From a virus (lineage: Duplodnaviria; Caudoviricetes), in the IMG/VR virus record IMGVR_UViG_3300028603_000025, positions 1 to 64,000 of that record: 64,000 bases of DNA, one strand, 5' to 3'. Of the stretch, positions 1 to 64,000 are shown one piece after another. Positions within the stretch are counted from its first letter, which is position 1, and every line of letters starts with the position of its first letter. Position numbers and translations under genes: made by a program. A model generated the notes under the pieces. That model saw only the letters and a list, made by a program, of their open reading frames with translations, was not told the DNA's origin and made no database searches.

Positions 1-610
1 CGGAGGATGTTATCATTCCTTAGGCATCAAGTCAGATTATACTTTATGGACTTGGGGCGATAACGGAAATGGTCAACTCGGGGACGGAACGACCACACAA
101 AAGTTAAGCCCGGTTCAGATTCCGGGAACATGGATAAGTATATCCGGAGGAGGTAGCCATTCCTTAGGTATCAAATCAGATTGTACTTTGTGGGCTTGGG
201 GAAATAACGGATTGGGTCAGCTCGGGGACGGGACTACAGCAACCAAGTTAACTCCTATTCAGGTTCCGGGATCCTGGATAAGTATATCAGGAGGAAGTTC
301 TCACTCCTTAGGTATCAAGTCAGATTGTACTTTATGGGTTTGGGGATATAACGTATGCGGACGGCTTGGAGACGGAACAATCACAAACAGGTCAAGTCCG
401 GTTCAGGTTCCAGGAACATGGTTAGGAATATCTGGAGGAGATTATCATTCCTTAGGCATCAAGTCAGATAATACTTTATGGGCGTGGGGACATAACGGAA
501 ATGGCCAACTCGGGGACGGAACATTCTCACAAAGGTCAAGTCCGATTCAGATACCAGGAACCTGGATAGGCTTATACGCAGGAGGTAACCATTCCTTAGG
601 TATAGAGGGA
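1..610 (+). repeat. Tandem 144-nt (48-aa) RCC1 repeat units with high DNA similarity
   Basis: Units start at 1, 145, 289, 433 and ~577, sharing (c/t)attccttagg(c/t)atcaa..tcagat..actttatgg. Confidence 0.9.
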
Positions 611-1789
611 GAAGAACTTGGTCCTCCACCTCCACCATCCTCATTAACAGAATGCACTCTCTGGACTTGGGGTAACGGAACTTCTGGGCAACTTGGCGTC
701 TGTTCTACCACACCATCCCCGGTTCCTCTTTATGTAAATAATAGTTTCGGATGCATTCAGGTATCCAATATATTTGCTGCTGCTTTGGATACTTCTCGAC
801 AAATGTGGACCTGGGGGGCAAATCCTGCCGGGGAATTGGGAACAGGAGACACAAACCCAAGAAGTACACCGACGCTAATACCTGGAATCTGGCATTCTTT
901 CTCTATGTCCACATCCCAGATTCTCGGAATCAAACTTGATGGAACCATGTGGACCTGGGGTTGTAATATTGGCGGCAAACTTGCCGACAACTCTATTATC
1001 CCGAAATCTTCTCCGGTCCAGATTCCTGGTATGTGGCTAAAGACGGCGGCAGGAAGAAGTGCCGCGATGGCCCTACAAACTAATTGTACTTTATGGACCT
1101 GGGGCGCAAATTCTTCTGGGTTCCTTGGTGTAGGGGACAGAATCAGCCGGAGTACACCGGTTCAGGTTCCCGGAATCTGGATAGATATAGCTTCTGATTC
1201 ATGGAGCGCCTTTGGGATAAAAGATGATTGTACCCTCTGGGCCTGGGGCCAGAACGATTGTGGTCAACTCGGTATCAATAATATCAACCATCAATGCACC
1301 CCGGTTCAGATTCCGGGAATCTGGACTTGTATTACCGCATCCAGATATAACGCGATGGCGCTAAAGACAGATTGTTCGTTATGGATATGGGGGGATGATG
1401 ATAGAGGGCAGTTGGGAAGAGATACACAGGGTAAAGATTCATCGAGTCCAGTTCAGGTTCCCGGAACATGGATTTCTATTTCATCTGGTATATGTTTCAT
1501 GACCGCAGTGAGGTCTGATTGTACTATCTGGGCTTGGGGCGATAACGGGACAGGTCAACTCGGACAAGACGACGTAATAAACAGAAGTTATCCAGTTCAG
1601 ATTCCTGGAACATGGACCGAAACCACTTCTGGCGGAAACTTCGTCGCGGCATTCGGATGCTATGAAGCCCCGATTCCCCCAGAACCGCCTTATGTCCCCG
1701 ACGCTCGAGGAATCTGGCTCGTTAACGATGTTCATAATTTAACTCTATCAGGAGATTGGGCTACTTTCGATATCGGAATCGACGATTAG
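2..1789 (+). CDS. RCC1/BLIP-II repeat beta-propeller protein, 5'-truncated by window edge; probable virion receptor-binding or decoration protein
   Basis: Frame is open from position 2. Repeated LWxWGxNxxGQLGxG...SSPVQIPGxW units; Pro-rich linker GPPPPPSS between two repeat blocks. Confidence 0.9.
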   Translation, partial: GGCYHSLGIKSDYTLWTWGDNGNGQLGDGTTTQKLSPVQIPGTWISISGGGSHSLGIKSDCTLWAWGNNGLGQLGDGTTATKLTPIQVPGSWISISGGSSHSLGIKSDCTLWVWGYNVCGRLGDGTITNRSSPVQVPGTWLGISGGDYHSLGIKSDNTLWAWGHNGNGQLGDGTFSQRSSPIQIPGTWIGLYAGGNHSLGIEGEELGPPPPPSSLTECTLWTWGNGTSGQLGVCSTTPSPVPLYVNNSFGCIQVSNIFAAALDTSRQMWTWGANPAGELGTGDTNPRSTPTLIPGIWHSFSMSTSQILGIKLDGTMWTWGCNIGGKLADNSIIPKSSPVQIPGMWLKTAAGRSAAMALQTNCTLWTWGANSSGFLGVGDRISRSTPVQVPGIWIDIASDSWSAFGIKDDCTLWAWGQNDCGQLGINNINHQCTPVQIPGIWTCITASRYNAMALKTDCSLWIWGDDDRGQLGRDTQGKDSSSPVQVPGTWISISSGICFMTAVRSDCTIWAWGDNGTGQLGQDDVINRSYPVQIPGTWTETTSGGNFVAAFGCYEAPIPPEPPYVPDARGIWLVNDVHNLTLSGDWATFDIGIDD

Positions 1790-1798
1790 CAAATTGCT

Positions 1799-1806
1799 TA
1801 TAAATA
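1799..1806 (+). promoter_or_regulatory. T4-type late promoter TATAAATA
   Basis: Exact consensus 25 nt upstream of the gp7-like gene; gp55 is encoded in the window. Confidence 0.8.
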
Positions 1807-1830
1807 GTAATATACCTAATCGTCCTTCCC

Positions 1831-3672
1831 ATGAATCTATTAAATAAACTATCTCCTTTAATTCAAGGCCAATTCCCGGAGTTCGTTCAGACAGATTATC
1901 CTGTATTTACGACTTTCGTGAAGGCTTATTATGAGTTCATGGAACAGAATGGACAGGCTCAGGAACTTCTCCAAAACACTCTTTTATACGGAGATATCGA
2001 TTCCACGACCGATGATTTCATTCAGTATTTCATGCGGGAGTTCTGGCACGGAATCCCCGAATCGGTCTTATTCAACAAACGTGCTCTAACCAAGCACATT
2101 ACTTCTCTTTACTCGACCAAAGGAAGTTCACGTTCATACGACCTCCTGTTCAGGCTACTCTACGATACAGAAGTAGAAATATTCTATCCCAAGACTAAAG
2201 TATTCAGGGCATCTGATGGTAAATGGATTCGGAATGTATCGATATTCCTACAGATACAGAAAGGCGATGCTAACGACCTTGCTAACAGAAAGGTAATCAT
2301 CCGTAATGCATCCGGAACCACCAGATACGAACTGAATATAGAACGTCGGAAGATAGCCGAGAATATATACGGCGGAACCGGAGTAGCCGAATTCTTTATC
2401 GATGATTCAACGAATATACCTATATCAGTAGGTGATATAATAGAGTTCGAAGAATTCCGGGCCGTGGTTATCCCGACGCCAAACCAGTACAAGATTATCG
2501 CTCCTGGAAAAGGATTCAAAGTCGGAGACGTATTAATCATCCGAATAGGTTCAGGAAGACGTTCAAAAGCAAAGGTAATTAAAGTCGATGGCAATGGCGG
2601 GATTAAAGCACTGCACCTGATTTCGTTTGGTATCAACTACGGGGAACTCGAATTCTATAATTTCTTTACCTCAAAGAAACGCAATCCGGTAAAGACAGTT
2701 TATGACCTGACCGAGGATGGTTTAGTATTTGAAGACGTAATTGACCGAATAGAAGATGAAGGTTGGTTCTTCAAACAGAACTATACAGAATCAGATTATT
2801 TTGCATCAGATTATGTCGGGGAACTTGATAGAATGTTCCGGGAAGATACCGGTTACGGCAACCCAAACTCAAACGAGATTTCTACTTCCCTGGGAGACGG
2901 GGACGATGCAATCATAATGATTACACCCGGCGGAAAGGCAAAGTATCCTGGTTACTATAAATCAAATGATTCTTTCCCTTCTGATGATATCTATATTCAG
3001 GATTATCATTACTATCAGCCGTTCTCCTATGTCTTACGGGTTGACCAACAGCTTAAAGATTACAAACGTGCAGTTTTAGAGAACATTCACCCGGCAGGAA
3101 CCAAACTGTTTGCGGAATATCTTCTCAAGAACGAGTTTGCCATCACGACCACGGTCAATATCACCAAGAACGAACGCGAGAAAGAACTTTTCGATTCTGT
3201 ATCTAATCTTGTCGATGTTAATTCCTTTGAGATTTCTTCTGTTCAGACCGATATATCTACCCTGATTGATACCACCCTCAAACAGGTTGCTATCCAGAAA
3301 GATATCTTTGTCTCCCCGATAGACAATCCTTCCTTTGATTCTACCCTGACCGTCGAAGAAGATGACCTGATTCAGGTAGCGGAAAGAATATCAAAAGAAG
3401 TCGATAAAGTCATTAAAGAGAATATCCCGGTTATCGATGAAGGGACGTTTGACAATCTTCCTCCGGGCGAATATCACATAAACGAACTGGTTACCGCGTC
3501 TGATGAGATTGATATTCATATTCATGATAATCAGCTTGAACTTGAACTGGAAGAAATCTTTGCGGCTTCTGATTTGTTAAAGGGAGTCAAACTCACCGAT
3601 AACGTTACCAAGCTTGACGTTACCGAAACGATTGATGCCGATGATTCTGATTTAACTTTGGCAATTTCGTAA
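1831..3672 (+). CDS. Baseplate wedge protein, T4 gp7-like
   Basis: N-terminal QFPEFVQTDYPVFTTFVKAYYEFME and C-terminal QDYHYYQPFSYV...HPAGTKLF motifs of T4-like gp7; lies upstream of gp8. Confidence 0.75.
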   Translation: MNLLNKLSPLIQGQFPEFVQTDYPVFTTFVKAYYEFMEQNGQAQELLQNTLLYGDIDSTTDDFIQYFMREFWHGIPESVLFNKRALTKHITSLYSTKGSSRSYDLLFRLLYDTEVEIFYPKTKVFRASDGKWIRNVSIFLQIQKGDANDLANRKVIIRNASGTTRYELNIERRKIAENIYGGTGVAEFFIDDSTNIPISVGDIIEFEEFRAVVIPTPNQYKIIAPGKGFKVGDVLIIRIGSGRRSKAKVIKVDGNGGIKALHLISFGINYGELEFYNFFTSKKRNPVKTVYDLTEDGLVFEDVIDRIEDEGWFFKQNYTESDYFASDYVGELDRMFREDTGYGNPNSNEISTSLGDGDDAIIMITPGGKAKYPGYYKSNDSFPSDDIYIQDYHYYQPFSYVLRVDQQLKDYKRAVLENIHPAGTKLFAEYLLKNEFAITTTVNITKNEREKELFDSVSNLVDVNSFEISSVQTDISTLIDTTLKQVAIQKDIFVSPIDNPSFDSTLTVEEDDLIQVAERISKEVDKVIKENIPVIDEGTFDNLPPGEYHINELVTASDEIDIHIHDNQLELELEEIFAASDLLKGVKLTDNVTKLDVTETIDADDSDLTLAIS

Positions 3673-3711
3673 TAAATAGTATAAAAGAAGAATAATAAAG
3701 AGGAACCGGTT

Positions 3712-6700
3712 TTGGCTCACGAAGATATCAAGAAAATATCCACACAGGCGATTGTTGAAATAACCGGTTCTGGTACCGAGATAATTGAACTTCGGGAACT
3801 AAGAACTCCTTCAGAAACATTCGATTCAGAAAGCGCACAGGTATCTATTGCCAGGGCGATTTATTCCCTGTCCGGCAACTCAACTATTGAACGTAACGGA
3901 AACGTAGTTCTTGCTCTTGCGCAGGGCGAATACGATTTCGACTTTGCTCATTCCCACGGTTCTATATCTGAAGACTCAAACTTTGATATTCACGTTAATC
4001 TTGACGAAGAAACAGACTATGTAATTCTTCATCTGGATAAAGAATATGGCTACGAGATCAAAGAACCGAATCTCATAATCGAACGTACCATTTATGAATA
4101 CTTGTCGGCGTCTGATGATTATGACCTGATATTCAATCACGTTAATATTCTGAACCGGGAACTGGACGATGACTTTGATGTCCTCGAAGAAATCGAAGCA
4201 GAACTGGTCATCGGAACCCTGGTTATTGATGACGACGTTACCGTCACAGGAAATCCTGAACACGAACTGGTTCTTGGGGAACTTGAATTAGACGATAAAG
4301 TAATCGGCCTCGGGGAACCTGAATTTGACCTGGTTATCGGCACTCTGGAAATCGACGATGATGTAGTTCTTGAAGACGAATTAGAAACAATAGGTTCTGA
4401 TTTAGAATTATTCGATGACGTGACATTTGAAGATGAGCCAGAATTTGAATTAGATATCGGAACCCATGAGCTTGAACTGGATGATGTCGCTGTAGCAGAA
4501 GGTGAACCTGAACTTGACCATTATATCGGAACCCACGAGCTTGAACTGGATGATGACTTTGAATTATTCGAGGAAGTCGAAATTCAGGCAGACGGCGTCT
4601 TCAGGTTCCTTGATTTAGAAGACCTGTTCTATGTCCACGAATCCTTAGTATTCCCGGCAGAACTGCCTCTGGTGATTGACGATTATGCTGTCGCGTCCGA
4701 AGATATCACCAAGATTCGTGGCTTAACACTTGAGTTGCTGGATGACGTCGATAAGATTGATGATGACCAAGATGATATTATCGACGATGGTCAGCACAAC
4801 ATCACTGTAATCATTAATGAAACTGTTCCGACCGAAGACGAATTCACCAGATTCAACGCTTATGTATATGAGCTTGAATCCGAAGTAAACCCTGATGAAT
4901 ATATCCGGTTCCCGATAACCATTACGCAAGAAGTAGATTCTGATACAGTAGCATTTGATATCATATCAAAAGAACCGGTCCCGAACATGTCTGATACATA
5001 TGATGAGTTTATCGACCTGGGAAGAGCCTTTGATATTACTTCAGTATCCACGGCAGATTCATTGACCGGGGACGAATTCTATCGTCAGAATGATTACAAT
5101 CCTATTCTGGACGACGTAGCCGAAACAGGGGAACTGGTCAGATTCCCCCTGAATATTCTTCATAACCTGGTATCCGAATTTGATTCAGAAGACCTGATAT
5201 CAAAAGAACCGGTTCCGACCCTTCTGGATGATGTCGATAAGATTGATGATGACCAAGATGATATTATCGACGATGGTCAGCACAACATCACTGTAATCAT
5301 TAATGAAACTGTTCCGACAGGAGAAGAACGTGTATATGATATCTCGTTCCATTCGTTAGAGACCTTACTTGACCCTGATGAATTCATCCGGTTCCCACAA
5401 GTATTTAAACTGAATCCTGAAGACACATTCGACACAGAAGATTTAATCTCGAAAGAACCGGTTCCAAACCTGGCTGATACCTATGATGAGTTTATCGACC
5501 TGGGAAGAACCTTTGATATAACCGCGTCCCCGAATACCATCGTTGAAACAAACGACGAAGAATTCACCTATGTACAGGACATGGTTCGTTATCTGGATGA
5601 CGTAGAGCCAGGCATTGATGATTATATCCGGTTTCCGACAGTTTATGTAGTAGATGAAACCGAGGATATGTTCTTTGACGATAACGAGTTCAAGGATATC
5701 GAACCTGTTCCGTCTGATGACGTAACCACGGTCGAATTATCCCCGGTATTCGGAATCGTATTTGAACCAAACTCCATAATCGAAACAAACGACGAAGACT
5801 TCTTCCGTCAAGTAGACTTCTTCCGGGATACAGAAGAATTCCTGAAGAAAGGAGACGGAGTTTATTTTGAAGAAGACTACGTTGAAGCCTCCGGTTACTA
5901 TACTTCAGAAGATGCATTCGATGATACTGTAATTCAGGCCATTACCTATAACGTATGGTTTGATGATGAATATGAACCCGAAGACATCATATCAAACGAA
6001 CCCGTCCAGAACGCATCAGAATCGATTTTGGTGGGTGATAATCGAGAGTTAATACCTACACAAGGATTAAACGAAGAATTCGATATAGATGATTCAGATT
6101 TCGTATATTTCATGGACGTGCCGGTCGTTCATGAACTAGATGATTCATCAGAAACAGAAGACTGGATTCTGTTCCCGATATTCTACGTTCACGAAATAAA
6201 CGATGACGCTATCACATCAGAAGAATATTCAAACGAACCTATTAAAGGATTCCTTGATGACGTCGACGAAATAGACGATGACCAAGATGATATTATCGAT
6301 GATGGGCAACACAACCTCACGGTAATCTTTAACGAGACCGTCCCGTCAGGAGATGAATTAGAACCGATTACTTCATACGTCCGCGAACCTGAAGATATCA
6401 CCAATACCGACGATGATATCAAGTTCCCGATATTCTATGTATCTGAGTTTGATGAAGATACCAATGCCGATGAAGAAATAAACAAAGACGTAACCGGACA
6501 ATCTACTGATGACGTAACCGGAGAAGAACTCGAATTTGATATTCTCCCGAACAAAGAACCGATAGAAATCGTATCCCCTGAAGAAGAACAAGTATTCAAC
6601 TTCCAACAGGAAACAACTGAGTTCCTGAAGAAAGGAGACGGAGCATATTTTGACGGAGATTACGTAGAAGAAGGATACGTCGACGACAACACCTTTGTAG

Positions 6701-7887
6701 AAAACTTCATATTCGGATATACCCGGGGCCTGAGCGATGCAACCGATACACCGACACAAGGATTTGAATATACCTTGTCCAGATTTGAATCAGGCAGCCA
6801 TACCTTAATAATCGACGACACCCCTGACCTGAATTACGCCGAAACAATCGTCCCGTTAAGATTCACCTTGATAACAGACACCGTTGATACCGACGACACG
6901 TTTGAATCGATTCACACAGCATTCTACGGATTTGATGAGTATCCAGAAGTAACCGATACCATCACGTTCATCAGAAACCTGAATCTGGACGATGACATCA
7001 CAGCCGACGATGAACATAACCAATCGATTACCCAGGAACTTATCGAAATCGTTCAGGAAACCGAAGAACATGAAATAGAATTCTCCGGGGCACTTGATGA
7101 TGAATTTGAATCAAAAGACCAGATTACTCCTTTCAGTATTCTTTCCCAAGAACTGGAAGACGAATATACCGTAACCGATGAACAAGAACCTACACTGTCC
7201 CGTAACCTGGAAGACATAACCGAAACAGAAGACGCCCTTGAACTCAACATATCAAAAGGAAACAATGACGTAACCGGAATAGATGATGAATTTGAAAGAA
7301 ACACAGAATCAAACAGAACGATTAATGAAGACATAGAAACAGAAGACCAGACTTCATTGCTGTTTCTGATGATAGAAGAAAGCATCGTGACCATTGACCA
7401 ATATGACTTATTCATCTGGGAAGAAAACGGCCTGGGAATAACCAACGAATCAGAAGTCGAAGATGAAATAGAACTGGTTCTGGATAAAGGAATAGACGAA
7501 GGAACAGAAGCAGAAGACCTGGGAACGAATTCAGGAATAGAATATAGCCTTGATGAAGTAGTGGGCGGAGAAGATGAAATAGAGAACGTGACAAATACCT
7601 TCCGGGAGTTTAATGAAGACGTAGATACAGAAGAAGGAATTGATATTGAATCGGGGACAGGAATCGAAGATAGTATTTCCACGACAGAAGAACTGATATT
7701 TGCCCTGAACAAAGACGTGCGGGATGCAATAGAACATATAGAAGATGAAATCTGGAATGGAAGTTACTTTATAGATGACTGGGTAGGCGCAGAGGAAGAC
7801 GTACCGGGATACGCTGCTATAATAGAATATCTGATTGATGACTATGTCGGAGCGGTAGAGGAATTCGATGAGCCGGTTCTGGGATAG
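3712..7887 (+). CDS. 1391-aa hyperacidic repeat protein, probably virion-associated
   Basis: TTG start after GAGG; extremely D/E-rich with internal repeats; AATAAATA late-like promoter at 3671; lies in the baseplate cluster. Confidence 0.7.
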   Translation: MAHEDIKKISTQAIVEITGSGTEIIELRELRTPSETFDSESAQVSIARAIYSLSGNSTIERNGNVVLALAQGEYDFDFAHSHGSISEDSNFDIHVNLDEETDYVILHLDKEYGYEIKEPNLIIERTIYEYLSASDDYDLIFNHVNILNRELDDDFDVLEEIEAELVIGTLVIDDDVTVTGNPEHELVLGELELDDKVIGLGEPEFDLVIGTLEIDDDVVLEDELETIGSDLELFDDVTFEDEPEFELDIGTHELELDDVAVAEGEPELDHYIGTHELELDDDFELFEEVEIQADGVFRFLDLEDLFYVHESLVFPAELPLVIDDYAVASEDITKIRGLTLELLDDVDKIDDDQDDIIDDGQHNITVIINETVPTEDEFTRFNAYVYELESEVNPDEYIRFPITITQEVDSDTVAFDIISKEPVPNMSDTYDEFIDLGRAFDITSVSTADSLTGDEFYRQNDYNPILDDVAETGELVRFPLNILHNLVSEFDSEDLISKEPVPTLLDDVDKIDDDQDDIIDDGQHNITVIINETVPTGEERVYDISFHSLETLLDPDEFIRFPQVFKLNPEDTFDTEDLISKEPVPNLADTYDEFIDLGRTFDITASPNTIVETNDEEFTYVQDMVRYLDDVEPGIDDYIRFPTVYVVDETEDMFFDDNEFKDIEPVPSDDVTTVELSPVFGIVFEPNSIIETNDEDFFRQVDFFRDTEEFLKKGDGVYFEEDYVEASGYYTSEDAFDDTVIQAITYNVWFDDEYEPEDIISNEPVQNASESILVGDNRELIPTQGLNEEFDIDDSDFVYFMDVPVVHELDDSSETEDWILFPIFYVHEINDDAITSEEYSNEPIKGFLDDVDEIDDDQDDIIDDGQHNLTVIFNETVPSGDELEPITSYVREPEDITNTDDDIKFPIFYVSEFDEDTNADEEINKDVTGQSTDDVTGEELEFDILPNKEPIEIVSPEEEQVFNFQQETTEFLKKGDGAYFDGDYVEEGYVDDNTFVENFIFGYTRGLSDATDTPTQGFEYTLSRFESGSHTLIIDDTPDLNYAETIVPLRFTLITDTVDTDDTFESIHTAFYGFDEYPEVTDTITFIRNLNLDDDITADDEHNQSITQELIEIVQETEEHEIEFSGALDDEFESKDQITPFSILSQELEDEYTVTDEQEPTLSRNLEDITETEDALELNISKGNNDVTGIDDEFERNTESNRTINEDIETEDQTSLLFLMIEESIVTIDQYDLFIWEENGLGITNESEVEDEIELVLDKGIDEGTEAEDLGTNSGIEYSLDEVVGGEDEIENVTNTFREFNEDVDTEEGIDIESGTGIEDSISTTEELIFALNKDVRDAIEHIEDEIWNGSYFIDDWVGAEEDVPGYAAIIEYLIDDYVGAVEEFDEPVLG
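4738..6345 (+). repeat. Internal duplications in the acidic gene (DDVDKIDDDQDDIIDDGQHNITVIINETVP, three copies)
   Basis: Near-identical ~93-nt copies at 4738 and 5224 (offset 486) and a diverged copy at ~6253; a second duplicated block at ~4969 and ~5452. Confidence 0.9.
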
Positions 7888-7900
7888 GAAAAGCTAAAAT

Positions 7901-7908
7901 TATAAATA
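7901..7908 (+). promoter_or_regulatory. T4-type late promoter TATAAATA
   Basis: Exact consensus upstream of ORF 7975. Confidence 0.8.
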
Positions 7909-7974
7909 GTTGTAGTTAAGAAGAAAATCTTAACGATTAAAATTTTAATCGATAATAACATAAGGAAATATCAA

Positions 7975-8412
7975 ATGCAAGATACATTTAAACCAGAAGG
8001 CGTTATTACCTTTACCCTGACCAATGAAAAAACTGGTGAAGTTAAAGAAACCCAAGTCCGTAACCTTGTGACAGCAGAGGGAAGAGCCTGGATTACAGCT
8101 CGTATGGGCGGTGATACACCTAACCTGATGGACGCTATTGCTGTTGGAACAGGAACCACTGCTGCTGAGCTGTCCGATACACAACTGGAAACACAAATCG
8201 ACATCGCTAACATGACGGAACCAGGTGGTAACGTTACAGCTAACGTTATTGCTTATGCAGCAACATTCCCCGCGGGAAATGCTACCGGATCAATCACGGA
8301 AGCAGGTTTACTAAATTCGGATGATACATTACTGGCACGTTCTGTATTTCCAGTTATTAATAAGCAGGTCGATGACTCGCTCAATATCATTTGGCGCATT
8401 CGCATTCAGTAA
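7975..8412 (+). CDS. Small virion structural protein (tail-collar/fibre-attachment-like)
   Basis: NLVTxxG...IAVGTG...ITEAGL...LLARSVF pattern of phage tail-associated proteins; late promoter and AAGGA RBS. Confidence 0.6.
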   Translation: MQDTFKPEGVITFTLTNEKTGEVKETQVRNLVTAEGRAWITARMGGDTPNLMDAIAVGTGTTAAELSDTQLETQIDIANMTEPGGNVTANVIAYAATFPAGNATGSITEAGLLNSDDTLLARSVFPVINKQVDDSLNIIWRIRIQ

Positions 8413-8432
8413 TAAATTAGCGGAACCTTAAA

Positions 8433-8470
8433 TCGATAAAATGGGGTTATCATTATCCCCATTTTATCGA
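8433..8470. terminator. Perfect 14-bp inverted repeat between convergent genes; probable bidirectional terminator
   Basis: tcgataaaatgggg-N10-ccccattttatcga. Confidence 0.7.
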
Positions 8471-8530
8471 GTTCTCATTTCTTCCAACCGTAAACATTCT
8501 GCCCACAATCCCATATCTTATACCACCCAT

Positions 8531-8905
8531 TCAAAACGGCATTTTTGAATATATTCCGGCCTCGATTTTATTCTTGATTCTATCTAAAGCACGTTGCCAG
8601 TCTTTTACTTCTTCATCGTCATGACATTTCTGTAAGTCACAGAGTAGACGCTTGTGAGCAATCGGAACTAATTCTGCCGCCACTAAGTCTTCCCAGGGCA
8701 GAGTCTCAAAGGATTTCTTGTATTCACGTGAAGTCATCAGACATCCTAAAGCACATTTGAGTCCTTCCGGTGATTTGTAGGCACACATTTTTGTGTTCTG
8801 CGGCATTAAACTTTTCTCTCTTTGAGTCAGTAAATGATTACTTACGTATTCAAACACTTCCATTTCCGAACAGTCTTCCAAATTCTTAAGAGTTACTCGT
8901 TTCAT
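8531..8905 (-). CDS. Hypothetical phage protein with CAY...KCALGCL and LQxxHD motifs
   Basis: GGAGAGGAG RBS; own sigma70-type promoter TTGACT-N17-TAATAT on the minus strand at ~8941-8969. Confidence 0.75.
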   Translation of the reverse strand: MKRVTLKNLEDCSEMEVFEYVSNHLLTQREKSLMPQNTKMCAYKSPEGLKCALGCLMTSREYKKSFETLPWEDLVAAELVPIAHKRLLCDLQKCHDDEEVKDWQRALDRIKNKIEAGIYSKMPF

Positions 8906-8977
8906 TCTTTTCTCCTCTCCGTTCCGCCATTGATATCCGAATATTACTCTCCATTTTCCACCAAGTCAACACTTTAA

Positions 8978-8985
8978 TATAAATA
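8978..8985 (+). promoter_or_regulatory. T4-type late promoter TATAAATA
   Basis: Exact consensus upstream of the gp8-like gene. Confidence 0.8.
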
Positions 8986-9006
8986 GAATATATAGGGATT
9001 TAATAC

Positions 9007-11574
9007 ATGCCAAATATTTCTACCAGAAAATTCGTTTCAACTCCTTTACTCCAGAACTCAGTAGCCGAAGCTGTCTTCAACGAAATCGCTTCTTATTCTG
9101 GTCGGTATTATTACTATCTTGGGGCCGTGATTTCTCCGGGTAACCGTGAGGTTTCCGCATTCACTACTGATAACCTCCATTTTGAGAGGTTTACTCGTCG
9201 TAATATTCTGATTGCAAACGAAATTCGTCCTTCAGACGTTTCATACTCTATTCCTCGAATCGATTGGACGTCGGGCACAGTATACGATACTTATGATGAT
9301 TCTTACTCAGATAAGATAATCGGGATTAATCTCTTGGCAGGAGGTTCAGGCTACGCTAACGGAACTACGTATGTTTCTATTACAGGAGGAAACGGGGAAC
9401 GTGCTTCTGCTAATGCTCATATCGAATCAGGTTCAATAACGTTTATCGAACTGGTGGAAGGTGGAAATAGCTTTACCCATAAACCAAACGTAGAGATTAT
9501 CGGGGAAGGAACCGGGGCAGTAGTCGATGCGGTAATGAACTTTACTATCAGTGGTTCTACTTCTCTTAACGATGCGAACTTCTATGTCCTTACTGATGAC
9601 CGCAATATATACAAGTGTTTAGATAATAACGGGCGAATTCCTTCAGTGGATAAGCCTGTAGAGATTACTCCAGAACCGTTCTTTACTCCTGATGGATATC
9701 TATGGAAATACATGGGCACCATTCCGACTTATCTATCAAACAAATTTCTGACTGATAAGTATATGCCGGTAATGAATGCGCTCACCGAGACTTATTATTC
9801 TGACGGTGAGATAAAGCATGTTCTCATGGATGATACTGGGTATGGTTATACTCACGCCAAAGTTACTATTACAGGGGACGGAAGTCTTGCTTCCGAGAAA
9901 TACAGAGTTTCTGGTCTCAGTATAGACAATCCCGGAACCTATTATACTGTTGCGTCCTTGGTGATTTCGCCTCCGGTATACGATTTCTCGAATTTCATCC
10001 CAAACAAATACTATTTTGCCGGAAAGACTCTGGTCTATTCCAATCGTTATTATCGAGCCTTGAATACTGGCTATACTGGCTTAACTTTCCCTATTCATCG
10101 AGACGGAATAGTTACTTCTGGTAACGTTGACCTTGAGTATGTTGCAGAACGTATATCTGCTAACCTTACTCTTTATGATGGTGAAATTATCGGAATTACT
10201 GACTTTTCCGGAAGTGTTCGGGACGTGACGATAACCAATGCTGGCTCCGGATATCTTACTGCTCCCGATATCACCATGGGAAATTCTGACGCACAGGCTT
10301 ATTCGACTATCAATAACGGTCATCTTGCCAAGATAGTAATAACGAATCCGGGCAATATGCAGGTTGCTCCTGATGTAATCATAGGACGCGAATGGTTCCC
10401 TTCTGAAGCAGTCGTATTAAACGAACAGATTTTCTATTCAGCTAATCTATATACTGTTGTTGGTGGGGGGACTCTTGGAGTAACGCCTCCGAATTTTGAT
10501 TCTGGTTATTCGATGAACGGGACCGCCAATTTACTTTACGCAGGAACACCAGCAATTGCTTACGCTAACGTATCGTATGGGTATGGCTATCAGGATATTC
10601 CGACTATCATGGTAAGCGGGGACGGAGAAGGCGCAGAAGTATCATTTACCGTAGATAAGACTGGCGCCAAGGCATTTCCGATTATAGACGACGGAATGAT
10701 TACTGATATTGCTATTCCTGACGGTGGTATCGGGTATACCACCGCAAACGTTATTATTTCAGGAGACGGCCAAGAAGCTAAAGCAAGAGTGGTTCTGATG
10801 GAAGGCGATTTAACATCAAACCAGTCTACTTCAGAACTGGCATCTATTGACGGGGCTATTCATTCGATTCGTGTGGTATCCGGAGGATATGGCTATAACG
10901 ATGCTATTATAAATATATATGGTGACGGGACCGGAGCAAAGGCATGGGCAGAAATAAACCAAGGAAAAATCAGACGAATTATCATGTCTGATGAAGGAAA
11001 AGATTACACCTGGGCAACCGTGGAAGTGTATGGAGATGGTAAGGGAGCAACCGCACGAGCAATTCTCCCCCCGATTGGAGGACACGGAAAGAATCCTGTT
11101 AAAGAATTTGGGGCTAAGTCTTTATCTTTCTATACCAATATGGGCGAAGAAAAGATTCACGGGGTTCGCATTGATAATAATTACCGACAATTCGGTATCA
11201 TGAAGAATATTTCCCGCTATGGTCAGAAGAGATTCTTTAATGAAAGGCTGGCTCATTTTGCATGGCTCGGTTACTCGTCTAATATCGACGCGAACATCTT
11301 TGTCCCGGATACGATAGTAACTAAACACTCAGACGGTTCTGAATTTGTGATAGTTTCTGTTGAGGGGGAAAAGGTAATCATGACTGATTTGACTGGGAAT
11401 GGAATAATCCCCATGGATAGATTCATCTTTGAAGATAATGAGTTTTCAGTCCAGTCGGTCATTGAACCAGAAGTCGATAAATGGTCAGGTAGTATGATTT
11501 TGATTGATAACAGAACAGAATTTGCGCCATCAGGCGAAGAAAGAATTGCATTCAGAACAACGATTACCTACTAG
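9007..11574 (+). CDS. Baseplate wedge protein, T4 gp8-like, with inserted Gly-rich beta repeats
   Basis: PRIDWTSGTVYD, FYVLTDDRNIYKCLDN, DGYLWKYM, GGHGKNPVKEFG and NYRQFGI motifs. Confidence 0.85.
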   Translation: MPNISTRKFVSTPLLQNSVAEAVFNEIASYSGRYYYYLGAVISPGNREVSAFTTDNLHFERFTRRNILIANEIRPSDVSYSIPRIDWTSGTVYDTYDDSYSDKIIGINLLAGGSGYANGTTYVSITGGNGERASANAHIESGSITFIELVEGGNSFTHKPNVEIIGEGTGAVVDAVMNFTISGSTSLNDANFYVLTDDRNIYKCLDNNGRIPSVDKPVEITPEPFFTPDGYLWKYMGTIPTYLSNKFLTDKYMPVMNALTETYYSDGEIKHVLMDDTGYGYTHAKVTITGDGSLASEKYRVSGLSIDNPGTYYTVASLVISPPVYDFSNFIPNKYYFAGKTLVYSNRYYRALNTGYTGLTFPIHRDGIVTSGNVDLEYVAERISANLTLYDGEIIGITDFSGSVRDVTITNAGSGYLTAPDITMGNSDAQAYSTINNGHLAKIVITNPGNMQVAPDVIIGREWFPSEAVVLNEQIFYSANLYTVVGGGTLGVTPPNFDSGYSMNGTANLLYAGTPAIAYANVSYGYGYQDIPTIMVSGDGEGAEVSFTVDKTGAKAFPIIDDGMITDIAIPDGGIGYTTANVIISGDGQEAKARVVLMEGDLTSNQSTSELASIDGAIHSIRVVSGGYGYNDAIINIYGDGTGAKAWAEINQGKIRRIIMSDEGKDYTWATVEVYGDGKGATARAILPPIGGHGKNPVKEFGAKSLSFYTNMGEEKIHGVRIDNNYRQFGIMKNISRYGQKRFFNERLAHFAWLGYSSNIDANIFVPDTIVTKHSDGSEFVIVSVEGEKVIMTDLTGNGIIPMDRFIFEDNEFSVQSVIEPEVDKWSGSMILIDNRTEFAPSGEERIAFRTTITY

Positions 11575-11582
11575 GAGCTGCT

Positions 11583-14500
11583 TTGGCTACAGATAAACTT
11601 GATTTCAATATATCACCTTATCATGATGACTATAATGAATCAAAGGGATTTCAGAGAATCCTGTATAAACCAGGAATGGCGGTTCAGGCTCGTGAACTTA
11701 ACCAAATGCAGACCCTGTTACAGAAACAGATTCAGCGGTTTGGTGATAACATCTTTGTTCCAGGAACACGTGTTCTTGGGGGCCAATCGATGGTTGATTT
11801 CTTCTATTCCTATGTGAAACTTGCTAACGGATTCTCGGCCATTGCTGAACGGATGGTCGGCCAAGAAGTTCATGGTGAAACATCAGGTATCAAAGCTGTA
11901 GTCATTAAATACGTTAGGGCTTCTCAAGGAGACCCAGACACTCTCTACGTTAAATATACTTCTTCAGCAAATGACTTTGTCCAGAAAGTATTCTCGGATG
12001 GAGAGAATATCATTGCTGATGTATCTCTTGATGTTGTTCGTGCGGCTTCTACTGATGCTACTGGTTTCGGAACTATCTATACTGTTCTTCCGGGCGTAAT
12101 CTATATCAAAGACCATTTTGTCTATCATGATGAACAGAATATCATGGTCGAGAAATACGTTGGGGGCGAAGGTGCAATAGTGAACCGTAAAGTCGGCTTC
12201 ATTGCGTCTGAGTATATTATCGATTCGGAAGATGATGATAGCCTACTTGACCCTGCGTTAGGCGCATCAAACTACATGGCTCCAGGAGCGGACCGGTACG
12301 TTATCGATTTGTCTCTGAAAGTATATAATCTCGTTGAAGAAATGGACCAGGATTTCATTGAGCTTACCGCGATTGAAAACGGGGTCATTATCCGTGAAAG
12401 TTCGACCAATACCGAATATTCTGTTTTAGGCGATACCTTGGCCAGAAGAACATACGACGCACATGGTTCGTTCACGGTTCGGCCTTATAACATTGAAATC
12501 ATCGAACACCTGAAGAGCGCAAATACCCAGACAGTAGACGGATTCCTATCTGCTGAACTTGGAGGCAATGCCGATATGTTCGTGGGGATTGTTTCTCCCG
12601 GAAAGGCTTACGTCATGGGTTATGAAGTAGAGAATATTAAATCTCGTTATGTTCCTGCCACGAAGTCAAGAAGCACGGTTACAGTAAATAACGGGACCAT
12701 CGATACTTCGGTCGGTAACTATATCATAGTCAACTCGTTATATTCTGCCCCAGACCTTTCTACCCTGACCAAGGTTAGTATATACGATAGGTATACATTA
12801 TCTCCCGGAACTCCGTCAGGAACCGAAGTCGGAACTTGTCGAGTTAGAGCAATGGTCCCGGAAGGCGCTACATCTTATCGCCTATATATCTTTGACCTGA
12901 AGATGAAAGAAGGATATACCTTTGAGCGTAATGCACATCAGCTATATCAGGAGATTCAAGGAAAACCAGATTTCACTTGCGATATCGAACCTACCTATGT
13001 TCAGTTGCCTGGAACTGTATCGGTTTCGAGCTCATCAAATGTAATTGCCGGGACCGGAACAAGGTTTGACCTTGAACTGACTTCAGGCGATTACATTACC
13101 TTTGGGCCGAGTAACACTACCCTTAGAATCACCGGAACTACCAACGACATATCTGCTACAGCATCTACGAATGCAGGGGTGACTGTCTCGGGAGTCAATT
13201 ACTTTCTCAACACTTCTAAAGTCATCGACACTGAGTTAAATTCATATATCCATGAATTGCCGTATGACGTAATCAAAACCGTGAACCCAACGGGCACGGA
13301 AATGAACTATAATACAAGGCGGGTATATGACCGAACGTTATCGGGAGGGAACGTCACAATCACCGCGAATACCGACGAAACGTTTGCTCCTTATACTTCC
13401 TCAAATTATACAGCTATCAATCTCGATAATGGAAGTGTTATTGATTTAGCCGGAAAGGTAACTCGTTCAGGTTCTCCGGTAGGAAAGAATATTACCTTTG
13501 AGCTTGGGTTAGGGTCATCTGAAGTTCGACTGGTAACCACGATTCAGAAATCGAATTCGGCTTCTTTGAAGAAGGTTAAAACTTTAGTCGAAGATGCAAC
13601 CATTACCCTGAATAATGCCTCGGCAGCACAAGCAACCCTGATTAGTCTTACCAGGTCTGATTGCTTCCGGCTGAAGTCTATCCAAATGGATTATACCGGT
13701 TTTGCTACTCCGTTTGATGATACTAAGATAATCGATATCACTTCACGATATAATTTTGATGACGGTCAAAGAATCTCTTATTACGATATCGGTTCAGTAT
13801 CCCTGAAACAAGGAATGCCGAAGCCGACTGGTCCGATTAGAATCACCTATGATTACTTCAATCATTCTGGGGGCGATTTCTTCTCGGTTGATTCATACAC
13901 TGGAGCAATCGATTATAAAGACATCCCGACCTTCAACTCAGGTAATAAAGTATATAACCTGCGTGACTGTCTGGATTTTCGTCCAAAGATTGATTCAAAC
14001 GGAATCGGATTCTCGGCCCCGTCTGAATTCATCAGTCCTGATTTAGATATCATCTCTGATTACGAATACTATCTGCCCCGAATCGATAAAATAGTTCTGG
14101 ATGCACGGGGGGAATTTGTCTATGTTGAGGGGGTTCCGAATCTGAATCCCAAAGAACCCCCGACCCCTCCTAACACAATGCCTTTGTTTGTTCTTCAGCA
14201 AGAACCTTATGTCTTCGACGTCAAGAAGGATATCAAGGTAATCAAGGTCGAGAATAAACGTTTCACGATGCGGGATATAGGGAAGCTGGAAACCAGAATT
14301 AAGAACCTTGAATATTACGTGTCTCTTTCTTTGCTTGAACGGGATACTGCAACATTCCAGGTTAAAGACGAATTTGGTTTTGATAGATTCAAGAACGGCA
14401 TCATTGTTGATGCGTTTACCGGTCACCTGATAGGCGATGCCCAGAATCCTGATTATTCTATCTCCATGGATTTCCGGGAAGGATATATTCGTCCTACCTA

Positions 14501-17500
14501 TTCGCAACAGTTTATGGAACTGCATGAAGTAGCACAGAACGATTCAGAAAGAACCGATGCATTCTACCAAAGAACAGGTAACGTTGCTACCTTACCATAT
14601 ACACACTTCCTGTTTGCTCAGAATAACGCGACCTCCAGAACCGAGAATATTAATCCGTTTTCGGTAATGAACTGGATTGGTACCTTGGAACTTGACCCGC
14701 CATCAGATATATGGTTTAACACGAACAAACAACCGACAGCATATTTACAGGCTGAAGGTAATTATAATGCAGTGGCGCAGGCAGCACAAAACGCTGGAAC
14801 CTGGGGCACAGTCTGGAACGCATGGCAATATAACTGGTACGGTAACGACTGGGAAGGAAAGACACAGGTAGCTGATAGAACCGGAACCACCTATAAGATG
14901 AACGAGAAGATAGATACTTCAGTCGAAACTGATGTTGAAGTATCCCGGGAAGCTATTCCTTTGATGCGTGACGTAACTATTACGTTTACTGCTCACGGAA
15001 TGAAACCAAATTCCAAGTTGCATGCCTGGTTTGATAATCGTCGGGTAACTGATTTCTGCAGACCTTTAAACGGTCTTGATTCAGGAGATATCTGGTCCAT
15101 AAGAACTGACTCCACCGGTAAGGTTCAAGGCGTATTCACTTATGATTCTGATTTCTTTAACTTCCCGAGCGGAGACCACTATTTCAGGTTAACCGATTCT
15201 CCTACCAATGCAAATGATTCAGAGACTGCAGCAGAAGCTATATTTACATCTTCTGGCCAACTGGTAACTACACGGGACGAGGTAACTTCAACCAGAAATG
15301 GTTATATTACTTCAGAGAACGTTTATCAATCACAGGTTAATCAGTATATCCCTCCTGCGCCTTATACCAGACCAGGTTTAACTTACGGGGAATTCCTGGT
15401 GACGCAACTGAACGGGTATAGTGTAACTACATCAGTCATCGCCGATTTAGAGAAAAGTGACGGGCAGTATGACCAATATCGTGAACTGGCTCGGATGCTC
15501 GAATATTATCGCAACCCAGCTTATTTCGGTACGACTCATCCACATGTCGGGAATCCATCTGTCTGGTCACCTTATATTCTCCCGAACGGTCACGTTGATG
15601 CTATAGGCGTTATTCAGAATATCTTGTTCCCGACTGGAGTCGGCTCATTCGAACGGTACTGGTGGATAACAGGTAGAATACGAGTTGATAAGATTTGCCA
15701 ACACATGGGATATTCTGGAACCGGAGATTGTTCATTAAATTACTTTAGTAATCCTCCGATATGGCCCGGTGGCGCTGGTAATTTGAGCATGCCTATATCA
15801 AACGTTAATACATTAAAAGTAATATATTCTGTCGCAGAAGCTATTGCTCTCATATGTGCTCCGGATTCTGCCTTTCCTGCAAGTAAAGCAGATTTCTTGG
15901 CTTATAGAAGTCAACTTGTCAATAGCCCGACACGACTTGATTTTCCAAATTATGTTTCTCCGGCGGGCTCACACGAACCAAGAACTTGTTGGGCAAACGA
16001 CCCCTTGGCTCAGACGTTCATCGTTTCCGGTAATCCAGTATTCTTATCAAAAGTAGATTTATATTTCTATGATAAAGATGAGAACGTTCCGGCGCAAATG
16101 GAAATCCGAACCGTGGTAAACGGCATGCCTGCACAGAAAGTTGTTCCGTTCTCTCGGGTAAACATCTATCCCAATCAGGTTAATATTTCTGATGATGGTA
16201 GCGTAGCCACTACGATTAACTTTGACGGCTTGGTCTATCTTGAGCCGGGAGAATACTGTTTGGTTCTCCTGACATCCTCTATCAATTACCGGATGTGGAT
16301 TAGTAATATCGGAGAACGCGACGTCATTACCAATAAGATAATTACTCAGCAACCGTTTGTCGGGGTTTTATTTAAATCTCAGAACGCTTCTACTTGGAGC
16401 GCTGACCAGTTACAAGACCTTAAATTTAAGTTATACGCCGCGAAATTTGATAATTCTCGGGTAGGCGAAATTGATTTTGTGGTTGATGCTGATGACTACC
16501 AAAATCGGTCTCTTGCACAAGACCCGATTACTCTGTTTCCTGGGTCTCCAGTAGCATTGGTTAACCATCCAAACAACGGACTGATTGAAGGCTCGTATGT
16601 CAATTTAGGAAACATGTTCAATCCGTTATGGACAGCTAATGCAAATGCTGAAATAACGTTGTACGGGAACTATCCGGAAGATATCGAGGGCGCTAACTTA
16701 ATGGTTTCAAACGTCCAGACAAACTCATATACCTTTGACTTACCAAACGTGACTACAAGCAACTCTGTAGTTAAAGTCGGGGGAGGTTCCATGTCGGCAA
16801 CCCAAGACTTTAAATACGACGCTTTCTATCCTGCTATATCGGTTCTTGCCGTACCAGGAACAGTATCCGAGTATTCTATCGAAACTCACGACGTAGGTTA
16901 TCAATACAGACCATTCGCGATAATCGGAAAAGGAACCACGGAATTTGAAACCACAAAAGTTCTTCCTTCTGATAAGAATAAGGCAGAGTTCATAGGAAAT
17001 ACATCCCCGTTAACTTTCCGGGTAACGATTTCCTCTGATCAACCTAACTGGTCTCCTATCGTTGACATGCAGCAAGTCGGAGGAGTATTCATACATAACA
17101 TCGTGAATAATCCTACATACGAATCCGAAACTTCAGGACTCGATGAACAGCTTATTGCGTCCAGCACAGATATATCTATCGTTAAATCTTCTGACGAAAC
17201 AGGCTATATCAATATCGTCGATTCAGTGGATAGAGCAAACGTGATATCCATGACAAAAGGAACTTACCTGAACGTTTCTGGTTCCTTGTCAGACGGAAGG
17301 TATCGTATCGTCGACATTATCGATTCAGGTTCAAACGTTCTTCTGGCAGGTAACGTAATAAACGAAAATGCAGGGAACACTATAACCTTAATTAACGGAA
17401 CCAGATTTGTTGCTGAAGAGGCTGCTTCCGGAGGTTCTGCTATGTCGAAATATATTACCAAGCAATTTGACTTTGTTAATCCTTCTACTTCAATCAGACT

Positions 17501-17774
17501 GTTGTTTGATGCCCATAGACCAGAAGGAACACATATCAAGGTTTATTACAAAACTAAGCTTTCCGGAGAATCAGACCTCTTGGCAAATAAAGAGTACATC
17601 GAAATTCCGGATATCTCGATTAAACAAGCAATGGGAAGTGAGTTCTATGAAGTTGACCATCAGGTAGACGAACTTCCTCAGTTTACATCATTGATTCTTA
17701 AGATAGTTCTGTTAAGCGATAACTCAGCAAGAGTGCCAAAGGTATCGTCCCTCAGAACAATCGTACTTGCATAA
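11583..17774 (+). CDS. Large virion structural protein, DUF4815/VrlC-like
   Basis: N-terminal SPYHDDY...KPGMAVQARELNQMQ, APGADRY, GKAYVMGYE and DPLAQTF motifs. Confidence 0.85.
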   Translation: MATDKLDFNISPYHDDYNESKGFQRILYKPGMAVQARELNQMQTLLQKQIQRFGDNIFVPGTRVLGGQSMVDFFYSYVKLANGFSAIAERMVGQEVHGETSGIKAVVIKYVRASQGDPDTLYVKYTSSANDFVQKVFSDGENIIADVSLDVVRAASTDATGFGTIYTVLPGVIYIKDHFVYHDEQNIMVEKYVGGEGAIVNRKVGFIASEYIIDSEDDDSLLDPALGASNYMAPGADRYVIDLSLKVYNLVEEMDQDFIELTAIENGVIIRESSTNTEYSVLGDTLARRTYDAHGSFTVRPYNIEIIEHLKSANTQTVDGFLSAELGGNADMFVGIVSPGKAYVMGYEVENIKSRYVPATKSRSTVTVNNGTIDTSVGNYIIVNSLYSAPDLSTLTKVSIYDRYTLSPGTPSGTEVGTCRVRAMVPEGATSYRLYIFDLKMKEGYTFERNAHQLYQEIQGKPDFTCDIEPTYVQLPGTVSVSSSSNVIAGTGTRFDLELTSGDYITFGPSNTTLRITGTTNDISATASTNAGVTVSGVNYFLNTSKVIDTELNSYIHELPYDVIKTVNPTGTEMNYNTRRVYDRTLSGGNVTITANTDETFAPYTSSNYTAINLDNGSVIDLAGKVTRSGSPVGKNITFELGLGSSEVRLVTTIQKSNSASLKKVKTLVEDATITLNNASAAQATLISLTRSDCFRLKSIQMDYTGFATPFDDTKIIDITSRYNFDDGQRISYYDIGSVSLKQGMPKPTGPIRITYDYFNHSGGDFFSVDSYTGAIDYKDIPTFNSGNKVYNLRDCLDFRPKIDSNGIGFSAPSEFISPDLDIISDYEYYLPRIDKIVLDARGEFVYVEGVPNLNPKEPPTPPNTMPLFVLQQEPYVFDVKKDIKVIKVENKRFTMRDIGKLETRIKNLEYYVSLSLLERDTATFQVKDEFGFDRFKNGIIVDAFTGHLIGDAQNPDYSISMDFREGYIRPTYSQQFMELHEVAQNDSERTDAFYQRTGNVATLPYTHFLFAQNNATSRTENINPFSVMNWIGTLELDPPSDIWFNTNKQPTAYLQAEGNYNAVAQAAQNAGTWGTVWNAWQYNWYGNDWEGKTQVADRTGTTYKMNEKIDTSVETDVEVSREAIPLMRDVTITFTAHGMKPNSKLHAWFDNRRVTDFCRPLNGLDSGDIWSIRTDSTGKVQGVFTYDSDFFNFPSGDHYFRLTDSPTNANDSETAAEAIFTSSGQLVTTRDEVTSTRNGYITSENVYQSQVNQYIPPAPYTRPGLTYGEFLVTQLNGYSVTTSVIADLEKSDGQYDQYRELARMLEYYRNPAYFGTTHPHVGNPSVWSPYILPNGHVDAIGVIQNILFPTGVGSFERYWWITGRIRVDKICQHMGYSGTGDCSLNYFSNPPIWPGGAGNLSMPISNVNTLKVIYSVAEAIALICAPDSAFPASKADFLAYRSQLVNSPTRLDFPNYVSPAGSHEPRTCWANDPLAQTFIVSGNPVFLSKVDLYFYDKDENVPAQMEIRTVVNGMPAQKVVPFSRVNIYPNQVNISDDGSVATTINFDGLVYLEPGEYCLVLLTSSINYRMWISNIGERDVITNKIITQQPFVGVLFKSQNASTWSADQLQDLKFKLYAAKFDNSRVGEIDFVVDADDYQNRSLAQDPITLFPGSPVALVNHPNNGLIEGSYVNLGNMFNPLWTANANAEITLYGNYPEDIEGANLMVSNVQTNSYTFDLPNVTTSNSVVKVGGGSMSATQDFKYDAFYPAISVLAVPGTVSEYSIETHDVGYQYRPFAIIGKGTTEFETTKVLPSDKNKAEFIGNTSPLTFRVTISSDQPNWSPIVDMQQVGGVFIHNIVNNPTYESETSGLDEQLIASSTDISIVKSSDETGYINIVDSVDRANVISMTKGTYLNVSGSLSDGRYRIVDIIDSGSNVLLAGNVINENAGNTITLINGTRFVAEEAASGGSAMSKYITKQFDFVNPSTSIRLLFDAHRPEGTHIKVYYKTKLSGESDLLANKEYIEIPDISIKQAMGSEFYEVDHQVDELPQFTSLILKIVLLSDNSARVPKVSSLRTIVLA

Positions 17775-17777
17775 AAC

Positions 17778-17969
17778 ATGATTAAAGAAAGAAAGGTCCG
17801 GGACTTTCCCGGATTCACAAAAAACATGGATACCGGTGCAATCGTTAACTCGGATACGTCGGCATTCAAAGAATACTCAGAAAAGAAACTTCTGGTCAAT
17901 ACAGTTCTTGAACTTAAACAGGAACTTGCAATCATGCGAAAATTCATAAATAGTAGTATTAAAGAATAA
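17778..17969 (+). CDS. Small hypothetical protein of the type that follows DUF4815 genes
   Basis: K-x-x-x-TGAIVN motif followed by a coiled-coil-like C-terminus. Confidence 0.65.
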   Translation: MIKERKVRDFPGFTKNMDTGAIVNSDTSAFKEYSEKKLLVNTVLELKQELAIMRKFINSSIKE

Positions 17970-17990
17970 CAATTCCCGGAAAGAGGACAT

Positions 17991-19307
17991 ATGGCAGTCA
18001 TTACCTTACGTAACGTCAAAGGAACCCCGTTAACAAACTCAGAAGTTGACGGTAATTTTGCAAACTTAAATACCGAAATAGGCGAAGTCTCGGGTACCCT
18101 TGGTAACGTAATCACGAATCAAGGTAATCTCGAAGGACTGTCTACCACGGATAAAGGAAATCTGGTTGCTGCGATCAATGAAGTATACCAGAAATCCACA
18201 GAAGCTGCGAACATCGATTTATCGAATGTGCGAATCACGGGCGGAGAAATCACTAATACTGATTGGAAAGGAAATATCGTACCTATTCAGTATGGTGGGA
18301 CACAAGCAAATACAGCGACACAGGCCAGAACAAATCTTGGTCTGGAAATAGGAAACCACGTTCAGGCATGGAATACGAATCTTGATGACCTGGCGGCTTT
18401 AACTCCTACAGAAAACTTTGTTGTTATCGGGGACGGAACAGAATGGACTACCGCTAATATCATCGACCTTATCAATGATGGTGCAGGCGGTAATCTTGGT
18501 ACCATGGCTTTCCAAGACGCAAACTCTATTACTATCGTTGACGGGACAGCATCAGGAACATTCAGTGCCGCTTTGTTCTCAGGGGACGGTGGTCTGTTGT
18601 CGAATATCTCCGGAACAGGAGGCGGAGGAGGCTCAGGTTTATTCAATACTGAAATTTCTCAGTCTACCGGATACCTGTTGACCACTTCTGCTGCAAATGC
18701 CTTAGTAATTCCTAATACTGACCCTGACGCAAGATATATACTTCATTCGATTCATGTAACTAATATCAGTTCAGAAGGAAACGCAAACGCAACAATTAAT
18801 CTGTTGGGAACAGGGTATGCTACCAATATCACTCTGGGGGATAGCGTTCCATTGACCAAGAATACCGCAACCGAAATCCTGAAGAAACCGAAGATTCTAC
18901 AACCTGGTAATTATATCCAGATGGTTGCCTCGGATGCCAACCGGTTACACGCAACTATCACCTTGGAGAAGAGTGACGAATCAGCTTATTTCGGTTCAGG
19001 AGTCGATATAACCGTTTCTGATACCTATATGATAGCAGGTCAGACTGACGCAAACTCGGTTATCGAATCTATCCTTCTGACCAATGATTCAGCAGGTGGA
19101 TTTGATGCTCAGGTTAATTGCACTTGGGTAAATGCGGCAAACGTAATTCAAGGATATTACTGTTTTGGTATGGTCGTTCCTTCTGGGGGAACAATTGAAT
19201 TACTCGAGAAACCTAAATTCCTTCCGGCTAACCATAAAATCATGGTTTCCGCGAATATGCCAAATCGTATCGAAGCAATCGTTTCTGGCAAGAAAGACAT
19301 ATCTTAA
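17991..19307 (+). CDS. Tail-fibre-like protein with two tandem C-terminal beta domains
   Basis: KGTPLTNSEVDGNF N-terminus, LVAAINE, GGT...ARTNLGL and LGTMAFQ fibre motifs; duplicated SIxxTN...EILxKPKxL domain; CATAAATA at 17945. Confidence 0.7.
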   Translation: MAVITLRNVKGTPLTNSEVDGNFANLNTEIGEVSGTLGNVITNQGNLEGLSTTDKGNLVAAINEVYQKSTEAANIDLSNVRITGGEITNTDWKGNIVPIQYGGTQANTATQARTNLGLEIGNHVQAWNTNLDDLAALTPTENFVVIGDGTEWTTANIIDLINDGAGGNLGTMAFQDANSITIVDGTASGTFSAALFSGDGGLLSNISGTGGGGGSGLFNTEISQSTGYLLTTSAANALVIPNTDPDARYILHSIHVTNISSEGNANATINLLGTGYATNITLGDSVPLTKNTATEILKKPKILQPGNYIQMVASDANRLHATITLEKSDESAYFGSGVDITVSDTYMIAGQTDANSVIESILLTNDSAGGFDAQVNCTWVNAANVIQGYYCFGMVVPSGGTIELLEKPKFLPANHKIMVSANMPNRIEAIVSGKKDIS

Positions 19308-20455
19308 TGGAGAAGCAACCCTGGCATTCTCATATATGGGAACTGTGCGACGTTTATAAATACTCCGTTCGCGGACAATGGGTGGATTACTCAAAGGACA
19401 ATGACCCGTTCGGAGATATCTGGGCGTTTGGGGGAGTATATTTCAACACGTGCGGGGGTCACGGAACATATCCATCCCCAGTTAAATTTCCAGGTCAATG
19501 GATTGACATTCAATATGCCGACAGGCAGGGTTTCATGGCAAGAAAAGCAGACTGTTCTGTTTGGTCATGGGGAAGATATAATCAGTGCGGGAATTTCGGG
19601 GTTCCGTGTTCGGTGGAATATATATCTTCCCCAACTCAGATTCCTGGAAGATGGAAGAAATACTGGCTTGGAATCGGAATTGATACTGATGATAACCTCT
19701 GGACTTGGGGCGAAGCAGGACATCTTGGAAATAATACCAATGCTCCTTCCTTATCTATGGTCCAGATTCCCGGAAAGTGGTTAGACTTTAATAGAAACTG
19801 GTGCGGACTGGGAAGAATTACCGGGGCGATTAAGTCTGATTGCTCGTTATGGATGTGGGGAAATAGCTGTTCTTTACATTATGCACTATGCGGGATAGCA
19901 ACAGTCGCGGATTCACCGGTTAAGATTCCTGGTTCATGGAAAAGTGTTTGTTTATCTGTTCATGGAGATTCAGTAATAGCCCTAAAGAACAACTGTACTC
20001 TATGGGCCTGGGGAAGAGGAGATCGCGGAGTATTAGGAAATGGCAGCACAACTCCAACCACATCCCCTATTCAGATACCAGGCAATTGGAAATGTGCCGT
20101 TACTACTGTTTCCGATTCGGTATATGGAATACGCAATAACGACAACAATCGTTTATGGGGGTGGGGATGTTCATTTGTTCCTCCTCCAAATCCTCCTGTC
20201 CTCAGAAGTAGTCCGGTAATCATAAACGGATGGTGTTGGGCCACTATATGTTCAGATGCAGGCAGATTGAAAGGAAAGATAGAAGGATGTGATTCTCGGT
20301 GGTATTTTCATGTTATTTCAGGAACTCATTTAGGTTATAATGTCTATTATCCATGTAACAATAATATCGTTTTTGGCTGTCCTGCTCCGACTTGTCAGTT
20401 TGAAGATTATAAATTCAGCACCAACGGAGGAGCGACTCTATTCATAAATAGATAA
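19307..20455 (+). CDS. RCC1-repeat beta-propeller protein (Cys-rich)
   Basis: LWxWG...SPxQIPGxW repeats; TAATG overlap couples it to the fibre gene. Confidence 0.85.
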   Translation: MEKQPWHSHIWELCDVYKYSVRGQWVDYSKDNDPFGDIWAFGGVYFNTCGGHGTYPSPVKFPGQWIDIQYADRQGFMARKADCSVWSWGRYNQCGNFGVPCSVEYISSPTQIPGRWKKYWLGIGIDTDDNLWTWGEAGHLGNNTNAPSLSMVQIPGKWLDFNRNWCGLGRITGAIKSDCSLWMWGNSCSLHYALCGIATVADSPVKIPGSWKSVCLSVHGDSVIALKNNCTLWAWGRGDRGVLGNGSTTPTTSPIQIPGNWKCAVTTVSDSVYGIRNNDNNRLWGWGCSFVPPPNPPVLRSSPVIINGWCWATICSDAGRLKGKIEGCDSRWYFHVISGTHLGYNVYYPCNNNIVFGCPAPTCQFEDYKFSTNGGATLFINR

Positions 20456-20569
20456 TTTGATTAAATTCACTCGTCAATTTCATACACGATATGAAAATTT
20501 AAGGTTACTCTCAATCAAATTCAGTCAACTTCCTGATTCAAACGCAACAATCGCAACAAAAAATAATAC

Positions 20570-20598
20570 TTGACTATGATTGAGTTTGATTTTAGAAT
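20570..20598 (+). promoter_or_regulatory. Sigma70-type promoter TTGACT-N17-TAGAAT
   Basis: Near-consensus hexamers with a 17-nt spacer. Confidence 0.7.
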
Positions 20599-20721
20599 AG
20601 TATTCAACCTTGCGATATCCAAGTAAGTTTGAAATTACTAAACGGCACGTTAAGTGCTTTACGGACTTGTGCGTTTAACAGAAGACAATCGTGATGTTGC
20701 GGTTGTCGCGTTATAAAACAA

Positions 20722-21261
20722 GTGAGCGATATGTCTTCCATGAACAATAACCTTATTCAGATTCACAGCGACCAATTCGCCTTATCCGACTTCCACCTTG
20801 ATATAAACGATATCGAAACTGCTTATCGTTCAAAGGCAACAGTCGGATACGGGGATAACCAGATAACAAACGATTACAGAACCGCAAGATGGATTTCCCT
20901 GACCGAGGAACAACGTTCTGTTATCAAGGAAGCAATCAAGTTCTATCTTCCTGATTCAACCGGAATAGAAGAACCTCAGCTCGTATCGTATTCAGTCGGG
21001 GAACGTTACGGGGAACATAACGATTCAGAAGAACTGATTAACGGAGAATGGAAACGGGTAACTGACCGTGACTTTACTATCATCTTCTATCTGAATGATA
21101 ATTATCAAGGGGGGGAGTTAGTATTCCCAAAACAAGGAGTTACGATATCCCCGAAAGCCGGAAGCGTAGTAATCTTTCCTTCTGACCATCGTTATCCACA
21201 TGAAGTCATTCCGGTCAAAGAAGGAATCCGTTATGCTCTAGTAAGCTGGGCAACTAACTAA
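20722..21261 (+). CDS. 2OG-Fe(II) oxygenase, prolyl-4-hydroxylase-like
   Basis: HxD (EHND), YLNDNYQGGELVF, distal His (PHEV) and RYAL; start may be ATG 20731. Confidence 0.9.
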   Translation: MSDMSSMNNNLIQIHSDQFALSDFHLDINDIETAYRSKATVGYGDNQITNDYRTARWISLTEEQRSVIKEAIKFYLPDSTGIEEPQLVSYSVGERYGEHNDSEELINGEWKRVTDRDFTIIFYLNDNYQGGELVFPKQGVTISPKAGSVVIFPSDHRYPHEVIPVKEGIRYALVSWATN

Positions 21262-21710
21262 CCGACTACCTTCCATCCATCATTCTTATCAAGGGAAAGG
21301 ACAATAAATTTCTTTCCCGTCTTTTCGCAATACTTCCTTGCCTGTTCCCATTTACTCTGGTTAACGCCGTAAGTAAATACTTCATTAATATAGGTTTTTT
21401 CTTTCTTCTTTCCTCTTACCGGGGGTAGTGCCTGAACTTCCGGTTTAATCTCCACCAGGTAATCAACGATATTCCCTTTTGCATCTTTCATCTTGACCGA
21501 GAAGTCAACAAAGTATCTGTGATATTTATTGTCCACGGGACTGATATACGGAATCACGGTCGATTCACTTGACCACGAGACGACAGACGTACTTTCATCA
21601 AGCCATATCATGAACTTTCTTTCCCAGCTTGACCGAAATACCGGTTCACCATTCAGGTCTATATATTTTTCGCGATTTGTTACATAATAAATACCTTTTT
21701 GAGTCCTCAT
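21258..21710 (-). CDS. gp4: Head completion nuclease gp4 (TnsA-like)
   Basis: FRSSWE, WSSE...IPYISPVDNKYHRYFVDF, VEIKP and NQSKW motifs. Confidence 0.92.
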   Translation of the reverse strand: MRTQKGIYYVTNREKYIDLNGEPVFRSSWERKFMIWLDESTSVVSWSSESTVIPYISPVDNKYHRYFVDFSVKMKDAKGNIVDYLVEIKPEVQALPPVRGKKKEKTYINEVFTYGVNQSKWEQARKYCEKTGKKFIVLSLDKNDGWKVVG

Positions 21711-21771
21711 AGAGTTATCCTATCCTGAGCCTTTAAAACCGCCTTAAAACGCATCCTGGTGCATTCTTGGC

Positions 21772-22020
21772 CTATTTATCTTCCTCTATATCTTCTTTCT
21801 TCAGGAGCTTTCTTCTTACCCAGCATGAAATCAGATTTCCTGTCACCAACTCGATTACCCGCAATAACCAGTACACCACACCAAGAATCAAGGCGATGGA
21901 ATGAAAATAAATCTCAACGAATCCGAAATAGTCGAATGCTACAAAGGCAGTGAATATCGTTGCCATGTAATCAAGTACGGTTGAGTGTTCTATTGGGTTA
22001 TTGGTATGGTAGATTGTCAT
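21772..22020 (-). CDS. Small two-TMD membrane protein, holin candidate
   Basis: Two hydrophobic segments and a charged C-terminal tail; same strand and operon as the spanin-like gene. Confidence 0.4.
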   Translation of the reverse strand: MTIYHTNNPIEHSTVLDYMATIFTAFVAFDYFGFVEIYFHSIALILGVVYWLLRVIELVTGNLISCWVRRKLLKKEDIEEDK

Positions 22021-22030
22021 GGATGATTCC

Positions 22031-23365
22031 TTAAATTGATGGGTTAAATAATGAGTCTTTGATAATTTCGATATGGCACGTGTGTCTCAGCCTGTTTATG
22101 TTATGACGAATTGCAGTAATCAGATAGTTGCCTGAATACATCGTATCCAGATTCGTATCTGATTTGCTTTCTACTCCTCCTGAAGGATATTTCAAGGTAA
22201 GCATTCCGCCTACTTCAATATCTGTTCTTCCGGGAATAGTTGCATGTAACTTCATATTACTCAGTTCAAGAAGAGAACTTCTCCGGTTCGGATACTTGTC
22301 CTTCATGCGCTGGTCAACGTTATCATTAAAGTTATTGTACAATGCCTGGTTGCGAACCCTGAAGTCTTGAAAGTAACCTGGGTTCCGTATTCCTTCTTTC
22401 ATGAACAAGGGAATCGATTTAATCCCGTCCCCGCTGGTATGATACTGGTTCTGATATTCTTCAGTATAATCGTAGGCGATAATGTCGTATCTTCTGTTAT
22501 GTACGTCTACGTCAATCACCGACGAAGATAGATATCCGTTTGAATGGTTCTTAATCTGGTCAAGGTTTTCCATGATTCTGATGTCAGAAATAATGAACTT
22601 CTCACGATTATGGTCAAGCGTCCCTTGTTCGTTATAGATGCCGGATACCGTGGGCGTATACGTCCCGATACTCCTTTCCTGACCTTCCTTCATCAGATAT
22701 TCCACGGAACCAAAGTAAAAACACTTGTTTGATTCCCAGAACAGATATGAGCACGCGGTCTCGTTCTTGGGTATAGACTTTGATGCAAGCCAGTTAATAT
22801 TCTTGAAAGGAGTCCATCCGGGAGAGACGTATTTGACTTTATTCTCTACCTCGTTCAGGATGGCCATAGGAGTAATCCTGTCTATTTCTTTAAGCCTCGA
22901 GCCGTTACTCTCTACTTCGTATTCACGGTTCGTGGAAATGAAATTCAGATAGATATCCTCGACCACGTCCTGAATCATGCCGGAAAACGGAAGATACAAC
23001 GGCAACGAGATATCATGGAATAATTCGATTGATGCAAAGTGAAGCACATAGGACTGGGTGTTAGTATCTCGAACGATAACCCTGTCTGAAATCTTATATA
23101 TCCGGAATGTCTTTTCGATGACCGAAGTGAAAGAAGGTGTTTTAATCTTCACGAATAGATATTCGTCTCCCACCAGAGGAAGCTTATCAATCAGGCCACG
23201 GGAGTCCGAAATCATTATCTGCCCACTCAGCGTATTTGAGAACAAGTCCTCGTAGATATTAATCTCAACTAAAAAATCAATCAAATCAATGATTTGATTG
23301 GTCGACGAAACAAGCATCAACCTGTTTATCTCAACGTCATGCGCAGACTGTACTGAATTATTCAT
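22031..23365 (-). CDS. Baseplate hub protein, gp27-like
   Basis: EINIYEDLFSNTLSG...LPLVGDE, YLFWES and YSGNYLITAIRH motifs. Confidence 0.7.
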   Translation of the reverse strand: MNNSVQSAHDVEINRLMLVSSTNQIIDLIDFLVEINIYEDLFSNTLSGQIMISDSRGLIDKLPLVGDEYLFVKIKTPSFTSVIEKTFRIYKISDRVIVRDTNTQSYVLHFASIELFHDISLPLYLPFSGMIQDVVEDIYLNFISTNREYEVESNGSRLKEIDRITPMAILNEVENKVKYVSPGWTPFKNINWLASKSIPKNETACSYLFWESNKCFYFGSVEYLMKEGQERSIGTYTPTVSGIYNEQGTLDHNREKFIISDIRIMENLDQIKNHSNGYLSSSVIDVDVHNRRYDIIAYDYTEEYQNQYHTSGDGIKSIPLFMKEGIRNPGYFQDFRVRNQALYNNFNDNVDQRMKDKYPNRRSSLLELSNMKLHATIPGRTDIEVGGMLTLKYPSGGVESKSDTNLDTMYSGNYLITAIRHNINRLRHTCHIEIIKDSLFNPSI

Positions 23366-23789
23366 TAATATTCAAAGACTTATTATAAATCTCAATCGCT
23401 TCCTTAGGAATAGAACAATCATTCTCCTTGGTAATCACAATCGGAACCTGTTCTCTAAGAACCCTGTTTCGAGTAATCACCTTCTCAATTGGAACCTCGA
23501 TATATTCCTTCTCTATGCGGATGTTAACGACCTCCGACTTTTCCTTCAGAATCTCCATCCTATGTTCCAGTTCTGTAACCTTCTGGTTCCACGAATCATT
23601 AACACTCCGGAAGGTAAGAAGATAGACGCACAATGAAATAATCACGATTCCTACCGGCATGATGAAATAACCGTACTTCCCGATAAACGGAATCCCCTTG
23701 ACAACGTCAGAGCCAATCAGGATAATAATAGTAATACCGAAAGCGATAACAATGGCCCAGGTAGGAATAAGATGAAGTAATAAGTCCAT
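23358..23789 (-). CDS. Rz-like inner-membrane spanin candidate
   Basis: N-terminal TMDs, coiled coil and C-terminal VPIVIT...DCSIP...IYN pattern; minus-strand CATAAATA at ~23818-23825. Confidence 0.6.
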   Translation of the reverse strand: MDLLLHLIPTWAIVIAFGITIIILIGSDVVKGIPFIGKYGYFIMPVGIVIISLCVYLLTFRSVNDSWNQKVTELEHRMEILKEKSEVVNIRIEKEYIEVPIEKVITRNRVLREQVPIVITKENDCSIPKEAIEIYNKSLNINE

Positions 23790-23841
23790 GATTGGAAAGC
23801 CGAATAAGTAATATAACTATTTATGAAAAAGGAAAATCACA

Positions 23842-24087
23842 ATGAATTATGTAAGCAGAAACAAAGACTTAATATCGAAATACGAATCGGAAGGCTGGAG
23901 ACTCTCTGATGCAACCAAATCAAGGCGTCGCGCCCTGAAAAAGGAAGTAGAACGCCATCTCAAACTAAGTAGAGAAACCCTTAATTATCTTGAACGGGAT
24001 AAGTCATCAATTTATCACCAGTTACAAACAGTGATGATGGAAATGGATAGAATTCCTGGCTCAGAATGGACTTGGATAGAGGAATAA
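23842..24087 (+). CDS. Hypothetical protein
   Basis: ORF with AAGGA RBS; no recognisable motif. Confidence 0.6.
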   Translation: MNYVSRNKDLISKYESEGWRLSDATKSRRRALKKEVERHLKLSRETLNYLERDKSSIYHQLQTVMMEMDRIPGSEWTWIEE

Positions 24088-24150
24088 ATGTCTCGTTTTT
24101 TCGTTCTTAGAAGAAATGGGACTATCATGTAGACTCAGACCTCTTTACGT

Positions 24151-24190
24151 CTCTTGCTATCAGAGGACGAATTCCTTCAGATAGCAAGAG
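24151..24190 (+). other. Strong hairpin with an 11-bp perfect outer stem
   Basis: ctcttgctatc...gatagcaagag. Confidence 0.7.
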
Positions 24191-24225
24191 CATAGATTTC
24201 CTTCCATAATTCAACAGAAAATTAG

Positions 24226-24253
24226 TTGAACTTAGTTTTTGATTTGGTATCAT
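24226..24253 (+). promoter_or_regulatory. Promoter TTGAAC-N16-TATCAT with extended -10 TG
   Basis: Same architecture as 49856-49883; lies directly upstream of the structured non-coding block. Confidence 0.55.
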
Positions 24254-24259
24254 ACTAAT

Positions 24260-25100
24260 ACTCTCCATGACAATTTAAGGGGAGATGACCAAAAGAGCTG
24301 ACAAGGTTTTTTTGGTCCGCTGGCCACGTAATGGCAGGCTCGTGTTCATATGGAGGTTGGTTATTCCTCTCCGGGCAAATAGATAACTGGGCACCCGTAT
24401 AAAGTTAAAATCCGTGGGTTAGCCGGTTCAGACAGAAAATGTCTGTTCTAAAGAAAGTCGATAAAGTATATGACACGTAGCTAATAACAATAGTGTCCGA
24501 GAGGAATCGACTTTCCTGAATAATCAAGACTAACACAGAAAACGTGTTGATGGTAACCAATAGCGAAACATTGCTCCAAATAACGGTATTTACCTCCGCT
24601 TAAGCCCTGCGGAGAAGGATGTGTGACGCCATCCTTAGAAAACGACCTCTCCCATTGTGACGCAAGGCAGTTTCGGGGAAGCATTTTAGTCGATGTTTTC
24701 CTCCGGGTTCTGAAAAAACCGGTCGATAATAAAAGAGTTGGGACTCCCCTAAATCAACGGGGCACATGGCAACTCTAGGTCAGAGGAAGCTTGACAAACT
24801 TCCAAGAGCTTGAGGAAAGATACGTCATATCATATCTTGAAATTGGTCCTCATCGAAGCCAAGTGTTTACTTAAAGGTTATCTTAAGAGAACACTAAGAT
24901 AAAACAAGAACAAAATGGACGCTCGTCGTTCATACGATATAGGTTTTGATTGCCATAAAGCACTGATAAGCTCCTATCAAATGGCCGTCAGAAGATACAG
25001 GATTTCAACAGTAATTCTTCTCACAAAATCAAAATACCTGAAGAAAGAAGCTTGCGTGGATAGAGCACGCGGTAGTAACAGCATTCTTCGTTGAGTTTTA
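24260..25100 (+). ncRNA. Candidate large (~850 nt) highly structured non-coding RNA
   Basis: No credible ORF; more than 12 consecutive or nested stems, several needing G-U pairs that work only on the + strand; upstream promoter. Confidence 0.65.
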
Positions 25101-25327
25101 ATTTAGTGTTTTCATGACTTGAGTACGTAACAGGCTGTTAAGAATCAGGTACAGAATCGGTATAAACCAGTTTAGTACACTAGAGTATTACTAGTCAGTT
25201 ATAGTACGCTAAGACCAGCCCAGTAGGTTTTGGGTTTTGGTTTAAAAGCATTAAAGTCTTATGATAATTTAACGGGTATTCACATGGCGGGCTAAAACTA
25301 TGTCTAAAATAAAGTAACAGAATATTC

Positions 25328-25356
25328 TTGACATAGCTTCGAAGTGTACGTATAAT
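25328..25356 (+). promoter_or_regulatory. Consensus sigma70 early promoter TTGACA-N17-TATAAT
   Basis: Perfect consensus. Confidence 0.9.
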
Positions 25357-25395
25357 ACAAACCATCGAAACAACGAACACAGCCCAGAAGGATTT

Positions 25396-25692
25396 ATGAA
25401 CATGAACGCAACCGCCGCCGAAATGAACGTAACCAACCTTAAAACCGCCGTCGAAATAAAAATTGAAATTGAATTGGTCGCTTGGGCCAACGGCGAAAAG
25501 AAATTTAACGTTTCTAACCAATTCGACGAAAGCGTTTTGGAATCGGCGAAAGAAGCAATTTCCGTTGAAGCAATCGCCGCAATTGTTGCCAAGTATCCGG
25601 GCGCGAACTTCGAAGGCTTTTCGGTTATGACTTGGGCGCACGAACTTTCGGCTTTCAAAGCCCCGGAAATCGACCGCGCTTGGTTCTATTGA
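25396..25692 (+). CDS. Hypothetical early protein
   Basis: AAGGA RBS; directly after the perfect early promoter. Confidence 0.75.
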   Translation: MNMNATAAEMNVTNLKTAVEIKIEIELVAWANGEKKFNVSNQFDESVLESAKEAISVEAIAAIVAKYPGANFEGFSVMTWAHELSAFKAPEIDRAWFY

Positions 25693-25717
25693 TTAACTTA
25701 AAAATATCGGGAATTAG

Positions 25718-25924
25718 ATGAGAAGAGTATATAAAAAACCGGATTATCAATTTTCAAAATTGGGGAATGTAGACGGATTTCACGCTGAAATATTCAATGA
25801 CGACACTTATATTTTTATTGAAGATGAACTCGGCAATCCCATCCCATCAAATACTTGTATATGTTGTGCTACTTATGAAGATGATTGTATATGCGGAGGA
25901 TGTCAAAAACCTGTTGATAATTAG
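25718..25924 (+). CDS. Small Cys-rich hypothetical protein
   Basis: CICCA...CICGGC cluster. Confidence 0.55.
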   Translation: MRRVYKKPDYQFSKLGNVDGFHAEIFNDDTYIFIEDELGNPIPSNTCICCATYEDDCICGGCQKPVDN

Positions 25925-26021
25925 AAATCGACATGTCGATTGTATTCAAATGAAAAAGAAGTGTGTTTTGTGGCCTGTGAATAAAGTATCCAAAACGTGT
26001 AACCATTTTAACGGAACTCAA

Positions 26022-26720
26022 ATGATTAAACATGATAAATTTACCTTTTCCCCTCGCTCATTTGAAGAAGAACGAGGAGTTGATGCCGCTTACATCATTA
26101 CACTCCCCGGAAACAAGATTTCAGAGAAATTGACAGACCGAGCAGTCGAATCATGTAGAGCCGTGGATATGAACTATCGAGTCTGGGAAGGAATAGACGG
26201 AACAGGAGAAGATATCCTTATTCCGGGAAATTATTCTTGGATTCCTTGGCACTTGTTTCGAGTTCCTAGCAACGTATACTCGAATTCACAGGTAGCCTGT
26301 TTCCTTTCTCATCTATCCTTATGGGTCCATTGCGTTCAGTACGGAAAGCCTATCGTTATCCTTGAACACGATGCAGTGATGCTTAAGAAAATCGAACACG
26401 CAAAGTTCTATAACTCTATCCAGTTCCTTGGTTGCTACGAGCAGGGAACTGGAGCAATGCCACAAATTCCGTTCATTCCTCCTCATGCGTCCATATTCGA
26501 TGGCTCGTGGAGAAGTATCTGTCGAGCACATGCTTATCTTATCGACGTTGCGGTAGCAAGACAATTGATAGCAGAAGTAATCAAATACGGAATGATAAAG
26601 ACCTTGGATATCTTCATTCGGGCAGATATCTTCTCAATCGTTCAGGATGGAATCTATGCATACGACTTACGCGGAACCAGTACTATATCCGAACTCAACG
26701 GAAACGAAAAAGATGCGTAA
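26022..26720 (+). CDS. Glycosyltransferase, GT25 (Lex2A/LgtB-like)
   Basis: YIITL, EGIDG, ACFLSHLSLW, ILEHDA and AHAYLI motifs; ATG 26022 preferred as start. Confidence 0.8.
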   Translation: MIKHDKFTFSPRSFEEERGVDAAYIITLPGNKISEKLTDRAVESCRAVDMNYRVWEGIDGTGEDILIPGNYSWIPWHLFRVPSNVYSNSQVACFLSHLSLWVHCVQYGKPIVILEHDAVMLKKIEHAKFYNSIQFLGCYEQGTGAMPQIPFIPPHASIFDGSWRSICRAHAYLIDVAVARQLIAEVIKYGMIKTLDIFIRADIFSIVQDGIYAYDLRGTSTISELNGNEKDA

Positions 26721-27348
26721 GCTGATTTATATATCGTACACCAATAATTATTTTCCGGAAATGATGGAACTCACCTATCCGACGGTATATAATTACGCTA
26801 ATCGGATAGGAGCTGACCTGGTAGTGGATACCAGAGTAACGAACCCACACTTCCATATTCATTGGGAAAAGCTCAAAATCCGGGAATACTTGTGCGGATA
26901 TGATTACGCGATGCTTTTGGACGCTGATGTTCTGATTCATGATGAATTCCCGGATTTCTCGACTATCTTGAGAAACGATGACTGGGTAGCCGTGAACGAT
27001 ACCTATGACTTTCATACTAAGTTCAAATCTAATCGGTATTCGATTGAAGACGGAAGGAATGTCGGAATGGCATCAAACGCTATTATCGCAGCAAAGAAGA
27101 ACTTCCGCCTATTTGAAGACATCGATATTACTCCTTCCGAAGCAAAAGAAGTCTGTCTGGTCAGGGAAGGAGATATAGACGAGTACATAGTCAGCTATAA
27201 CCTTGCTAAGTATAAAATACCGTATCATGGGATAACCTGGGAGCCATGGATGAGATACTACTTTAATCATATCGGGACCGGGGACCGTGAACTGACCATC
27301 AAGACGGCAATAGAAACCATTAACACTTGGAGCAAAGAGAAGAAATGA
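26713..27348 (+). CDS. GT-A fold glycosyltransferase (GT34/GT8-like)
   Basis: YANRIGAD, WEKL and LLDADVLI (DxD). Confidence 0.65.
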   Translation: MRKLIYISYTNNYFPEMMELTYPTVYNYANRIGADLVVDTRVTNPHFHIHWEKLKIREYLCGYDYAMLLDADVLIHDEFPDFSTILRNDDWVAVNDTYDFHTKFKSNRYSIEDGRNVGMASNAIIAAKKNFRLFEDIDITPSEAKEVCLVREGDIDEYIVSYNLAKYKIPYHGITWEPWMRYYFNHIGTGDRELTIKTAIETINTWSKEKK

Positions 27349-28448
27349 AGACGTCAATTATCTTATCAGGAGGAGCCGGAAGAATTCTTACCGCGATTCC
27401 TGCACTGGAAGCATACGTATACCAGACTTGCGGAGAAGTCAGGATATTCACCTACGGATGGTCAGAGTTATTTCTGGGCAATCCGACACTCCAGAACATT
27501 TCCTTTGATATCAACCAGAAAGGAAACTCTGAGTACCTGAGGCAATCAAAAATCATTTCTCCTGAACCTTACTTTTCCCGAGATTATATGAATCAGGATT
27601 CTAATCTGGTTCTGGCCTGGGGAGAAGTTCTTGATGTAGAATTAGATGAATCTGCTATAGAAGGTTCTATATACTTGAGTACTCTTGAACAGGATTTTGC
27701 ATCAAACGCAGTAGAATCCCTGAAACGACAACTGAACAAGAACAAAGTAGTAGTGTTCCAGCCTTACGGCTCAGGAGCAAAGCTTTCCGGCGGAAAAGTG
27801 ATGGATTCATCAAATCGTTCTTTACCTACCGATATGGTAAGACAAATCGGCACGGAACTATCGAAAGTAGCCGGAGTCATCTATTTTGGACCAGACGAAA
27901 TGTTTCCGGAAGGAGCTCCGATGGCAAACACTAAAGAGCTAGTTCCGAATCGAGACCTGAGATTCTGGGCCGCCATGATAGCGAACTCAGACGGATTTAT
28001 CGGAATAGACTCAGTTGGTCAGCACATGGCCAGAGCATTCGATAAGAAAACGTCCTTGATTCTTGGAGCTACTTTCCGGGAGAATATCTCATACGAAACA
28101 GAACTCGTGCGAACATTCCGGAATCCTGATTTTAGATCGCCTACGTATGTTCCTATCCGCCTGAATACAGTGGATGCAGACCTCGCTGATAGAATGAACG
28201 ACGGAATCATGAACTTCTCGAAGGAAGAGACAGATAAGATTATTAACGATTCTATCGACCATCTGGAACTGAAGCCAAAGAAAATCGATTCCGCTACAAT
28301 AAATACGTTTGACTATTACAAGAACTACACATCTACGCACCAAAGAAACAGGCCCCCAGAAACATCAGTTCTTATGAACGAGAATCCTAGTACCCTGGGA
28401 GAATACCTTAAACGACGCAAAGAATCGGAAATCAAAAATGCTGATTAG
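27345..28448 (+). CDS. GT9 (ADP-heptose heptosyltransferase)-like glycosyltransferase
   Basis: GGAGR N-terminus, FQPYG, R-S-L-P and FIGIDSVGQHMARAF motifs. Confidence 0.7.
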   Translation: MKTSIILSGGAGRILTAIPALEAYVYQTCGEVRIFTYGWSELFLGNPTLQNISFDINQKGNSEYLRQSKIISPEPYFSRDYMNQDSNLVLAWGEVLDVELDESAIEGSIYLSTLEQDFASNAVESLKRQLNKNKVVVFQPYGSGAKLSGGKVMDSSNRSLPTDMVRQIGTELSKVAGVIYFGPDEMFPEGAPMANTKELVPNRDLRFWAAMIANSDGFIGIDSVGQHMARAFDKKTSLILGATFRENISYETELVRTFRNPDFRSPTYVPIRLNTVDADLADRMNDGIMNFSKEETDKIINDSIDHLELKPKKIDSATINTFDYYKNYTSTHQRNRPPETSVLMNENPSTLGEYLKRRKESEIKNAD

Positions 28449-28932
28449 ACCAAAGTATCAAGATGTTTATATCAAACTGGCACACGACGTTGCTCAGTTA
28501 TCCTATGCAAAGAAGATGAAAGTAGGAGCAGTAATCGTAAAAGGAAATAGAATCCTTTCGTTTGGATATAACGGAACTCCTCCGGGCTGGGATAATAAAT
28601 GCGAGGATAAAGTCTTCTGGAAAGAAGGAGAACGGACAGAGGATTATCCGTTTGAAGAGTTCTCTGATTACGATGGCGTCCTGATAGGAAGATATAAACT
28701 TACCACGAAACCCCACGTCATTCATGCCGAAGAGAATGCCATTCTTCACCTAACGAAAAGTCATGAATCAAGTGAAGGGACGTCGTTATTCCTTACTCAT
28801 TCTCCTTGCGTAGAATGTTTCAAGACCATTCTGGGAGCAGGAATCGAGGAAGTCTATTACAGAACGAAATACCGATGTGATTCTGGAATTGAACTTTTGA
28901 AAGAAGGCGGCGTCAAAGTCTATAATATTTAG
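28438..28932 (+). CDS. cd: dCMP deaminase
   Basis: VGAVIV, GYNG, HAEENA and SPCVEC Zn-binding motifs. Confidence 0.95.
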   Translation: MLIRPKYQDVYIKLAHDVAQLSYAKKMKVGAVIVKGNRILSFGYNGTPPGWDNKCEDKVFWKEGERTEDYPFEEFSDYDGVLIGRYKLTTKPHVIHAEENAILHLTKSHESSEGTSLFLTHSPCVECFKTILGAGIEEVYYRTKYRCDSGIELLKEGGVKVYNI

Positions 28933-28939
28933 GAGAATT

Positions 28940-29461
28940 ATGTCGCGTAATTATAACTACTTAAGGCCGAACTCGTTTCGACTAGTAATAAAGAACTCTC
29001 CGGCAGTATCATTTACTTGTCAGGAAGCTGATATTCCGGAGATTACCTCACAACCAGCGCAACAGGCTACTTCTTTCGTCGACATACCTCACCCGTACGA
29101 TAAGCTGTTCCATGGCGACTTCAATATAAATTTCATCATATCCGAGAATCTTGAAAATTACATGGAGATTCGTAACTGGATGGAGGCTATAGGGTTTCCG
29201 ACTGATTATAATGATTATGGGAAGGTATCTGATGAGCAGGTGATAAGAAAGAATAGTCAGGACCTGTTAGTATCAGATTTAAGTCTGATTGTTCTGGATT
29301 CGGATAATCATGAACTGATGGTGGTAGAATACGAGGATGCGTTCCCAATAGTTCTTGGGAAGGTCGATTTCAACACCAAGATGTCAAATTATGATTATGC
29401 AACTTGTGGAGCAACGTTTGCTTATAGATTCAATAGAATAATTGTTAAACAGAGGAGTTAA
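28940..29461 (+). CDS. gp3: Tail tube terminator / tail completion protein gp3
   Basis: NYLRPNSF, FIISENLENYMEIRNWM, SDLSL and AFP motifs. Confidence 0.85.
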   Translation: MSRNYNYLRPNSFRLVIKNSPAVSFTCQEADIPEITSQPAQQATSFVDIPHPYDKLFHGDFNINFIISENLENYMEIRNWMEAIGFPTDYNDYGKVSDEQVIRKNSQDLLVSDLSLIVLDSDNHELMVVEYEDAFPIVLGKVDFNTKMSNYDYATCGATFAYRFNRIIVKQRS

Positions 29462-29462
29462 A

Positions 29463-30323
29463 TTGGATATCAAAGAAATTCAGAGTAAAGAATCAGAACT
29501 GAAACCGGGACAGGTTCGAGTGGATGTAGATAAATTGAGATCAGAAGTTAAACTGATGATTGGTACTCCTATGTACGGTGGTGCAAATACGGAGGCTTAT
29601 TTTCGGTCATGTTTAAAACTGAATACTTGGTTTTCTAAATATAATATTCCTCTTGCCTGGTGCACGGTAGCAAATGAAAGTCTCGTCCCCCGTTCTCGAA
29701 ACGTTATAGTTTCGAGTTTCCTCAACTCAGATTATACACACCTCATGTTCATTGATGCTGATATCGGCTTTGAACCTGAATCAGTAATCAAACTTCTCCT
29801 TGCTGATAAGGACGTATGTGGTGGTGCCTATCCTAAAAAAGGACTGAACTGGAAAGCAATCGCGGAGGCAGCAAAGAACGGAGTTCCTCCTGAACAGTTG
29901 CCTTACCACGGGGCTCAGTATGCAATGAACTTTAAATTTGAAGACCCGGTAAAGAAAACTATCAAGTTATCTAACGGCATGACTCAGGTTCGAGACTTGG
30001 CCACCGGTTTCATGATGATTAAACGTCATGTCTTTTATGATATGATTGAAGAATATCCGGAAATCGAGTATAAGAATGACCTTGACCTTGGTAAACGAGA
30101 ATACGACAGATGGTTTGCTTTCTTTGATACAGATATCGAGAAAAACGAAGATGGTTCTTTCGGTCCGTATAACTCAGAGGATTATTTCTTCTGTCGTCAG
30201 TGGCAACGGATGGGCGGTGAAATCTGGCTTGATCCGTTCATCAAGCTGGACCATTTTGGCCATTTCCGGTTTGCAGGTAATCCTGAAGCCATTCTCGGAA
30301 AACCAGAAGCGTATAAGGGTTGA
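29463..30323 (+). CDS. GT-A fold glycosyltransferase-like protein
   Basis: GTPMYGG, NESLVPRSRN, MFIDADI, ATGFMMIKR and SEDYFFC; TTG start after GGAG. Confidence 0.8.
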   Translation: MDIKEIQSKESELKPGQVRVDVDKLRSEVKLMIGTPMYGGANTEAYFRSCLKLNTWFSKYNIPLAWCTVANESLVPRSRNVIVSSFLNSDYTHLMFIDADIGFEPESVIKLLLADKDVCGGAYPKKGLNWKAIAEAAKNGVPPEQLPYHGAQYAMNFKFEDPVKKTIKLSNGMTQVRDLATGFMMIKRHVFYDMIEEYPEIEYKNDLDLGKREYDRWFAFFDTDIEKNEDGSFGPYNSEDYFFCRQWQRMGGEIWLDPFIKLDHFGHFRFAGNPEAILGKPEAYKG

Positions 30324-30348
30324 CATCCCAGTTTAAATTTGTTAAGAT
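30320..30348 (+). promoter_or_regulatory. Sigma70-type promoter TTGACA-N17-TAAGAT with extended TG
   Basis: Hexamers and spacing read directly. Confidence 0.7.
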
Positions 30349-30384
30349 TCATTTCCATTTAAATTTACAGAGGAGTTAAAAAAA

Positions 30385-30627
30385 ATGACCACTATTATCG
30401 GCGCATATCTCGTAATCGCTTTCGTAATCTTCGTGGCTGTCTTGATCGTTAATCGCGAATCCTTGATGGCTGAAATAACAAAGTCGTTACTCGAGGAAAC
30501 TAGAGTAACGACTTTGTTATATGCCGTTATTACAGCATTCGGATTCCCGTATGCTTACCGTCAGTTGTTTGCTGTCATTACTGAAAACGGAAACGTCTTG
30601 TTCGATAAATGGACTAAAAAACAGTAA
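30385..30627 (+). CDS. Small membrane protein
   Basis: AGGAG RBS; hydrophobic N-terminus; flanked by its own promoter and terminator. Confidence 0.7.
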   Translation: MTTIIGAYLVIAFVIFVAVLIVNRESLMAEITKSLLEETRVTTLLYAVITAFGFPYAYRQLFAVITENGNVLFDKWTKKQ

Positions 30628-30651
30628 GCCGTTGTTTCCTTTGTGTTTATT

Positions 30652-30674
30652 CCGGGCTTCGGCCCGGTCTTTTT
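30652..30674 (+). terminator. Rho-independent terminator with cUUCGg tetraloop
   Basis: ccgggc-TTCG-gcccgg followed by tcttttt. Confidence 0.85.
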
Positions 30675-30692
30675 ATCAGAGTGGAGGTCGAT

Positions 30693-32102
30693 ATGCAAAT
30701 AACTAAAGAAATGCTATCAGACGAACAGTCTCTTGCCTTGAAGAAGATAGGTGAATTACTGTTCGGGGATGTCGCCAAACCAGTATTCCTTACAGCGGGG
30801 GCTGGTTTTGGTAAAAGTAGTATCGTTGGAATATTCCTTCAGGATTGTTTCGATTCTGGTTTCGTGCCAATTCTTACGGCCCCGACCCATGTAGCCAAAG
30901 ACAGGCTTGAGGGACTCCATCCTGAGTGTGCTCCTATTACTATTCAGTCTTTCCTTTCGTACTCTGTGATAAGCCATAACTACGCAAAGTCCGAATTCGG
31001 GTTTACAGGAAAGAATACCGAGGCTTCGCAGTTTGATGTCAACAAGAACGTTCTTATCGTGGACGAAGTGTCCATGCTTACCGACGAATTCATTAACGAA
31101 ATCCTTCGTAAGACGAAAGGAAGAGTCCTTTTTGTAGGAGACATCGCTCAGATTCCCCCGGTAATTTCTGGAGATTTTGACCGAACAAAAATCCTGACCG
31201 AGGAAGAGAGTACTCCGGGAGTAATCAGGAAGGTCGAAAACGTGATTGAGCTGACAACGCCGTTCAGACAGTCAGCTAATTCGTCCCTATATCATGTCTG
31301 TTCCATGCTTCGAGAATCCATCTTTACCGGAGAATGTATCGATTATTACCATAATCCGGTAAAGATGATGAAGAAAATTGATGAAATAATTAATGATATC
31401 GGGGATAAATCAGTATTTACGAACATCAAGACAGAACAGATTAAGCCGTTCCTGGTTAAATATTCTGGCTCAGTATTCATCGCTTATGGGAATCCGACAG
31501 TTGATGCTGTTCAAAGAGTCCTTCCAGAATGGTACAGGGTGGGAGGTAGAGCCATGACTAACGGATGCATCATGAATCTGTCTCGTAATAACGGTAAGAT
31601 GAAAGGAGAAATAGTAATCGGAAACAATACAGACGTAGAGATTAAAGAACTTGAAAAGAGAGCCTTGACCAAATGGGACATCGATTTCGATTCAATTTCA
31701 ATAGACGGAGTTCAGGCTTTTGTTCCGTCTATTTCAGAAGAGTTTGATAAGAAACTTGATGAGTTGCGCGCTTCCGCAAAGATAAACGAGAAGAACCGAG
31801 GAAAATCGACTTTTGATGAAGATAAACAGTTAAGTAACTGGTCCTTGTCTGCCTTCATGAGTAAAGTAGTTGTTTTGAGGGATGCGCGAGTATCTACGGT
31901 TCATCGTGCACAGGGTCTGCAATGGGACCGTTCCATCGTTGCTATGAATAATATTCTTTTCTCGGGAAAGAATATGAATCCAGACAGAGATAGTAAGGAT
32001 ATCTTCCGGAAGATAGTGGCCATGAAAATGCTGTACACCGCTATATCTCGACCCAAGAAAACCCTTGTGATTAATCGTCATTTTGATAAGAGGAGAGTAT
32101 AA
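30693..32102 (+). CDS. dda: SF1B DNA helicase, Dda/RecD-like
   Basis: Walker A AGAGFGKS, IVDEVSM, VGDIAQIPPV, FRQ, STVHRAQG and YTAISR. Confidence 0.8.
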   Translation: MQITKEMLSDEQSLALKKIGELLFGDVAKPVFLTAGAGFGKSSIVGIFLQDCFDSGFVPILTAPTHVAKDRLEGLHPECAPITIQSFLSYSVISHNYAKSEFGFTGKNTEASQFDVNKNVLIVDEVSMLTDEFINEILRKTKGRVLFVGDIAQIPPVISGDFDRTKILTEEESTPGVIRKVENVIELTTPFRQSANSSLYHVCSMLRESIFTGECIDYYHNPVKMMKKIDEIINDIGDKSVFTNIKTEQIKPFLVKYSGSVFIAYGNPTVDAVQRVLPEWYRVGGRAMTNGCIMNLSRNNGKMKGEIVIGNNTDVEIKELEKRALTKWDIDFDSISIDGVQAFVPSISEEFDKKLDELRASAKINEKNRGKSTFDEDKQLSNWSLSAFMSKVVVLRDARVSTVHRAQGLQWDRSIVAMNNILFSGKNMNPDRDSKDIFRKIVAMKMLYTAISRPKKTLVINRHFDKRRV

Positions 32103-32546
32103 ATGTGCTTAACTTTCAAAGACTTAAAATCAAGCTGGAAAATTGATTCGATTATCGATGATCTGAATATTCAACAGGCAGTGTTTGATACTCCGAGGCT
32201 CCATTCCCGATATCTTGGATATCTGATTGATGCTAAGCGAGAACTGAAACAGGCCGCCAACGATTGCATAACTCTTCGTCGGGAACTTATCAAGTATTAT
32301 AATGGTCAAATGGAAAAGGCAGAGTTGGAAGAAAGGAAATGGAATCAGTATCAGGGAAAGAAGCCTCTGAAAGGAGAACTGGAAACCCTGATTCAGGGAC
32401 ATCCCGATTACATTTCATTGGAAGACCGGTTGTCTGAACTGGAAATCGTAATTGAATCGCTGGAGAGTATCATGAAGATGATATACCAGCGTTCGTACGA
32501 TATAAAGAACATAATTCAAGCAAGGATATTTGAATCAGGTGCATGA
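32103..32546 (+). CDS. uvsY: Recombination mediator UvsY
   Basis: WKIDSIID, PRLHSRYL, YYNG and RSYDIKN; adjacent to uvsW. Confidence 0.9.
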   Translation: MCLTFKDLKSSWKIDSIIDDLNIQQAVFDTPRLHSRYLGYLIDAKRELKQAANDCITLRRELIKYYNGQMEKAELEERKWNQYQGKKPLKGELETLIQGHPDYISLEDRLSELEIVIESLESIMKMIYQRSYDIKNIIQARIFESGA

Positions 32547-34032
32547 AGTAAAGATAGTTAAAGTAAACGAAGTATTCATGCAGGTGGTTACCGAAGACCA
32601 AGGGTTGCTCCGCGAGATTCGGGAGAGGTTCTCGTATAAGATAGAGAATGCTAAGTACAATCCCTTGGTAAAGGCAAAGAAGTGGGACGGAATCATCCGT
32701 TTGTTCAGGATGGACCAGACTCTCTACGTCGGCCTATTGCCTGAACTTATAATGCTTCTAAAACGCAACAGGAAGACGTATACACTTGAAATAGATTCAG
32801 AGAAGGTTGAGATACCTTCTGAAGAAATAGACGCTTATATTAACGATCTAAGCCTTTATGGAGGCTCTTCTGATATAAAGGCATATGATTATCAGATTAC
32901 CGCTTTACATACTGCGATACGGAATAAACGCGCGGTAATGAAGGCTTCTACATCTGCGGGCAAGTCGTTAATTTTATTCCTTTTTATCAGATGGCTTCTG
33001 GAGCACGAACCAGAACGTCAAATTCTTCTGGTGGTCCCTAACGTTCAGTTAGTCTACCAGTTATTCAAAGACTTCCAGACCTACGCAACAAAAGACCCTG
33101 AATTTGATCCCGGAGAGTTCGTTCAGATTATGCATGACGACTCGGAAAAGGTCATCGTGAAGCCTGTGGTAATCGTCAACGTTCAGGCAATCATGAAGCA
33201 GCCTAAAGGATGGTTCCTTCCGTTCAATGCAGTTGTCCATGATGAAGTTCATAGAGCAAAAGCAAAGACGTTCAAGGACGTTCTGGAAAGCTGCGTCAAC
33301 TGTGATAGACGATTAGGTGTTACTGGAACCCTGGATGGAATAGAACTACATGAGCTAACTATCAGGGGCCTAGTCGGAAAGGTATATGATATCGTTTCTA
33401 CTCGAGAGATAATCGATTCTGGTCGTGCTACTGAACTCTTGGTAAAGATGATTCTCTGTAAGCACCCGAAAGAAGATATTCCTCGTCTTCGAGAAAAGGA
33501 TTATATGCAGGAACGAGAGTTCATCGCGACTTCTCCGGCACGACGTGAAATGATGTATAGCCTGATTAAGTCATTGCGAGGAAACACTCTGGTTATCTAT
33601 GACCTGGTAGAAAAGCATCTTACTCCTATGATGACCGAGTACCGGAAACGTAATCCGAAACAAAACGTATTCGTGGTTAACGGAGCAACTCCGATAGAAG
33701 AGCGGGAGAGGATTCGGGAAATACTTGAATCATCCGACGATAACGTATTATTCTGTTCATACGGAACGTTCAGCACCGGAGTAAACGTAAAGAATCTTAA
33801 GAACTTAGTCATGGCCATGGGGTCAAAGAGTGTTGTCCGTGTGAAACAGACCTTGGGAAGAATGCTTCGAACTCATTTCTCAAAGGATGTTGCTCATGTA
33901 TATGATATAGTCGATGACCTTCGGGCCGGGACAAAAGGAAGACCGAATTATGCTTTCTTACACGGAAAGAAAAGACGGGAGTATTACAAAGAAGACGGTT
34001 ACAAAATCATTTACAAGGAGATTAAGTTTTGA
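32530..34032 (+). CDS. uvsW: SF2 helicase UvsW
   Basis: WDGIIRLF, TSAGKS, DEVH, TGT, FSTGVN and QTLGRMLR. Confidence 0.93.
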   Translation: MNQVHEVKIVKVNEVFMQVVTEDQGLLREIRERFSYKIENAKYNPLVKAKKWDGIIRLFRMDQTLYVGLLPELIMLLKRNRKTYTLEIDSEKVEIPSEEIDAYINDLSLYGGSSDIKAYDYQITALHTAIRNKRAVMKASTSAGKSLILFLFIRWLLEHEPERQILLVVPNVQLVYQLFKDFQTYATKDPEFDPGEFVQIMHDDSEKVIVKPVVIVNVQAIMKQPKGWFLPFNAVVHDEVHRAKAKTFKDVLESCVNCDRRLGVTGTLDGIELHELTIRGLVGKVYDIVSTREIIDSGRATELLVKMILCKHPKEDIPRLREKDYMQEREFIATSPARREMMYSLIKSLRGNTLVIYDLVEKHLTPMMTEYRKRNPKQNVFVVNGATPIEERERIREILESSDDNVLFCSYGTFSTGVNVKNLKNLVMAMGSKSVVRVKQTLGRMLRTHFSKDVAHVYDIVDDLRAGTKGRPNYAFLHGKKRREYYKEDGYKIIYKEIKF

Positions 34033-34511
34033 TGGAAGATTTAGAACAAGAAATGGAAATCGTCGGAGATTACGTTGAGATTTTTCGGCTGATTTCGGGC
34101 CAGGTAATCGTCGCAAGGTTAGAAAGTCCCCTAGTGGATATCATCGAATCAGGTTGTGAGTCATTCATTGCTCACGACCCCACCGAACTGACCTTCGAAC
34201 CGATGATGGACGAGACTGGGGAAATCGTGGATACGGAGATGTTCTTCTCCGATTATCTTGGAGAATTTGATGCTGATTCCGCCATGATTAAGACGGTCCA
34301 TGTCATGATTAATTCAAACGGACCAAGTAAGTATATCGAGGATTCATACCTTGATTACCTTGACACTCTGTATAAGAAGCGGGAAGAAAGGCGGGAACGG
34401 GATGCTATGTTGACGACAGAGCCTACCGTTTATTCAGAAACCAATCGCGAGTTGTATGAAGAAATTTTACGAGCATTAGATAATGAAGACAAGTCACATA
34501 ACATTCATTAA
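34029..34511 (+). CDS. Conserved T4-like hypothetical protein between uvsW and gp55 (Sm-like fold possible)
   Basis: FRLISGQVIVA N-terminus and syntenic position. Confidence 0.55.
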   Translation: MMEDLEQEMEIVGDYVEIFRLISGQVIVARLESPLVDIIESGCESFIAHDPTELTFEPMMDETGEIVDTEMFFSDYLGEFDADSAMIKTVHVMINSNGPSKYIEDSYLDYLDTLYKKREERRERDAMLTTEPTVYSETNRELYEEILRALDNEDKSHNIH

Positions 34512-34514
34512 CTT

Positions 34515-34976
34515 ATGCAATCAAAGAAGAAGATTTATCGCCATAACTACATAAGCAATTCTCAGTTTTACGATGCCTGTGCCGAATATATCTATGAAAT
34601 GCGTATCTGTCGGGAAGCAGGATTACCTGACCCGAGAATATCCGAGTATATCGGTAAATGTTTCCTTGACATTGCGACGCATATGGCGTATCGTCACAAC
34701 TTCCGCGAATATTCTTGGGTGGATGAGATGATAGGGGATTCGGTTCTGAACTGTATTCAGGCCCTCCCGTCTTTCAAGCCCGAGGTAGCAAAACGGAATG
34801 CCTTTGGTTACTTCAGTTTGATTATCTTCCGGGCTTTTGTTCGGAGAATAAAGACCGAGAATCTGAAGACGAAAACAAGGTTACAAATATGCGAGTTTCT
34901 GGATATAGATTTGGAAGACGAAAATTCCTTCTATAAATCAGATACTTATTTGGATTTAAATGACGAACTTGAATAG
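34515..34976 (+). CDS. gp55: Late transcription sigma factor gp55
   Basis: NYISN, YIGKCFLDIA, NFREYS...EMIGD and NAFGYFS...AFVRRI. Confidence 0.93.
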   Translation: MQSKKKIYRHNYISNSQFYDACAEYIYEMRICREAGLPDPRISEYIGKCFLDIATHMAYRHNFREYSWVDEMIGDSVLNCIQALPSFKPEVAKRNAFGYFSLIIFRAFVRRIKTENLKTKTRLQICEFLDIDLEDENSFYKSDTYLDLNDELE

Positions 34977-34985
34977 GAGAAAAAG

Positions 34986-35169
34986 ATGTTCTGGTTACTA
35001 ATGAGTATTCTGATTGCATTGAATATCTATTACCGACCCCGGTAATATGGAATGCGACGGAAATTCATGGGCAGGTCTGATATTTTCAGGCGTGGTCATG
35101 CTGAGTATAATTGGAGTCATCGTTGCGGTGACGTATAGAATAATCAAAGATTTTGTAAAGGAGGATTAA
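34986..35169 (+). other. Two tiny hydrophobic ORFs (34986-35045, 19 aa; 35047-35169, 40 aa) or one frameshifted membrane gene
   Basis: AGGAG RBS before the first ATG; both peptides are hydrophobic; not in the ORF track. Confidence 0.4.
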
Positions 35170-35427
35170 GTGAATATTTTTTCAGAAGATTTAGTAAAAC
35201 GGATTCGTGGGGGTTTCGTCGAATATTCGGAATCGTGTATTCGTACCGAAGCGGAAAAAGACCTTCAGAAAGAAATCATCGCGAAACTTTCTGAAGAGAC
35301 CATGATTGATAAGGCTATCCTGAAGAAGCTTGTTGCCATGTATCATAAACAGAACGGGGAGCAAGAAAAAGAGGCTTTCGACGAGATTTATCATATGTAC
35401 GAGTCGATTCGAGGCTATCGAGGCTAA
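35170..35427 (+). CDS. T4 DsbA-like double-stranded DNA-binding protein
   Basis: EAEKDLQKEII...KKLVAMYHKQN...YE pattern and size. Confidence 0.7.
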   Translation: MNIFSEDLVKRIRGGFVEYSESCIRTEAEKDLQKEIIAKLSEETMIDKAILKKLVAMYHKQNGEQEKEAFDEIYHMYESIRGYRG

Positions 35428-35429
35428 TC

Positions 35430-36212
35430 ATGGATATCGTGACCGCGTTTACCGATATAGGAAGAGGAACTTGGAGTCATAATCCTTGGGGCGTACCGGT
35501 CCAGTCGTACATTCCTCGAACTGTTGATACTTACATCGAGCGGTTCGAGAGAATGGCGAGCCTGAAGAATCATATCACATGCTTCGTGGATTCGGACCTC
35601 TTGTTAAGACTTCCAAAGAACAGTAATATCGAATATCATGATATACGGGAAGTTACCGGACACGAATGGAACGTCGCGGTTCTGGATAAGATAAAGGGAG
35701 TTCATTCTTCGGACTGGTGGATTAGTCGTTTCCGTAACGATGCTTCTCCTGAACGATGGAACTCTGATTATGTGTTCATCAACTGGATGAAGTCTCAGTT
35801 CTTGATAAAGGTGTTCCGGGATAAATACTGTCTAGAAACTACCTTTGCTTGGCTTGATTTCGGATACTTCCGGACCGAACCAAAAACTGACTTCCTGACT
35901 TATCAGATTCCAGAAGGAAAGGAGCTGGTATTTTTCTCTAACGGAAAGACGAAACATGAAATAAACGAAGTCTCTCCGATTGATGCGGTCATGTCAGGAG
36001 AAGTATTCATTCAGGGATGTCATGTAATCGGTACATCAGTAGGCTTCAGGTCATTGGGAGTTGCATCTTATGATTATCTTGATACTCTTGTTAATATCGG
36101 ACTGATTGATGATGACCAGACCATGCTTCTGATGGCCTATAAAGGATTGCATGAAATGATTCATCTTCAGTATAATTCATCAACTAACTGGTTTGGGGTG
36201 TTTGCGAAATGA
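35430..36212 (+). CDS. HtrL/YibB (WlaTC-like) glycosyltransferase-family protein
   Basis: IVTAFTDIGR, AWLDFGY and IDDDQT. Confidence 0.8.
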   Translation: MDIVTAFTDIGRGTWSHNPWGVPVQSYIPRTVDTYIERFERMASLKNHITCFVDSDLLLRLPKNSNIEYHDIREVTGHEWNVAVLDKIKGVHSSDWWISRFRNDASPERWNSDYVFINWMKSQFLIKVFRDKYCLETTFAWLDFGYFRTEPKTDFLTYQIPEGKELVFFSNGKTKHEINEVSPIDAVMSGEVFIQGCHVIGTSVGFRSLGVASYDYLDTLVNIGLIDDDQTMLLMAYKGLHEMIHLQYNSSTNWFGVFAK

Positions 36213-36931
36213 AACTATTTTTACCACATTCCGGGAATCTGGGAGATACATCAGCTATTCTTCCTTCGATTTCCGGTCATTACAAAGATACCGGAAGAAA
36301 GATAACTCTTATCCTACGGGAGAAGATGCGTCAGTTCGTTGGTTTACAGGAACTGTATGAGGCTCAGCCCGGAATCAAGAAGGTATATTTTGAGACCGAC
36401 GGCATTGAGCCGAATATATCGATATGCCTTTCAAACGAATTTGTTCACATAGACCATCGTCCTGTAGAGACTAATCGTTATGCTATCAACTTTTCCCGGA
36501 TATTTAATACGAGCTGTGACGATGATTTTGAGTTGGTTATTCCTGAGAAATATCGTGGTCTGAAATTTCCGGAAACCGAAGACAAGCAAATTGCGTGCGA
36601 CAGAGTCGAATTTGGAAGCTGTGATAAAAGGCGTAAGTTTAATATCCTTAATGAGTTCAAAGACGAACTCTTTTTCATTGACGTAGCAAAACCTCTGGGA
36701 TATAATCTTGCCTTGATTAAAGATTCTCCTGATTATATTCTAGGGACGTTTACCGGTATAGCAGTTTTGGTCGATCTGATGTGGAAAGAACAGATTCTGA
36801 TTTACCCGAACGACTTGATACACTGGGACGGATCAAAGTCTAAGCAAGAACTGTTTGAACGTCATTTCTATACGAATCGGAGAAGCGAATGGATGATAAT
36901 GGAGGATTATCTACGTGAAATTAAGCAGTAG
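36209..36931 (+). CDS. Putative glycosyltransferase (GT-B/GT9-like N-terminus)
   Basis: HSGNLGD N-terminus and GTFTG; coupled to the HtrL-like gene. Confidence 0.4.
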   Translation: MKLFLPHSGNLGDTSAILPSISGHYKDTGRKITLILREKMRQFVGLQELYEAQPGIKKVYFETDGIEPNISICLSNEFVHIDHRPVETNRYAINFSRIFNTSCDDDFELVIPEKYRGLKFPETEDKQIACDRVEFGSCDKRRKFNILNEFKDELFFIDVAKPLGYNLALIKDSPDYILGTFTGIAVLVDLMWKEQILIYPNDLIHWDGSKSKQELFERHFYTNRRSEWMIMEDYLREIKQ

Positions 36932-37592
36932 GACAAAATCAATTCTCAAGAGCTTTTCGGGAATAAATCAGTCGATTGTTATCATGCCTGGTAATACGAT
37001 AACGACTCAGGATGAAGCCGGGATTCTTTACGGAATGGCACAGGTAGAAGAATCATTTGAGCATGAAATGAGGATATACCAGCTCCCGACCCTTCTTAAC
37101 ATGATGGATTCGTTAGAAGACGTCGATCTGGATATTGGGGACATGGACGTGACGGTTCATGGTTCTCGAGGAAAGTACCGGTATCAATACTGCGCCCCAA
37201 ACATACTCAAATACAGGTCTCCTTGGAACAAAGAAGATATCGTTGAGGAACAGATATTTACGTGTGATTTCCTGTCAGAGGACTTTCGTGCCCTGACCAA
37301 GGCTTCTTCTATTACTGGGATAAACCAGATATGTATCTATACCAAGGACGGGGACGTTCTGTTATCTCTACATGATAAGAAGGCAGAAGGTAATTCGTTC
37401 AAGACTGTTCTTGGAAAGTCCGATGATGAGTTTTGCGTCTGGGCGAAAACTGATAATTTGAAATTGCTCCCAGATGATTATAAAATGAGTGTTAATAGGC
37501 GAGAAGGCAAGACCAGAATCGTTTCGTTCCTTTCTTTTTCCGGAGATAATTTGGATTATCTCTTGTCGTGTGACCCATCATCAAAGGTATAG
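36915..37592 (+). CDS. gp45: Sliding clamp gp45
   Basis: MKLSSRTKSILKSFSGINQSI and NLKLLPDDY. Confidence 0.92.
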   Translation: MKLSSRTKSILKSFSGINQSIVIMPGNTITTQDEAGILYGMAQVEESFEHEMRIYQLPTLLNMMDSLEDVDLDIGDMDVTVHGSRGKYRYQYCAPNILKYRSPWNKEDIVEEQIFTCDFLSEDFRALTKASSITGINQICIYTKDGDVLLSLHDKKAEGNSFKTVLGKSDDEFCVWAKTDNLKLLPDDYKMSVNRREGKTRIVSFLSFSGDNLDYLLSCDPSSKV

Positions 37593-37594
37593 AG

Positions 37595-38512
37595 ATGATT
37601 TTAAACGAGAAATACAGACCATCCAGCATCGAAGAATGTATTCTGCCTAAGTATATCAAAGACGGATTCAGTTCGATGGTAAAGAAAGGTGAAATGCAGC
37701 ACTTGTTGTTATCTGGTGATAAGGGAATGGGAAAGACGTCCGTGGCTATAGCGTTATGTAATGACCTTGATTCAGAGTATCTTCTGATTAATGCATCGTT
37801 ACATAACGGTATAGATACGTTAAGAACAACTATTCTTGATTTTGCTTCGACCATGTCTATGGACGGCAACATGAAGACTATTATCATGGACGAGGCAGAT
37901 AGATTATCGGCGTCTGCTCAGGACGGCCTTAGGGGATTCATTGAGGAATTTTCTTCAAACTGTAAGTTCATCATGACCGCTAACTTCCCGAACCGTATAT
38001 CATCCCCTCTTCGGGAATCGAGGCTGATTGAGATAGAATTCAAGATTTCCGAAGAAGAGAGAGTTGATATACAGAAACAGATGTTTGTTCGATGTATGGA
38101 CATTCTGGGGAAAGAAGGAATATCCTTTAAGAAAGATATACTTGCTACTCTGATTAAACGTTATTATCCTGATATGCGTAGGATAATCAATACGATGCAA
38201 TATCATTCTCGTTCAGGAGTCTTGGAAATTACTTCTTTAAGTGATTCTGATGAAGAACAGGTTGCGTATATCAAGAGGGTAATCAAGTCGAACGATTTTG
38301 TCCGAATTCGAGAATGGGCAAACGATAACTCAAAAGCTGACCATAGTATTTTATTACAGAACATCTATTCAGTGGCAGGCGAGATATTTAACGGACAGGC
38401 TTTATCCGCAAGTATAGTGATGATATCAGACTATCAGGATAAGCTATATAGAGCAGTTAACCCTGAGATTACTCTTTCTGCGTTAATGGTTGAACTAGGA
38501 CAGTTGACATAA
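37595..38512 (+). CDS. gp44: Clamp loader AAA+ subunit gp44
   Basis: EKYRP, GMGKT, MDEAD and LRGFIEEFS. Confidence 0.95.
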   Translation: MILNEKYRPSSIEECILPKYIKDGFSSMVKKGEMQHLLLSGDKGMGKTSVAIALCNDLDSEYLLINASLHNGIDTLRTTILDFASTMSMDGNMKTIIMDEADRLSASAQDGLRGFIEEFSSNCKFIMTANFPNRISSPLRESRLIEIEFKISEEERVDIQKQMFVRCMDILGKEGISFKKDILATLIKRYYPDMRRIINTMQYHSRSGVLEITSLSDSDEEQVAYIKRVIKSNDFVRIREWANDNSKADHSILLQNIYSVAGEIFNGQALSASIVMISDYQDKLYRAVNPEITLSALMVELGQLT

Positions 38513-38514
38513 TC

Positions 38515-38898
38515 ATGGGACCGTTTGATGTAATCGATTCGTTAAGGAAAGGAGAGGAATGGAAGCCCGAATTCAAAGCCGCATATTCTCCGTTCCTGAC
38601 AAATAAATACTTCAGTAATGATAAAAAATACTTGTTTGTTTCGTCGATAGCAGATACAATTGTCGATTCTGAGATGAACTATAAGTTTTGGCTTGGGTTA
38701 GTTGATAAGAAGTCAAGACGTGTTCCTTGGATAAAGAACAAAAAAGAGTCAGAAGAGCTGTTGAGTATTTCTGAATACTATAAAGTAAGTCTGTTAAAGG
38801 CTAAAGAGTATTCAAAATTGTTGAGTAACGAAGATAAGTTGTTGATTTTAAATATAATTAAGGAGAAGGAAAATGAGTCTGGAACAGTTTTTTTATGA
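38515..38898 (+). CDS. gp62: Clamp loader small subunit gp62
   Basis: YSPFLTN and EYYKVSLLKAKEY; position between gp44 and regA. Confidence 0.85.
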   Translation: MGPFDVIDSLRKGEEWKPEFKAAYSPFLTNKYFSNDKKYLFVSSIADTIVDSEMNYKFWLGLVDKKSRRVPWIKNKKESEELLSISEYYKVSLLKAKEYSKLLSNEDKLLILNIIKEKENESGTVFL

Positions 38899-39331
38899 TG
38901 ACCTGGAATTGCCCGATGATTACCATTCGATTGAAGTTGAAATTGATACGAACTCGTTCCTGAAGGTGAGGGAAACGCTGCAACGTGTCGGATTGGCTTC
39001 GCGGTCAAGAGATGACCAAGGACGTAAAACGTTATGGCAAAGCTGCCATGTTCTACACAAACAAGGCAAATATTACATCGTCCATTTCAAAGAGCTGTTT
39101 CTGTTAGATGGGCATCGCGCTGACTTGACTCAGGACGATTTAGTCCGTCGTAATATGATTGCCGAATTGCTCGAGAAATGGGGACTGTTGAAAATTATCG
39201 ATAAAGAAGTCACCTACGAAAACCAAGTGTTTCTGAAAGTGATTCCATTCCGGGATAAATCAAACTGGAATTTCCAGAAGAAATATACACTTCGTTCAGA
39301 TAAGAAATACGAGGCTTCCCAACGTGCTTGA
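38873..39331 (+). CDS. regA: Translational repressor RegA
   Basis: FLKVRETLQRVG and LWQSCHVLHKQGKYYIVHFKELF. Confidence 0.95.
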   Translation: MSLEQFFYDDLELPDDYHSIEVEIDTNSFLKVRETLQRVGLASRSRDDQGRKTLWQSCHVLHKQGKYYIVHFKELFLLDGHRADLTQDDLVRRNMIAELLEKWGLLKIIDKEVTYENQVFLKVIPFRDKSNWNFQKKYTLRSDKKYEASQRA

Positions 39332-39848
39332 TACCAAGAGACGTTTCTTTATTGACCTTGACCATACGGTCGCAGACTTTAACGGAACGTTTCTATCTCA
39401 TTTCGGAAAAGGGCTATCTGAGTCTGGGCTGTATATGACGAACGAAGACTGGGATTTAGTTAACTCAGAGAAGAATTTCTATCTCAGGTTAACTAAATTC
39501 GAATACGCGGATGAACTGGTATCCGAAATCGTTGATATGTTTGGTTATGACCGAGTCTTCTTTCTAACCTCAAGTCCTCCTGAATACGAAGGCAATGCTT
39601 ATCAGGATAAGGTTCTCTGGGTAAGGAATAATATCCGGTTCAATCTTCCGGTAGTATTCAACAATCAGAATTTCGGAAAGGGTATGTTTGTCGAGAACGG
39701 AATCAATGATATACTGTTGGACGATAAACAGAAATGCATTCTGGACTGGAGAAGCCAGGGCGGAACCGGTATTCTGTTTGAGCAGAATATGGGATATGAT
39801 TTATCATGGTTAAGATGTTTTGATTACAGGAGTCTTACGAATGAGTGA
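39324..39848 (+). CDS. 5'(3')-deoxyribonucleotidase-like HAD phosphatase
   Basis: IDLDHTVADF (DxD), DKVLWV, LLDD and GGTGI. Confidence 0.8.
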   Translation: MLDTKRRFFIDLDHTVADFNGTFLSHFGKGLSESGLYMTNEDWDLVNSEKNFYLRLTKFEYADELVSEIVDMFGYDRVFFLTSSPPEYEGNAYQDKVLWVRNNIRFNLPVVFNNQNFGKGMFVENGINDILLDDKQKCILDWRSQGGTGILFEQNMGYDLSWLRCFDYRSLTNE

Positions 39849-40602
39849 TAAGAAGCTTACCGTGGTTATTCCGACCACGTTATCTCCTGACGTATATGAT
39901 TTACTGGATAACCTGAAAGGAAACGTTCCTGACCAGACTCTGATTTATCTGGTGATAGATGGTCAGGAACACCTTGACGAAGATTCAAAGATAAAGATAG
40001 CGTCGGCCCGAGCCAGATTTCAGGAACGGAACGGAGTTGAATTATATGAGATAGTTCTTCCTTTCTCTATCGGGAAGGGAGGATGGTACGGTCATAGAGC
40101 AATAGCAGGCTTTGCTCATATGATAAATACTCCGTATGTTACGTTCATTGACCAGGATAACTTGGTTGATGCGTTTCATTTCGTGACTCTTTTAGAACTG
40201 CTTGAGAAATACGAAGACCTTCCGTTTGCTTATTCTCATCGAACCATCATCGATAAACAGGGCCGTGACATATGTCTTGACGAATGTGAATCGTTGGGAT
40301 ATAAGCCTATCATGGGTAATGAACAGAACGGCTATCTGGTTGATACCTCGTCGTGGGTATATAGAAGACAGTTCATTGAACAGAACGGACATATCTGGCA
40401 CCATGGGTGGGGAGCAGACCGAAGGTTTACTATGGCAGTTCGTAATGGGGTCGGTCCAGAAATGATGGAGAAAGCATGTACCAAACTCCCGTCATTATTA
40501 TACAGGGTAGCAGGAAACGCAAATTCAGTGACCCCTGAATTCTTTATAACCGGAAACTCAAAAATTAAACTTCTGGAGAACAAAAATGTCAGTCCTGATT
40601 AG
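39841..40602 (+). CDS. GT2-like glycosyltransferase
   Basis: TVVIPT, VIDG, FIDQDN, VDTS and WGADR. Confidence 0.8.
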   Translation: MSDKKLTVVIPTTLSPDVYDLLDNLKGNVPDQTLIYLVIDGQEHLDEDSKIKIASARARFQERNGVELYEIVLPFSIGKGGWYGHRAIAGFAHMINTPYVTFIDQDNLVDAFHFVTLLELLEKYEDLPFAYSHRTIIDKQGRDICLDECESLGYKPIMGNEQNGYLVDTSSWVYRRQFIEQNGHIWHHGWGADRRFTMAVRNGVGPEMMEKACTKLPSLLYRVAGNANSVTPEFFITGNSKIKLLENKNVSPD

Positions 40603-40801
40603 AGCAGAAGATGCACGCAAAAAGGCTTTACGATTCATTGATTCAAACTTCAAACAGTTGTTGTTTAACGCTATAGAGAACGGAGATCTGTTTCTCATGA
40701 TTTCGGAACCATACTGGCCATCTGAAGAATTGTTAGTAGAACTGGACAATCTCGGATACTCTATTTATCAGGACGGAGATACCCTGGAGATAAGCTGGTG
40801 A
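40586..40801 (+). CDS. Hypothetical protein
   Basis: Overlapping ORF with GGAG RBS; ends in LGY...ISW. Confidence 0.6.
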   Translation: MSVLIRAEDARKKALRFIDSNFKQLLFNAIENGDLFLMISEPYWPSEELLVELDNLGYSIYQDGDTLEISW

Positions 40802-41628
40802 TAATCATTACCGGAGTCGATGGTTTTATCGGAGCATATGCCGCCAATACCTTCAAGAATGCAGGATATCGCGTTCTTGGGTTTGGTCAGAACTCGGTCA
40901 AGTCAGTAGGATTCTATGTAGATAGATATAAGACTGATATAAAAGCCATCCTCCATTTTGGAGCAATATCGTCAACCGATTCCACGAACCAAGAAGAAGT
41001 ATTCAAATGGAACGTGGAATCGACTATAAATGATATCCTTTATCCGGCTCAGAAGTATAATATTCCTATACATTTTGCTTCTTCGGCGTCTATATACGGT
41101 AACGTATCAAAGTATTGGTTTACAGAAACCGATGAGCCGAATCCGAACAGTATATATGCCGAATCAAAACTGACGTGCGAAACCGTTCTGAGTCTGTACG
41201 AGAAAGCATTCATATTCCGATATTTCAACGTCTATGCCGATAATCCCAGATGGGAATGGCATAAACATCAGCCTTCTCCCCATACAGGATTCGTTAAGCA
41301 GCTATCCACCCAAGGAATAATAAGGCTGTTTGATGGATCAGAGAATATCTATCGAGATTTCGTTAACGTCGTAGACGTCGTGGAATATCATCTTGAATTC
41401 GTCAAGAGGTCTCATAAACCGGGCATCTATAACGTCGGATCAGGAAGTTTAACCTCGTTTCAGGAAGTAGCTATTGACGTCTTAAATAAGTTCGGGTATT
41501 CTCCTGTTCTTATAAGAGAGATAGCGTTTCCGGAAAAGCTGAAGAAATACTATCAGTATCGGACGCTTGCAAATATAAGTAAGATAACACAGGAGATTCT
41601 ATATGATTTTGGTAACAGGCTGCTTTGA
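40798..41628 (+). CDS. hldD: ADP-L-glycero-D-manno-heptose-6-epimerase-like SDR
   Basis: MIIITGVDGFIG, HFGAISST, ASSASIYG, YAESK, RYFNVY, RDFV, GIYNVGSG and YQYRT. Confidence 0.8.
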   Translation: MIIITGVDGFIGAYAANTFKNAGYRVLGFGQNSVKSVGFYVDRYKTDIKAILHFGAISSTDSTNQEEVFKWNVESTINDILYPAQKYNIPIHFASSASIYGNVSKYWFTETDEPNPNSIYAESKLTCETVLSLYEKAFIFRYFNVYADNPRWEWHKHQPSPHTGFVKQLSTQGIIRLFDGSENIYRDFVNVVDVVEYHLEFVKRSHKPGIYNVGSGSLTSFQEVAIDVLNKFGYSPVLIREIAFPEKLKKYYQYRTLANISKITQEILYDFGNRLL

Positions 41629-42016
41629 TATTATTCACCGAGGCCATATTGAACTATTCGAGTACGCAAATGTCTTAGCTAAGAGAGGAGAATATTCGGA
41701 ACCGATATTCGTCTTGGTTGACTCCGATGCTCGAGTAAAACGCAATAAAGGAATCGAGAGACCTGTAAATAATCAGGACGATAGGAGATATGTCTTATCC
41801 GGAATGAAAGGACTTCAGGCGTCACGGATAATGATTTTCGATACTGATGAAGAACTAGTTGACGTCTGTGGAGATTTTAATCCCTTGAGAATAGTCGGCT
41901 CAGATTACAAAGGCCGCACGATTATCGGGGGAGAACACTGTAGGAAAATCGAATATTTTGAAAGACTTGAAAATTATTCAACCACAAAAACAATCAATGA
42001 ACTTACTAAAGCCTGA
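41603..42016 (+). CDS. Nucleotidyltransferase, HldE domain II-like
   Basis: GCFDIIHRGH (HIGH), KG..RPVN...R, GSDY and YSTT. Confidence 0.8.
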   Translation: MILVTGCFDIIHRGHIELFEYANVLAKRGEYSEPIFVLVDSDARVKRNKGIERPVNNQDDRRYVLSGMKGLQASRIMIFDTDEELVDVCGDFNPLRIVGSDYKGRTIIGGEHCRKIEYFERLENYSTTKTINELTKA

Positions 42017-42851
42017 AGAAGTATTAATAATCGGGGATACCTGCCGGGACCATAATCTAATCGGGGAAGTATCCGGTTTGTCGCCCGAAGCCCCGATTCC
42101 TATTTTAACCAATCCGCGACATGACCTGAGTCTAGGTATGTCGTACAACTTTGTCCGTAATCTGGAAAGGTTCTTTAAAGGTGTTCCGATTCCTGACGAG
42201 AACCTGTTGTTTAGCAAACATCCTTCTGATATCTGGAACTACATGGATGAACGTTCCGGGCAGAAACTGTTACGAGTAGACAAGATTAATAAACTGTTTC
42301 CTGAAGTGTTAACATTTGATAAGGTGTCTCAAAGGGTTCATGATAAAATCAAGGTAATCATTGCGATTGACTACGATACCGGGTTCCTGACCAGTTCGCT
42401 ACTTTCTGAGATAGCGGTTCAGTACGGTTCCTCAAAGTATCTGTATATTGATACCCGGAAACCGAATCTGACCCACCTTCAGGGATGGAAGATAAAGATT
42501 AACGATATCGAGGCCGCAAAAGCAAGGAAGGCAACCAAGGGATTCGATGACCTTGATTTAATCGTGACCCACGGTAAAGAAGGTTCAGAAACACATGACC
42601 TGTTTGTTCATCAGAAGAATAAAGTAGATGCGCGGGACGTAACCGGGTGCGGAGAAACCTGGTTAGCTACCTTCATTTATATGTACCATTCTGATGATAT
42701 CGTTAAGGCGCTGACTTGTGGTCAGCATGATTTGGAAGAAGTAATGAACCTCGCCAATCTTTCAGCATCGATTACTGCATCACACGTAGGAACGTATGCG
42801 CCAACCGTAAAAGAAATAGTTGATTTGTATTTGAAGACCAAAGGAGTTTAA
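41997..42851 (+). CDS. PfkB-family sugar kinase, HldE domain I-like
   Basis: IIGD, LSPEAPIP, LRVD, DY..G and DVTGCGET. Confidence 0.8.
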   Translation: MNLLKPEEVLIIGDTCRDHNLIGEVSGLSPEAPIPILTNPRHDLSLGMSYNFVRNLERFFKGVPIPDENLLFSKHPSDIWNYMDERSGQKLLRVDKINKLFPEVLTFDKVSQRVHDKIKVIIAIDYDTGFLTSSLLSEIAVQYGSSKYLYIDTRKPNLTHLQGWKIKINDIEAAKARKATKGFDDLDLIVTHGKEGSETHDLFVHQKNKVDARDVTGCGETWLATFIYMYHSDDIVKALTCGQHDLEEVMNLANLSASITASHVGTYAPTVKEIVDLYLKTKGV

Positions 42852-42852
42852 A

Positions 42853-43221
42853 ATGACCAGACTGACAGGATTCCAGCAGAAAGGATGGGGACACGAGATG
42901 ATTTTCGTGAGCAACGATAAGTACTGCGGAAAGAAACTCGTATTCCGGAAAGGTGGAAAATTTTCCATGCACTTTCACCGCGAGAAAGTTGAAACCTGGA
43001 TTGTTCTATCAGGAAAGTTTCAGCTTGAAATCATTAATACCAAGAATGCATGTAAGAAAGTCATTCTGTTGGAAAAAGAGTCAGTCTGGACAAACGAAGC
43101 CCTTGTTCCACATCAACTGACCTGTATTGAGGAAGGAACGATACTTGAGATAAGTACCCCGGATAGCGTGGAAGACAACTACCGAGTAATCCCCGGCGAT
43201 TCGCAGGCGATTGAAGTATGA
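42853..43221 (+). CDS. Cupin, sugar-isomerase-like
   Basis: KGWGHE, SMHFHREKVETW, PHQ, EIST and DNYR. Confidence 0.8.
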   Translation: MTRLTGFQQKGWGHEMIFVSNDKYCGKKLVFRKGGKFSMHFHREKVETWIVLSGKFQLEIINTKNACKKVILLEKESVWTNEALVPHQLTCIEEGTILEISTPDSVEDNYRVIPGDSQAIEV

Positions 43222-43529
43222 GAAACGAATTCAGGTTAAGCATTATTCTTATCGCCCTGATATGTTTCATTGTCTATTCAAACAAGTCGATGGCCGCAGA
43301 CGTATACATTCACGGAGGAGTCGGGGTTCCGCGCCTTCAGTTCCAGTTCCAATACGGATATCCGTACGGAATTCCTCCGCAAATGTATATCTATCCAAAC
43401 CAGAGATACCGAGGATATCAGGGAAACCGTTATATTCAGCGTCACGGACTTGAATATCAACACCAAAGACGTTATAATCGTCATCAACCCTCCTGCGTAT
43501 GGCATCGAGGACACTATCACTGCGACTAA
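43218..43529 (+). CDS. Small exported protein with Y/Q/R/H-rich low-complexity mature part
   Basis: Signal peptide ending SMAA; ATGA overlap with the cupin gene. Confidence 0.6.
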   Translation: MRNEFRLSIILIALICFIVYSNKSMAADVYIHGGVGVPRLQFQFQYGYPYGIPPQMYIYPNQRYRGYQGNRYIQRHGLEYQHQRRYNRHQPSCVWHRGHYHCD

Positions 43530-43544
43530 TCACCATGGGAATAA

Positions 43545-46130
43545 ATGAACCTTTACACAGATGTATTCCAGTATAAAAACAAACTCCTGGTAAGAAATAT
43601 CGAGGGTCTGAAGGAAGTTAAATTCAGACCTTCTTTATTCATACCTACCAAGAACGAAACAGAATATACGAACATGTTCGGGAAGAATCTCCGACAGGTT
43701 CAGTTCGATAAGATATCTGACATGCGGGATTACCGGAAACAGTATCAGGATATTCAGGATATCCATGGTAACTATAGCGCAGTCACCCAGTATCTTCATT
43801 CGACGTATCGTTCTGATATCGAATATGACTTGACGAAAGTCATTATCTATTCGATTGATATCGAGACCACGACAGAGAAAGGATTTCCGAACCCAGAACT
43901 CCCGGAAGAAGAGATTAACGTTATTACCATGACCGATGTAGTCACGGATAAGGCTATCACATTAACGACCTTGGATGCTGACTTGAATCAGATAAAGAAG
44001 AAGTATCCATTTGCCAAGGTAATGGTCATGGAGAACGAAGTTGAGTTAATCAAGAAGTTCATCTTCCTGTTCTCGCGTAGATATCCACATATCCTGACAT
44101 CCTATAACGGGGAAGGCTTTGATATTCCGTACCTGACTAATCGTGCCCTGGGAATCGTACCAGAAGCCTATTTTAAACGTTTATCGCCGTGGGGACTGGT
44201 CCGTGCATCAGAAATCCTTGATCCGATGACCAAGGAGAAGAAAGTAAATTATGAATGGATTGGAATTCAGTTAATCGATTACCTTCCTTTGTATAAGAAG
44301 TTCTCCCAGGCGTCCCCGGAAGATTACAAGTTGGATACCGTGGCAAATCATGAACTGGGAGAGAACAAGGTAGAGAATCCGTACGACACGTTTCAGGAGT
44401 TCTATGAGAAATCTCCGACCCTGTTCGTTGAATATAATATCAAGGATGCTTTGCTTATTAACAGACTGGACCGGAAACGTAAGCTACTGGCTCAGATTGT
44501 TGATACCGCATATTACGCAAAGGTTAACTACATAGACGTGTTCAAACCGATGCGGGTATGGGATTCATTGATTCACGACTATTTGTATCAACAGAACGTA
44601 ATCGTCCATAACCCCCCGAAAAAGAAACTTACCGAGAAGATTATCGGGGCCGCGGTAAAGGAACCGGTACCGGGGATATACGACTGGACAGTATCGTTTG
44701 ATGCAAAGGCACTATATCCCAGCATAGCACGGTCGTTAAATATGTCTCCCGAAACAGTAGTGAATACCGAATCGATATTTGAGAACGCTATCGACGGAAT
44801 AGACAGACTGTTAGAAGGATACGAAGAAACCGAGGACCTGAAGAAGAATAACTACTCGTTATCCGCGAACGGATTCTATTTCAGGCGAGATAAGATGGGA
44901 CTGTTTCCGACCATGTTCTCTCGAATAGGAAAACGTCGTGACGACGCAAAGAACCGAATGCTTGAACTAGATGCTTTCATACAGGCTAATCCGGACAAGG
45001 CCACTGATGAAATGAGGAACGAGAAGGAAACCATGAATTCAAAACAGGGTTCTTCTAAGATTCTGAACAACTCAGGTTATGGCGTTATGGCAGCCGAACA
45101 CTTCCGGTTCTTTGATACCAGGATATCAGAAGGAATCACGGCTACCGGACAGTTTGTTATCAAGACAGCAGAACAGTTCCTGAATAAAAGACTGAACGAA
45201 TACTTTAAGACCGAAGGAATCGATTACGTTCTTTACTCGGATACTGACTCGTTGTTTGTTAAGTTCGGGGGAGTTCTTTCGGATAAGGTAAAGAAGGAAA
45301 AAAGTAGCCAGGAAATCACCAACTTCCTTGATAAGTTTGCAAAGACCTATCTTGCCGATGTTCTGGAAGAGGCCATGAACGATATCGGGACCCGGTTAAA
45401 CGTGTTCGAGAATCATCTTTACTTTAAACGTGAGATGATTAATCAGAATCATCTGATGTATAAGAAGAAGAAGTATGCGTGTGCCTTGATTGATTCAGAA
45501 GGCGTAAGATATCAGAATCCAGAAATCAAGGTAAAGGGAATCGAGATTGTCAGAAGAACAACCCCGATGGTGGTGAGGAAGTATCTTAAGACCAGCGTAA
45601 ACAAGATGCTGATAGAGGGATATGATTCGTTTCTGGAATACTTTGAAGAAATAAGGGATTCGTGGAATGACCACGATTACAAGGATATCCTTCTGGGAAT
45701 AGGTAATAACGGAATGGACGTTTATTCGACTACAGACGATAAAGGAGAAGATGGGATAGAAGAAAAAGAGAACGAATCTGGACTTGATATGATTGAAAAG
45801 TATCAGGATGATGGTAAAGTATATAAGAAAGGTACGCCGTATCATATCAAGGCTTCTTTGATTTATAATCATAAAATCAAAGAGTTAGGCTTGGATAAGA
45901 AATATCCTTTGATACAGAACAGGGATAAGGTAAAGATAGCATTCCTGAAGATGCCGAACAAGCTGATGGTTGATACGATAGCCTTTCCGGATAAGTTGCC
46001 AGTAGAATTTGAAGTAGAAAGTCTGATTGATTACGAAAGGCATTTTGAGAAGACCTATCTGAGTACTATTAAAAGGCTATCTGATGCTATCGGATGGAAG
46101 TTAGAAAGAAGTTATTCATTATTTGATTAG
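43545..46130 (+). CDS. gp43: Family B DNA polymerase gp43
   Basis: DIET, YNGEGFD, SFDAKALYPS, KILNNSGYG, YSDTDS and KKKYA. Confidence 0.97.
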   Translation: MNLYTDVFQYKNKLLVRNIEGLKEVKFRPSLFIPTKNETEYTNMFGKNLRQVQFDKISDMRDYRKQYQDIQDIHGNYSAVTQYLHSTYRSDIEYDLTKVIIYSIDIETTTEKGFPNPELPEEEINVITMTDVVTDKAITLTTLDADLNQIKKKYPFAKVMVMENEVELIKKFIFLFSRRYPHILTSYNGEGFDIPYLTNRALGIVPEAYFKRLSPWGLVRASEILDPMTKEKKVNYEWIGIQLIDYLPLYKKFSQASPEDYKLDTVANHELGENKVENPYDTFQEFYEKSPTLFVEYNIKDALLINRLDRKRKLLAQIVDTAYYAKVNYIDVFKPMRVWDSLIHDYLYQQNVIVHNPPKKKLTEKIIGAAVKEPVPGIYDWTVSFDAKALYPSIARSLNMSPETVVNTESIFENAIDGIDRLLEGYEETEDLKKNNYSLSANGFYFRRDKMGLFPTMFSRIGKRRDDAKNRMLELDAFIQANPDKATDEMRNEKETMNSKQGSSKILNNSGYGVMAAEHFRFFDTRISEGITATGQFVIKTAEQFLNKRLNEYFKTEGIDYVLYSDTDSLFVKFGGVLSDKVKKEKSSQEITNFLDKFAKTYLADVLEEAMNDIGTRLNVFENHLYFKREMINQNHLMYKKKKYACALIDSEGVRYQNPEIKVKGIEIVRRTTPMVVRKYLKTSVNKMLIEGYDSFLEYFEEIRDSWNDHDYKDILLGIGNNGMDVYSTTDDKGEDGIEEKENESGLDMIEKYQDDGKVYKKGTPYHIKASLIYNHKIKELGLDKKYPLIQNRDKVKIAFLKMPNKLMVDTIAFPDKLPVEFEVESLIDYERHFEKTYLSTIKRLSDAIGWKLERSYSLFD

Positions 46131-46138
46131 GAGAAAGA

Positions 46139-47047
46139 ATGTCGATTCTTGACAAGATTAAAAAGAATAGTACCATTGGTTTAACATCAACGATTTCAGA
46201 ATCCACGGTGCTTCTGGATAAGTTTGAAATACCCACGAGCATACCTGCAATGAACATAGCATTGTCAGGTAGTCTTAAAGGAGGAATCACGGGAGGAACG
46301 ACGATATTTGCAGGGGAGTCAAAACGATTCAAATCGATGTATTCGTTGTTCTTGGTATCAGAATACATGAAGTCGTTTCCGGAATCGGTCTGTATCTTCT
46401 ATGACTCAGAGTTCGGAACTCCATTAAGCTATTTTGAGAAGATGGGAATCGACCTTGACAGGGTAGTTCATTGTCCGATTACTGATATCGACCAACTGAA
46501 GCATGACATAGTAGTTCAGCTAACAGAACTCGAAAGGAAAGACAGAGTAGTAGTCATGATTGATAGTATCGGAAATCTAGCCAGTAAGAAAGAACTGGAT
46601 GACTCGATAGAAGGAAAATCTGCAGCAGACTTTACCCGTGCAAAAACGTTAAAGGCGATGTTTAGACAGATTACGCCTATTCTGGCTGTTAAGGATATTC
46701 CGCTGATAGCGATTAATCATACCTATAAGGAAATCGGAATGTTTCCCAAGGATATACAATCGGGGGGTTGTCTGGAAGGGGGGACTAAGATAATCATGTC
46801 AGACGGCAGCACAAAAGCTATCGAAGACGTAAAGGTAGGCGACATGGTTAAAACTCTCGGGGGTGAAAATGAAGTATATGCGGTCTGGGACCCTGAAACT
46901 TTAGACGAGGGTGAACCTGAATGTTATCGGGTAACATTTGAAGACGGCAACTCTTACACCTGCTCCGCCAATCACAGATATAAAATCGGAGAGGAATGGG
47001 TTAAGGCAAAAGACCTTGTTGAAAATGACGATGTTGTTGCCATCTAG
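46139..47047 (+). CDS. uvsX: UvsX recombinase N-terminal part fused to split-intein N-fragment (IntN 46769-47044, 92 aa)
   Basis: GESKRFKS, YDSEFG, IDSIGNL, INHTY and SGG, then CLEGGTKI (intein block A) and SANHRY (block B), then stop. Confidence 0.92.
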   Translation: MSILDKIKKNSTIGLTSTISESTVLLDKFEIPTSIPAMNIALSGSLKGGITGGTTIFAGESKRFKSMYSLFLVSEYMKSFPESVCIFYDSEFGTPLSYFEKMGIDLDRVVHCPITDIDQLKHDIVVQLTELERKDRVVVMIDSIGNLASKKELDDSIEGKSAADFTRAKTLKAMFRQITPILAVKDIPLIAINHTYKEIGMFPKDIQSGGCLEGGTKIIMSDGSTKAIEDVKVGDMVKTLGGENEVYAVWDPETLDEGEPECYRVTFEDGNSYTCSANHRYKIGEEWVKAKDLVENDDVVAI

Positions 47048-48320
47048 GGAAATAGCGCAGGAAATCTCCAGATTCTATATGGAAACTTTCGGGGTGGAAA
47101 TTAAACCGACCCGAAAGTTTGTCTTAGTTGGTAAAGGGATGATTGAACTCGAAAACAAAACGTTAAATGACGTAATTCAGCGACATTTCGAGTTCATCAA
47201 GGCCAGGAAAAATTGTCCTGTCTCATGGATGGCGAATTACGGGGCCTCCTACGAAGATGCGTTAATCTATAGTGAATCCCCAAATGGATATAGGGTTTGT
47301 CTTAATTGTGGAGTGATTTATAAATCGGAGAACAACAGGTCGGGCTGCTGCTCCGAGAAATGTAGAGCAGAAAGGAAGACGCATACGTTTGTTCCTGAAT
47401 ATAGAGCCAAGAAAAACGGAATACCTATTCAACAAGCTATCGACGAAGTAAATGCCATCATGGCAAAGAAGGATAGTAAATCGTCGAAGTATTTCGAGAG
47501 TAAAGGATTCAGTCCGGAAGAGGCCAAGAAACTTTCTTCCGAAACACAGGCGAAAAGGAGCAAACGCACCATTGAGTATTTTACTTCGCGGGGATGTTCT
47601 TACGAAGAAGCCGTGGAGGAAAGAGCAAAGTACCAAAAAGATAAAGCAGATATCAGGTCTGCTAAGTATACCAAAGAAGAGCTTAGGATAATGAATCCCT
47701 GGAGCGATGAATTTTGGATGAACAAGGGATACTCGTTAGCAGAGGCAAAGGAAATAAAGTCTGGGTTTTTTAAAAAAGGAGCTGATGCCTATCTCTCTTT
47801 GCCGAGAGGGGTGCGACTGTCGAACAACCATCTACATTATTCTTACTGGAAGAAAAGATTTCCTGATTCGTGGGAAGAGAAATACGCTGACCACATGAAG
47901 GAGATTTATCATAAATCAGGAAGAGGGGTGTCGTCGATAGCAAAGGAATTTTGTTATTCTTTGCATGGTAAATTTGACTTCTGTTCCAATGTGTACTATT
48001 ATCCTGATGAATTTGGTAAGTTAATCAAGGAAAGCAAGAAGTACGTATTTTACGATTATGTTGATACGAGGAGAATGGTATGTGTAGAATTTAACGGAAA
48101 CTGGTGGCATGCAAATCCGGAGACCTATTCCCCAGATGATATTCTTATGGGAAAGACGGCTTCTGAAATCTGGAAAAGAGATGCAATCAAATTACAGACC
48201 ATCGAAGATTTTGGATTTCGGACGTTCGTAGTCTGGGAAAAGGACTACAAGAAAAACAAAGAAGAAGTGATTCAAACCATTTACGAGGAGATTATTCTGC
48301 ATGAAAATAGCAAAAATTGA
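47025..48320 (+). CDS. Free-standing putative homing endonuclease, Vsr/DUF559-like PD-(D/E)xK
   Basis: YDYVD...VEFNGNWWHANP...KRDAIK...VVWEKD; CxxC...CSxxC; repeated (Y/F)xxxG-x-S-x-EEA units; overlaps both uvsX halves. Confidence 0.8.
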   Translation: MTMLLPSREIAQEISRFYMETFGVEIKPTRKFVLVGKGMIELENKTLNDVIQRHFEFIKARKNCPVSWMANYGASYEDALIYSESPNGYRVCLNCGVIYKSENNRSGCCSEKCRAERKTHTFVPEYRAKKNGIPIQQAIDEVNAIMAKKDSKSSKYFESKGFSPEEAKKLSSETQAKRSKRTIEYFTSRGCSYEEAVEERAKYQKDKADIRSAKYTKEELRIMNPWSDEFWMNKGYSLAEAKEIKSGFFKKGADAYLSLPRGVRLSNNHLHYSYWKKRFPDSWEEKYADHMKEIYHKSGRGVSSIAKEFCYSLHGKFDFCSNVYYYPDEFGKLIKESKKYVFYDYVDTRRMVCVEFNGNWWHANPETYSPDDILMGKTASEIWKRDAIKLQTIEDFGFRTFVVWEKDYKKNKEEVIQTIYEEIILHENSKN

Positions 48321-48777
48321 AAAGGTAGGTAAAAGAAAGGTTTATGATATATCAGTTAAGGAAGTGGAACATTACATTTTAGATAACGGGGTAGTGTCCC
48401 ATAACACTTCTGTTCAATACAGCCCAAATTCGGTTTTCTTTGTCGGAAGAGAACAGGTTAAAGAAGGAACCCAGGTAGTCGGATACAAATTTAACCTTAC
48501 GATAGAGAAATCCAGACGGGTGCGGGAGAAATCAAAACTACCAATTGAGGTATCATTTGAAGAAGGCATCAACAAATGGTCTTCCCTTCTGGATATCGCC
48601 CTTGAACTTGGTCTGGTAATCGCACCGACTAAAGGATGGTATTCCCGGGTAATCGAAGGCGTGGTGGAAGAAAAGAAATGGCGGCGGAAGGATACAGATA
48701 ATAACGATTTCTGGGATGTATTATTGGAGGACCCTGAATTTGAAGCAGGAATTAACAAACTGTATCGTTTAGAGTAA
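48301..48777 (+). CDS. uvsX: Split-intein C-fragment (35 aa, 48301-48405) fused to UvsX C-terminal part
   Basis: MKIAKIEKVGKRKVYDISV...NGVVSHN|T, then YSPNSVFFVGR, EKSRRVREKSK and KGWY; GAGGAG RBS. Confidence 0.92.
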   Translation: MKIAKIEKVGKRKVYDISVKEVEHYILDNGVVSHNTSVQYSPNSVFFVGREQVKEGTQVVGYKFNLTIEKSRRVREKSKLPIEVSFEEGINKWSSLLDIALELGLVIAPTKGWYSRVIEGVVEEKKWRRKDTDNNDFWDVLLEDPEFEAGINKLYRLE

Positions 48778-48904
48778 TAAGAGTTGACAGGTCGATAAAG
48801 TTTACTATTCCTTCATCGACCTGTAGGAGAATAAAAGAGACAAAGAGACAAAGAGTGTGCGTTAAACAATCAGGAAGAAAAATATTAAACAAAAGGAAAT
48901 TAAC

Positions 48905-49804
48905 ATGAAATACGGCATTCCTTACATGGGAAGTAAGCGAGCTATCGCTGGCAAACTAATCTCTTTTATGAAAGAACGACATCCCAATGCAACACACTTC
49001 TATGACTTATTTGGTGGAGGTGGCGCCATGTCTTTTGCTGCATTAGAAGCTGGGTTGAACGTACATTACAATGAGCTAAATACAGCAATTGTAGAATTGT
49101 TAAAGAAGATTCAGACAGATGGTGTTACTCCTGAGTTTTACGAGTGGGTGTCAAGAGAACAATTCCATAAACTAAAAACAGGAAATGATTGGAAAGCTGG
49201 TGTTATACAGACGTGTTGGAGCTTTGGTAATAGAGGAGACGACTATTTGTATAGTGAAAAGAACGAAGCTTTAAAATATCCTATTCACATGCTTATCGTA
49301 CATCCTTGTGAAGAGCATTTGTCTATTGTAAATAATCTTTTTGATGGTTGTATCCCCGAGGATGTGTTGCATTTACAAACAATCAATGAAAGAAGGTCGC
49401 TTGTTACAAAAATATTGAAGAAACGTGTTGATCATTTCCAATTGCAGCATTTAGGAGCAGTTAATAGACTAGAACATTTAGAGCAATTAAACAGATTACC
49501 TAAAGGATACGTTCCTTTCACTATCACAAACGAAAGCTATGAAAATGTAAACATCACATCTTCCCCCGAAGAAACAATTGTGTATTGTGATATCCCTTAT
49601 GCTGATACGAGAAAATACATATTAGGTGCATTCAATCAACATGCGTATGCAGAATGGGCCACATCATCTAAATATCATGTGTACACTTCTAGCTACAACA
49701 TTGACATGCCTTGTGTTTATCAATTAGATAAACGATGTACATTTTCATCAACAAACAACTCCAAAAAAACAGTAGAAAAGCTATTTTACAATAAAAGACA
49801 TTAA
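48905..49804 (+). CDS. DNA adenine methyltransferase, D12/Dam-like alpha class
   Basis: PYMGSKR, DLFGGGG and YCDIPY; AT-richer than neighbouring genes. Confidence 0.85.
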   Translation: MKYGIPYMGSKRAIAGKLISFMKERHPNATHFYDLFGGGGAMSFAALEAGLNVHYNELNTAIVELLKKIQTDGVTPEFYEWVSREQFHKLKTGNDWKAGVIQTCWSFGNRGDDYLYSEKNEALKYPIHMLIVHPCEEHLSIVNNLFDGCIPEDVLHLQTINERRSLVTKILKKRVDHFQLQHLGAVNRLEHLEQLNRLPKGYVPFTITNESYENVNITSSPEETIVYCDIPYADTRKYILGAFNQHAYAEWATSSKYHVYTSSYNIDMPCVYQLDKRCTFSSTNNSKKTVEKLFYNKRH

Positions 49805-49812
49805 AGGAAAAA

Positions 49813-49851
49813 TGTAAACCCTGTAACGCCAAGAAAGGCGGTCGTTACTAA
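49813..49851 (+). pseudogene. C-terminal remnant of an HNH endonuclease gene
   Basis: Translates CKPCNAKKGGRY*; a possible N-terminal remnant (KETKRQRVCVK) lies at 48834-48866. Confidence 0.5.
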
Positions 49852-49855
49852 ATAC

Positions 49856-49889
49856 TTGAACCCGGGAATTATTCTGATATAATTCCCGG
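49856..49889 (+). promoter_or_regulatory. Promoter TTGAAC-N16-TATAAT (extended TG) overlapped by inverted repeat ccgggaatta/taattcccgg
   Basis: Read directly. Confidence 0.65.
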
Positions 49890-49910
49890 ATTAAATCACG
49901 GAGAATCAAA

Positions 49911-50129
49911 ATGTCAGAAGTTACACTTGATCAATACGGTCAACCATCCTTTGAAACCCTGGTGCATCTTTATCAGACCGCAGAAATATCACGTAACCCG
50001 TTTGATATTTCGCGACTGCGACTGTATCGGTTTGCCAAGACAACATGGATACACACAGAAGAAGACAATCTTCGTTTTCAAATCGATAATTTACTTGAGG
50101 AAATGGGGGAAGGAATTTATGGAAACTGA
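49911..50129 (+). CDS. Hypothetical protein
   Basis: GGAG RBS; directly after the promoter. Confidence 0.65.
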   Translation: MSEVTLDQYGQPSFETLVHLYQTAEISRNPFDISRLRLYRFAKTTWIHTEEDNLRFQIDNLLEEMGEGIYGN

Positions 50130-50442
50130 TGAAACCATGGAAACTGATGATAACGACAAAATCTATTCTGTTCATGCCGTGGGAGAACAACTGGGATTCA
50201 AAATCAATTCTGGTCCGTACGAAGCAACCGTCTGCACAATAGAATTCGGAGAAGTTTTTGATGACGACGGAATCCTGGAATTCAATGTCAACTATATTGC
50301 GCTTCCAGAGCACCTGGGAAAGAAAATCATCGATGACCCGATGTTCAACGAGACAATTCAGTTCATTATCAACGAAATAGTAAACGACGCCTTTCAATAT
50401 GCTATCGACAACAATTCTGAAGAACCTGATTCACAATCCTGA
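50119..50442 (+). CDS. Acidic hypothetical protein at the gp40 position
   Basis: AAGGA RBS before ATG 50119; immediately upstream of and overlapping gp41. Confidence 0.55.
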   Translation: METDETMETDDNDKIYSVHAVGEQLGFKINSGPYEATVCTIEFGEVFDDDGILEFNVNYIALPEHLGKKIIDDPMFNETIQFIINEIVNDAFQYAIDNNSEEPDSQS

Positions 50443-52159
50443 ATACTCGGTAAAGGTAATATCCTACCTTCTGCCTGAGTATTTTGATAACCGATTAGAA
50501 TCCATGCTTATGGAAGAGATAACCAGCTTTGTTTCAAAGTACGATTCCCTTCCTTCAGAAGATGCATTAAAGATTATGGTTCAGGAACGGGACTCGTCCA
50601 TATCCCGAAAGGAAATAGAAGACAAGTTCTCGTCTTTCCTTAAACTGGAGGAAGAAAAGAACCTGGAATGGCTGGTTGATTCTACCGAGAAGTTCTGTCA
50701 GGATGCAGCCTTACGTAATGCTATTCTGAAGAGTGTCGATATCGTGGAAGGCAACGAGGAATCCCTGACCAAGGAATCTATTCCTGATATCCTGAAAGAT
50801 GCGCTTTCAGTCGGCTTCGATACTTCTATCGGTCATAATTACTTTGAGGATGCCGAATCTCGGTTGGAATTCAATACTTCAGAAGTAATCAGGCTTCCAA
50901 TCGGCATCGATAAAATCGACAAGATAACCAAGGGCGGACTTAAACCAAAGACCCTGACTATCTTCTATGCAGGCTGTGTCCATCCGAAAACCACGGTTCA
51001 CGTTCGTATAAATAATAAAACCAAGATATGTTTCATTGGGGAAATCAAAGAATTTTTGGAACGATATGACCTGGTTGAAGTAGAATCCCCTGATGGATGG
51101 GTAAAGGTTTCAGAGTATGTGGAGAAAGGTGAATATGAAGAATATCAACTTAACCTGACAAATACCTATACTGAATTCCCGACCAGAACAAATTCAGAGC
51201 ACCTTTACGAGACTACCTTGGGATGGTATTCAGCAGAACAACTATCAGAGATGGAAGAAGGATTACATTTCCTGGCCAGAAAAGGATATGAACACGGTTA
51301 CGTCACCCGAAACCCAGGTTCAAAAATACCGATAGTTGATATACTTGTAGACCACCCGAATCACAGGTATTATACCGATAACGTATCAAGTCATAATACC
51401 GGGGTAGGAAAGACCCATTTCATGTGCGCCATTGCCGCGAACCTGATTCGGGACGGAAAGAACGTTCTATATATCTCCATGGAAATGTACGAGGAGGCTA
51501 TCGGAGAACGTATCGACGCTAACCTGATTGATATCGATATCGGGGAAGTCTATCTTAACCCCAACAGGTTTCTGAAGCGATTAAATCACGTAAAGGAAAA
51601 GAGTAAAGGCGGATTGGTCATAAAGGAATACCCAACCTGTTCAGCCAGCACCGCTGACTTTGAAAGACTACTTGATGAACTCAAGATAAAGAAAGGATTT
51701 GTTCCCGAACTAATCTGTGTTGATTACATGAGTATCTGTAAGAGTAGGAGATATAAAGTAGCCGGAACAAACTCGTATACCTACGTGAAAGGAATCTCAG
51801 AAGAACTAAGGGCCATGGCTCAAAAGTATAACGTGGCCGTGATTACAGGGGCACAGGTTAATCGTGGAGGATTTGGTGCCGAGAAGATAGAAATGACCGA
51901 TGCCGCCGAAAGCTTTGGTGGTAACTTTATCGCAGACTTGGTTCTGGGTTTAAACATAGACAAGAACAATCCTGACAAGGACACCATGATAGTTTCCCAG
52001 CTCAAGAACCGGTATTCCAGTATCGATAACATGAGTAAGTTCCTGGTCAGGATAGACCGGTCAAAGATGCGGGTAATAAACGAAGAAGAGTTTGAGGAAC
52101 AAGAAGAAGCAATCTTGAAAGAAAAAGACAAATTACGAAGCAGGTATCTAAAGAAATAA
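50399..52159 (+). CDS. gp41: Replicative DnaB-like helicase gp41 containing a mini-intein
   Basis: EKFCQD, DKITKGG, TGVGKT, YISMEM, IKEYPT, VDY, SEELRA, ESFG and QLKNRY. Confidence 0.95.
   Translation: MLSTTILKNLIHNPEYSVKVISYLLPEYFDNRLESMLMEEITSFVSKYDSLPSEDALKIMVQERDSSISRKEIEDKFSSFLKLEEEKNLEWLVDSTEKFCQDAALRNAILKSVDIVEGNEESLTKESIPDILKDALSVGFDTSIGHNYFEDAESRLEFNTSEVIRLPIGIDKIDKITKGGLKPKTLTIFYAGCVHPKTTVHVRINNKTKICFIGEIKEFLERYDLVEVESPDGWVKVSEYVEKGEYEEYQLNLTNTYTEFPTRTNSEHLYETTLGWYSAEQLSEMEEGLHFLARKGYEHGYVTRNPGSKIPIVDILVDHPNHRYYTDNVSSHNTGVGKTHFMCAIAANLIRDGKNVLYISMEMYEEAIGERIDANLIDIDIGEVYLNPNRFLKRLNHVKEKSKGGLVIKEYPTCSASTADFERLLDELKIKKGFVPELICVDYMSICKSRRYKVAGTNSYTYVKGISEELRAMAQKYNVAVITGAQVNRGGFGAEKIEMTDAAESFGGNFIADLVLGLNIDKNNPDKDTMIVSQLKNRYSSIDNMSKFLVRIDRSKMRVINEEEFEEQEEAILKEKDKLRSRYLKK
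50975..51397 (+). mobile_element. 141-aa mini-intein in the gp41 Walker A motif
   Basis: AG|CVHPKT...NSEHLY...VDI...VSSHN|TGVGKT; no endonuclease domain. Confidence 0.9.
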
Positions 52160-52175
52160 TTCCAAGGAGTAGGTT

Positions 52176-55100
52176 TTGATTAAAGTAATCGTTAAGAGAG
52201 ACGGTAGGAACGAGGAGTTTTTTCCTCATAAATTAAACGGATGGGGAGAATGGGCAGCAGATACGTTAGGTGAATATGTCGATTGGCAAGGGATAGTATT
52301 GACCACGGTATCCACTCTTCCCGAAACGTGTTCGACTGATTTGTTGCAGGATAGATTAATAAAATCATGTTTGGATATAGGCACGTATTCGTACAATCGC
52401 ATGGCAGGAAGACTCTATGCTGCACAATTGCGCAAACGAATATTCCGAAACGGAATGCCTACCGTGAAAGAGTTGCACGAAAATCTTATCGAAAAAGGAT
52501 ACATGGTAAGGATGAAGTACTCGGATAATGAGTATGATGAGATTGAAGGGATAATTAATCACGAACTGGATTACGATGCTACTCATTACGAATTACATCA
52601 AACGAGGTCAAAATACTCATTACAGAACCGCGTAACCGGAGAAGAATTCGAGACACAGCAGTTCGTATATATGAGAATGGCTATGGCCTTGGCCGAAACT
52701 CAACCTCTAAACCGTAGAATGTACGATTTGAGAAAATGGTACGAGCACCTTAGTAAAAAGAGGCTGAACGCCCCGACGCCAAACTATGTTAACTTGGGCA
52801 CTTCTTTGAAGGGATATGCGTCATGCTGTCTATTCACGACCGGGGATACCGCCAAGAGTATCGAAACAGGAGTTCATATTGCATATACCATGACCACCAT
52901 GTCTGCTGGAATTGGTGCACATATGAATATACGCAGCCTGGGCGACGCGGTAAAGGGCGGTACGATCCAACACATGGGAAAGATACCTTATTTTAGATAC
53001 CTTGTTTCGGCGGTCCATTCGTCTTTGCAGAACGGGAGAGGTGGTGCATGCACTACTTACTATCCTGCATTTGACCCAGAAGTCAAAGTGATTAGTCAGT
53101 TGAAAAATCCAATGTCCACCGAAGACAAAAAAATTCGTGGAATGGACTATTCGTTCGGGAGCAACAAGTTCTTTGCTCGTAAGGTAGCAAAGAACGAAGA
53201 AGTGTTCTTATTTAACGGATTCACGGCTCCTGATTTGTATGAGGCGATGTATTCTTCTGATACGGAATTGTTTGAGAAACTCTACGTTAAATATGAGAAC
53301 GACGAGTCATTCAAAAAGGAATACGTGAATGCTCGCGATATAGTTACCACGGTTCTAAACGAGGGATATGAAACGGGAAGAACGTACCTCCATTTTCCCG
53401 ATGAAATGAACAGGCATACCCCATTCAAGGACCCTATTTATAGCTCAAATCTTTGCGTTGCTCCGGAAACCGAAGTCTTGACCAAAAACGGTTATGTTCC
53501 TATCATCGAACTATCCGGAAACGAAGTTGAAGTTTGGAATGGTGAAGAGTGGAGTTTGTCGAAGGTCGAAAAGACTGGAACAAATCAAAAATTGCTTAAG
53601 GTGACGACCTCTGCTGGGCAGGTAATAGAATGTACACCATATCATAAATTTTATGTGATAGACGATTACTGGAAATCTCCGCGCGAAGTTCGTGCGTATG
53701 AGTTGCAAGAGGGAGATAAACTGATTAAATTCAATCTTCCTGTAATAGAAGGGGAAAGAAAGCTAGATAAAGCATATATAAATGGGTTTTATTGTGGAGA
53801 TGGGTGCTTGACAAGTCAGGGACAACGTATCTACCTATATGGTGAGAAAAGAAATCTCCAAGGTTATTTTGAGACCGGAAGTAAATGGACCATCCAAGAT
53901 GATTTGGATAGACAATATATTCACTTTAAAGATTTGAAAGATAAATTTTTTGTTCCCATGAACGATTATGATATAAATAGCCGACTTCAGTGGTTATCTG
54001 GGATACTTGATTCTGATGGGTGCGTCTATAGAAATGGTACGAACGAACAACTCGTGATATGTTCTATAGAGAAAGAATTTCTTCGCGATATTCAAAAAAT
54101 GCTACAAACTCTGGGAGTATCTGCAAAAATATCGTCTGTTTTGGAGGAGGGGTTTAGACTTCTTCCCGCTAACGATGGTAGTGGAGAAATGAAGAATTTT
54201 TGGTGCAAAAAATCATACCGCCTATTGATTACTAGCTGCGACGCTCATAAACTTTATCAACTTGGTTTACGAACACATCGTTTAAAAATAAACGATAGAT
54301 TACCTCAACGAGACGCCAGACAATTCACCAAAATTATAAGTGTCGTTGATGAAGGAAGATGCGATGACACATACTGTTTAAACGAACCGAAACGCCATAT
54401 GGCAATGTTCAACGGAATTTTGACTGGACAGTGTGCGGAAATAAGTCTCCCGACTAAACCTTACCATAACATGCAAGACTTGTATTCAACCGAAGACCAC
54501 GGAAAATCAGAAATCGGTCTGTGTTCTTTAGCCGGAGTCGTGGTATCCAATATCGAAAACGACGAACAGTATGAAGAAGTAATTTACTACGCCCTGTTGA
54601 TGATTGATAAATGTATCCATATGTCTGATTACGTTCTTCCTCATCTTGAAGTTACGGCCAAGGGAAGGCTGTCCGCGGGAATAGGCGTAATAGGGCTGGC
54701 GCATTTGATGGCTAAGAACAAACTATTATACTCTTCCCAAGAAGGAAAAAACTTTATTCATGAGTTGTTTGAGAAGCACATGTACTATGCAATCAAAGCC
54801 TCCTTGAGACTTGGAAAAGAGCTCGGTAATGCTCCGTGGATGAATAAAACCAAGTGGGTAGACGGATGGATGCCTATTGACTCATATAACCGTAACGTGG
54901 ATAAGATAGTAACCATTTCTAATCGGCTTGATTGGGAGTACCTTAGACATGAGGTCATGAGAAATGGAGGAATTCGTAATAGCGTTTTAGTTGCTCATAT
55001 GCCTTCCGAGAGTTCGTCGAAAGCATCAGGAACGACTAATGGAGTATATCCGGTAAGGGATTTGTCTTTGCTCAAAGGAGACAACACCACCATGACTTAC

Positions 55101-55403
55101 TGGGCTGCTCCAGAAGGAGAAGCTCTCGGAGAATGGTACGAACGTGCCTGGGATATCGACACCAAGGATATGATTGATTGTTATGCCATAATGCAAAAAT
55201 TTACCGACCAGGCTATCAGCGCCGATTTATACCGTAGACTCGTCGGAGATGATGTGGTTACCACTACAGAAATGTTGACAGATTATCTGTATATGGTTAA
55301 AATGGGAATGAAAACTCGTTATTACGTTAACAGCAAAACGTCTGATGGCGTAGAGTTGGATAATGGCGATGTCGGTTGCGCGGGCGGCGCATGCACACTT
55401 TAG
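52176..55403 (+). CDS. nrdA: Class Ia ribonucleotide reductase alpha subunit containing an intein
   Basis: ATP cone (VKRDG), PTP, ASCCL, SNL|C...|CAEI, PSESSS, DQAIS, KTRYY and C-terminal CAGGAC. Confidence 0.95.
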   Translation: MIKVIVKRDGRNEEFFPHKLNGWGEWAADTLGEYVDWQGIVLTTVSTLPETCSTDLLQDRLIKSCLDIGTYSYNRMAGRLYAAQLRKRIFRNGMPTVKELHENLIEKGYMVRMKYSDNEYDEIEGIINHELDYDATHYELHQTRSKYSLQNRVTGEEFETQQFVYMRMAMALAETQPLNRRMYDLRKWYEHLSKKRLNAPTPNYVNLGTSLKGYASCCLFTTGDTAKSIETGVHIAYTMTTMSAGIGAHMNIRSLGDAVKGGTIQHMGKIPYFRYLVSAVHSSLQNGRGGACTTYYPAFDPEVKVISQLKNPMSTEDKKIRGMDYSFGSNKFFARKVAKNEEVFLFNGFTAPDLYEAMYSSDTELFEKLYVKYENDESFKKEYVNARDIVTTVLNEGYETGRTYLHFPDEMNRHTPFKDPIYSSNLCVAPETEVLTKNGYVPIIELSGNEVEVWNGEEWSLSKVEKTGTNQKLLKVTTSAGQVIECTPYHKFYVIDDYWKSPREVRAYELQEGDKLIKFNLPVIEGERKLDKAYINGFYCGDGCLTSQGQRIYLYGEKRNLQGYFETGSKWTIQDDLDRQYIHFKDLKDKFFVPMNDYDINSRLQWLSGILDSDGCVYRNGTNEQLVICSIEKEFLRDIQKMLQTLGVSAKISSVLEEGFRLLPANDGSGEMKNFWCKKSYRLLITSCDAHKLYQLGLRTHRLKINDRLPQRDARQFTKIISVVDEGRCDDTYCLNEPKRHMAMFNGILTGQCAEISLPTKPYHNMQDLYSTEDHGKSEIGLCSLAGVVVSNIENDEQYEEVIYYALLMIDKCIHMSDYVLPHLEVTAKGRLSAGIGVIGLAHLMAKNKLLYSSQEGKNFIHELFEKHMYYAIKASLRLGKELGNAPWMNKTKWVDGWMPIDSYNRNVDKIVTISNRLDWEYLRHEVMRNGGIRNSVLVAHMPSESSSKASGTTNGVYPVRDLSLLKGDNTTMTYWAAPEGEALGEWYERAWDIDTKDMIDCYAIMQKFTDQAISADLYRRLVGDDVVTTTEMLTDYLYMVKMGMKTRYYVNSKTSDGVELDNGDVGCAGGACTL
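53454..54431 (+). mobile_element. 326-aa LAGLIDADG intein at the NrdA active-site Cys, ending in Gln
   Basis: CVAPET, TPYH, NGFYCGDG, LSGILDSDG and ILTGQ|C. Confidence 0.92.
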
Positions 55404-55411
55404 GAGAAATC

Positions 55412-56521
55412 ATGGGAAAGGATATTCATAGCAAGGTCTTTAACACAAAGAAAACAGATTATAGAAACGTATCCCTGATTCTAGGGGAACAGGACGTGGG
55501 CCTGTTTGATACAGTGAATAAGCAGTATCCAGATATCTGGAAGCTGTATAAGCAACAGAAAAGTCAAGATTGGGACGAGAACGAATTTGATTATTCCACT
55601 TGCAACGTCGAATTTAAATCATGTTCTCGGTCACAGTATGACATCATGATTAGAACGCTTGCGTGGCAATGGGAAGCCGACAGCGTAGCATCAAGAGCAA
55701 TAGCTCCTATCCTTGCGCCATTTATCACATCTAGTGAATTATGGGCAGCGTGGCTGAAAGTTACTGAGATAGAGTGTTTACATTCGGCCACATATTCGGA
55801 GATTGTTCGGTGCAGCTTCGATAATCCAGAACACGTTCTTGGGGAGATTTTGTCGGTCAAAGAATCTCTGAGTAGACTGACCGGAATAACCAGAGTGTTC
55901 GCTCAGGCATACGAAACTTCCCATAAATATGCGCTTGGAATGGTGGGAAATAACCAAGAGACGTACAACGATGCATTCATGTGTATAGTTGGGCTGTTGA
56001 TATTGGAGAGAATACAGTTCATGGCCTCGTTTAATAGCACTTTCGCCATTTGTGATACCGGGATATTTCAGCCTATCGGAAAAGCTATTCAGAAGATTGC
56101 ACAAGACGAGCTCGAGGTTCATGTTGCATTGGATAAAGCTGTATTGCGACACGAAATGACGACTCCCCGAGGAAAGATTGCATTTTCTCAAAACAGAGAA
56201 AGAATCAGGACATTAATCGACGAAGTCGTGGATAGTGAATTTGAATGGACTGATTATTTGTTCTCGGAAGGAAGAGAGCTTGTCGGAGCGAACGCAGAAA
56301 CCGTGAAAAAATGGGTGATGTTCAATGCCAAAGACGTGTATAATATGTTTGGAGTGGAATCGAAGTATCCCTTGCCGCAGACAAATCCTTGTAAATTTAT
56401 GGAAAACTGGCTCGATATAAGCAAGACTCAACCTGCTCCCCAAGAACAGGACATAGGCCAATATCGAGTTGGTATCATGCGAAGGGATGACGAAAATAAA
56501 CATTTTGACATAGACTTTTAA
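55412..56521 (+). CDS. nrdB: Ribonucleotide reductase beta subunit
   Basis: ADS, ECLHSATY, ERIQFMASF, DELEVH and APQE; AGGAG RBS before ATG 55412. Confidence 0.95.
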   Translation: MGKDIHSKVFNTKKTDYRNVSLILGEQDVGLFDTVNKQYPDIWKLYKQQKSQDWDENEFDYSTCNVEFKSCSRSQYDIMIRTLAWQWEADSVASRAIAPILAPFITSSELWAAWLKVTEIECLHSATYSEIVRCSFDNPEHVLGEILSVKESLSRLTGITRVFAQAYETSHKYALGMVGNNQETYNDAFMCIVGLLILERIQFMASFNSTFAICDTGIFQPIGKAIQKIAQDELEVHVALDKAVLRHEMTTPRGKIAFSQNRERIRTLIDEVVDSEFEWTDYLFSEGRELVGANAETVKKWVMFNAKDVYNMFGVESKYPLPQTNPCKFMENWLDISKTQPAPQEQDIGQYRVGIMRRDDENKHFDIDF

Positions 56522-56596
56522 CCGAAAAAATAGCGGCGGGAATCGTCGGTACTGCTAGTCGATGTAATGTTATAAACAAGAGGAAAAAAGGAAGGT

Positions 56597-57436
56597 ATGG
56601 AAATAAATAAAATATACAACGAAAATTGCCTTGATACGATGGCTAAAATGCCTGATAATTTCATTGACTTAACGGTTACTTCACCGCCTTATGACAACTT
56701 ACGACAATACAAAGGTTATTCATTTGCATTTGAAGATATTGCTAAAGAATTATTCAGAGTAACAAAACAAGGTGGCGTGGTAGTTTGGATTGTTGGAGAT
56801 GCGACCGTGAAAGGTAGCGAAACAGGAACAAGTTTCAGGCAAGCATTATTCTTCAAAGAAATAGGATTTAATGTTCATGATACAATGATTTATGCAAAAA
56901 ATAACATTCCTGTTTATGACCCAAGAAATAAACGATATAAAAACGGGTTTGAATTTATGTTTGTTTTAAGTAAAGGAAAACCAAATACATATAACCCGAT
57001 AAAAGACGTATTATCGAAAAAGAAATCAAGCAACGGAGTTACAAAAAGAAATCCTGACGGAAGTATGAGAGCAGCAAAAGACGTCGAATTTGGAGAATAC
57101 CAAGATAGAAGTAATGTTTGGTTTTTTAAAAATGGGTATATGCAAACAACAAAAGATAAACTCGCTTTCGAACACCCTGCGATATTTCCTGAACAATTAG
57201 CAAATGACCATATAATAAGCTGGAGCAACGAAGGTGATTTGGTTTACGACCCATTTATGGGAAGTGGAACAACTGCCAAAATGAGTATTCTAAATAATAG
57301 AAATTGGATAGGTAGTGAAATATCTTCTGAATACTGTGATATTATTGAAGAACGTATTAAAAAAGCGCTGGAAGAAAATCCAGTATTTGTCCAGTTGCCA
57401 AGGAAGCTAGAAGCTCCGTCCTTTAGGTCGGAGTAA
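56597..57436 (+). CDS. N4-C/N6-A DNA methyltransferase, beta class
   Basis: TSPPY, HPAIFP and DPFMGSGTT. Confidence 0.92.
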   Translation: MEINKIYNENCLDTMAKMPDNFIDLTVTSPPYDNLRQYKGYSFAFEDIAKELFRVTKQGGVVVWIVGDATVKGSETGTSFRQALFFKEIGFNVHDTMIYAKNNIPVYDPRNKRYKNGFEFMFVLSKGKPNTYNPIKDVLSKKKSSNGVTKRNPDGSMRAAKDVEFGEYQDRSNVWFFKNGYMQTTKDKLAFEHPAIFPEQLANDHIISWSNEGDLVYDPFMGSGTTAKMSILNNRNWIGSEISSEYCDIIEERIKKALEENPVFVQLPRKLEAPSFRSE

Positions 57437-57441
57437 TTCAC
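57403..57441 (+). mobile_element. IS200/IS605-type right end / omega-RNA 3' remnant
   Basis: GAAGCTAGAAGCTCCGTCCTTTAGGTCGGAGTAATTCAC: terminal hairpin with TTTA loop ending in TCAC; encodes a TnpB-like EAPSFR tail. Confidence 0.65.
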
Positions 57442-57443
57442 GA

Positions 57444-57911
57444 ATGGAAATGGAATATCTACCTGACTCACTTAGGGAGTATCTATCTTCGACCTACGGC
57501 ATTCGGCCTCTTGCGAGGAGTAGGGATGCGCCCCCGAACTCCTACGCGGTTATTGACTCAATGTATTCTTTACGTTCCCTGAAGGTCGAATGTCCGAAGT
57601 TGCTTCACCTTCTGGAAATGTCTTCTCATGAACGAATGAATGTACTAGTCATATTGATATTGCGCAGGGGCGATAACGGGAAGTTTCAGGTAACTTCTGC
57701 CCGGACACATCCGGATTCCCTCAGATTCAATGACGCGTTATGTCAGGATGATGTTATCCTACGAACAAAGACAAAAGTTATCCGGGATGATACAGAAGGA
57801 CTGATTAAGGAGTTACGGTTGATCGAAGACAGGGCTTCGTGCATCCTGTTGGATGCTCACAACAAGTCGGTCGAGAGTGTTACGGCTGGCAAAGGAATTA
57901 GAATTGGTTAG
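57444..57911 (+). CDS. Hypothetical protein
   Basis: 155-aa ORF with GGAG upstream. Confidence 0.55.
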   Translation: MEMEYLPDSLREYLSSTYGIRPLARSRDAPPNSYAVIDSMYSLRSLKVECPKLLHLLEMSSHERMNVLVILILRRGDNGKFQVTSARTHPDSLRFNDALCQDDVILRTKTKVIRDDTEGLIKELRLIEDRASCILLDAHNKSVESVTAGKGIRIG

Positions 57912-57947
57912 GCTGGTGCCTACCAGTGTAAAAAGTTGTTCCACCTG

Positions 57948-57976
57948 TTGACAAACCTTCGAATCGTACGTATAAT
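57948..57976 (+). promoter_or_regulatory. Consensus sigma70 early promoter TTGACA-N17-TATAAT
   Basis: Perfect consensus; spacer resembles that of the 25328 promoter. Confidence 0.9.
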
Positions 57977-58019
57977 TTAAACAATCGATAACAAACAAAG
58001 AATGATTAAGGAGATAGAA

Positions 58020-58277
58020 ATGACTAAAGTAAATTATGAAGGGCAAGAATTTACGCTGATAACCGAGCCTGTGCTCGAAGCCAAGTATCCCATCCTTGAT
58101 TATGGGACGGGATACGCCACATCAACACCCATTCAGTATGACTTTGAGTACACTGCGAAAGCAGTGGGCGCTGATGGTAAGTCATATTTACTATACTGGA
58201 TGTTTGAAGAAGGAGAACCTGTACTATTCACAGAACCGTACGACATCGAATGTATGGATGACTTTGAAGAAGAGTAA
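58020..58277 (+). CDS. Hypothetical early protein
   Basis: AAGGAG RBS before ATG 58020. Confidence 0.7.
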   Translation: MTKVNYEGQEFTLITEPVLEAKYPILDYGTGYATSTPIQYDFEYTAKAVGADGKSYLLYWMFEEGEPVLFTEPYDIECMDDFEEE

Positions 58278-58540
58278 TGACTATTCTAAAAAATATCGAA
58301 ACTGTAAAAAGGCTGGAGGAAATTGCAAAAAACCATTTATGCGGTGGCAAGTTTTCGTACGAGAACGGCAAAGCCCGTATTATATTTTTTCAGCCCTTTT
58401 CAGGGTTAGGCGGTGTTCAAGTATCGCTCCGAAAAGGAAAGTCCAATGCATTAGAAATTCTAATTAAAAAACTTGACGAACTGTACAATAAAGAATTTTC
58501 ATGGTCGAAACATCACTTTGATATTAAATCAAATGAGTAA
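58277..58540 (+). CDS. Hypothetical early protein
   Basis: TAATG coupling to the upstream gene. Confidence 0.65.
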   Translation: MTILKNIETVKRLEEIAKNHLCGGKFSYENGKARIIFFQPFSGLGGVQVSLRKGKSNALEILIKKLDELYNKEFSWSKHHFDIKSNE

Positions 58541-58597
58541 TGACAATGCCGACATATAACGGAGTAATTCACTTCCTAAAAATATTTCAAATAACCA

Positions 58598-58626
58598 TTG
58601 ACATGTCGCAGCGGATACCGTAAACT
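58598..58626 (+). promoter_or_regulatory. Sigma70-type promoter TTGACA-N17-TAAACT
   Basis: Hexamers, spacing and AT-rich UP region. Confidence 0.8.
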
Positions 58627-58659
58627 TCTTTTCATCGAATCACGAACCGGAGTAACAAA

Positions 58660-58884
58660 ATGACAAAGCAAGATAAGATAATCGCTGCGCAACAAGAATT
58701 CAAGAATTCAAGCGTATACAAAACCTGTTCTGCTAAGTTTAATGAAGCGCGCGAACTGGGACTAAAAGGAGCAAGAATGTTTTACCACGTAAAGGAGGAG
58801 TTTAAGGCCGAGCAGGCCAAAATGAAAGAAATTGCAATGAAGTACGGAGTTCCTCCAGAAGATATCTGGGACTGGTCAATTTAA
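58660..58884 (+). CDS. Hypothetical early protein
   Basis: GGAG RBS. Confidence 0.7.
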   Translation: MTKQDKIIAAQQEFKNSSVYKTCSAKFNEARELGLKGARMFYHVKEEFKAEQAKMKEIAMKYGVPPEDIWDWSI

Positions 58885-58907
58885 TTTAACTTAACTTAAG
58901 GATAAAC

Positions 58908-59519
58908 ATGAAATTATCATACTTGATTACGAGCGCAGCTTTAGTATTTGCTTCACATTCATCATTTTCCGCGTCAACATCAGACGTAACGTTCAACGGG
59001 AGCAAATCAGACGCATACGTTTCTACCGGAAGTAACTTCACGAACGCAACCGATGCGACTAACTATGCCAATACCAATAACGTGTTTGGGGGCGGATGGA
59101 ATGTCGGGGATGGAGTAGTTGACGGATTTGATTTTACCTTTGTCAAGTTCGGGGGAATGTACGGATTGGGCGTAACAGAAACAGGAACAAACGCATTCGC
59201 CCTTCCTGCCATCATGGACCTGTCGATTTACGTTCCTTCAGGAAACGACGGGGATTATTATTTCTTTGATGATGTAGAAGTGGACTGGCTTTCAGCAGGA
59301 ACATATGACCTGAACTGGGAATGGGGGACTACCTCCGTCAATTTAGGATTCTTCACAATTGACATTCCCACTTACTTACCTACCACAGACTCAAGTGGAG
59401 TATCCTTGTTAGTCCGCGATATTCGTTCAAGTCAAGTTCCGGAACCAATGCCTTTGGCTTTGCTCGGAATCGGACTTCTGGCGGCAAGTTTCGCATCAAG
59501 AAGAAAAGTAATTAACTAA
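58908..59519 (+). CDS. PEP-CTERM sorting-domain surface protein
   Basis: Sec signal peptide; S/T/G/N/D-rich body; C-terminal VPEPMPLALLGIGLLAASFASRRK. Confidence 0.92.
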   Translation: MKLSYLITSAALVFASHSSFSASTSDVTFNGSKSDAYVSTGSNFTNATDATNYANTNNVFGGGWNVGDGVVDGFDFTFVKFGGMYGLGVTETGTNAFALPAIMDLSIYVPSGNDGDYYFFDDVEVDWLSAGTYDLNWEWGTTSVNLGFFTIDIPTYLPTTDSSGVSLLVRDIRSSQVPEPMPLALLGIGLLAASFASRRKVIN

Positions 59520-59525
59520 AACAGG

Positions 59526-59547
59526 AGCCGGGGAACCCCGGCTTTTT
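59526..59547 (+). terminator. Rho-independent terminator
   Basis: agccgggg-aa-ccccggct followed by tttt. Confidence 0.85.
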
Positions 59548-59550
59548 GAA

Positions 59551-59904
59551 ATGGAATTGATGCTGATTATTGTGGGTTTAGTCGGATTGATGTATTCTAC
59601 TTATTTATTTACGAAGGAAATGAAAATGGAAGAACCGGAACAAGTCGATTTAATTAAGAAGATGAAAATGCGAGTATCAGAAGACGCGCTGGAAGGAAAG
59701 AATGTATCAACGATTGTACTTGCCTCCCATGAACAAGTGACTCCTGAAATAAAGAAACAGTTTGGAGATTTGGGGATGAAAGTACAAGTATGGAAAGTTA
59801 ATCAGGAAAGTACTAAGTTTAGAAAAGGGGATGTGTTTGTTACCGTAACAATCCCGACGAATTTGTCGTCGGTTATAGCGTCGCAGATAGCGGAAGAGGT
59901 ATAG
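59551..59904 (+). CDS. Membrane-anchored hypothetical protein
   Basis: N-terminal TMD. Confidence 0.6.
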   Translation: MELMLIIVGLVGLMYSTYLFTKEMKMEEPEQVDLIKKMKMRVSEDALEGKNVSTIVLASHEQVTPEIKKQFGDLGMKVQVWKVNQESTKFRKGDVFVTVTIPTNLSSVIASQIAEEV

Positions 59905-59910
59905 AAAGGA

Positions 59911-59942
59911 CCGGGAGTAATTTATGGCCTCCCGGGTTTTTT
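59911..59942. terminator. Terminator hairpin between convergent genes
   Basis: ccgggag...ctcccgg followed by a T6 run. Confidence 0.7.
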
Positions 59943-59943
59943 G

Positions 59944-62199
59944 TTACTCGTCTATTTCTGGAACAAACTCAGACCAACACCCTTGTTTATTCAGCATCGC
60001 GACGTCGTTGATAGAAGCAATTCTGAGATAATGTTCTTTGTTATACTTCCAAGTGCATTCTTCAACAAACCACGAAGTATTACTACCACTACCGACCCAA
60101 GCATACTTGCCCGGAATCTGAACTGGACTTGACCTATTACTAGTATCTCCAAGTCCCAGCTCTCCAAAACCGTTACGACCCCATACCCATAAATCGCCAC
60201 CTCCGGTAGGCGTCAGTCCGTCCTTAATCCCAAACGAACTTGTTCTAGTTCCTCCGACACAAACCCATTTTCCCGGAATCTGGACCGGGGTTGAAATATT
60301 GGTCTCGTTGCTATTGTTACCTATCGCGCCAAGGTTCCCTAATCCCCATGCCCATAAATTACAGTCAGTATCTATTGCTTGGTTGGCATGTTCACCGACG
60401 TTAATATGGATATAATGGCCCGGAATCTGAACCGGGGAAGAAACACTCTGACCTGCCGCACATCCGGAACCAAACATTGACCAGAGCCAGTGTCCCCAGA
60501 CCCAGAGAGTACAGTCAGTTCTTAATCCCATTGAGTGATTTTGGCTTAAGCCGATAAGTGATACACATAACCAGTTACCGGGTAGTTGAACCGGACTTGA
60601 CCTGGCTATTACATCCCCCAGTCCAAGAATTCCACAAGTATTTCTGCCCCAAACCCAGACTGTTCCATCACTTTTCATTCCTGCTGCGACATCAACTCCT
60701 GCCCAAACACATTTCCACGAGCCTGGAATCTGAATCGGACTTGAATAACAAAATGTATTTCCTGTTCCGAGCTGACCACTTTCGTCATATCCCCAAACCC
60801 ATAAGCTTTCGTCCTCCTTAATCCCGTACCCTGCTGAATATCCTGCCGTAAATTTACACCAGTTTCCCGGAATTTGGGTCGGGGTAGATATACCACATAC
60901 CGATACTTCCCCAATCGGGAGGACTTGACCAAAATGATTCCGTCCCCATCCGTATAATTCACCATTCGCGGTTAATCCATAAGCGGTATTATCAAATGAC
61001 GACCAGGTCACGAAATTTCCAGAATTGCATACGTTTACTCGGTCGATAGAATGCTGGGCATTGTTGTTTCCAAGCTGGCCCCATTGATTATGGCCGACCG
61101 AAGTCATACGATTTTTGATATAGACTTTTCCGTGCTCGTAGAGGCAGTCTTCGATGGCCATGGTGATATTACAAAACCCAGAAGATACGGATTTATATCT
61201 ACCAAGAATCTGAATAGGGCTGGATTGGTCATCAGTGTTGCCTATCCCTAACTGACCCACGCAATTCGTGCCCCAAGTATATAAGCTCCCATTTGTCTTT
61301 GTCGCTGACGAGAAAGACGTTTTAGACGATAAAGTATCCCACTTTCCGGGTATCTGAACCGGGCAGGATAATGCACCGACTGTAAGGCCGACTCCTGTTC
61401 TTCCATTACCATTAGTCCCCCAGGCCCACATGTCATTATTGCTATCAATCCCTATCACGAAACAATCTCCAGCGGACGCACAAATCCAGTTTCCGGGAAC
61501 CTGAACCGGGGATGATTTATCCTGGCCATAACATGGGTTACCCAAATATACTTGATGTCTGGAGCGACCAGTGACCCACAAGGAACCATCTTCTTTGATG
61601 AAAGATGCTCCGGTACATGATATATCGGCCTTCCTGAATCCTGAACCGATAAACACCGGAGATGATCGATAAGTTATAGTATTATCACCAAGCTCGCCGA
61701 ATTCGTTTTTGCCCCAAGTATATAAATCGCCATTGACTCGGATTCCTGCCATTCCAAACACTCCGGTCTTAATTTCCTTCCAGTTTCCGGATAGTTGAGT
61801 TGGAGTACTGATACGGACATTACTGGCAAGATTTAAGCCGAGCGCACCACACAAATTACTGCCCCATACCCATAATGAGCAGTCCTGTTTAAGAGCCGCC
61901 ACGATATTATTATTTTGGGATATACAAAGCCAGTCGGACCCAGGAAGTTGAACCGGGCTTGAACGGGAAGAGTTACTTCCGGTTCCAAGAATTGAGAAAG
62001 TACCGAGACCCCATGAATATAACTCATTGTCTTCGGTTATCCCGAAAGAAGATTTACCGATTTCAATTTGCCTCCAAATCTTACCGTTAATCCATACCGG
62101 GGATGATTGATTAACTGCGCAGTTATTGTTGAGCTGACCTTCGAGACCGTAACCGGCGGCCCAGATTCGGTTGTAACATTGGCGTGGTTTTATAAACAT
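59944..62199 (-). CDS. RCC1-repeat double beta-propeller protein (Cys-rich)
   Basis: About 14 LWxWG...SSPVQIPGxW repeats; minus-strand AATAAATA at ~62236-62243. Confidence 0.9.
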   Translation of the reverse strand: MFIKPRQCYNRIWAAGYGLEGQLNNNCAVNQSSPVWINGKIWRQIEIGKSSFGITEDNELYSWGLGTFSILGTGSNSSRSSPVQLPGSDWLCISQNNNIVAALKQDCSLWVWGSNLCGALGLNLASNVRISTPTQLSGNWKEIKTGVFGMAGIRVNGDLYTWGKNEFGELGDNTITYRSSPVFIGSGFRKADISCTGASFIKEDGSLWVTGRSRHQVYLGNPCYGQDKSSPVQVPGNWICASAGDCFVIGIDSNNDMWAWGTNGNGRTGVGLTVGALSCPVQIPGKWDTLSSKTSFSSATKTNGSLYTWGTNCVGQLGIGNTDDQSSPIQILGRYKSVSSGFCNITMAIEDCLYEHGKVYIKNRMTSVGHNQWGQLGNNNAQHSIDRVNVCNSGNFVTWSSFDNTAYGLTANGELYGWGRNHFGQVLPIGEVSVCGISTPTQIPGNWCKFTAGYSAGYGIKEDESLWVWGYDESGQLGTGNTFCYSSPIQIPGSWKCVWAGVDVAAGMKSDGTVWVWGRNTCGILGLGDVIARSSPVQLPGNWLCVSLIGLSQNHSMGLRTDCTLWVWGHWLWSMFGSGCAAGQSVSSPVQIPGHYIHINVGEHANQAIDTDCNLWAWGLGNLGAIGNNSNETNISTPVQIPGKWVCVGGTRTSSFGIKDGLTPTGGGDLWVWGRNGFGELGLGDTSNRSSPVQIPGKYAWVGSGSNTSWFVEECTWKYNKEHYLRIASINDVAMLNKQGCWSEFVPEIDE

Positions 62200-62212
62200 G
62201 CTTGTTTCTTTT

Positions 62213-62220
62213 TATAAATA
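62213..62220 (+). promoter_or_regulatory. T4-type late promoter TATAAATA
   Basis: Exact consensus upstream of tnpB and gp14. Confidence 0.75.
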
Positions 62221-62253
62221 GTATTAGTATATAGTCTATTTATTAAAAAAACT

Positions 62254-63396
62254 ATGATTCTTAAAGCATTCAAATTCCGACTCTACCCAAACAAGACTCA
62301 AGAAGTTCTATTAAATAAGACGTTTGGTTGCGTCCGATTTGTTTGGAACCATAATGTTGAAGTATTTAATGATTGGTTTAATAATCCAGAAAGAAAGGCT
62401 TTGAGTGTGGCCGAATTGAGACAAGAATATGAATGGATGAAGGAAGTTAGTGCTTGTGCCGTAGAGTCAGCATCAAATAATTTCAGAGACTTCAAAACTC
62501 AATATTTCAATAAGAAACGTAAGAAGAAACTCGGAAGACCACAATTCAAGAATAGAAATTCGAGACAATCATTTAAACTCGATTATCGTAGATTCAGATT
62601 GGTAAACAATAGAATTCGTTTTGAAAAAATAGGTTTTATAAAAATCAATATAACAAGAGAAATTCATTCTGACGCAGAATTCCGCTCAGTAACCGTATCA
62701 AAGAATTCAGCAGGTCAGTATTTTGCCTCGATTCTCGTCAGAATGGAGATAAGTAATCCTATTCCCTTAACCGGAAACGTGACGGGGATTGATATGGGTT
62801 TGAATCATTTCTTGACGTTGAGTAACGGAGATAAAGTTTCAAACCCGAGATTTTTTCGCGAGAGCCAAGCGAAACTAAGAACAGCACAGAAACACTTGAG
62901 CCGGAAGAAGAAAGGTTCAAGTCGTTACAAGAAACAGAAACTCAAAGTAGCAAGAATGCATCTCAAGATATCTAATCAGAGAAAGAACTTTCTTCACTCC
63001 GAGGCCAATAAAATCCTTAAGGATTATGATATAATAGGAATTGAAGATTTGAACGTAGAAGGGATGAAAAAGAGTCATAATCTTGGAAAATCGATTTCTG
63101 ACGCTTCCTTTTCTGAGTTCTTCAGGATTCTTTCTTATAAAGCTGAATGGAACAATAAAAAGGTCATTAAAATCAATAGGTTTTATCCTTCGAGTAAGAC
63201 TTGTAGCCATTGTGGTTGGTATAATCCTGAATTAAAGAGAGGAAATAGAACTTTTGATTGTAAAGCTTGTGGAATCAGTTTAGATAGAGACCATAATGCT
63301 GCTTTGAATATTAAAGAACAAGCATTAGGCATGACTAATGTTATACGAACGCAGAACGAACAGAAGACTTCTAGTTGTATTGGGAGCAGTTTGTGA
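62254..63396 (+). mobile_element. tnpB: RNA-guided endonuclease TnpB (IS200/IS605, IS1341-like; no tnpA)
   Basis: KAFKFRLYP...FGCVRFVWN HTH, GIDMG, IEDL, CSHC...CKAC and DRDHNAA; RuvC D-E-D triad intact. Confidence 0.95.
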
Positions 63397-63433
63397 TGAA
63401 GCGTTTAGTTGCCACTTATTAAGGAGTAATATC

Positions 63434-64000
63434 ATCGCAGTTAATCCTTACTTCCAAGCCGGACGCAATATCGGGGAAGCTCCTGAACAGGACTTAATAT
63501 CGGATCTGATTATCGAGTGTATTAAGATATATGGTTTTGATTTAATCTATCTTCCACGACAATCAGTGAACACCGATGATATCCTGAACGAAGACGTTCT
63601 GAACAAGTACGATTACGGATATCCTATCGAGATGTATCTCTCGTCGGTGGACGGCTTTGAAGGAGAGGGAAGTTTACTATCGAAGTTCGGTCTTGAAATT
63701 CGTGATACGGCTACCCTTGTCGTTGCCAAGAAACGATGGCACGAACTAGTTCAAGCAAACGGGACTACCCAGCTTCCCACCAGACCGACCACAGGAGATA
63801 TCATCTATTTTCCTGATACTAAAGCTTTCCTCGAGATTCGAGAAGTAAAAACAAAGAATCCTTTCTTCCAAGTCGGGAAGCTCTATGTATATTCTCTATC
63901 GTGTGAACTGATGCAGTTCAGTCATGAAAGGTTTAATACCAATATACCAGAAATAGACGAAACTGCTGAATCATTCAGCTTGGATATTCTCCCGTTCAGT
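63434..64000 (+). CDS. gp14: Neck protein gp14, 3'-truncated by window edge; apparent ATC start
   Basis: AVNPYF...EQDL...YLPR...EMY...GFEGEG..LSKFGLEIRD...KRW...RP..GDIIYFP...PFFQVGK; not in the ORF track. Confidence 0.9.
   Translation, partial: MAVNPYFQAGRNIGEAPEQDLISDLIIECIKIYGFDLIYLPRQSVNTDDILNEDVLNKYDYGYPIEMYLSSVDGFEGEGSLLSKFGLEIRDTATLVVAKKRWHELVQANGTTQLPTRPTTGDIIYFPDTKAFLEIREVKTKNPFFQVGKLYVYSLSCELMQFSHERFNTNIPEIDETAESFSLDILPFS

Follow-up and report, generated by a model that had tools for sequence, protein, structure and literature searches.

The window, by which we mean the whole stretch of DNA analysed here, covers the first 64 kb of an IMG/VR record that is 98.9 kb long, with an estimated completeness of 59%. 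The contig is gene-dense and T4-like, with recognisable tail, head-closure and replication genes. Its 444-aa tail protein shares no more than 28% identity with cultured phages and no more than 48% with other viral contigs. By protein identity, the phage is an uncultured T4-like virus far from any isolate. DNA sequencing runs containing the stretch come from landfill, sludge and unspecified metagenomes.

Between about 24088 and 25395, all three kinds of stop codon occur in each of the six frames (20-31 stops per frame), which rules out stop-codon recoding, and the longest stop-free run is 273 nt. This is the sole gap of more than 300 nt without an ORF of at least 70 aa in the 98.9-kb contig, in agreement with a sequence-only reading of the window that had found no credible ORF in 1.3 kb. 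The same reading had proposed a TTGAAC-N16-TGnTATCAT promoter and a series of stems; the promoter was found, as TTGAAC-16-TG-g-TATCAT at 24226-24253, and every stem is present in the sequence where it had been placed. The span originally proposed, 24260-25100, is noncoding but too short: the unit extends from 24218 to about 25320, with a predicted transcript from about 24260 to 25245. Its parts are listed here together with changes seen in variant contigs (L068-L071) and in a contig from metagenome run X5.

24151..24190, + strand: stem-loop of 14 bp, inverted repeat I2, after an 81-aa ORF; left recombination joint
24218..24253, + strand: sigma70-type promoter with extended -10, TTGAAC-16-TGgTATCAT at 24226-24253; left border of the module
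24260..25245, + strand: predicted ncRNA of ~985 nt, its start taken from promoter geometry and its end from the terminator
24348..24400, + strand: hairpin of 15 bp with two compensatory double changes
24453..24515, + strand: helix of 10 bp, gaaagtcgat/atcgactttc, enclosing a 5-bp helix at 24472-24497
24562..24575, + strand: small hairpin, which a 14-nt deletion in L070 removes with near-exact ends
24644..24781, + strand: multibranch domain (ggggaagcat/atgttttcct, ccgggtt/aaccgg, agagttg/caactct); RNAalifold consensus, covariance model R1
24817..24838, + strand: hairpin with one compensatory change, 24824/24831 GC>AU in L070
25053..25071, + strand: hairpin gcgtg/cacgc with one compensatory change, 25055/25069 CG>UA in L069
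25212..25245, + strand: intrinsic terminator, hairpin AGCCCA...TGGGTT followed by the T run TTTTGGTTT
25246..25320, + strand: 3' tail of the cassette, reaching the right joint; variants and the X5 contig end or take insertions at 25316-25321

Within the window, the arm of the stem-loop and the 32-nt promoter are both single-copy, and the promoter is nearly invariant across all variants. The predicted transcript opens with a hairpin at +2; the terminator-like hairpin and its T run occupy 25217-25245, and a weak promoter-like site lies at 25241-25268.

Several comparisons show that the stretch is genuinely noncoding. Of the 40 indels in the alignment of variants, only four have a length divisible by 3 and 36 do not. 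A gene caller places just one ORF in the cassette (59 aa, 24915-25094); its frame is shifted in L069 and L070, and a search of 5.8 billion clusters gave no relative of it. ORF sets vary between variants and no ORF is conserved. Ten stop-free segments of the cassette matched nothing in Pfam or PHROG at E<=1, and a decayed gene was rejected as the origin of the stretch on this result. The locus could still encode several very small proteins in a row (micro-ORFs below 35 aa) rather than an RNA, since tiny genes abound in the early regions of T4-like phages and several SD-like purine runs lie upstream of short ORFs, for example GGAGAAGG followed by an ATG at 24620. The frames of these candidates are not kept, however: one-base indels in the variants strike the 33-aa, 13-aa and 59-aa candidate ORFs, and gene calling on the variants gave no common product within the cassette. 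We consider micro-ORFs a very improbable explanation.

Variants and borders of the cassette

We assembled a comparative set from contigs of the neighbour-protein clusters, an exact-word scan of JGI metagenomes and metagenome run contigs. Identity to the window cassette is 99.1% in L071, 95.8% in L068 (a comparison that reaches only to 24769), 91.5% in L070 and 89.7% in L069; these four variants underlie the structural and covariation comparisons, and runs X2-X5 hold further ones. The variants were assembled separately, from landfill, sludge and other metagenomes.

The same 1.1-kb unit is present in L071, L068, L070, L069 and runs X2-X5. On the left it ends at 24190, 24206 or 24218 and on the right at 25316-25321, with breaks at these positions in L066, L069, L070, L071, X3 and X5. 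The X3 and X5 run contigs break at 24218, and in the X5 contig both flanks of the unit are unrelated to those of the window. In L066 and L070, homology to the window stops exactly at 24190, where their HNH genes begin, and both carry an HNH-AP2 homing endonuclease gene between the 24151-24190 stem-loop and the promoter. L070 and L071 have a paralogous HNH-AP2 gene (67-68% identical) between 25320 and 25350. In L069, a different, GC-rich terminator hairpin takes the place of the 24151-24190 stem-loop ahead of the same promoter. Because the unit is kept while the sequence outside its borders differs, 24218-25320 is a discrete cassette and not a mere gap; on this comparative evidence it is a self-contained, protein-free cassette with its own promoter and predicted terminator.

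The endonuclease genes form a group of three paralogous, free-standing HNH_3 plus AP2-type genes (L066:1358-1813; L070:500-997 and 2183-2683; L071:571-1092), with insertion points at 24190/24206 and 25320/25350 in window coordinates. Differences from the window cluster within 100-170 nt of each insertion, as co-conversion tracts predict. Further to the right, the X3 and X4 contigs skip exactly 90 nt at 25930-26021, so that relatives have an in-frame deletion within the window's ORF at 25797-26720.

The sister phage L067 is 83% identical to the window in both flanks (23013-24089 and 26031-26699), and the window's cassette is absent from it. Between the flanks it has other genes and its own ORF-free stretch of ~0.9-1 kb (L067:1458-2477). 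Only the 43-nt promoter is significantly similar between L067 and the window cassette. In L067 this promoter is inverted and directed into the ORF-free stretch; it lies at 2401-2374 on the minus strand, back to back with a + strand promoter. This ORF-free stretch folds with z of about -4.4 on both strands, has no Rfam or tRNA match and no match in phages or viral contigs, and its body is not alignable with that of the window cassette. By sequence comparison, then, two related phages carry unrelated kilobase-long ORF-free cargo behind one promoter.

Searches for the cassette elsewhere returned only close relatives. The neighbouring 81-aa and 143-aa proteins fall in only three or five near-identical clusters. 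No cassette homolog was found by nhmmer against 63 related loci, by BLAST and covariance model R1 searches of L067 and of the full length of 28 related viral records, or by blastn against the phage collection, where the sole match was the neighbouring cassette. Exact cassette patterns were found in no viral or genome contigs, and an exact-pattern scan of metagenome contigs recovered only L071 and L072 (identical with L070), both of this lineage. Within the collections searched, the cassette is known only from one narrow uncultured T4-like lineage.

The DNA immediately to the right has a different distribution. The segment 25328-25698 comprises a consensus TTGACA-17-TATAAT promoter, unlike that of the cassette, and a 98-aa ORF (phrog_22782, unknown function), and its DNA is 90-97% identical to that of Kakheti25/PaMx10-group siphophages of Pseudomonas, Stenotrophomonas, Pseudoxanthomonas and Variovorax. 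Nowhere else does the contig match an isolate at the DNA level. A second copy of the promoter at 25328 lies at 57948-57994, and contig depth over 25328-25698 triples in run X2. The segment has the look of a promiscuous moron that unrelated phages have exchanged in recent times.

The central 600 nt of the cassette differ from L069 and L070 by 1-6%, whereas the flanking genes differ by 11-17% at their third codon positions. L071 equals the window up to 25155 and is then ~10% different beside its endonuclease gene; in L070, divergence peaks over the first 100 nt, beside its left endonuclease gene. Low central divergence fits purifying selection, and could also stem from mosaic recombination or endonuclease co-conversion. 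We treat the constraint argument as weak because co-conversion tracts of homing endonucleases can give the same mosaic pattern.

The cassette might carry nonfunctional filler, the decayed or scrambled cargo of a shuffling unit such as the wreck of small early genes, which would have persisted through its young age and repeated copying by recombination and endonuclease-driven gene conversion. The narrow distribution and mosaic identity patterns are in keeping with this explanation, as is the hyperplastic locus, where the sister phage carries unrelated sequence. Yet filler accounts poorly for an intact, conserved promoter and terminator, for a unit that is whole in at least five variants from separate assemblies while its flanks change, for the lack of any protein remnant in any frame, and for the rest of a contig that tolerates no other gap of more than 300 nt. 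We think filler unlikely, and return to its bearing on the stems below.

Folding, covariation and strand

We compared folding energies with dinucleotide shuffles on both strands. The span 24260-25100 gave z of -4.07 (+) and -2.65 (-), and the full predicted transcript (24260-25245; 60 shuffles) gave -4.33 (+) and -3.41 (-), so the region outfolds shuffled controls. The sequence-only reading had described it as packed with stems, and that description needs tempering: against 100 native 986-nt windows of the genome, the region ranks fourth after adjustment for GC, only -1.6 SD, and is thus moderately exceptional. Comparable folding is seen in coding windows of this genome; one of 986 nt, at contig 39441-40426 with an average G+C (0.42), reaches -302 kcal/mol compared with -283 for the candidate RNA. 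Because the native-window rank is only fourth, at -1.6 SD, fold energy alone is weak evidence, and this modest excess is what would be expected of filler, whose stems would be no more than any 1-kb sequence gives.

Compensatory change was scored by folding one sequence alone and then placing the substitutions of another on that fold. Comparisons yielded 2-5 compensatory doubles where 0.5-1.1 were expected, also when shuffling was confined to 60-nt bins, with P of 0.001-0.1 in most comparisons and zero doubles in one. Six or seven such doubles were found in all, in local hairpins and the terminator. The 15-bp hairpin at 24348-24400 shows UA>CG at 24362/24385 (UG in L069) and UA>AU at 24364/24383; the helix at 24453-24515 shows AU>GC at 24461/24507 in L068, and the helix that it encloses CG>UA at 24474/24495 in L069. 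The terminator stem AGCCCA/TGGGTT is rebuilt as GGCC...GGCC in L069, and a G-U pair in it becomes A-U in L071. The multibranch domain at 24644-24781 is almost invariant, and its pairs therefore carry no covariation information; its closing pair is broken in L069 and L070.

Within the 5' domain, pair counting gave four double-change pairs compared with 0-1 in slid controls, and the local-hairpin fold had a covariation score of 0.101 compared with 0.078 in shuffles, a value reached by 6 of 500 shuffles. An alternative, long-range fold derived from the window gave no covariation signal. Covariation among homologs thus bears out the proposed RNA in part, through the compensatory doubles, within a comparison of four variants and with one fold devoid of signal. 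Since all four are ~90% or more identical, power is low, and we regard the covariation evidence as suggestive, not proof. For filler, the weak covariation under one fold is what would be expected, whereas the excess of compensatory doubles over permutation nulls is not.

Strand is identified by the promoter and the predicted terminator, which are conserved and both face +, and not by G-U pairs. The sequence-only reading had taken stems with G-U pairs as pointing to a + strand RNA; this argument did not survive comparison, for changed pairs were kept canonical in 37% of cases on the + strand and 38% on the - strand when all choices of reference were summed, and G-U and A-C patterns showed no preference for the + strand. 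A functional RNA from the minus strand would also fit the ability of that strand to outfold shuffles (z -3.41), and in helices derived from the window, variant pairs stayed canonical more often on the minus strand (51%) than on the plus strand (30%). That asymmetry is gone, however, once every sequence serves as reference, and at the right end we found neither a minus-strand promoter nor, further to the right, a minus-strand gene from which transcription could read through. A minus-strand product seems to us highly improbable, and a large + strand ncRNA is, on the signals and comparisons available, the best reading of the locus.

A candidate RNA class and its relation to known systems

We see about an even chance that the cassette encodes an early-expressed, structured ncRNA of a new family, carried in a mobile promoter-to-terminator unit. 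Host sigma70 RNA polymerase would start at ~24260 from the extended -10 promoter early in infection and produce an RNA of ~985 nt with a 5' hairpin and ~20 mostly local helices, including one multibranch domain. Transcription would end at the intrinsic terminator at 25212-25245. The product would work at the RNA level, probably in trans, with a role in host takeover or counter-defence. A search for antisense targets in the phage's own genome gave only chance 12-14-mers. A sponge of the CsrA/Rsm type was rejected, as GGA motifs are not enriched (12 compared with 16 expected).

A larger claim, which we put forward tentatively and think rather doubtful, is that the cassette is the founding member of an undescribed class of ~1-kb structured phage RNAs, in a lineage that trades promoter-bounded 'RNA morons' whose spread homing endonucleases drive. 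If so, the unrelated 0.9-kb ORF-free cassette behind the same promoter in L067 would be a second RNA class. A new large ncRNA bounded by a promoter and a terminator in a T4-type genome would be experimentally tractable, since the whole cassette can be transplanted or removed in one piece. The comparison also shows that the modular shuffling and homing endonucleases of T4-type phages can act on noncoding cargo. Unrelated ORF-free cassettes behind one promoter in two related phages hint that phage annotation under-counts accessory modules made of RNA only.

Known RNA families do not account for the cassette. Rfam cmscan of the window at gathering thresholds gave no hits, the GOLLD and ROOL models included; at E<=10 the region gave only a chance MAT2A_C match outside the cassette body, and variants L069 and L070 gave only chance matches at E<=5. 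No tRNA, tmRNA, RNase P or group I or II intron model matched, and ARAGORN found no tRNA in the window, the whole 98.9-kb contig (59% complete), L067 or L069-L071, and no tmRNA. The earlier statement that the stretch has no tRNA, tmRNA or RNase P hallmarks agrees with these searches.

A function at the level of DNA would take one of two forms, an R-loop-type origin primed by the promoter's transcript or a conserved target and co-conversion tract of the neighbouring HNH endonucleases. The transcript is purine-rich (A 350 and G 236 of 1071), relatives have HNH-AP2 genes at both borders with divergence concentrated beside them, and compensated helices would form in DNA too. An endonuclease target, however, needs tens of bases and not 1.1 kb. 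The origin, which the sequence-only reading had offered as an origin-priming RNA, lacks the hallmarks seen in T4. The MotA box has the consensus TGCTT; the -35 region of the cassette reads AGTTGAACTTAG, a sigma70 -35 of TTGAAC without a TGCTT box, and the G+C of 24300-24399 is 0.51 compared with ~0.41 for the genome, which leaves no A+T-rich unwinding element. The T4 R-loop origins oriF and oriG span ~100 bp and combine a middle promoter having a MotA box at -30 with an A+T-rich unwinding element (PMC3016281). The cassette resembles them in having a promoter with an untranslated transcript; it differs in lacking both of those elements, in being ten times longer and in being closed by a terminator, and the region has no iterons or direct repeats. 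We judge a DNA-level element improbable.

To our knowledge, there are few large phage ncRNAs of the kind of GOLLD and ROOL, and no function is known for any of them. GOLLD and ROOL are often associated with tRNA genes in phage or prophage DNA. Both are large, ornate ncRNAs found often in phages and prophages (PMC12286853). The cassette is like them in being phage-borne and ORF-free, several hundred to ~1000 nt long and rich in helices. Unlike them, it has no covariance-model match even at E<=10 and no tRNA genes on its contig, and its supported helices are local, with no sign of an intricate long-range or oligomeric architecture. The proposal of a large phage ncRNA in the GOLLD/ROOL size class, possibly of a new class, thus holds as the best reading of a noncoding, promoter-led stretch, and the cassette is neither GOLLD nor ROOL.

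In its organisation the cassette is closer to the PeSL cassettes of T4-type phages, in which a stem-loop or terminator is followed by a strong sigma70-like early promoter and cargo, with breakpoints between close relatives at these signals (PMC2839356, PMC4122927). Here the stem-loop at 24151-24190 is the stem-loop half of a PeSL-like element and lies 36 nt upstream of the promoter at 24226-24253, with another terminator hairpin in L069; homology breakpoints fall at 24190, 24206, 24218 and 25316-25321, within a region that is hyperplastic. Comparison thus places the cassette at a PeSL-like joint, where its relatives swap stem-loops, gain HNH-AP2 genes on either side or, in the sister lineage, have unrelated ORF-free cargo. 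It differs in that its cargo is 1 kb of noncoding sequence in place of the small ORFs of PeSL cassettes, and in that its stem-loop and promoter are single-copy in the window and not a dispersed motif family.

A further parallel is the T4 region of tRNAs and stable RNAs (rnaC, rnaD), with which the homing endonuclease SegB is reportedly associated in work by Brok-Volchanskaya in 2008 (title cited in PMC4122927). The cassette differs from that region in having no tRNA or tRNA-like element and in apparently giving a single long transcript, where the T4 region has an array of small RNAs. The two share an RNA-only block of ~1 kb in a T4-type genome with free-standing homing endonucleases adjoining it, and as with SegB, the adjoining endonuclease genes would favour inheritance of the block.

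Follow-up and report, generated by a model that had tools for sequence, protein, structure and literature searches.

To our knowledge, exosortase is the only enzyme that reads the PEP-CTERM tag, and its cleavage at the PEP motif is still largely inferred, even in bacteria. The association between PEP-CTERM proteins and EpsH was described by Haft et al. (2006; PMC1569441), who also reported sigma-54 sites ahead of proteobacterial PEP-CTERM genes and put a PEP-CTERM/EpsH system of Nitrosomonas europaea on record. [quoted passage not shown] Changes in the exoproteome that depend on exosortase have been reported as well (PMC12188702). Full-text searching of the literature turned up no account of tailed phages with PEP-CTERM genes; closest is a 2026 preprint which mentions that a virus-like element of Dehalococcoides has a PEP-CTERM domain. 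The phage protein considered here is like the substrates of the bacterial PEP-CTERM/exosortase (EpsH, XrtA) system in its signal-peptide-like N-terminus, its variable ectodomain and its tail of VPEP, helix and basic residues; it departs from that system in that its gene is found in a T4-like phage of virulent type, on a record without an exosortase, and has no sigma-54 motif. The present case contributes a T4-like carrier, a bacterial parent family with a member at an XrtA locus, a sigma-54 motif that has been lost and a lead to the host.

The window, that is, the whole stretch of DNA analysed (64,000 nucleotides), covers the first 64 kb of an IMG/VR virus record that is 98.9 kb long and has a completeness estimate of 59%. 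The first-pass annotation took it for phage DNA, and it is indeed DNA of an uncultured T4-like phage, with genes for proteins of the tail and the baseplate wedge, for helicases (Dda-like and others), for a class I RNR and for a gp43-type polymerase that is 34–36% identical to the polymerases of T4-like cyanophages. The NrdA gene (52176–55403; 1075 aa) matches RNR profiles in two separate blocks and has an endonuclease-like stretch at residues 589–645, a layout that fits an intein insertion. Several RCC1-repeat proteins are encoded in the window, at 2–1789 (+), at 19307–20455 (+) and, convergent and just downstream of the PEP-CTERM unit, at 59944–62199 (-; 751 aa). The gene for the PEP-CTERM protein (Table 1) is the sole ORF of the record with such a tail, and its G+C content is 44.9% compared with 41.7% for the phage. 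It stands 23 nt behind a phage ORF, whereas bacterial PEP-CTERM genes stand alone after a long intergenic region. The first-pass annotation had also remarked that no exosortase is visible in the window; a search with TIGR02602 extends this to the whole 98.9-kb record, itself estimated to be about 59% complete, and an exosortase may be encoded elsewhere in the phage. Relatives of the protein were not found in IMG/VR or among deposited phage genomes, and PHROGs gave no match to it even at E 10; an alignment query (A1) returned no hit from genome contigs. NrdB-based relatives of the phage (L002–L004) were rejected as a guide to the slot, being only 48–49% identical and sharing no synteny downstream.

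Table 1. Features of the PEP-CTERM unit (positions in the window; residues refer to the 203-aa protein).
Feature	Position	Strand	Remarks
Sigma-70-like promoter match, TTGACA-17-TAAACT	58598..58626	+	10/12 positions; intergenic gap, 34 nt before the 74-aa ORF
74-aa ORF, no known family	58660..58884	+	23 nt upstream of the PEP-CTERM gene
PEP-CTERM protein gene	58908..59519	+	203 aa plus stop, ATG start
Signal-peptide-like N-terminus, residues 1-22	58908..58973	+	Sequence; alignment with signal peptides of the family
Ectodomain, residues 23-175	58974..59432	+	Predicted beta-sandwich (AlphaFold2), no matching solved fold
PEP-CTERM sorting domain	59433..59516	+	TIGR02595 and PF07589 above cut-offs
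VPEP, residues 177-180	59436-59447	+	Sequence
Membrane helix, hydrophobic 17-residue stretch 181-197	59448-59498	+	Sequence; model helix 181-199
RRK, residues 198-200	59499-59507	+	Sequence; protein ends 3 residues later
G+C-rich hairpin, then UUUUU	59526..59543	+	dG -16.2 kcal/mol, z -3.0

The gene has a ribosome-binding site (AAGGA) 8 nt upstream of its ATG, and its product, judged by sequence, is a genuine PEP-CTERM protein. At its extreme C-terminus the PEP motif is followed by the membrane helix and the basic cluster, and the tail passes the profiles that define the domain, with 21.3 bits against a curated cut-off of 16 for TIGR02595 and 22.0 bits against 20.7 for PF07589. The claim of a signal peptide and a complete VPEP-helix-RRK tail therefore stands for the tail, with VPEP exactly where it had been placed, and the N-terminus is signal-peptide-like: it consists of MK, a 13-residue hydrophobic core and SHSSFSA, and in the family alignment it falls in register with the signal peptides of the other members, with an unusual Phe as the -3 residue at the likeliest putative signal-peptidase site. 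The tail is not a chance motif, since homology to bacterial PEP-CTERM proteins spans the whole length of the protein (E 4e-10 to 1e-6 in a search of 1.8 billion proteins). The body is rich in Gly, Thr, Asn and Asp. An AlphaFold2 model built from 13 family sequences (mean pLDDT 71.7) has a disordered N-terminus, with pLDDT below 50 for residues 1–19, the strands of a beta-sandwich between residues 27 and 174, and the helix given in Table 1. In fold searches with the beta-sandwich, Foldseek returned nothing at E below 0.07 from PDB and BFVD, and the VIA scores (at best Z 5.6, for YajI; Z 4.5 for RbmA) were within noise; the ESM Atlas gave PEP-CTERM clusters only.

The exhaustive search of the 1.8 billion representative proteins returned 14 distant relatives with E values between 4e-10 and 1e-3, and a profile search gave 35 clusters, nearly all of them 190–280-aa PEP-CTERM proteins from metagenomes. 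The named relatives are from Noviherbaspirillum (WP_325017598; pairwise E 2e-17 with the phage protein) and a Desulfobulbus MAG (MCL2457820), and the nearest bacterial relatives are only 30–41% identical to the phage protein. Family members (P0003–P0017, P0149–P0178) are PEP-CTERM proteins of about 200–250 aa that share, over their full length, the motifs SDVTFNG, FGGGW, LPxxMD, YFFDD and LxVRD and then VPEP. The phage protein is similar in size to PepA, has the same tag and shows weak full-length similarity to it; the identification as PepA was rejected, with 33 bits against NF033554 (residues 17–200) where the equivalog cut-off is 80, and with the sigma-54 promoter motif absent. Family members score about 33–34 bits with the same model. 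By sequence comparison, then, the phage protein is in a small uncatalogued bacterial PEP-CTERM family that is distantly PepA-like; the phage clade nests inside this family and shares its motifs from SDVTFNG to VPEP, and differs from it by a loop missing after GGGW, a gain of about 14 residues ahead of the tail and the absence of cysteines.

Full-length members are rare in bacteria, with 4/201 sampled genomes of the Noviherbaspirillum order and 5/151 of one family in that order (one genome common to both samples), and an exosortase above cut-off is present in 8/8 of the bacterial genomes with a full-length member. The copy of the Noviherbaspirillum MAG lies inside a canonical XrtA locus. Upstream of it is PrsT, with one other PEP-CTERM gene in between, an arrangement that recalls pepA, which adjoins prsT; downstream are the XrtA chain-length determinant, the XrtA-associated tyrosine autokinase, the TIGR03016 outer-membrane protein and the TIGR03015 ATPase, and the exosortase follows 12.6 kb further along the contig. 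The intervening PEP-CTERM gene (L005:8996–9745, -) is divergent and encodes 250 aa. Linkage to an XrtA locus belongs to the Noviherbaspirillum copy only, three other copies being elsewhere and the remaining four outside the positional comparison.

A sigma-54 -24/-12 motif was found 55–142 nt upstream of 4/4 bacterial copies examined, where the background rate in these loci is 0.096 per 400 nt. These motifs fit the sites described for proteobacterial PEP-CTERM genes (PMC1569441) and are in keeping with pepA, which depends on RpoN (PMC9850573). The phage copy is unlike both, with no such motif upstream of the gene (58400–58910); the presence of the motif on the bacterial copies and its absence from the phage copy place the latter outside the PrsK/PrsR/sigma-54 control of the host. 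The first-pass annotation had instead set the gene in an "early-promoter island". A sigma-70-like match is present (Table 1), but promoter-like sites are no commoner in the region than in shuffled sequence and the stretch at 58598 is not conserved in a variant locus from another JGI metagenome (L001, a 1.7-kb contig), so that the island is plausible but unsupported and not established. As to the terminator that the same annotation placed after the gene, the hairpin and U-run behind the stop codon are likely an intrinsic terminator, shared with the convergent side.

The 74-aa ORF, which has no Pfam or PHROG match, adjoins the PEP-CTERM gene in L001 too, with 3 synonymous and 4 non-synonymous differences, and the two are probably co-transcribed as one unit. 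L001 and the window are 97–98% identical where they align, which is over this ORF, codons 1–113 of the PEP-CTERM gene and the end of a 155-aa ORF further upstream. Between these conserved parts, the place of window positions 57864–58659 is taken by L001:142–1112, with an ORF of 86 aa and an HNH_3/AP2 homing-endonuclease gene of 185 aa, the latter ending 16 nt before the 74-aa ORF. The swap removes two small ORFs (58002–58540) together with the 58598 promoter stretch and constitutes a presence/absence polymorphism beside the PEP-CTERM unit.

The close relatives of the phage protein are five metagenomic variants with 75–99% identity, six with the protein of the window. The signal-peptide-like N-terminus, VPEP, the helix and RR are kept in 6/6, and residues 164–181 around VPEP (GVSLLVRDIRSSQVPEPM) are invariant across the six, even at 75% identity; the helix varies conservatively (AASFAS, AAGFTS, GMGITT). 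Over the 113 codons that they share, the window and L001 differ by 3 synonymous changes and 1 non-synonymous change, too few for a test and consistent with constraint.

The explanation to which we give a little better than even confidence is that the phage carries the gene as cargo (a "moron"), taken long ago from a bacterium, where it encoded a PEP-CTERM surface protein, and much diverged since; an XrtA-type exosortase of the host would process the product, with slime retention altered as the outcome. Its phage-like G+C and the long stem of the phage clade, nested among bacterial sequences, suggest that the capture is old. What the analysis shows directly is the domain architecture, the place in a bacterial PEP-CTERM family, a tag conserved across the phage clade and a record without an exosortase; export, exosortase processing, expression timing, function and host are inferred, and the steps would be as follows. 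A phage promoter, rather than the sigma-54/PrsK-PrsR circuit of the host, would drive transcription during infection; Sec would export the protein by way of its signal peptide; the C-terminal helix would anchor it in the inner membrane, with RRK in the cytoplasm; and the XrtA-type exosortase of the host would recognise and cut the VPEP tail, so that the beta-sandwich domain passes to the surface of the infected cell or into its exopolysaccharide layer. The destination of the protein is probably the surface, or the slime layer, of infected cells. Once there it would most likely, by analogy with PepA, alter how slime is held on the infected cell, and an effect on matrix retention is the best-grounded guess as to function; the payoff could be a cell kept in the floc beside new hosts, or a barrier against other phages. 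The roles listed by the first-pass annotation (superinfection exclusion, receptor masking, altered floc or EPS behaviour, jamming of the sortase) are candidate roles. The analogy with PepA is loose because the protein reaches only 33 bits where 80 are required, and the activity of the ectodomain may differ since it has been remodelled relative to the bacterial copies, as described above.

An explanation that dispenses with the exosortase would make the product a plain membrane-anchored periplasmic protein, its tail serving as an anchor only, for instance in superinfection exclusion of the kind exerted by small T4 membrane proteins. A signal peptide, a C-terminal helix and a basic cluster would by themselves give a stable type-I topology, the record has no exosortase, and the gene sits among small phage ORFs without an assigned function; a bare anchor, however, needs no VPEP, yet it is the stretch around this motif that is invariant while the helix varies, and every bacterial genome with a relative has an exosortase. 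We regard this explanation as unlikely. Rather less likely still is that the protein acts as a decoy substrate whose strong early expression would flood the host exosortase, leaving host PEP-CTERM proteins unsorted, loosening slime or floc and easing the spread of progeny. The tag is the same as that of host substrates, expression is uncoupled from the sigma-54 control of the bacterial copies, and conservation in the protein peaks around the cleavage motif; against this, the ectodomain is also conserved (75–99% identity over the full length), which a pure decoy does not need, and overexpressed PepA raised rather than lowered bound polymer (PMC9850573). That the gene is a passenger without a phage role, whether a recent accidental capture or an assembly chimera, is very improbable: the region is variable, with the adjacent ORFs swapped for the homing-endonuclease gene in L001, but the frame is intact in 6/6 variants, the nearest bacterial relatives are distant (30–41%), the G+C is phage-like, an identical protein (P0019) sits on a 133.7-kb contig with the phage hsdM, and L001 has a 97% identical variant of the gene with the same phage genes beside it. 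The 133.7-kb contig is taken to be the one on which the hsdM of the phage (P0029) is found, whose longest contig is 133,704 bp. The gene is not an assembly artefact, because of this identical protein, the 97% variant elsewhere and the five tag-keeping variants (75–99%), so that the chimeric host insertion considered by the first-pass annotation does not hold.

Returning to the gene as captured cargo, its donor was sought in a maximum-likelihood tree. The phage clade has a long stem (0.92) and nests among the bacterial sequences, the tree being midpoint-rooted and the nesting dependent on the root; its sister (support 95/90) is a clade of two metagenomic proteins with the copies from genomes G171 and G286. 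These two genomes and three other carriers of the same GTDB family have amoA above cut-off, several of them in two identical copies, and are betaproteobacterial ammonia oxidisers; all five have an exosortase. The G+C of the locus is 43–50% in the ammonia-oxidiser carriers, near that of the phage, compared with 62–67% in the other carriers. On the other hand, the phage and ammonia-oxidiser copies are only about 35–40% identical and the family is sporadic in that group. Tree and composition thus hint at ammonia oxidisers as a lead to the donor, possibly the host, and are not proof. One genome of an ammonia oxidiser has a broken copy of the family (L023; G254:C1:1229765–1230352), the match being interrupted by one TGA and one TAG. 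As for the exosortase-positive host that the first-pass annotation proposed, the exosortase in 8/8 relative-bearing genomes lends it indirect support and suggests such a host.

Two other routes to the host were tried. No CRISPR spacer against the phage was found when two of five phage pieces were compared with 151 genomes of the ammonia-oxidiser family, two candidates being scored per genome, a search of low sensitivity; it yielded only hsdM/hsdS homology and one 43-nt match. This match was rejected as a spacer, being the 3' end of a TnpB-like gene without flanking CRISPR repeats. In the window it lies at 56530–56572, in the gap between nrdB and a methyltransferase gene, and is 93% identical to the 3' end of the TnpB-like (IS200/IS605) ORF in genome G335. 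The attempt to reach the host through hsdM failed, the gene having a high G+C (55–58%) and a product 87–91% identical to proteins of many phyla. The hsdM/hsdS block (L026:10016–12780; 94.0–96.8 kb of the record, past the window) has the same 55–58% G+C against 41.7% for the phage, its DNA is 74–85% identical to that of at least 10 genomes of the ammonia-oxidiser family, and it is a promiscuous cassette.

A more specific form of the cargo explanation, and one that is rather improbable as a whole, would have a T4-like phage of Nitrosomonas-like, exosortase-positive, floc- and biofilm-forming betaproteobacterial ammonia oxidisers, in which a captured PepA-like protein, freed of sigma-54 control, re-tethers exopolysaccharide on infected nitrifiers. 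Were it true, aggregation in nitrifying flocs would be under the control of the phage, or rival phages would be kept out of them. Phages of ammonia oxidisers are still poorly known (bioRxiv 10.64898/2026.05.02.722434).

PEP-CTERM/exosortase sorting has so far been understood only as a chromosomal, sigma-54-controlled process linked to the making of slime and flocs. If a virulent phage keeps cargo of this kind under a promoter of its own, this implies that phages can use the pathway to alter the surface or matrix of the infected cell. The tag would mark the host as exosortase-positive and the gene tree gives a lead to ammonia oxidisers, and phage use of the pathway would bear on the stability of wastewater flocs and on the spread of phages inside aggregates.
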